A stretch of DNA of 21,872 nucleotides, taken from IMG/VR virus record IMGVR_UViG_3300042391_000580, one strand, 5' to 3'. The DNA comes from a virus. Its lineage: Duplodnaviria > Heunggongvirae > Uroviricota > Caudoviricetes. Shown here one piece after another: positions 1 through 21,872 of this stretch. Every line of letters starts with the position of its first letter. Within the stretch, counting starts at the first letter, position 1. A program made the translations under genes and the position numbers. The notes below the pieces were generated by a model that ran no database searches, was not told where the DNA came from, and saw only the letters and a list, made by a program, of their open reading frames with translations.

Positions 1-1
1 A

Positions 2-3000
2 ATTTCTATTTGATACTCCAAAAGTTACTCCATTTTCAGTACTTTGATCTTCTTCTAGGTTTAATAAGTCATTTTGGTAACTATTAAATGGGTAGTTTGA
101 ATAGTATACTGTTTTTGTGTGTTCTTTGTATTTTCTCATATCATACAAAAGACCAGAAGCTACTACTCCTCTATCTAAAGAGATGTCTCCTCTGAATACT
201 TCATATCCTGATATTTTACTTCTATCACTTTGTGTCAACAATCCATTAACTACGGCTATGTCTAAAAATGCACTTATTAAGTTCTCATCTATTGTTATAC
301 CCAATGGAAATATCAAACTACTACCAAATGGGCTTTGTTGTTTATTTGACATAAACGGTGCTAAGTCATTGTCTGGGAATTTGAAATGTCTTATATTAGC
401 ACAAGTAAAGTTAGCATTATTATTTAAAATATAACTACCATTAGCTACAGCATCTACAAATATATCCTCAAATTTTGTTCTTATATCTATTGGTATTAAG
501 TTCTGAGGTATTACTAAATCTCTAGAGTCATAAAGTTCTGGATTATCTGGGTATGTTTCTTCACTCTCCCAATAAGCAAACTCTCCTTTTCTATATGGTA
601 CAGCATTGCAGCTTTGTACTACTGGCTGTTGAAAAGTACATGTCGCTGTAGCTATTATCTTTTTGTCAAATCTAATAGAATCCCAAGTTACATCTACTCT
701 ACTGTACTCTATATCTCTTTGAGTTACAGTATAACAGCTAGTTGTTGGCATGGATATGTACACTAATGCATTATTAGTATTAAAAAATGAAATATCTGTA
801 TCAATTGTTCTGCTTACTATTGGGCAATCTACTACTACATAATATTTTTTGCTTGTCAGCCACCCATTTGTTATAATTGGTGCTACTACTCCTAATGAAT
901 CTGTTATCTTTAAGCCATTTGGTGCTATACTTGAATCTTTTTCTAGAAGAAATGTCATTCCATCTGCTACTGTAATTATCTTTGAATAAATAGCTGTTGT
1001 GTCTGAGCAACTTTTGAATATAGAAACTCTTAGCTGTGTAACTGGACCTAATGTGTCTTGTGGTGGTGTTGCCTTATCTTTACTTATATCAAGTAAAAAT
1101 CTAGTTTTAGTTCCAATTTCTCCCTTGAACCAAAGTGCTCCTTTATGTATTTTATTAGTAAAGTTTCCAGATATTCCACCAATATGAGGTATTTTAGAAG
1201 TATATAAATTATTTACTGTTGAGCTTATGTAGTAGTTATTAAAAGATGCCGCATTATAATTATCATTAGCGTTTGCATAAGTAGCTATTGCTACAGGATA
1301 ATTACAATCTTCATTTTCAAAATCAGAGTCTCTTAATCTAACTGGGACTTCTTGGTTATTCCAAGTATCTTGTACTAATGTTCCTGGAGTAAATCCTAAT
1401 GGATTAGTTGGATCTTGTTGTGGTGTACCTGTTGTTGAGTTTGTCTTATATATAGTGCAGGTTTTTGGCATTTTTATCCTTAGATACTCAGAGGGGAATA
1501 CTTTTTCTATCTTTGTAGCCGCTTCATTTACAATATCTCCAACTACTACCTCTGTTTCTAATGTAGGTACATCACACTCTAACCCATCAAAAATATCTGT
1601 TTCACAACCTACTGCAGTGTAATTTCCATTTATTGCTGTACATATATCAGTTCCTTCGAATGCAACCGGGCAATCTGCTTTATGTTCTTCTATATACTGT
1701 GCTAATCCTACATATTCTGTTTCTTCTATATCTATAGAAAACATGTCTTGAGTTACATTATATACCCCTTCTACAATACAAGTTTTTGTTAAACTTTCTG
1801 TTACTGGTACTGTTTGTATATCTACTCCTTCACATATAGAACCTGGTTCAGAAAAAGCGGTGTTATAAAATTGCCATTTTTGATTTCTGTTTACTGAATT
1901 ACATGATTGTATGTTTTTTATTATCGAGTCTACATCATCATTTATACCATTGCCACTTTCATCTACTACTAGATCCTTTTCTCCTGGTATAGCAAATCTG
2001 CTTATTAATGGAAATAAAGCTGTTTCGTATCCTCCATCTAGAAAAAATCTTATAGATAATGGTACAACTTCGTCTCTATTATAGCCTAAAAACTTAGAGC
2101 TTAAGACTCCATTTTCATATAAGCTTTCAGGTGCCATGTGTGTTTGCCATTGTACAAACTCTCCTAATAAATTTATTACTGGCTGTAAGTTTATTTCTTT
2201 TTTTTGTGTAATTCCATATTGGAATAGTATATTATTAGAAGCTGTAAGTCCTTCTGCTTTTTCTATATTTAACTGATCTATTAATAGTTTATCAAAACTT
2301 GTAGCTACTTTATTTTGTTCCGTAGTATAAACTACAGTATTATCATTAATTGTGTGTAGACCTTCTATAAAATACCTAGATGCTCCCTCTATATCTGCTG
2401 TTTGTATTACAGCAACTTTGTAGTGAGAATAAGTCTTATCTAGGTCACTTACTTCTAGTCTTATGGCTAAATTTGTTCTACTTGCTAAGTCTTTTTGTTC
2501 TAGTATCCTATTGTTTTTATCAAATATTGATATTGGATTTGTTATAGAATAGTATGGTGATATTTCATTACCTGCTGCATCTGAATAAGCTATTAAAAAC
2601 TCATATACTCCCATTTGTAACCTGCCTCCTAGTTCTATAGTAGCTGGTTCAATCTTAGGTATATTAAAAAGTTTAAATATTCTTAACTCGTTGTAATTGA
2701 TACAAGGTGTAGTTACATTTACATCACAAGGTACATTTTGATCGTAGTATTTCCCATTATAAAGATCTGTGATATTTATGTGTCTTGGTGGATTATTATT
2801 ATCTGAAAAATATATATTTTTACCACATTTTTCATTTTTGATAACTATCTTTTTTATTGGGTAGTTTATATCAAAGTTAAATCCTGATCCAGGAACAAAA
2901 GGCATACAAAGATTAGTGTTAACGTCTAAGTATCCATCTGCATCTGTCAGGAGTGTGGTGTATGTTTGTAGTGGTAATTGTGTTAGTGTCTCTAATGGCT

Positions 3001-3370
3001 CCGCAAGTTGATTTGCTTTGTTACAGTTATCACAGTCTACTAATATATCTGATACATCATTTGTATTTTGATTATCCTCTATAACGCCAAATTCCCCTAC
3101 ATGTGTAGTGGGATTTACTAAGAAAAAGAATGTAGAGTTTGAGTCAATATCATTTTCAAACCCTATAACTTTAAACCCTAGTTTAAATTTAGAAGCTAGT
3201 ATATTAGACTTTTCGTTTGTTAAATTTAAGCTATTACCAGATTCGTTTTCTACGTTTGCATTATATGCATGTGTATATTGAACGTCTGTTAATTGCGAAG
3301 GGTGGGTGTCTTTTTCCATACCCGTCTTAGCAAAACTTAAATTTACTTTCTTATTCTGTTGTTGTGCCAT
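2..3370 (-). CDS. crAss-like tail stabilisation / muzzle protein (partial, >1123 aa, continues past left edge)
   Basis: Not in the ORF track. Manual translation from ATG at 3370 gives MAQQQNKKVNLSFAKTGMEKDTHPSQLTDVQYTHAYNANVENESG... with no stop found through ...YSNYPFNSYQNDLLNLEEDQSTENGVTFGVSNRN at base 2; the frame agrees at both ends. Starts 11 nt after the stop of the 287 aa gene. Function is inferred from size, position after the tail tubular gene, and recalled motifs (GM.KD at the N-terminus; W..YNTA; GEFAYWES.E.YP). Confidence 0.8.
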   Translation of the reverse strand, partial: MAQQQNKKVNLSFAKTGMEKDTHPSQLTDVQYTHAYNANVENESGNSLNLTNEKSNILASKFKLGFKVIGFENDIDSNSTFFFLVNPTTHVGEFGVIEDNQNTNDVSDILVDCDNCNKANQLAEPLETLTQLPLQTYTTLLTDADGYLDVNTNLCMPFVPGSGFNFDINYPIKKIVIKNEKCGKNIYFSDNNNPPRHINITDLYNGKYYDQNVPCDVNVTTPCINYNELRIFKLFNIPKIEPATIELGGRLQMGVYEFLIAYSDAAGNEISPYYSITNPISIFDKNNRILEQKDLASRTNLAIRLEVSDLDKTYSHYKVAVIQTADIEGASRYFIEGLHTINDNTVVYTTEQNKVATSFDKLLIDQLNIEKAEGLTASNNILFQYGITQKKEINLQPVINLLGEFVQWQTHMAPESLYENGVLSSKFLGYNRDEVVPLSIRFFLDGGYETALFPLISRFAIPGEKDLVVDESGNGINDDVDSIIKNIQSCNSVNRNQKWQFYNTAFSEPGSICEGVDIQTVPVTESLTKTCIVEGVYNVTQDMFSIDIEETEYVGLAQYIEEHKADCPVAFEGTDICTAINGNYTAVGCETDIFDGLECDVPTLETEVVVGDIVNEAATKIEKVFPSEYLRIKMPKTCTIYKTNSTTGTPQQDPTNPLGFTPGTLVQDTWNNQEVPVRLRDSDFENEDCNYPVAIATYANANDNYNAASFNNYYISSTVNNLYTSKIPHIGGISGNFTNKIHKGALWFKGEIGTKTRFLLDISKDKATPPQDTLGPVTQLRVSIFKSCSDTTAIYSKIITVADGMTFLLEKDSSIAPNGLKITDSLGVVAPIITNGWLTSKKYYVVVDCPIVSRTIDTDISFFNTNNALVYISMPTTSCYTVTQRDIEYSRVDVTWDSIRFDKKIIATATCTFQQPVVQSCNAVPYRKGEFAYWESEETYPDNPELYDSRDLVIPQNLIPIDIRTKFEDIFVDAVANGSYILNNNANFTCANIRHFKFPDNDLAPFMSNKQQSPFGSSLIFPLGITIDENLISAFLDIAVVNGLLTQSDRSKISGYEVFRGDISLDRGVVASGLLYDMRKYKEHTKTVYYSNYPFNSYQNDLLNLEEDQSTENGVTFGVSNRN

Positions 3371-3381
3371 TATGGTTTTTC

Positions 3382-4245
3382 TTATAAGTTAGGAAACATT
3401 CTTTCGAATCTGTTTGTCTCTTGGATCATTTTCATCTTTAGCTTATCCTGCCAGTTTCTCCCAAGACCTTCGAATTTAACCTGCGTCATTGCAAGCCCAA
3501 AGTATTCTCTTTCTTGTTGTTTTATATAAGTTAGTTTATTTATTAGATTAACATCATCGTCATTCATCCATAAACCCTCTAATATTTTTCTCTTTACAAA
3601 GTACATCAAGTACTCTTGTAAACTTACTACATCCGGTATATAAAGGTCCCCAGTTTCGTCTGATGGGATTGCGTTATACTGCATGTATATGTGGCCCTTC
3701 TTAAAGTTAGCTTGTATCTTATTGCCAAGGATGTTTATTTCATGCTCTGCAGAGTTTGTAAGCTGCTTTTGTAGGTTCTTGCAACCTGGACTGCAATATT
3801 CTTTTTTTATGCCCTTAGTAAGCTTTAAAATAATTGGGTTTGTATATCTAAAGTTTATAACAGTATTGTTATAGTACTTTTTCTCAATGATTTCTTTATA
3901 GCTTGTCTTTGTATGTGAATTAGATTGATTATCCCAAGTATAGGTATTCTCTATCTTTTGTGTGTAGTATTGTGAATCTTGTACGTCTTGTCTTGTACCT
4001 TTTTCAAACTCGTGGCTATCTTCTGTACATTTTACAGCTAAGTGTAAACTCCAAAAATCTTCTGGTAAATCAACTTGGCCATTCTCTACTTCTAATACTT
4101 TTTCTGTAAGTGTAGTAATGTTAGCACCAAATCTTTTTAGTTCACTTTTTATCCATAGATTAACTGACCTATAATCTATAAGTCCAGCTTCATCATATTG
4201 TCTTAGGTCTGAAAGTATTTCTGCTATTAGCTGCTTTCTAGTCAT
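3382..4245 (-). CDS. crAss-like tail tubular / ring protein (287 aa)
   Basis: ORF track; A-rich leader. Sits between the IHF-like gene and the muzzle gene, the canonical crAss-like order. Helical N-terminus (KQLIAEILSDLRQY) and C-terminal L.EYL..F.KRKILE.LW segment fit ring/adaptor proteins. Function is inferred. Confidence 0.7.
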   Translation of the reverse strand: MTRKQLIAEILSDLRQYDEAGLIDYRSVNLWIKSELKRFGANITTLTEKVLEVENGQVDLPEDFWSLHLAVKCTEDSHEFEKGTRQDVQDSQYYTQKIENTYTWDNQSNSHTKTSYKEIIEKKYYNNTVINFRYTNPIILKLTKGIKKEYCSPGCKNLQKQLTNSAEHEINILGNKIQANFKKGHIYMQYNAIPSDETGDLYIPDVVSLQEYLMYFVKRKILEGLWMNDDDVNLINKLTYIKQQEREYFGLAMTQVKFEGLGRNWQDKLKMKMIQETNRFERMFPNL

Positions 4246-4254
4246 AGTTTTTTA

Positions 4255-4797
4255 TTATAAGTCATTACCTTTTTTCCTTGCTTTTCCAAAAAATAATGAT
4301 GCGTTAAATGTATATTTTTTACCTGCTTTCAAACTGTCACATAATGCTTTTTTTACCTTTCTTGAAAAGCTGTAATCAAATACCCATGTCTTGAATATGT
4401 TATCTGATTCTATAGGAACAAAAGCTATGTTGTATATTTTATTGTCTGTTCTAGGGTTAAGTTTTATCGAACCATCTTTTGGGTTATGTGAACTTCTATT
4501 GTCCATCTCTTGTATTATTCCGAAATAACCAAGGCCGTCTACAAATACCCCTCCTGATGTCGATGTTATTTTTTCTCCTACTATCTCATAGAACTTAGAT
4601 ATTATTTTGCCATGCTCTATGTAGTTTTGAACGTCTTCTAAGTTTGCTAATTTAGAGTTGTCTCTATAATACTGATAAGCTTTATAGTCTCTTAACGAAA
4701 AGCTGCCTCCAAGATCCCCTATAGATTTTTTTCTTCCTCTGTTTCTAAAAATGTACTTGAAGGCTTCCTTAGTAAATGGTTTACTAGGTTTCCTCAT
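4255..4797 (-). CDS. HU/IHF-like DNA-binding protein (180 aa)
   Basis: Basic protein with GGVFVDGLGYFGI, resembling the V.l.gfG.F beta-arm entry of the HU/IHF fold. IHF-like genes are known in this position in crAss-like structural modules. Confidence 0.6.
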   Translation of the reverse strand: MRKPSKPFTKEAFKYIFRNRGRKKSIGDLGGSFSLRDYKAYQYYRDNSKLANLEDVQNYIEHGKIISKFYEIVGEKITSTSGGVFVDGLGYFGIIQEMDNRSSHNPKDGSIKLNPRTDNKIYNIAFVPIESDNIFKTWVFDYSFSRKVKKALCDSLKAGKKYTFNASLFFGKARKKGNDL

Positions 4798-4799
4798 AT

Positions 4800-5468
4800 C
4801 TATTTCTCGTTATTGTTTAGATTAGGGTTTTCGTCAGCCGGTACCTGTTTTTTCATAGCTACCTCTTTTACTGTCTCTGCTATTATCAGCTCTTCTAGTT
4901 TATCTGGTACTATAAATTCATAGTCCCATAGGCTTTTACATCCTGGTGTACTACAAGCAGAAACATTATCAATATCATCTAAATCTAATGTTAAAAGATA
5001 TAAGTTTACTATTTCTATCTCTGTGTCGATTAGGTATAAGTACCCATCCTTTACATAATAGTTTATATAGTCTGTTCCTGATACTCTATTTTTATCCCTT
5101 CTGTATTGTGAAGGTGTAGTTGGCTTAAACTCTTTTTCTTCATCTACAGTAGTCACTTCTTTTAGTGTGCTACCATATCTGCTATAAATAAGTTTAGGCA
5201 GTTTCTTTTTTGATTTCATTATAGAATTGCATTTTCTAAATTCTATAATATCACATTTTACAGCTTCAATTCTTTCTAATTCGAAACAATCTAGCGTTTT
5301 ATAAATGTTATCTTCTCTAAATAAGCTTCTATCATTAAGTTTTTGAGATATGTAAAACATAGATTTTTGTTTACCTACATGTAGGATATATCTACGTGAA
5401 ATCCTATCATCCTTAGATAATGCGTTTAGCCCATTTATTACTCTTGATGTAAATTCTGAATTAGTCAC
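4800..5468 (-). CDS. crAss-like tail ring protein (222 aa from a GTG start)
   Basis: The ORF track starts this gene at 5585, but the first 39 aa (MVFLFFLLGEKGLRPLFFF...) are translated terminator and promoter DNA. An in-frame GTG at 5468 with an A-rich leader gives (M)TNSEFTSRVINGLNALSKDDRISRRYIL... ending in P.DENPN. The ring assignment comes from gene order and recalled motifs. Confidence 0.7.
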   Translation of the reverse strand: MTNSEFTSRVINGLNALSKDDRISRRYILHVGKQKSMFYISQKLNDRSLFREDNIYKTLDCFELERIEAVKCDIIEFRKCNSIMKSKKKLPKLIYSRYGSTLKEVTTVDEEKEFKPTTPSQYRRDKNRVSGTDYINYYVKDGYLYLIDTEIEIVNLYLLTLDLDDIDNVSACSTPGCKSLWDYEFIVPDKLEELIIAETVKEVAMKKQVPADENPNLNNNEK

Positions 5469-5488
5469 TTTTGTACGGTTTAAGTTTA

Positions 5489-5520
5489 CAAAATTAGTAA
5501 AAATTTTTATGTTTACCAAA
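5489..5520 (-). promoter_or_regulatory. Bacteroidota housekeeping-sigma promoter (-33/-7)
   Basis: Minus strand reads TTTG (5520-5517), a 20 nt spacer, then TAATTTTG (5496-5489). This matches the established consensus TTTG-N19-21-TAnnTTTG. It lies just downstream of a terminator and 20 nt upstream of the GTG at 5468. Confidence 0.75.
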
Positions 5521-5526
5521 TTAGTT

Positions 5527-5555
5527 AAAAAAAAGAAAAGGGGCCGAAGCCCCTT
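5527..5555 (-). terminator. Intrinsic terminator with cUUCGg tetraloop
   Basis: Minus strand AAGGGGC-TTCG-GCCCCTT (perfect 7 bp stem, 5555-5538) followed by TTCTTTTTTTT; about 50 nt downstream of the 92 aa gene stop. Confidence 0.9.
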
Positions 5556-5567
5556 CTCACCCAACAG

Positions 5568-5594
5568 AAAAAAGAGGAAAACCAAAAACCTCTT
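5568..5594 (-). terminator. Weaker upstream hairpin, possible tandem terminator
   Basis: Minus strand AAGAGG-TTTTTGGTTTT-CCTCTT-TTTT: 6 bp stem, 11 nt loop, short U tract. Confidence 0.4.
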
Positions 5595-5606
5595 ATCGTT
5601 AATATT

Positions 5607-5885
5607 TTATTTTGGTGAATCAAACAATGCAACTGATGCTGCTATGCCTGTCATGTCCCTTACTCCCCAGTAGTCTTTAAGCAAAACTAGTCTTAGATGT
5701 GAGACTTTTCTTTCAAAGTCATCTAATCTTGTTTGCGGTTGTCCTCCTTTTAATATTTCAGTGTACTCACTATCTAAGTGTGTCTTTAAGACCAATAAGT
5801 TGTTATACTCATTGTCTACTTCTGGTTGTGTTTTTATTGGTATATTCATAACTACCCCGTCTATTATTACTTCTCTTGTTTCCAT
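5607..5885 (-). CDS. Hypothetical protein (92 aa), possible fibre chaperone
   Basis: ORF track; starts 2 nt after the stop of the 673 aa fibre gene and is last in the fibre island. Looks mostly helical. The chaperone role is positional inference only. Confidence 0.5.
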   Translation of the reverse strand: METREVIIDGVVMNIPIKTQPEVDNEYNNLLVLKTHLDSEYTEILKGGQPQTRLDDFERKVSHLRLVLLKDYWGVRDMTGIAASVALFDSPK

Positions 5886-5887
5886 AT

Positions 5888-7909
5888 CTATGCTAATAAG
5901 ATTTTTACTGGTACTCCGTTAATTACTACATTCCATACTTTTGTGGAAGTGTTTGTTTCTGTTACTATTGCCCCTGCTGGGGATGCTGCTGAACCAACTA
6001 CAAATTGATTACTTCCTGTTGCTCCTGCAAATGCTCCTAATACTACACAATCACTAAAATCTGTTGCTGATGCAAAGTGTCCTATTACTGTGTTTCTATC
6101 TCCAATAACGCTGGTCCACATTGCTCTACTTCCAATTGCTATATTTGCAAAGTTTGCTGCTCCTTGCCCAGCTGCCCCAAAGCCAATACCTATATTTTCA
6201 GAGCCGTTTGTTGTAGCTGCTAGTGCTGAGTCTCCAACTGCAACATTCCAGTTTCCGTCTGTTAATTGTGATATAGCTGACGATCCTATGGCTGTGTTTC
6301 CTGTTCCTATACCTACTGGCGGTGATCCAGGAAAACCATTTCCACCTCCCCACGCAGCTGCATTACCCATAGCTGTATTGAAGCTTGCGTCTACTCCAGC
6401 TAAAGCTAGGAAACCATTGCCTACTGATCCGTCTTTTGTTTGATATATTAGGGTACCATTACCTATTGCATGGTTTTGTGCCCCTATAGTATTAAATTGA
6501 AGTGCTGCAAAACCAAGTGCCATATTTTCATGTCCGGTTGTTGTTAACTGTGCTGCTCTAAAACCAACTGCTACATTATGACCTTGTTGACCAGAATTGT
6601 GAGAGAGTAGAGCTTGAAAACCAGCTGCTACATTTGTGTAGTTGTTTCCTCCACCTCTACCAACAGTCAGTAAGTTTACTTGTATATCTCCATTAACGTC
6701 TAAGATTTTAGCTGGTGTTGGTACACCTATTCCTACAAATCCTGCTGGAGTTATAAGAACTTTCTCAGAACCGTTTGTAAAAAATCTTATTGGGTTAGCC
6801 CCGGCTTGGCTTATTATCAATCCATTTGTCTTTTCAGAACTAGAGTTTACCCAGCTTGTAGAAGGCCAAGATGCGTGTGTAGAAGGGTAACTTCTTAAGT
6901 CAATACCTCCTTCACCAGTATTGCTAAATGCTCCTGTAAATGAGTAAGCTGCTGTACCTGTATTTGTATTTCTTGACACTATACCGTCTGCTGCATTTGT
7001 GTTTGCATCTACAACAAGTTTAGCAGTAGGGTTTATATTATTAATACCTACGTTTGTGCCGTTATCAAATATAGAAGAGTTCCCTAATGTATGAATGCCT
7101 GTAAATTTAGATACATAGTTTACTGTACCTGTTGCTTCTGCTAAATTAGCTGATAATGTAATATCAATGTCACTAATTCCTTCAGTTACTGTTACTCTAG
7201 AGTCTGTAGATTTTATTTTTCTTAGTAGAAAGACTTCACTATTTCCTAAAAAAGCTGATGATTTATACACTGAAGCTCCAGTTCCATCATTATTTATAGA
7301 GTACGTATACTGATTATTTTTTACAAATTGCTCTAACAATGTATCGTCTAGATCTAAAGAGATGTCTGATGCATTTTCAGATACTAATAATTTAAGATCA
7401 GATGAGTTTATCTTTCTAAAGTTAAAAGTTACATTATTACCAACTGTAGTTGAATTTTTATATGAGCTAGACCCTGTACCAATATTAGCTGCAGCATATG
7501 TAATTTGATTAGCTTGTACAAATTGCCCTAGTACCGTAGTATTTATGCCTATTTCAACTTCTTTATTGTCTGTAGATAATCCTACAGTTAGTATTGTATT
7601 TGTAGGTGTTATAGATCTTATTTCTTTTCTTCCTATTCCATCAACTCCTTTATATACTCTGGTACCTGCTCCTACACTTATAAGACTAAATGAATTTGCT
7701 AGTTGGGTTGATAAGTCACAAAGATATGTGTCAAGTTGAGAGAAAGCTTCTGTCATAAGAGTTCCTCCTAATATTTCTGTACATGGTAAGTCTTCACCAG
7801 TATACTGTATGCAATCTGTACTTAAGTCTTTTATAGGACAAGCACAGTCATTTGGTACACAACTAGAACAAACCGAACTAGTTGTTATTGTATTTCCGCA
7901 GTTACACAT
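5888..7909 (-). CDS. Tail fibre/spike-like protein with Cys-rich N-terminus and NxAxG beta-roll repeats (673 aa)
   Basis: 9 Cys in the first 64 aa; three G.G..(V/S)YK...R.I.(S/P) repeats; VGIN/VGIG..P...L.V stalk motifs; about 12 NxAxG-type repeats at ~17 aa period; C-terminal WNVVINGVPVKILLA. Confidence 0.75.
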   Translation of the reverse strand: MCNCGNTITTSSVCSSCVPNDCACPIKDLSTDCIQYTGEDLPCTEILGGTLMTEAFSQLDTYLCDLSTQLANSFSLISVGAGTRVYKGVDGIGRKEIRSITPTNTILTVGLSTDNKEVEIGINTTVLGQFVQANQITYAAANIGTGSSSYKNSTTVGNNVTFNFRKINSSDLKLLVSENASDISLDLDDTLLEQFVKNNQYTYSINNDGTGASVYKSSAFLGNSEVFLLRKIKSTDSRVTVTEGISDIDITLSANLAEATGTVNYVSKFTGIHTLGNSSIFDNGTNVGINNINPTAKLVVDANTNAADGIVSRNTNTGTAAYSFTGAFSNTGEGGIDLRSYPSTHASWPSTSWVNSSSEKTNGLIISQAGANPIRFFTNGSEKVLITPAGFVGIGVPTPAKILDVNGDIQVNLLTVGRGGGNNYTNVAAGFQALLSHNSGQQGHNVAVGFRAAQLTTTGHENMALGFAALQFNTIGAQNHAIGNGTLIYQTKDGSVGNGFLALAGVDASFNTAMGNAAAWGGGNGFPGSPPVGIGTGNTAIGSSAISQLTDGNWNVAVGDSALAATTNGSENIGIGFGAAGQGAANFANIAIGSRAMWTSVIGDRNTVIGHFASATDFSDCVVLGAFAGATGSNQFVVGSAASPAGAIVTETNTSTKVWNVVINGVPVKILLA
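6030..6636 (-). repeat. ~12 x ~17 aa NxAxG..A repeats in the 673 aa protein
   Basis: NVAAG, NVAVG, NMALG, NHAIG, SVGNG, NTAMG, NTAIG, NVAVG, NIGIG, NIAIG, NTVIG, CVVLG at spacings of 15-19 aa, with one 27 aa step. Boundaries approximate. Confidence 0.85.
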
Positions 7910-7938
7910 TTTTTATGTTTTTTTAGTTATTAATATTT

Positions 7939-8307
7939 TTATGGACAACAGTTTGTTTGGATGTCTACTACGTCTAATTGAAGTTGAGCTACTATACCTT
8001 GTAAAGTTATAATATCTGTTTGTGCAGTTAGCATTGCATTTTGTAAGTCTAAGACTTGTCCTTGTAACGCTAGTATTTGAGCTGCTTGAACTGCGTTCTC
8101 TTCTTCTAGTTGTGTTGTTCTAGTATTATTACTCTGTAGAGATAATACCATAGCTTGTATGACTGCTGTTAAATCTTCATTTGGGTCTATAAACAAGTAT
8201 GTAATAGCTTCTGGATAGAATATACAGTTTGTTGATGTATGTACTCCACCACAAGGATCTACTTGTTGGTTTAGTATCGGTATGTTTGTTTGGCTACATG
8301 TTCCCAT
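7939..8307 (-). CDS. Cys-motif plus coiled-coil structural protein (122 aa)
   Basis: N-terminal C-x8-C-I-F-Y motif, a long heptad-like Q/L-rich helix (RTTQLEEENAVQAAQILALQGQVLDLQNAM...), and C-terminal NCCP. Confidence 0.65.
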   Translation of the reverse strand: MGTCSQTNIPILNQQVDPCGGVHTSTNCIFYPEAITYLFIDPNEDLTAVIQAMVLSLQSNNTRTTQLEEENAVQAAQILALQGQVLDLQNAMLTAQTDIITLQGIVAQLQLDVVDIQTNCCP

Positions 8308-8309
8308 AA

Positions 8310-8753
8310 TTACGGTGTTGGTGTTTGAGTGTTATCTAATAAGTATTGTAGTAGTTGTCCTAATGTAGTTATTGGGGTGCTACAAGCATCTAGTATACCA
8401 GTTAAGTCTACACAGTCTGTGATAATTTTATCACATATTGCTTCGTTTTCTAGATAGGTTACTCTGTCCTTTAAGTTACATATTTCTTCTTCGTATTTTA
8501 TTAATACGTTTTTTACAATTGTTTTTCCACCTTCTTGTACGTAAGTCAAGCAATCATTACCTAAAGCTGATAAATCAATTTCTGATTTAATACCACCTAC
8601 TAAATTGTATAGGTCTTCTGTTGTTTCTTCTATTGTAATGCACTCCTGACCTACCAAGCTTGAAAATGCTGGTACCTCTAGTTCGTAGTAAGTACATGTG
8701 GCATAAGTTTTTTCACCACACATGTGTTTAATTTTGTTTCCGCAATTTTTCAT
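8310..8753 (-). CDS. Cys-rich structural protein (147 aa)
   Basis: 9 Cys; C-x7-C-T-Y-Y motif related to the 122 and 673 aa proteins; short coiled coil (EEICNLKDRVTYLE). Confidence 0.65.
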   Translation of the reverse strand: MKNCGNKIKHMCGEKTYATCTYYELEVPAFSSLVGQECITIEETTEDLYNLVGGIKSEIDLSALGNDCLTYVQEGGKTIVKNVLIKYEEEICNLKDRVTYLENEAICDKIITDCVDLTGILDACSTPITTLGQLLQYLLDNTQTPTP

Positions 8754-8884
8754 CCTTGTCCTCGATTTAGTTTTAAATAATTTTTTGATGTTTTTAGTTT
8801 AGAAGTTTTGCTTTTTGCGTGTACTCCTGGTCTTTTTACTTTAGGTTTAGCTTCAAATGATGCTGTGTTAGTTTTTACTGCCAT
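8750..8884 (-). CDS. 44 aa basic microprotein
   Basis: Below the ORF-track cut-off. Translation: MAVKTNTASFEAKPKVKRPGVHAKSKTSKLKTSKNYLKLNRGQG*. A-rich leader; fills the only sizeable gap in the island; its TGA overlaps the next ATG (ATGA, 8753-8750). Confidence 0.85.
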   Translation of the reverse strand: MAVKTNTASFEAKPKVKRPGVHAKSKTSKLKTSKNYLKLNRGQG

Positions 8885-8906
8885 TTTTTATTTTTTATTA
8901 TAATTA

Positions 8907-9416
8907 TTATCCTTTACAAGGGCTTATTTCTTGTAGTCCACTCTTAGGAGAGTAAAATCCAACATAGGTATTATCTGATATTTTACCTTCATATTCAATA
9001 GGTTGTTTTAAATCTTCGTCTACGTAAATAAAAGCAGCCTTTGAAAAATCATCATTGTCTAAATAAAACTCTCCTATCTCTTTACCAAAACAGTCGTTAA
9101 AAATAAAAACTGCCCTTTTTCTGAGTCTTATGTCAGGTCTTTCTATTAATAGAATGTCTATCGGGAGTATTACACCTGCCATTAGTTCTTCAAAAGTAGC
9201 TCCTGTTACTACTATTTTACTACGGAATAGTATGGCGTAAGGTAGGGTTATAAAATTGCCGCTTGGTATACTATCTGCTTGTGTTGTACTTTCTATATTT
9301 CTTAGATCGTAATAGATTATTGCTTTGTCTGCTGTTGTAAAACGGTCTTGTGTTTGTACTTCTGTCTGTGTGGCAGTTCCTGCATTCGTCTCTAAGAATT
9401 GTATGTTATATGTCAT
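8907..9416 (-). CDS. Hypothetical protein (169 aa), probably virion-associated
   Basis: ORF track, A-rich leader, tight packing. No family recognised with confidence. Confidence 0.5.
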   Translation of the reverse strand: MTYNIQFLETNAGTATQTEVQTQDRFTTADKAIIYYDLRNIESTTQADSIPSGNFITLPYAILFRSKIVVTGATFEELMAGVILPIDILLIERPDIRLRKRAVFIFNDCFGKEIGEFYLDNDDFSKAAFIYVDEDLKQPIEYEGKISDNTYVGFYSPKSGLQEISPCKG

Positions 9417-9428
9417 TTTATTATTTTT

Positions 9429-9848
9429 TTAGCAATAGCTCCAACTAATTCCTTGATCTGTCAATACAGTTGAAGGACTGTCTATTTCCCAAGTATTGTA
9501 AACATTAGTATCAAACATTGGTTCATAATACAAGTACTCGTACCAGAAATTGGTTACATCAATCATCACAAAATATAGTGGGCCACTCCCATTTGTAGCA
9601 TAATAAAGTCCGTCATTCCCTGTGTAAATATCCCAGTAATCATAGTTACAAGGGTCTCCTGCGTAGAATGAATTAAAGTAAGTATAAGTTACTTCACCTC
9701 CTGAACTATATCCGTAAAACTCACTAACACTATCAGGAGTGGAGAATCCAGCTGAGCTTGACATGTTTCTTAGGGAATAGGGTGTACCTGCTCCTAACTC
9801 ACTTGCTATTGCTGAAAAACTTAATTGTCCACTCCCTGGTAATGCCAT
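9429..9848 (-). CDS. Putative fibre-tip adhesin / fibre-associated protein (139 aa)
   Basis: N-terminal MALP.SG.LS.S.I..ELG....SL..MS..AG..TP.S.SEFYG.S motif, recalled from small genes that follow phage fibre genes; aromatic-rich (Y/W/F) acidic C-terminal part. Confidence 0.5.
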   Translation of the reverse strand: MALPGSGQLSFSAIASELGAGTPYSLRNMSSSAGFSTPDSVSEFYGYSSGGEVTYTYFNSFYAGDPCNYDYWDIYTGNDGLYYATNGSGPLYFVMIDVTNFWYEYLYYEPMFDTNVYNTWEIDSPSTVLTDQGISWSYC

Positions 9849-9852
9849 AATA

Positions 9853-10239
9853 TTACTTTGCTGATGTTTTTTGAGCTGGTTCTACTGCCGGTTCAACAAC
9901 TGGTTCTACAACAACTTCTTCTGTTGCCCAAGGCAAAGTAGGTTGTTTAATTACTTTAGCATCAATCTGCTTTTGTATTTGATTGTTTACATGCTCTTCA
10001 TAAGAATCTACTACTACTGACTTAATCCAGCCTAGTATTAACTCTTCTGTTAATTCTGTGTAAGGTACAAAATTTTCTGCATCAATAGATGATTGCGGAA
10101 ACGGTGTAGCTCCTACGAACTTACCTTCGTTTCCTTCTGAATCTGTTCCAATTTTTTCCCAGTACGTTTGTACTACTGCGTTTTCGACTTCTGTTGTATC
10201 CAAAGTCTTCACTCCTGTGATTTTCCAAGTGTATTCCAT
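9853..10239 (-). CDS. Putative tail-fibre assembly protein (128 aa)
   Basis: Y.W.IT..., F.PY.ELTEE.ILGW.K and terminal LPW motifs typical of small proteins encoded directly after phage fibre genes; starts 8 nt after the 2230 aa gene stop. Confidence 0.55.
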   Translation of the reverse strand: MEYTWKITGVKTLDTTEVENAVVQTYWEKIGTDSEGNEGKFVGATPFPQSSIDAENFVPYTELTEELILGWIKSVVVDSYEEHVNNQIQKQIDAKVIKQPTLPWATEEVVVEPVVEPAVEPAQKTSAK

Positions 10240-10247
10240 TTTGTTTG

Positions 10248-13200
10248 TTATTTAGTTATTAATTTGTTTACTAATTCTTTTAATTCTTCTATTTGTTTTT
10301 GTTGTTCTTTTACTGCTTCGAATAATACAGCTACTGCGTTTTGGTATTTTACAGCTTTAGTGTTATCTTCATTTGTAACTACTAATTCTGGAAATTCTAC
10401 TTCTAGCTCTTGTGCTATAAATCCTATATTGTTTTTTTCTCCACTGTCAATTCTGTCGTATAAGACTCCTCTTGAATTATTAATTCTTTCTAGTACATTT
10501 TCAATTGGTCTTATATTTTCTTTTACCGATTGATCTGAATATGCTACAATGTCATAGTCTGCGTAAATTGAGACATTGCTGACTTGTTGTGTTACTCTTA
10601 GTGGATGAGATGCTGTATTGCTTGAGCCAATTGTTATTCTAGATGTAGAAGATACGTTATCTATATGAAAAGATAATGCTGTTCTAGGTCTAAATTGTAT
10701 AGCACCATTTGTGGTGTTATTATTTAGTATGTCCATATAACCACTAGAGAACATATTAATGCTACCACTGTATGCACCTGAAAACATATTTACTCCTGCT
10801 ATTGCTTGAGCTCCTGTATTAGTATTTGTTATAGTTATACCACTTTGATAAGTTGCATCATTAAAGCTTATACTAAGTCTGTTTAAAACACTTGTACTAG
10901 CTGGATCTATATAATATGCAGTATTGGTTCTTTCATAGAATATATTAAATCTGGCACCATTACCAAGAACATCTTGAGCTGTTCCTGCAGGGCTACCTGC
11001 GTAAAAAGAGGATGTTGTATAAACCGATCCATAATAAACTCCTACAGATGGATTACCATAACTGTTTGCAAACTGTAGACCTATTGTATCTGAGCCGGAT
11101 TGTACAACTACTTTACTTGCTAAATTTGCAGCAGTTGTTGAATCAGCTGGGTTTATATAGTACGCTGTATTATTTGAGTCGTAAAATATTGGTGCTCTAA
11201 GAGAATCATTAGATTGGAAAAATCCTGTTTTACTTTGATTTGAACCTCCAGAACCAATTGCAGTTTCCCATGCTTGAAATGAACCAGCTCCATTATAACT
11301 TCTAAACCATAAGTTGTTATCATAGTAACTCATTGCCATTTGAAATCCATGGTAGTTACTTTGATTACTGTGTCTTACATTTATTGAGTTATACCAAGTA
11401 CTACTAGGCCAGTTTGAACCTCCACCATCATTCTCATAAAAACCACTATTTCTCCAATCATTAGCATTATTATGAGAAGCTATTAAAGAATTAGTTGTCA
11501 TCCAATCCGGTTTACTTGATACATTAGTCCAAGCTACTGCACTTGCTGAACCAGCATTACCAGTAATGTTTCCAGATATAGTGTTAGCTACTGTTAATCC
11601 AACTAAGTTAGAGGTACTAGTAGGATCTATAAAATAACCAGTGTTATTTGAATCATAGAATATAGGAGCTCTCATATCATCTCTTGATCTAATAGAACCT
11701 GAGATAGCTGCTAAGAAACTACCATTTTCTGTAACAAGTAATCCATGTGTATTTAAGTTTCCTGCAACTCCTCCAGCATTTGGGTGAGACCAGGCCATAC
11801 CATAAAGGTTACCAATAGAAGTCCCATCTGCAGGAAGAATATAAGCTTCTCCCATTGAAAAGACTGCTTGGTATCTAATAGAACTATATAACCCAACTTG
11901 TCCATAACCAAAATTTGTGGCAACTATATTATCACTATGATATAGCTTAGATATATTTGAAGTTAAATTAGGGTCTATATAAAAGCCAGTATTATTTGAG
12001 TCATAGAATACAGGTGCTCTAAAATCACCACTTGTCTGATATGTACCAGTACCACCTGTTTTTGAAGTAAGTGAGTCAAAAGTGTGTGTATGAGAAACAG
12101 CAGCTGCGTAAGTTCCTACATTACTTGAATCTAATACAGTTCTCCATGCTTGCCATGTTCCACTATTTTTACCTCTTATTGCTATTTGGCCAGATCTAAA
12201 ATCTCCTGCTATTTGATGTTGCCAAGCTGAGCTATATGCTTGAGAGTATAATGCTCCGTCTGTAGCGTTTCCTGTAAAGTTTGGTACACCTGCTGTATAA
12301 TAAGTAATACCATTACTTTCTAAGGTATCCGCATTTATGGCTGAGTTAGAACCTGTGTTTCTAAAAGGCATCCCATCAATTTGATCAGCACTTGTAGCTG
12401 TGGCTGCATTACCTGATATGTTTCCTGTAATTGTATTTGTAACAGTTAGTCCAAGTAAATTGCTTGTTGAAGCAGGATCTAAGTAATAGGCTGTATTGTT
12501 TGTATCATAATATATTAAAGCATACAATGCACCTCCCCCATTTACATTGACCCCATATACAGCTGGATATTGCCAAGGATTCCAAGTGCCTGCATCTCCA
12601 TTTCTTGTTCTAAATGTTATTCCATAGCCTCCACTGCTATAAGGTGCATTGAATTGTAAACCATATCCTCCAGCCTCAATGTGTGCTAAAGGTCCACTAT
12701 ACGGAGCATTGTTTGCATATGTAAATCCAGATTTACTGCCTGCTATTGTATTTGCATCATATCCTGGATTAGTTACCCATCCATCATACCACCTGTTTGT
12801 AGCTGCTGTTGCATATCCTGCAGAAGCATGGTTACCCCATGAGTAAGCTGTATTCCAGTTAGTAGAATTATCTGTAAAAGGTAATACATAAAAGTTAGCA
12901 TTAGTAGCCCCTGTATAACCAAGATCAGCTAATGTCATCGTTCTAGTTGTAATGTTTGTTACACTACCTATTGCATCTGAAGTAAACACGTCAATTACTT
13001 GTGCTCCTGATGTATCAATATTTCTTGCTGTATAAGCAGGATGAGTATACACCGTATTTGTGTCTGTAGAGGATATTGTTACAACTCCTCCGGCCCCGTA
13101 GCTTAGTGATACATTTGTTCCTGCAACTAAATCTAATGAACCATTAGAGGTAATTGTAGTTCTTTGTACACCGTTAGTTTTTAAATTCCAGTATTGGTAG

Positions 13201-16200
13201 TTATCATAGGGGTGTGTATGTGAGGCTAGTGCAAAAGCTGAAGCATGGTTACCATCTAATAAGTCAGCGTCTAATCCACTTCCTGAACCATCGTTACCTG
13301 CATGCCAAACAATACTATTATCCCAATACAATACACCATTAGTTCTCATCTCTAAAAACTTACCGACTGTGCCACTAATATGAAATGCAATACCTGTTGT
13401 TGTTGTACTATAAGATTCAGTCCATATAGCTGCTGTTGTGTAGTCGTTGTCTGCTTGAGCTTTTCTAGACTTTATTGTATTATCAGCTATTAATAAGCTT
13501 AAACTACTTGTCCCGTTTGGGTTTGTGTAATAAGCAGTATTATCTGAATCGTAGAATATTGGAGCTCTAAAATCACCACTTGTCTGATATGTACTTGTAC
13601 CACTACTCTTAGAAGTCAAAGAATCAAAAGTGTGAGTATGAGAAGTTGTAGCCGCAAAAGATCCTATGTTAGCTGAGTGAATTACTTCTCTCCAACCACT
13701 GTATTGATCATTGTCCCATTGTGTCTTAAAATAAAAGTTTCCAGTGTGTGAACCCCAAAGTTGAAAACCAAAATTAGTACCTCGCAAACTTAACATTCCA
13801 CCATAATTGTAACCCCCTGGAGGATTAGACCAGCTTCCTGTGTCACCTATTTGATCAAATCTTACAGTTCCTGCTGTAGATTGTAAGGTTTGAAAATCTC
13901 CACTTGTAGAATAGCCTCTATATAATCTAGGATCTGTGTAAGTGGTGTAGTTATCTGCATGTAATAAATTATGTGTACCTGTATTGTTTGTAAAAGTACC
14001 ATTACCTCTAATGTAAGAGCTGTACCCTAAAGTATTAGAACCTATGTATACACCATAAGATGAGTTCCAACCTATACTATCTGCCATAACATCAGAAGTT
14101 ATCCATGTAGATGTTTGAGAACCAAATGATAAATCTCCTGCTAAGTTTAACGCATTTAAGTTAGAAGTACTAGCAGCATCAATATAATAACCAGTATTGT
14201 CTGTATCATAAAATATTGGAGCTCTAGAACTTCCACTAGCTGTTACTATACCTGTAAAAAAAGCTCCTTCACTAGCAAATGAAATTCTGTGATAAACAGA
14301 ACCATTATTTTTTATGACTAAATGATGTCCATAACCATTTCCATAAGAGTAACCTAATCCATACATATTAGCTAATGGCCAAGACTCTCCAATGGTCCAA
14401 ATAACTTTGTCATTAGTTCCATTTATATTATAGTCTCCCATAAGACCTCCACTATTGTTACTAACTAAGTAATCTGAATAAGTGAATCTTCCTGCTAAAT
14501 TACCTGTATTTAAATTAGAACCTCCATCTGGATTTAGATAATATGCTGTATTATTTGAATCATAAACTATAGGGGCTCTGAAATCTCCACTTGTTTGATA
14601 AGTTCCTGTACCCCCTGTTTTTGAAGTTAGAGAGTCAAATGTGTGTGTATGGTTTGCAGCTGCTGCATAGTTTCCTATATTAACATCTGTGATATATCTT
14701 TGCCATCCTTGCCATCCTGCAGCATAAGAGGCAGTTCTGTACCAAGAGCCTCCAGTAGAATCAAAGTACACTTGACTTGCAACGTGTCCGATTTTACTGT
14801 AGTATTCCAATACTGTGCCATAGTCATCTCCTAATCCTGTGCCATTAAAATAATTGTCCCACATCTTAACAGACATAGGTTCTGTATTTCTAGGGGCAGT
14901 TGCTGGATTAAAATTAGTAGAAGGAAATAGTAATTGATTTACTGTAAATAGGTTTGTATTACTAGTAGATGCAGGATTTACATAGTAGCCTGTGTTATCT
15001 GAATCATAGAATATAGGAGCCCTAAAATCACCTACTGCTTCTGAATATGTTCCATTTAATAAAACTCTTCCTAAAGTATTTCTAATAGAAAAGTCAGTGT
15101 CTAATGCAGAGCCAAATCCTTCCCAAGCCGTTTCTGCACCACTTGTGTTTCTATAAGAAATATAACCAACTTGGGCCGCCCCAGAACTGTCGGTGTCTTG
15201 TATTACTAAAGCTGGAGATATAGATTGTACTTGTATTGAAGTACCTAGTACGGTGTCGAAACGAGAAATAAAAGCTGGGTTTACATAATAGCCTGTATTG
15301 TCCGAATCATAAAATATAGGTGCTCTAAAATCACCAGAAGTTTGGTAAGTCCCTGTTCCTAATGTTTTATTTGTTAAGTTGTTAAAATCAACACTCCCTG
15401 CAGAAGTGGCTGATCCTGTTATACTTATTGGCCATGTCCCTGTTGCGTTAGTACCATCTGTGAATGAAATGTCTTTATATGAAGAGTATGCTGTAGCTGA
15501 ACCATAAGTTTGCTGCCATATTCTCATTCCAATTGCATCCTTTCTAAACATAACTAAATTGTCAAGCCCTCCAGAAGCATCTTGATAACTTCTCATATGT
15601 AAGAAGTCTGCATAAGGGCCTGAGTTATTATTATTCCAAGATGTAAAGCCAAACTTTAATCTATTTGCTGCTAACTCACTTGGAGAAATTGTTCTGTTAT
15701 CTTCTGATATTAGTGTTCCAGAATAACCCGATATATTTGTTACAGATGTTAGGTAAGTATTTGAATCTACAGTTCCATCTGCCTTTAAAAATTGTGAAGC
15801 TGTTCCTCCTGCCTTAACAAACTTATTAGCTGTTATATCATATAGATTTGATGAAGCTGCTGGATCTAGATAATAATTTGTATTATCTGAATCGTAAAAT
15901 ATAGGTGCTCTCATATCTGCAGTTGCAGTTAAACTTCCACCACTAGAGAGAGTCATTTTTTGACTTCCATTTATTGAAAATAGGTAGCCACTTAAGCTTT
16001 GTCCATATGTTGGATTAAACTCTAATTGATGAGCTGTATTTACTTTAAAAACAGACAACACAAGTCCGTCAGCTCTTTTGCTTAAAAATTGTGCGTTATT
16101 ATCTATTATTATGTTTCCTCCAGAAACAACTAATTTTGCATAGTTTGGGTCTGTAGTTGTGCCTATTAATACGTTTGTACCATTATCATATACTAAGCTA

Positions 16201-16940
16201 TTTCCTAATGTAGTTGATCCTGTAAATTTTGATAAATAGTTTGTTGTACCATTTGCATTAGCTGGAGTATACCCTAACCATCCTGCAATAGTTTTATTAA
16301 CCCACAGTGTACCATTAAATCCTAAGATGTGTCCATTTATAGGAGTTGTAGTTTTTAGATCTACATCATGTAATTCATCAAGTTCAAAACCATTTTGTAC
16401 TTTAACAAATATTTCACCACTATTTAAGTTTACTCTTGTAACAATACCAATGAAAACTAAATGGGTAGGTGCGTAAGGTTTATTAATTAATCCATAAATA
16501 AGATTACCTCCTGTCCCTAACCAAACAGGATCTCCTGCTGTAGCTCCAATTGTATTTAGTCCTGCAAGTAAACCTTCTGATACAACATTTGCAAAACCGT
16601 TTATTGCAACAGTTGCGTCAAGTAATCCCATTGTTTTACTTGACGTTGCCTCTGAAGTATTTGATGCCAAAGAAGCAAGCATATTTGTGCCATCTGCTCC
16701 GGATATATAGATAGCTTGACCTTTGTTTATAGCGACTGCTGCTTTTACTACATGCTGTAGTCTAGCTGCTGGTGCTCCTACATCTACGCCTAAATCAGAT
16801 AACATTTCTGCACCTGTTCTGTACTTAACTAGGCCGCCATCAGATACAAGAAACTTATCTGTATCTGTAGTGGCATTAGCTATACTTCCAATTGTGGTAG
16901 TGCCTTTTATATCAAGGTTTGAATATATTTTTTGCGACAT
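10248..16940 (-). CDS. Giant modular tail fibre with C-terminal intramolecular chaperone (peptidase S74-like) (2230 aa)
   Basis: C-terminal YSDQSVKENIRP...GFIAQE...VKY......EAVKEQQKQIEELK matches the S74 chaperone pattern (Ser2135/Lys2140). It also has the fibre motifs WHAGNDGSGSGLDADLLDG and NWNTAYSWGNHASAGY, six knob-like domains, four HTH (HxH) motifs and 11 linker repeats. Confidence 0.88.
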   Translation of the reverse strand: MSQKIYSNLDIKGTTTIGSIANATTDTDKFLVSDGGLVKYRTGAEMLSDLGVDVGAPAARLQHVVKAAVAINKGQAIYISGADGTNMLASLASNTSEATSSKTMGLLDATVAINGFANVVSEGLLAGLNTIGATAGDPVWLGTGGNLIYGLINKPYAPTHLVFIGIVTRVNLNSGEIFVKVQNGFELDELHDVDLKTTTPINGHILGFNGTLWVNKTIAGWLGYTPANANGTTNYLSKFTGSTTLGNSLVYDNGTNVLIGTTTDPNYAKLVVSGGNIIIDNNAQFLSKRADGLVLSVFKVNTAHQLEFNPTYGQSLSGYLFSINGSQKMTLSSGGSLTATADMRAPIFYDSDNTNYYLDPAASSNLYDITANKFVKAGGTASQFLKADGTVDSNTYLTSVTNISGYSGTLISEDNRTISPSELAANRLKFGFTSWNNNNSGPYADFLHMRSYQDASGGLDNLVMFRKDAIGMRIWQQTYGSATAYSSYKDISFTDGTNATGTWPISITGSATSAGSVDFNNLTNKTLGTGTYQTSGDFRAPIFYDSDNTGYYVNPAFISRFDTVLGTSIQVQSISPALVIQDTDSSGAAQVGYISYRNTSGAETAWEGFGSALDTDFSIRNTLGRVLLNGTYSEAVGDFRAPIFYDSDNTGYYVNPASTSNTNLFTVNQLLFPSTNFNPATAPRNTEPMSVKMWDNYFNGTGLGDDYGTVLEYYSKIGHVASQVYFDSTGGSWYRTASYAAGWQGWQRYITDVNIGNYAAAANHTHTFDSLTSKTGGTGTYQTSGDFRAPIVYDSNNTAYYLNPDGGSNLNTGNLAGRFTYSDYLVSNNSGGLMGDYNINGTNDKVIWTIGESWPLANMYGLGYSYGNGYGHHLVIKNNGSVYHRISFASEGAFFTGIVTASGSSRAPIFYDTDNTGYYIDAASTSNLNALNLAGDLSFGSQTSTWITSDVMADSIGWNSSYGVYIGSNTLGYSSYIRGNGTFTNNTGTHNLLHADNYTTYTDPRLYRGYSTSGDFQTLQSTAGTVRFDQIGDTGSWSNPPGGYNYGGMLSLRGTNFGFQLWGSHTGNFYFKTQWDNDQYSGWREVIHSANIGSFAATTSHTHTFDSLTSKSSGTSTYQTSGDFRAPIFYDSDNTAYYTNPNGTSSLSLLIADNTIKSRKAQADNDYTTAAIWTESYSTTTTGIAFHISGTVGKFLEMRTNGVLYWDNSIVWHAGNDGSGSGLDADLLDGNHASAFALASHTHPYDNYQYWNLKTNGVQRTTITSNGSLDLVAGTNVSLSYGAGGVVTISSTDTNTVYTHPAYTARNIDTSGAQVIDVFTSDAIGSVTNITTRTMTLADLGYTGATNANFYVLPFTDNSTNWNTAYSWGNHASAGYATAATNRWYDGWVTNPGYDANTIAGSKSGFTYANNAPYSGPLAHIEAGGYGLQFNAPYSSGGYGITFRTRNGDAGTWNPWQYPAVYGVNVNGGGALYALIYYDTNNTAYYLDPASTSNLLGLTVTNTITGNISGNAATATSADQIDGMPFRNTGSNSAINADTLESNGITYYTAGVPNFTGNATDGALYSQAYSSAWQHQIAGDFRSGQIAIRGKNSGTWQAWRTVLDSSNVGTYAAAVSHTHTFDSLTSKTGGTGTYQTSGDFRAPVFYDSNNTGFYIDPNLTSNISKLYHSDNIVATNFGYGQVGLYSSIRYQAVFSMGEAYILPADGTSIGNLYGMAWSHPNAGGVAGNLNTHGLLVTENGSFLAAISGSIRSRDDMRAPIFYDSNNTGYFIDPTSTSNLVGLTVANTISGNITGNAGSASAVAWTNVSSKPDWMTTNSLIASHNNANDWRNSGFYENDGGGSNWPSSTWYNSINVRHSNQSNYHGFQMAMSYYDNNLWFRSYNGAGSFQAWETAIGSGGSNQSKTGFFQSNDSLRAPIFYDSNNTAYYINPADSTTAANLASKVVVQSGSDTIGLQFANSYGNPSVGVYYGSVYTTSSFYAGSPAGTAQDVLGNGARFNIFYERTNTAYYIDPASTSVLNRLSISFNDATYQSGITITNTNTGAQAIAGVNMFSGAYSGSINMFSSGYMDILNNNTTNGAIQFRPRTALSFHIDNVSSTSRITIGSSNTASHPLRVTQQVSNVSIYADYDIVAYSDQSVKENIRPIENVLERINNSRGVLYDRIDSGEKNNIGFIAQELEVEFPELVVTNEDNTKAVKYQNAVAVLFEAVKEQQKQIEELKELVNKLITK
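10932..15911 (-). repeat. 11 dispersed RAPIFYD.(D/N)NT.YY.(D/N)P linker repeats in the 2230 aa fibre
   Basis: RAP[IV][FV]YD cores at 15891-15911, 15306-15326, 15003-15023, 14559-14579, 14205-14225, 13548-13568, 12000-12020, 11652-11672 and 11178-11198; degenerate copies at ~12504-12524 (YALIYYD) and 10932-10952 (RFNIFYE). Confidence 0.95.
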
Positions 16941-16963
16941 GTTGGTTTTAGTCTATTGGGTTA

Positions 16964-18625
16964 TTAGTCAATTTTTTGAACTAACGCTCTTACTGGATTT
17001 GTTGGTGCAGTTATAAATGTTACTGTAACTGCGAATGGAGTGGTCATTGATCTAGCTATATCTGCATAAATTACTTCTCCATTAATAGTGTCAAATAGTT
17101 GTACTATTACATCTGATGTACCTAATCCATGTGCTACTGTTTGTGCACCAACTGTTGCTGTTAGTGTGACAGCGTATGAATCTGCTGCTGCTTGGTTTGC
17201 AATGTAAGTTGCAAGAGTTGCTGGAGTTACAGCTCTAACTGTATCTGTACCTGCGTTTACCTCTGCTTGTGTTGCTAACTCGATTACTCCGACTGCTGTT
17301 TCTGATGCATTATTTGCTGCAATTGTGAAAGCTTTTGCTGTACCTGATGAAGTATCTGTTATAGTTATACCATTTCCTTGTGTAAGTGCTATACTTGTTA
17401 CAGTGGCATCTCCTGAAATAGGTATGTTATAAAAAGTTGTTCCATCATTTGTGAAAGTCCATCTATCTGTAGACTCATTCCACACTAAGGATACATTTGT
17501 TAACGTGCCTCTTTCTATTTCAATACCTCCATTTTCAGTTGGTGCTGATCCGGTGTAGTTGCTGTTTAATGTGATTATATTATCAGCAAGGTTTATAGTC
17601 TCTGTATTTACTGTAGTAGTAGTTCCACTTACTGTTAAATCTCCAGATATGATTACATTATTTGAGAATGTTTTATCTCCTGCAAAAGTTTGCCCATTTG
17701 TTGTAACAACCCCTGATGCTGTAGCAGATGCTGATGGTATTGCTGCGTATGGTACTGCTGACATACCAACTCCTGTTAAAGACCCTGTAGGCCCTGCTGT
17801 AGTTCCCCCGGTCCATGCGAATGCTGTAGGGTACCAGTTAGTATCTAAATTTGCTGGTAATGTAAGAGTTAAGTTACTCTTTGTTACAAGGTGTCCTTGT
17901 GCGTCATATGTAACATAAGGTACAATAAAGGTTCCACCATAAGCTAGGGTTCTTGTTACGCCTGTATCACCAAAGTTACTTGCTGTTACAGCATTAGAGT
18001 GGTTAAAAGTTGTACCAGATAATGATAAACCAGTACCTGCTGTATAAGTTGTATTTGTGTCTGTAGATGCTATTGTTATAGTATCTGTTGTATCGTTTGT
18101 TGTTATAGTTACGTTTGATCCTGCTACTAATGTTAATGTGTCATTATTAGAGTCCGCTACTACTGTATTTTGTCCTGCTACTGCAAAGTTTTTGAATATG
18201 TTTTGTGAAGATCCAAGATCTGTATTTGTTACTGTAACTGCTCCTGTAGCACTGTTTACTGATATTCCAGTACCTGCTATTATTGATGTGACGGATGCTG
18301 TACCTCCTGTGATATAGTCATAAAGTAAGTCTGAAGTTACAAGCCCTGTTCCTCCGTTAGTAACTGTTGATGCAATATCTAAAGCTAACGATACTGCTCC
18401 AGTTGTTCCACTTGTTACTGTTAATTGTGAGGTTGTTGATGCAACACTTGTAATATCACCTACTGGTGTCCAGTTTGCTCCATCATGTATGTAAAGTTTT
18501 TTATCACCTACTGAAGAGTTATAATAAATTTGCCCCTCTACGCCTGTTGGGGGTGTTCCTAGTGGGTGTATTACAGCATTCTGTAATTGATTTTTGCTTA
18601 AGTCAATGTGAGCTAAAAATTTCAT
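16964..18625 (-). CDS. Tail fibre-like structural protein (553 aa)
   Basis: Thr/Gly-rich; AGTGI/AGTGL stalk repeats; GDLTVSGTTTTVNTETINLADNIITLN...GIEIERG...WNE..D.W domain; ASE...GVIELATQAEVNAGTD...AVTPATL repeat reminiscent of T4 gp34/gp12-type fibre repeats; C-terminal H.LG domain. Confidence 0.75.
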   Translation of the reverse strand: MKFLAHIDLSKNQLQNAVIHPLGTPPTGVEGQIYYNSSVGDKKLYIHDGANWTPVGDITSVASTTSQLTVTSGTTGAVSLALDIASTVTNGGTGLVTSDLLYDYITGGTASVTSIIAGTGISVNSATGAVTVTNTDLGSSQNIFKNFAVAGQNTVVADSNNDTLTLVAGSNVTITTNDTTDTITIASTDTNTTYTAGTGLSLSGTTFNHSNAVTASNFGDTGVTRTLAYGGTFIVPYVTYDAQGHLVTKSNLTLTLPANLDTNWYPTAFAWTGGTTAGPTGSLTGVGMSAVPYAAIPSASATASGVVTTNGQTFAGDKTFSNNVIISGDLTVSGTTTTVNTETINLADNIITLNSNYTGSAPTENGGIEIERGTLTNVSLVWNESTDRWTFTNDGTTFYNIPISGDATVTSIALTQGNGITITDTSSGTAKAFTIAANNASETAVGVIELATQAEVNAGTDTVRAVTPATLATYIANQAAADSYAVTLTATVGAQTVAHGLGTSDVIVQLFDTINGEVIYADIARSMTTPFAVTVTFITAPTNPVRALVQKID

Positions 18626-18640
18626 AATTTTAGTGGTTTT

Positions 18641-19000
18641 TTAGTTTAGATAAGCTTTCCCTGAAAAGGTTGCTTGGAATCTTATTGTTATTTTATTTGT
18701 ACTATTGTACTCAATGTCTCCTATGACTACGCTATCTCCTGAATCTACTATGAATGCTGCTACAAACTTACCTAAGTTGTGTTGTATTTCCCATACATTA
18801 GATGCGGCTAATTGTGTATGCACATAGTTTTTATCACCCACTACTGTACCCTCATTGTCTATTAGTGGTACAGGTATCCCGTTTAAATCTGTGATGTATG
18901 TTGTTACATCTTGTTCTCCAGTGTCCTTTACATAGTATACTGAATTTGGTCTTGGGTTAGCAGGTAAAACTTTTACTTTATAATGTTTTACTTCTTGCAT
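18641..19000 (-). CDS. Small fibre-associated protein with HNLG domain (119 aa)
   Basis: C-terminal YVHTQ....VWEIQHNLGK.....VDS....VIGDIEY...N.ITI.F...FSGKAYLN pattern, recalled from phage structural genes preceding fibre genes; related to the C-terminus of the 553 aa protein. Confidence 0.6.
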   Translation of the reverse strand: MQEVKHYKVKVLPANPRPNSVYYVKDTGEQDVTTYITDLNGIPVPLIDNEGTVVGDKNYVHTQLAASNVWEIQHNLGKFVAAFIVDSGDSVVIGDIEYNSTNKITIRFQATFSGKAYLN

Positions 19001-19001
19001 G

Positions 19002-19349
19002 TTACCATTCTAGTTTTTCCCAATCACAACATTCGTTGCTCATTGAGTTTAGTTGATCAATACCGTATGGTATATCGTATAATTTAAAATCCTTAATTTT
19101 TATCTTGTATTTAGATCCCTCTAAATCACCATTAATTTTTTTAAATACCCAGTCAATTAATTCACACTCATCTGTACAAAGTATATTGTAAAACATTTGA
19201 GAGTGTTTTAATTTGTCTCTATCTAATGTATTGCCTACCCCAAACTTTTTGTTTAGGTAGTACAAGTCAGCATTAACTAGTATGTCTTTTTCAAATTTGT
19301 CAAAGTAGTTTTCCTGACTTAGTTCTAAGTAGTTTTCTTGTCCTGCCAT
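19002..19349 (-). CDS. Conserved-looking small structural protein (115 aa), candidate tail hub protein B
   Basis: ORF track; 1 nt gaps to both neighbours; Cys motifs LCTDEC and ECC. The hub call is positional inference from crAss001-type gene order (hub A, hub B, ring). Confidence 0.4.
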   Translation of the reverse strand: MAGQENYLELSQENYFDKFEKDILVNADLYYLNKKFGVGNTLDRDKLKHSQMFYNILCTDECELIDWVFKKINGDLEGSKYKIKIKDFKLYDIPYGIDQLNSMSNECCDWEKLEW

Positions 19350-19350
19350 T

Positions 19351-19899
19351 TTATATACAGTCTAAACATTCTCCTAATCCTTTTAGTATTGATTTTGCTT
19401 CAGAAAAGAAACGATCTGCTTTTACAAAATCGCCTAGTTTTGCGTGTGATTTGGCTACTTTTATTAACCAGTCAACATCGTATAATTTTTCTCGGAAAGC
19501 TTTATCATTCTTAGAGTATTCAAAGCCATGTTTTACCATGACTTTTGAAAGCTCTAATTCTGTTCTATCTGTTTTTAAGTAGTATTTAGTTTTTTCGAAA
19601 TTACTATACCCACTTTTTAAAACTATTGTATAAACCCCGTCTGGTAAATCTGCATAAACTTCATCTTTACAGTCGTTTGTAAAACAAGTTATACCAAGGT
19701 TGTGGCTATTATAAGCATTTATTGCCTTTTTCTTAAATGTAAAAACTAGTGCTCTTTTTGATCCAGGTAAAGTAATTAGTATATTTGCAGGTAATGTTTC
19801 TGCGTGTACCCAATCACTATTATCCCCTATCCAAAGGGTTTGGACTGTAGATTGAATTACATCAAAGTCTATTTTTATTTCTCCTATTACTTGTGCCAT
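19351..19899 (-). CDS. Structural protein (182 aa), candidate tail hub protein A
   Basis: Beta-rich N-terminal domain with DLPDGVYTI, followed by a helical C-terminal part ending ECLDCI; paired with the 115 aa gene. The hub call is inference from gene order and recalled motif. Confidence 0.45.
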   Translation of the reverse strand: MAQVIGEIKIDFDVIQSTVQTLWIGDNSDWVHAETLPANILITLPGSKRALVFTFKKKAINAYNSHNLGITCFTNDCKDEVYADLPDGVYTIVLKSGYSNFEKTKYYLKTDRTELELSKVMVKHGFEYSKNDKAFREKLYDVDWLIKVAKSHAKLGDFVKADRFFSEAKSILKGLGECLDCI

Positions 19900-19919
19900 T
19901 GGTTTTTATTTTTTAATTT

Positions 19920-21359
19920 TTATACTACTGCTGTTGCTGGCATTGTAAACCACTCTCCTATATTTGTTCTTAGGTAAATTGTTGGTCCACCGGAAATATT
20001 AGGAAATAATATTTTACATCCTATAGGCCAATAAGCTGTAGATAAACTTGTTAGTGTAGCTAAAGTTGGTGTTGTACTGCTATAATCTACAATGGTATCT
20101 CTTGCTCTATCTTCAGTTAACCTAAACAAAGTTGTGCTGTTTGTACCAGAGTCTTCTTTTAACAGTAAATAATATGAATTAGATTTTAAGTCCACACTAC
20201 TGTTACCATTAACATTCTCATTTAATATTGAAAAGTTAACATCAAAGTTACTTGTATTTTTTAAATATATAGCTCTACCTATTCTAGGTGTCTCTGTTAA
20301 CTTTATTCCTTTACCTCCAGCTGAAGCAAAAATTCTTACAAACCCAACTCCTGAAAAGTTAGTTGGTGTATCATTAGCTGTCACTTGTGTAGAAGACCCA
20401 CTAAAACCCATAAGTTTTGAAGTCCAAGTACTCAAACCAGTTTTTATATAAGCTGTTGCTCCATTTAATATGTTAGGACAATATACTGTAAGTCCTATAA
20501 TATTAAAGTAGTCAGGGTATGCGTTATTTAACAGTGTATCGTTTAAAGTTGTAGTTGTAGTATTTACAGCTACAAGAGGGTATGTTGTACCATTACCATG
20601 AGCTTTTCCACCAATTAAGACAGGAGATCTTTGTAATGCTTCAACAGCCCAGAAATTTGTCCCTAAAGAAGTAAATTTATAATACTGGTTAAACTCTACT
20701 TGTAATTGAGAGGTGCTTGTGTTGTATGTAGTTGCAAGAGTAGCACCTAATCCATGAGCATATATATAAGAGCTGTTACCATTACCACTAGATACTATGA
20801 TTTCTTTACCTACTACAGTTGTATTTGGTAAAATAAACATGCTCCCTGAGCCTGCACCTAGTTGTAAAATGTTTATGTCATTGCTTAACACAGCTGGTGA
20901 TCCGTTAACTCCACCAAAAATTAAACCTTGAGTCTTAACTGGTGCTGTACCTGCTGGTCCTTGAGGTCCTTCTGGTCCTTGTGCTCCTACTGCTCCTGCT
21001 TGCCCTTGTGCTCCTTGTGCTGCTAATAAAGCCCAGTGTACTGTATCGGTTTCTGGGTCGGTATTGCCTGTTCCTGTTACTGGAGAAATACAAAACCAAG
21101 ATGCTCCATTAAATGCAACTGCATCATCTGCAGCATATGCTGTATCTGCATCCCATAAACCTTGCCATTCTAAACCTGCTGGTCCTACTGGCCCTAAAGC
21201 TCCTTGAGGCCCTGCTGGTCCTTGTATACCTTGTGGTCCTGCTGGTCCTTGGTTAGATCCTAGATTATCTACTACTTTTGATAAAGCATCTACTTCTTCT
21301 GGTAATCTCCACCAATTTACTTTTGGCTCTAATGGGAATTTATTTTTTTGACTTTTCAT
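19920..21359 (-). CDS. Collagen-like repeat fibre protein (479 aa)
   Basis: Two runs of 8 Gly-X-Y triplets flank a W.G.W.....Y...D.V.FNG.SW module, followed by two diverged tandem copies of a two-module beta-rich unit. Confidence 0.8.
   Translation of the reverse strand: MKSQKNKFPLEPKVNWWRLPEEVDALSKVVDNLGSNQGPAGPQGIQGPAGPQGALGPVGPAGLEWQGLWDADTAYAADDAVAFNGASWFCISPVTGTGNTDPETDTVHWALLAAQGAQGQAGAVGAQGPEGPQGPAGTAPVKTQGLIFGGVNGSPAVLSNDINILQLGAGSGSMFILPNTTVVGKEIIVSSGNGNSSYIYAHGLGATLATTYNTSTSQLQVEFNQYYKFTSLGTNFWAVEALQRSPVLIGGKAHGNGTTYPLVAVNTTTTTLNDTLLNNAYPDYFNIIGLTVYCPNILNGATAYIKTGLSTWTSKLMGFSGSSTQVTANDTPTNFSGVGFVRIFASAGGKGIKLTETPRIGRAIYLKNTSNFDVNFSILNENVNGNSSVDLKSNSYYLLLKEDSGTNSTTLFRLTEDRARDTIVDYSSTTPTLATLTSLSTAYWPIGCKILFPNISGGPTIYLRTNIGEWFTMPATAVV
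20943..21248 (-). repeat. Two collagen (Gly-X-Y)8 tracts
   Basis: GPAGPQGIQGPAGPQGALGPVGPAG (~21174-21248) and GAQGQAGAVGAQGPEGPQGPAGTA (20943-21014). Confidence 0.95.
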
Positions 21360-21370
21360 TTTTTTGTTTT

Positions 21371-21847
21371 TTAAAATAGTTTATATTGAATAATTAATCC
21401 CCAACTAGCTTTTTCTGTGCTTCTTATACTATAATTTAGTCCTGTTGACCATTTACTGTATTCGAGTAGTAAGTTTCCATATGCTGTAATACTTGATGTA
21501 GATAACTCATTCGATCTTACACCGGCATACCCATGGAACTCTATTTTTTTAGGCTTGTTAAGTATCTCGTTTTGTACTTGTATGAAATCTTTTTGGCCAG
21601 ATATTATATCACTGTTGATTGATACTTGGTTTTCAAGATTTATAACTACCTTTTGTAAATTTAATATTCTTTTGTCTTGTTCTTTTACAAGCTCCTTGCA
21701 AGAGTCATACTTTACTAAGTCTATTGCTGTAAGTCTAGCCTCTCTTTCTGATAATACAACTATACTATCTTTCTTCTGAGTATCTATCTGTGAAAAACTT
21801 TTGCAACCCACTAATAGTAAGACTATCAATAACTTTAATTTGTACAT
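21371..21847 (-). CDS. Exported coiled-coil protein, spanin-like candidate (158 aa)
   Basis: N-terminal basic plus hydrophobic signal (MYKLKLLIVLLLVGC), central heptad region (KELVKEQDKRILNLQKVVINLENQVS), and amphipathic beta-strand C-terminus ending YKLF. A lysis role is inference. Confidence 0.5.
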   Translation of the reverse strand: MYKLKLLIVLLLVGCKSFSQIDTQKKDSIVVLSEREARLTAIDLVKYDSCKELVKEQDKRILNLQKVVINLENQVSINSDIISGQKDFIQVQNEILNKPKKIEFHGYAGVRSNELSTSSITAYGNLLLEYSKWSTGLNYSIRSTEKASWGLIIQYKLF

Positions 21848-21872
21848 ACTCTTTTTCTTTTATTTTTTTTAT

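What the first reader, a model, noticed from the sequence alone, without database searches (positions are those of the whole stretch)
10932..15911. Giant fibre built as a higher-order array: alternating long/short linkers with six different knob-like domains
Seen: 11 linker copies split the 2230 aa protein into segments of 195, 101, 148, 118, 219, 348, 168, 116, 158 and 82 aa. Even-numbered linkers carry a long prefix (GT.TYQTSGDF, usually preceded by HTHTFDSL; degenerate KTGFFQSNDSL in no. 10) and always follow a knob-like domain, mostly ending in a W..W motif. Odd-numbered linkers are short. Odd-to-odd distances are 296, 266, 567, 284 and 240 aa, a ~280 aa super-repeat with one double-length step that holds a stalk and an extra knob. 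The six knob-like domains end in AYSSYKD, WQGWQRY, YSGWREV, WNPWQYP, WQAWRTV and FQAWETA and share little sequence. Inference: a beads-on-a-string multi-receptor adhesin whose conserved linkers allow modules to be added, dropped or swapped, which would be a recombinase-free route to host-range variation. From memory, similar linkers occur in proteins auto-annotated as shufflon PilV-like; this is unverified.
Basis: partly seen in the sequence, partly recalled or inferred. Interest (0 to 1): 0.78.

Follow-up and report, generated by a model that had tools for sequence, protein, structure and literature searches.

The report
Modular phage tail fibre with junction nodes
This 2230-residue gene encodes the long tail fibre of a freshwater crAss-like phage, built from bead-like modules separated by eleven copies of one near-invariant 21-residue junction; close relatives differ by whole modules joined at these junctions, a new example of the known mosaic evolution of phage fibres.

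Summary

The gene (window 10248-16940, minus strand) is a tail fibre with a C-terminal S74 chaperone, in a crAss-like phage from lake metagenomes.

- **Fold.** Two knobs (S5, S7) resemble the R2-pyocin head / T4 gp34 knob. A 241-residue piece is predicted to trimerise, with its tightest contacts in the junction.
- **Module turnover.** Six syntenic relatives carry fibres of 1556-2230 aa. The closest lacks 485 aa and 158 aa, and both crossovers map inside junction codons. It also carries a conversion-like patch in a junction.
- **Recombination substrate.** The gene's only exact direct repeats of 18 nt or more (31, 21, 19 nt) lie in junctions. The genome has RecA but no invertase, integrase or reverse transcriptase.
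- **Spread.** The junction has no Pfam or NCBIfam model. It occurs up to 22 times per protein in about 2900 representative clusters, in myoviruses too, and in some Pseudomonas proteins annotated as shufflon PilV.

Multi-receptor binding is untested. The distal tip is conserved among the relatives while the middle varies. Recombination at conserved fibre motifs is already known from T-even phages. I rate this a new variant of a known kind.

The parts
10248..16940 (-). Tail-fibre gene, 2230 aa (P0001)
   Evidence: ORF list and translation. PHROG tail-fibre families and Pfam Peptidase_S74 hit the C-terminus. The identical protein is on record from 3 contigs.
15912..16940 (-). N-terminal anchor domain, aa 1-343 (presumed attachment to the tail)
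   Evidence: It is conserved (at least 50% identity) in 29 other fibres, where it is followed by 25 different first modules. It is 65-84% identical in most of the syntenic relatives. The attachment role is inferred.
15849..15911 (-). Junction 1 (aa 344-364), short type
   Evidence: Junction HMM and motif scan. The similarity block shared with P0009/L009 ends here.
15327..15848 (-). S1 knob-like module (aa 365-538), ends AYSSYKD
   Evidence: Fold not tested.
15264..15326 (-). Junction 2 (aa 539-559), long type (YQTSGDF prefix upstream)
   Evidence: In P0002 the prefix carries a burst of synonymous changes and a 35-nt exact match to the prefix of junction 8.
15024..15263 (-). S2 short module (aa 560-639)
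   Evidence: P0039 shares aa 539-660, the module with both of its junctions, at 72% identity.
14961..15023 (-). Junction 3 (aa 640-660), short type; crossover site 1
   Evidence: The P0002 junction maps to the GDFR codons shared by junctions 3 and 6.
14580..14960 (-). S3 knob module (aa 661-787), ends WQGWQRY then HTHTFDSL
   Evidence: Absent from P0002.
14517..14579 (-). Junction 4 (aa 788-808), long type with HxH
14226..14516 (-). S4 short module (aa 809-905)
   Evidence: Found in 8 other fibres, each with different neighbours. P0004 shares aa 785-938 at 90% identity.
14163..14225 (-). Junction 5 (aa 906-926), short type
13569..14162 (-). S5 knob module (aa 927-1124), ends YSGWREV then HTHTFDSL
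   Evidence: AF2 model. An exhaustive structure search puts the R2 pyocin fibre head, residues 444-538, first at Z 10.4; the top 11 hits are all phage fibre knobs and the first unrelated hit is at Z 5.6.
13506..13568 (-). Junction 6 (aa 1125-1145), long type with HxH; partner of crossover 1
   Evidence: Its prefix shares a 31-nt exact in-frame repeat with the prefix of junction 8.
12525..13505 (-). S6 double-length segment (aa 1146-1472): stalk with a further HxH (HTHPY) plus an extra knob ending WNPWQYP
   Evidence: aa 1202-1354 are 90% identical in P0008 and P0009. Atlas leads to gp34/gp37/pyocin-knob clusters are weak, scores 0.84-0.86.
12462..12524 (-). Junction 7 (aa 1473-1493), short and most diverged copy (YALIYYDTNNT)
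12021..12461 (-). S7 knob module (aa 1494-1640), ends WQAWRTV then HTHTFDSL
   Evidence: AF2 model, pLDDT 85-90 in the core. The top 11 aligned PDB chains are all phage fibre, spike or receptor-binding knobs, at Z 5.2-6.7.
11958..12020 (-). Junction 8 (aa 1641-1661), long type with HxH
   Evidence: The tightest predicted inter-chain contacts of the homotrimer fall at aa 1639-1672.
11673..11957 (-). S8 short module (aa 1662-1756)
   Evidence: The most widespread module type: 87 other fibres, nearly all with different neighbours (ascertainment is biased by the query).
11610..11672 (-). Junction 9 (aa 1757-1777), short type; crossover site 2
   Evidence: The P0002 junction maps to the FYDSNN codons shared by junctions 9 and 10.
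11199..11609 (-). S9 knob module (aa 1778-1914), ends FQAWETA
   Evidence: Absent from P0002. Its core is 72-76% identical in P0032, P0036, P0104, P0119 and P0120.
11139..11198 (-). Junction 10 (aa 1915-1934), degenerate long type
   Evidence: The conserved C-terminal block shared with P0003, P0006, P0008 and P0009 starts here, at aa 1905-1907.
10953..11138 (-). S10 short module (aa 1935-1996)
10890..10952 (-). Junction 11 (aa 1997-2017), diverged copy (RFNIFYERTNT)
10539..10889 (-). Distal tip (aa 2018-2134), presumed primary receptor-binding end
   Evidence: Lies just before the S74 domain. With the chaperone it forms a C-terminal block that is 73-89% identical among the syntenic relatives and 82-88% (aa 2004-2123) against P0002. 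The role is inferred by analogy with other S74 fibres.
10251..10538 (-). Peptidase_S74 intramolecular chaperone (aa 2135-2230), presumed to be cut off after folding near the A-Y-S-D motif at aa 2133-2136
   Evidence: Pfam PF13884 scores 43.4 bits against a cut-off of 22. PDB 6f45 (long tail fibre distal subunit) matches at E 2e-4. Motif position. Cleavage is inferred.
9853..10239 (-). DUF7936 gene directly downstream (128 aa), a possible fibre accessory
   Evidence: Pfam PF25590 scores 49.1 bits. The same family follows the fibre gene in L011, L015, L016, the P0003 contig and the T4-like contig L014. Function unknown.

Best explanation
The gene encodes a homotrimeric long tail fibre of a freshwater crAss-like phage. 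It has an N-terminal anchor, then an array of interchangeable modules, then a distal tip and a C-terminal S74 chaperone that is presumably cut off after folding. Five modules plus one extra are knobs of the pyocin-head/gp34 type; four are short modules. Every module is bounded by the same 21-residue junction (consensus R-A-P-I-F-Y-D-S-N-N-T-x-Y-Y-x-D-P-A-S-T-S). The junction peptide probably forms a tightly packed node on the three-fold axis, which would return the three chains to the same geometry after each module. Any module flanked by two nodes would then be structurally compatible with any other. In one knob family the node is preceded by a shaft-like tail (W..W, then an HxH probable metal site, then YQTSGDF), as in the R2 pyocin head-to-shaft transition; this produces the 'long' junctions. 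Because all nodes lie in the same frame and orientation and hold the gene's only short exact DNA repeats, general homologous or short-homology recombination between nodes deletes, duplicates or swaps whole modules in frame. That recombination could use the phage's own RecA, within one genome or between co-infecting phages. Shown here: the anatomy, the conservation of the node, the fold resemblance of two knobs, module differences among relatives, and two crossovers plus one conversion-like patch inside nodes. Inferred: the trimer node structure (prediction only), metal binding, the recombination pathway, and any effect on host range. The knobs may bind surface glycans along the side of the fibre, but that is unproven.
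For: Identity and setting:
- S74 domain and tail-fibre PHROGs at the C-terminus.
- CrAss_Ring_1 and CrAss_Ring_2 genes lie in the window.
- The stretch is held by lake-water metagenome runs.

Anatomy and conservation:
- Anatomy as reported.
- Over 1206 junction instances, Y6 is 99%, D7 100% and T11 97% conserved. Yet copies within this gene are only 71% identical in DNA, so selection acts on the peptide.

Structure:
- Homotrimer of aa 1560-1800: ipSAE 0.83 against a best control of 0.00, partner pLDDT at least 74, runs agreeing in at least 79% of contacts. The mark was reached by 21 of 30 solved one-chain pairs and 0 of 23 single chains, and the counts hold only roughly for three copies. The tightest contacts are at aa 1639-1672, which is junction 8.
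- S5 knob against the R2 pyocin head, residues 444-538: Z 10.4, rmsd 3.5, 89 aligned. The top 11 hits are all phage fibre knobs, including T4 gp34, and the first unrelated hit is at Z 5.6.
- S7 knob gives the same set of hits at Z 5.2-6.7.
- The R2 pyocin head is followed by a shaft with aromatic residues and an H-x-H metal site (PMC6363177), the same order as here.

Module turnover:
- P0002, from a syntenic contig 89-96% identical in DNA, lacks S3+S4+S5 (485 aa) and S9 (158 aa). The crossovers lie in the GDFR codons and the FYDSNN codons of junctions.
- A 35-nt patch in junction 2 of P0002 matches junction 8 of P0001 exactly, but is only 74% identical to the orthologous copy.
- Six syntenic relatives have fibres of 1556-2230 aa. 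22 of 57 block ends lie in junctions against 9 expected.
- Module types recur with different neighbours; there are 693 module clusters in 254 proteins.
- The only exact direct repeats of 18 nt or more in the gene (31, 21 and 19 nt) are in-frame junction DNA.

Recombination machinery:
- RecA is present. No reverse transcriptase, RecT, ERF, tyrosine or serine recombinase was found.
- No meaningful inverted repeats lie in or near the gene.
Against: - The structures are predictions. The monomer models have mean pLDDT of only 66-72, and only two of the six knobs were folded. S1, S3, S9, the S6 knob and all short modules are untested.
- 35 of 57 block ends among relatives lie outside recognised junctions, so other joints exist. 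Against more distant homologues, a first count showed no enrichment of block ends near junctions: 14 of 125 in junctions against an expected share of 12.5%.
- The direction of the P0001/P0002 differences (deletion or insertion) is unknown.
- Exact repeats of 19-31 nt are short for RecA-type recombination (own knowledge). The joints may instead arise by illegitimate recombination, with selection keeping only in-frame products.
- The junction also occurs in pilin-like proteins not known to be trimers, so a trimer-node role may not be general.
- Receptor binding by the knobs has no direct support. The distal tip, the usual binding end of such fibres, is conserved among the relatives.
Confidence: 0.72

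Rival explanations
1. The knobs and short modules are purely structural beads that set the length, stiffness and hinge points of the fibre, as the globular domains along T4 gp34/gp37 are thought to do. Only the distal tip binds the receptor. Module gain and loss is then nearly neutral or tunes reach, not specificity.
For: The C-terminal block (S10, tip and chaperone) is 73-89% identical in all six syntenic relatives while the middle is replaced, which fits one shared receptor-binding end. The matched folds (pyocin head, gp34 domains) have no proven receptor role; in T-even phages only the distal fibre or its adhesin binds (PMC6363177 introduction).
Against: Knob cores are highly diverse: 693 module clusters in 254 proteins, with no detectable similarity between knob cores in one protein. 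That is more variety than a spacer role seems to need. In R pyocins, subtype-specific changes also cluster in a cleft of the head domain (PMC6363177 abstract).
Confidence: 0.35
2. The junction is conserved for a function of its own, such as a metal- or sugar-binding site or a docking site for accessory proteins like the DUF7936 product or side fibres. On this reading the recombination at junctions is only a by-product of that conservation.
For: Conservation is extreme, with Asp7 at 100% and Tyr6 at 99% over 1206 copies, more than packing alone usually demands. The motif also occurs in pilus-tip adhesin-like proteins and in 228-aa mini-proteins of Patescibacteria MAGs. A DUF7936 gene always follows the fibre gene, in crAss-like and T4-like contexts alike.
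Against: In the trimer prediction the junction is buried at the axis rather than exposed. No binding partner was tested. This rival does not conflict with modules being exchanged at junctions.
Confidence: 0.25
3. The array is a programmed variation system, either a shufflon-like inversion system or a diversity-generating retroelement acting on the fibre.
For: The junction motif is shared with some proteins annotated as shufflon PilV.
Against: All junctions are direct and in one frame. There are no meaningful inverted repeats and no alternative coding segments on the other strand. The 128-kb genome, about 90% complete, has no tyrosine or serine recombinase and no reverse transcriptase. P0001 has no prepilin or Shufflon_N domain.
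Confidence: 0.02
4. The giant gene, or the shorter relatives, are assembly artefacts made by joining reads across repeats.
For: Repeats can mislead assemblers. Logan contigs (k = 31) break at the 31-nt junction repeat.
Against: Junction copies share at most 31 exact bases and about 71% identity, too little for mis-joins at the k = 141 shown in the contig names. P0001 and P0002 are each on record from 3 contigs. The crossovers in P0002 lie in only about 11-12 shared bases. Reading frames are intact throughout.
Confidence: 0.02

Closest known systems
[quoted passage not shown] 1996, 1998, as cited in PMC3157838)
   Same: Conserved short motifs flank variable segments in a fibre or adhesin. [quoted passage not shown] No dedicated site-specific recombinase is involved.
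   Different: The motif here is different (R-A-P-I-F-Y-D-S-N-N-T-x-Y-Y-x-D-P, not His boxes or glycine-rich motifs). It is repeated 11 times here and up to 22 times in relatives. It bounds whole folded modules rather than loops. It occurs in crAss-like podoviruses as well as myoviruses. No crosses have been done.
R2-type pyocin tail fibre (PDB 6CL6, 6CT8, 6CU2; PMC6363177), head and shaft domains
   Same: A trimeric fibre in which a small beta-sheet head (G443-M525) is followed by an intertwined shaft rich in aromatic residues, with an H-x-H metal site. The S5 model aligns to residues 444-538 at Z 10.4 and the S7 model at Z 5.9.
   Different: Sequence identity is only 13-16%. The pyocin has one such unit before a lectin-like foot; here the unit is repeated five or six times and separated by junction nodes. 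The end is an S74 chaperone, not a separate assembly chaperone.
T4 proximal long tail fibre gp34 (PDB 4UXG, 5NXH)
   Same: A very long trimeric fibre made of successive globular domains joined by short shaft pieces. gp34 residues 1123-1250 align with the S5 and S7 knob models at Z 6.2 and 5.3.
   Different: The structural scores are weak and there is no sequence similarity. T4 splits its fibre over four genes and has no repeated junction motif.
Fibres and spikes with a C-terminal intramolecular chaperone (Peptidase_S74; for example the long tail fibre distal subunit in PDB 6F45)
   Same: C-terminal S74 domain above the Pfam cut-off, with a direct PDB sequence match.
   Different: The array in front of the chaperone is not found in the solved members.
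Shufflon PilV pilus-tip adhesins (Pfam Shufflon_N, PF04917)
   Same: Some Pseudomonas megaplasmid proteins with a prepilin N-terminus and a Shufflon_N match carry one or two copies of the same junction motif just before their C-terminal part. These include RefSeq WP_162948995.1, annotated as shufflon PilV. Both kinds of protein are adhesin-like with exchangeable distal parts.
   Different: P0001 has no prepilin signal and no Shufflon_N domain. There is no Rci-type recombinase and no inverted crossover sites. An E. coli IncK2/Z PilV lacks the motif. Variation here is by direct-repeat recombination, not inversion.
Protein-level mosaicism of phage receptor-binding proteins (Smug et al. 2023, PMC10684548; Alteromonas phage fibres shared across families, PMC10579305)
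   Same: Fragments of fibres are shuffled among unrelated phages; both papers were seen in abstract only. Here the same module types occur in crAss-like and T4-like phages.
   Different: Going by their abstracts, those surveys are general and do not describe this junction or arrays of this size.

Membership tests
Phage tail fibre with C-terminal intramolecular chaperone (Peptidase_S74, PF13884) | C-terminal S74 chaperone domain above the Pfam gathering score | tested here: met
   43.4 bits against a cut-off of 22, at aa 2135-2187. PHROG tail-fibre families hit the same region. PDB 6f45 matches at E 2e-4.
Phage tail fibre with C-terminal intramolecular chaperone (Peptidase_S74, PF13884) | Autocleavage at a conserved Ser that releases the chaperone | not testable with these tools
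   An A-Y-S-D-Q-S-V-K-E-N motif is present at aa 2133. Cleavage needs protein work.
Phage tail fibre with C-terminal intramolecular chaperone (Peptidase_S74, PF13884) | Homotrimer | tested here: met
   Prediction only. ipSAE 0.83 against a best control of 0.00; partner pLDDT at least 74; runs agree in at least 79% of contacts; the mark was reached by 21 of 30 solved one-chain pairs and 0 of 23 single chains, with counts only rough for three copies.
Pyocin-head / gp34-type fibre knob fold | Small beta-sheet knob that superposes on solved fibre knobs clearly better than on unrelated folds | tested here: met
   S5 model: R2 pyocin residues 444-538 at Z 10.4, rmsd 3.5, 89 aligned. The 11 best of 48,161 chains are all phage fibre, spike or receptor-binding domains, and the next hit is at Z 5.6.
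Pyocin-head / gp34-type fibre knob fold | The same fold in the other knobs (S1, S3, S6 knob, S7, S9) | tested here: inconclusive
   S7 gives the same set of hits but only at Z 5.2-6.7. S1, S3, S9 and the S6 knob were not folded.
H-x-H metal site of trimeric fibres (T4 gp37 needle, R2 pyocin shaft) | H-x-H motif at the trimer interface that coordinates a divalent cation | not testable with these tools
   HTH is present before junctions 4, 6 and 8 and as HTHPY in S6. H1617 and H1619 lie in the predicted interface. Metal binding needs experiment. The precedent is in PMC6363177.
Shufflon PilV adhesin (PF04917; NCBI name 'shufflon system ... PilV') | Prepilin-type N-terminal cleavage/methylation motif | tested here: not met
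   No NCBIfam or Pfam hit on P0001 at E up to 1. The positive controls L026 ORFs do hit N_methyl / IV_pilin_GFxxxE.
Shufflon PilV adhesin (PF04917; NCBI name 'shufflon system ... PilV') | Shufflon_N constant region | tested here: not met
   No PF04917 hit on P0001 or on ten sub-segments at E up to 10.
Shufflon PilV adhesin (PF04917; NCBI name 'shufflon system ... PilV') | Rci-type tyrosine recombinase and inverted crossover repeats flanking invertible segments | tested here: not met
   No Phage_integrase or Resolvase in the 128-kb genome. There are no meaningful inverted repeats, and all junctions are direct and in one frame. The genome is about 90% complete, so absence is not absolute.
Diversity-generating retroelement target | Reverse transcriptase with a template/variable repeat pair | tested here: not met
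   No RVT_1 in the genome. Junction copies differ at all base types and mostly at synonymous sites.
crAss-like phage (Crassvirales-type tail) | Tail ring proteins 1 and 2 | tested here: met
   CrAss_Ring_1 at 62.6 bits (window 3382-4245) and CrAss_Ring_2 at 95.6 bits (window 4800-5585), both above their cut-offs.

The most novel reading that the evidence does not exclude
The 21-residue junction is a portable, self-contained 'connector' used across very different surface filaments: fibres of crAss-like podoviruses and T4-like myoviruses, pilus-tip PilV-like adhesins of Pseudomonas megaplasmids, and mini-fibres in Patescibacteria MAGs. It would define a shared pool of plug-in adhesin modules, each knob being a separate lateral glycan-binding site. 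One fibre would then read several host surface structures, and its repertoire would be re-dealt by junction-to-junction recombination.
Probability: 0.25. Interest if true: 0.75.

Novelty: new variant of a known kind. Interest (0 to 1): 0.55.

Why it matters
Tail fibres decide which bacteria a phage can attack, and how they diversify is central to phage ecology and to engineering phages. This case offers three things.

- **Clean evidence of module exchange.** In an uncultured freshwater crAss-like lineage, whole folded modules are exchanged at one fixed junction, and the crossovers are mapped to a dozen bases.
- **An uncatalogued motif.** The junction matched no Pfam or NCBIfam model here (PHROGs matched only the fibre's C-terminus). 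Yet it marks about 2900 representative protein clusters, occurs up to 22 times per protein, and is nearly absent from deposited phage genomes (6 of 50,697 records). A profile for it would let annotators split thousands of giant 'hypothetical proteins' into modules.
- **A possible engineering rule.** If the junction really resets the trimer geometry, it gives a natural rule for where fibre modules can be cut and joined.

The general principle, recombination at conserved fibre motifs, is already known from T-even phages, so the advance is in kind and scale and not in concept.

Tried and rejected
- **megablast of the window against deposited phages:** no match.
- **Self-BLASTP of the whole protein:** gave nothing because inner hits are culled. 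Replaced by segment-against-segment BLASTP.
- **First count of block ends near junctions** (119 homologues, at least 70% identity): no enrichment, 14 of 125 in junctions against an expected share of 12.5%. Many of those ends are domain limits of the N-terminal anchor or the edges of module cores. The test on the six syntenic relatives was more telling.
- **Foldseek on the S7+S8 monomer:** no hit at E of 0.001 or better. Only the VIA second look gave usable alignments.
- **Atlas feature search of S6:** only leads below 0.9.
- **Pfam on ten sub-segments at E up to 10:** no Shufflon_N or any fibre family.
- **tblastn of junction 8 + S8 against PLSDB plasmids:** no match. The PilV link appeared only through a DNA pattern scan of genomes.
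- **Reads:** only Logan contigs (k = 31) were available. They break at the 31-nt junction repeat. The 11 'joints' have short sides (20-71 nt) at 88% likeness, so they probably come from other fibres in the same lakes. Several join two junctions (for example 14198 to 15307 and 10925 to 14177), but I do not count them as evidence of variants of this phage.
- **Recombination genes:** searches of the genome for RecT and ERF were negative.
- **Rejected readings:** a shufflon, a DGR and an assembly artefact (see rivals).

Full report
**1. Observation**

The window's largest ORF (10248-16940, minus strand) encodes 2230 aa. A motif scan finds 11 copies of a conserved stretch at aa 347, 542, 643, 791, 909, 1128, 1476, 1644, 1760, 1918 and 2000.

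Copies 2, 4, 6 and 8 carry the YQTSGDF prefix. Copies 4, 6 and 8 also carry HTHTFDSL, and copy 10 has a degenerate prefix. Perfect alternation of 5 long and 6 short copies has a chance of 1 in 462.

BLASTP between segments at first suggested that the knobs are paralogous over their whole length (S3-S7 40% identity, E 2e-32). After removing the junctions and the last 60 aa, nothing remains except 24 aa shared by S7 and S9. The knobs do share a C-terminal frame: W..W, HxH, YQTSGDF.

**2. What the gene is**

- The C-terminus is a Peptidase_S74 intramolecular chaperone (43.4 bits against a cut-off of 22). It also hits tail-fibre PHROGs and the solved long tail fibre distal subunit 6f45.
- The window also holds CrAss_Ring_1 and CrAss_Ring_2 genes and a DUF7936 gene directly after the fibre.
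- The window lies in a 128-kb IMG/VR virus record that is about 90% complete.
- Sequencing runs that hold the gene are lake-water and freshwater metagenomes.

**3. Fold and assembly**

An AF2 model of aa 1473-1760 (mean pLDDT 72, knob core 85-90) gave no Foldseek hit at E of 0.001 or better. On realignment, the 11 best chains were all phage fibre, spike or receptor-binding knobs: phi812, AS12 gp42, Pa193 fibre, R2 and R1 pyocin fibres, phage K gp144, Mu fibre, T4 gp34 and 80alpha. Their scores were only Z 5.2-6.7.

A model of the S5 knob (aa 906-1145, mean pLDDT 66, core 71-89) was compared with all 48,161 PDB representatives. The R2 pyocin fibre, residues 444-538, came first (Z 10.4, rmsd 3.5, 89 aligned). 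Ten further phage fibre knobs followed, down to T4 gp34 at Z 6.2, and the first unrelated chain was at Z 5.6.

In the R2 pyocin, this head (G443-M525) is followed by an intertwined shaft that starts at W529 and holds an H-x-H metal site (PMC6363177). The order here is the same: knob, W..W, HTH. So the 'long linkers' are the shaft-like tail of one knob family plus the junction.

Three copies of aa 1560-1800 are predicted to form a trimer:
- ipSAE is 0.83 against a best control of 0.00, partner pLDDT is at least 74, and the runs agree in at least 79% of contacts.
- The mark was reached by 21 of 30 solved one-chain pairs and 0 of 23 single chains. The counts hold only roughly for three copies.
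- The least uncertain contacts fall at aa 1639-1672, which is junction 8. They include same-residue contacts of F1640 and F1645 around the axis.

This supports trimerisation but does not prove it.

**4. The junction**

Over 1206 ungapped instances in 280 of 336 collected proteins, the consensus is R-A-P-I-F-Y-D-S-N-N-T-x-Y-Y-x-D-P-A-S-T-S. Y6 is 99% conserved, D7 100%, T11 97%, Y14 95% and S21 95%. Within this gene the copies are on average 64% identical in protein but only 71% in DNA. Selection therefore acts on the peptide; the copies are not being homogenised at the DNA level.

The only exact direct repeats of 18 nt or more in the 6.7-kb gene are all in frame and all in junction DNA:
- 31 nt, in the prefixes of junctions 6 and 8;
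- 21 nt, in junctions 3 and 9;
- 19 nt, in junctions 2 and 8.

**5. Relatives**

The family is large. More than 1400 proteins of 1227-3610 aa matched in the 90%-clustered collection. A 288-aa super-repeat unit finds 2907 representatives at 50% identity (1819 at E of 1e-10 or better), with up to 21 matched stretches per protein. All matches that carry a source's name are 'hypothetical protein'. No Pfam or NCBIfam model covers the junction. Only 6 of 50,697 deposited phage records match junction 8 plus S8, one of them a 3161-aa protein of a Kyanoviridae cyanophage.

Five further contigs keep the same flanking genes but carry fibres of 1592, 1556, 1673, 1798 and 1921 aa.

The closest relative is P0002 on L011, 89-96% identical in DNA. 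It equals P0001 minus S3+S4+S5 (485 aa) and minus S9 (158 aa). At the nucleotide level:
- The first crossover lies within the GDFR codons shared by junctions 3 and 6.
- The second lies within the FYDSNN codons shared by junctions 9 and 10.
- The two positions differ within the junction, which argues for homology-guided rather than site-specific joining.

Identity between the two genes is patchy. Modules are 98-100% identical in DNA, but junction 2 and long junction 8 drop to 75-84% (third-position identity 0.48-0.68). The junction-2 prefix of P0002 has a 35-nt exact match to the junction-8 prefix of P0001, yet is only 74% identical to the orthologous copy. That is a conversion-like patch.

Among the six relatives, 22 of 57 distinct block ends lie within a junction plus or minus 12 aa, against 9 expected (binomial p about 3e-5; the ends are not independent). 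The junction is therefore a preferred joint but not the only one; aa 1202-1354 inside S6, for example, is another exchanged block.

I cut 254 proteins at junction hits and clustered the pieces at 50% identity or more and 80% coverage or more, which gave 693 module clusters:
- The S8 type recurs in 87 other proteins with almost always different neighbours. This count is biased by the query.
- The S4 type recurs in 8 proteins, each in a different context.
- The N-terminal anchor is followed by 25 different first modules in 29 proteins.
- Several highly similar blocks span exactly one module with both of its junctions: P0039 aa 539-660, P0004 aa 785-938 and P0014 aa 1632-1783. P0005 aa 876-1147 spans S5 and its two junctions but starts about 30 aa upstream of junction 5.

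The family also sits in myoviruses, next to sheath and tube genes (L013) and in a 203-kb T4-like contig (L014).

The strict long/short alternation is not general. Only 40 of 1384 junctions have the long prefix.

**6. Mechanism**

All junctions are direct and in one frame, so recombination between them gives in-frame deletions, duplications or swaps. The genome encodes RecA (350 bits) but no RecT, ERF, tyrosine or serine recombinase and no reverse transcriptase. The gene has no meaningful inverted repeats.

The 'recombinase-free' idea therefore holds for site-specific systems only. Whether RecA, replication slippage or illegitimate joining followed by selection makes the joints cannot be told from the sequence.

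**7. The PilV remark**

A degenerate DNA pattern for the junction found only 16 places in one genome each of 185,579 species. These included:
- Pseudomonas megaplasmid ORFs with a prepilin N-terminus, a Shufflon_N match and one or two junction copies;
- small proteins in Patescibacteria MAGs, one of 228 aa with a signal anchor, two junctions and an S74 domain.

RefSeq WP_162948995.1 of Pseudomonas sp. Leaf58, annotated as shufflon PilV, carries the motif just before its C-terminal part. An E. coli IncK2/Z PilV does not.

**8. Function**

No test of receptor binding was possible.
- For lateral binding: the knob cores are extremely diverse.
- Against it: the C-terminal block, which includes the tip, is 73-89% identical among the relatives while the middle is replaced. 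In T-even phages only the distal part binds (PMC6363177).

I keep multi-receptor binding as a minority reading.

**9. Novelty**

Exchange at conserved fibre motifs is established for T-even phages (Tetart et al. 1996, 1998, as cited in PMC3157838), and protein-level mosaicism of phage receptor-binding proteins is well documented (PMC10684548, seen in abstract only).

What is new here:
- an uncatalogued, near-invariant junction peptide of wide distribution;
- arrays of up to 22 modules;
- nucleotide-resolved joints in an uncultured freshwater crAss-like lineage;
- the overlap with pilus-tip adhesins.

I rate it a new variant of a known kind, with moderate interest.

Noticed in passing
window 9853-10239 (-); also L011 14788-15162, L015 11031-11417, L016 9306-9665 and 10658-11050, L014 17940-18729: A small DUF7936 (PF25590) gene always sits directly downstream of this type of fibre gene, sometimes in two copies, in crAss-like and T4-like phage contigs alike. 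It may be a fibre accessory or assembly protein that travels with the fibre.
   Followed up: partly
L026 3732-7958 (Pseudomonas sp. PLMAX plasmid pPLMAXa) and L034 5455-6399 (Pseudomonas sp. Leaf58 pBASL58): Megaplasmid PilV-like type IV pilin genes carry one or two copies of the phage-fibre junction motif just before their C-terminal part. In pPLMAXa three related ORFs lie in tandem on one strand, the third lacking the pilin N-terminus.
   Followed up: partly
L025 2601-3287 (-) (Patescibacteria MAG); L017 574-1353 (+) (Candidatus Niyogibacteria MAG): These are mini-proteins. One, of 228 aa, has a signal anchor, two junction copies and an S74 chaperone domain. The other, of 259 aa, has a junction followed by a Shufflon_N-like domain (52.8 bits). 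They may be cell-surface filaments or binned phage DNA.
   Followed up: partly
G000:C1:79215-79985 (+), outside the window: The phage genome encodes a full-length RecA homologue (350 bits), but no integrase, resolvase, RecT, ERF or reverse transcriptase was found.
   Followed up: partly
window 19920-21359 (-): This 479-aa protein has a collagen-like triplet stretch and a weak CBM_5_12 match, and strong PHROG tail-fibre hits. It is a second, conserved fibre-like gene upstream of the giant fibre.
   Followed up: no
window 16964-18625 (-): A 553-aa protein directly upstream of the fibre is conserved at 551-553 aa in all syntenic relatives and has weak hits to tail collar / proximal fibre PHROGs. 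It may be the adaptor that carries the fibre.
   Followed up: no
   Followed up: partly
L012 1-5242 (Synechococcus phage DSL-LC03, OR003938.1): A 3161-aa hypothetical protein of a cultured Kyanoviridae cyanophage has at least four junction copies in the part examined. This may be the only cultured system in which the junction could be studied.
   Followed up: partly
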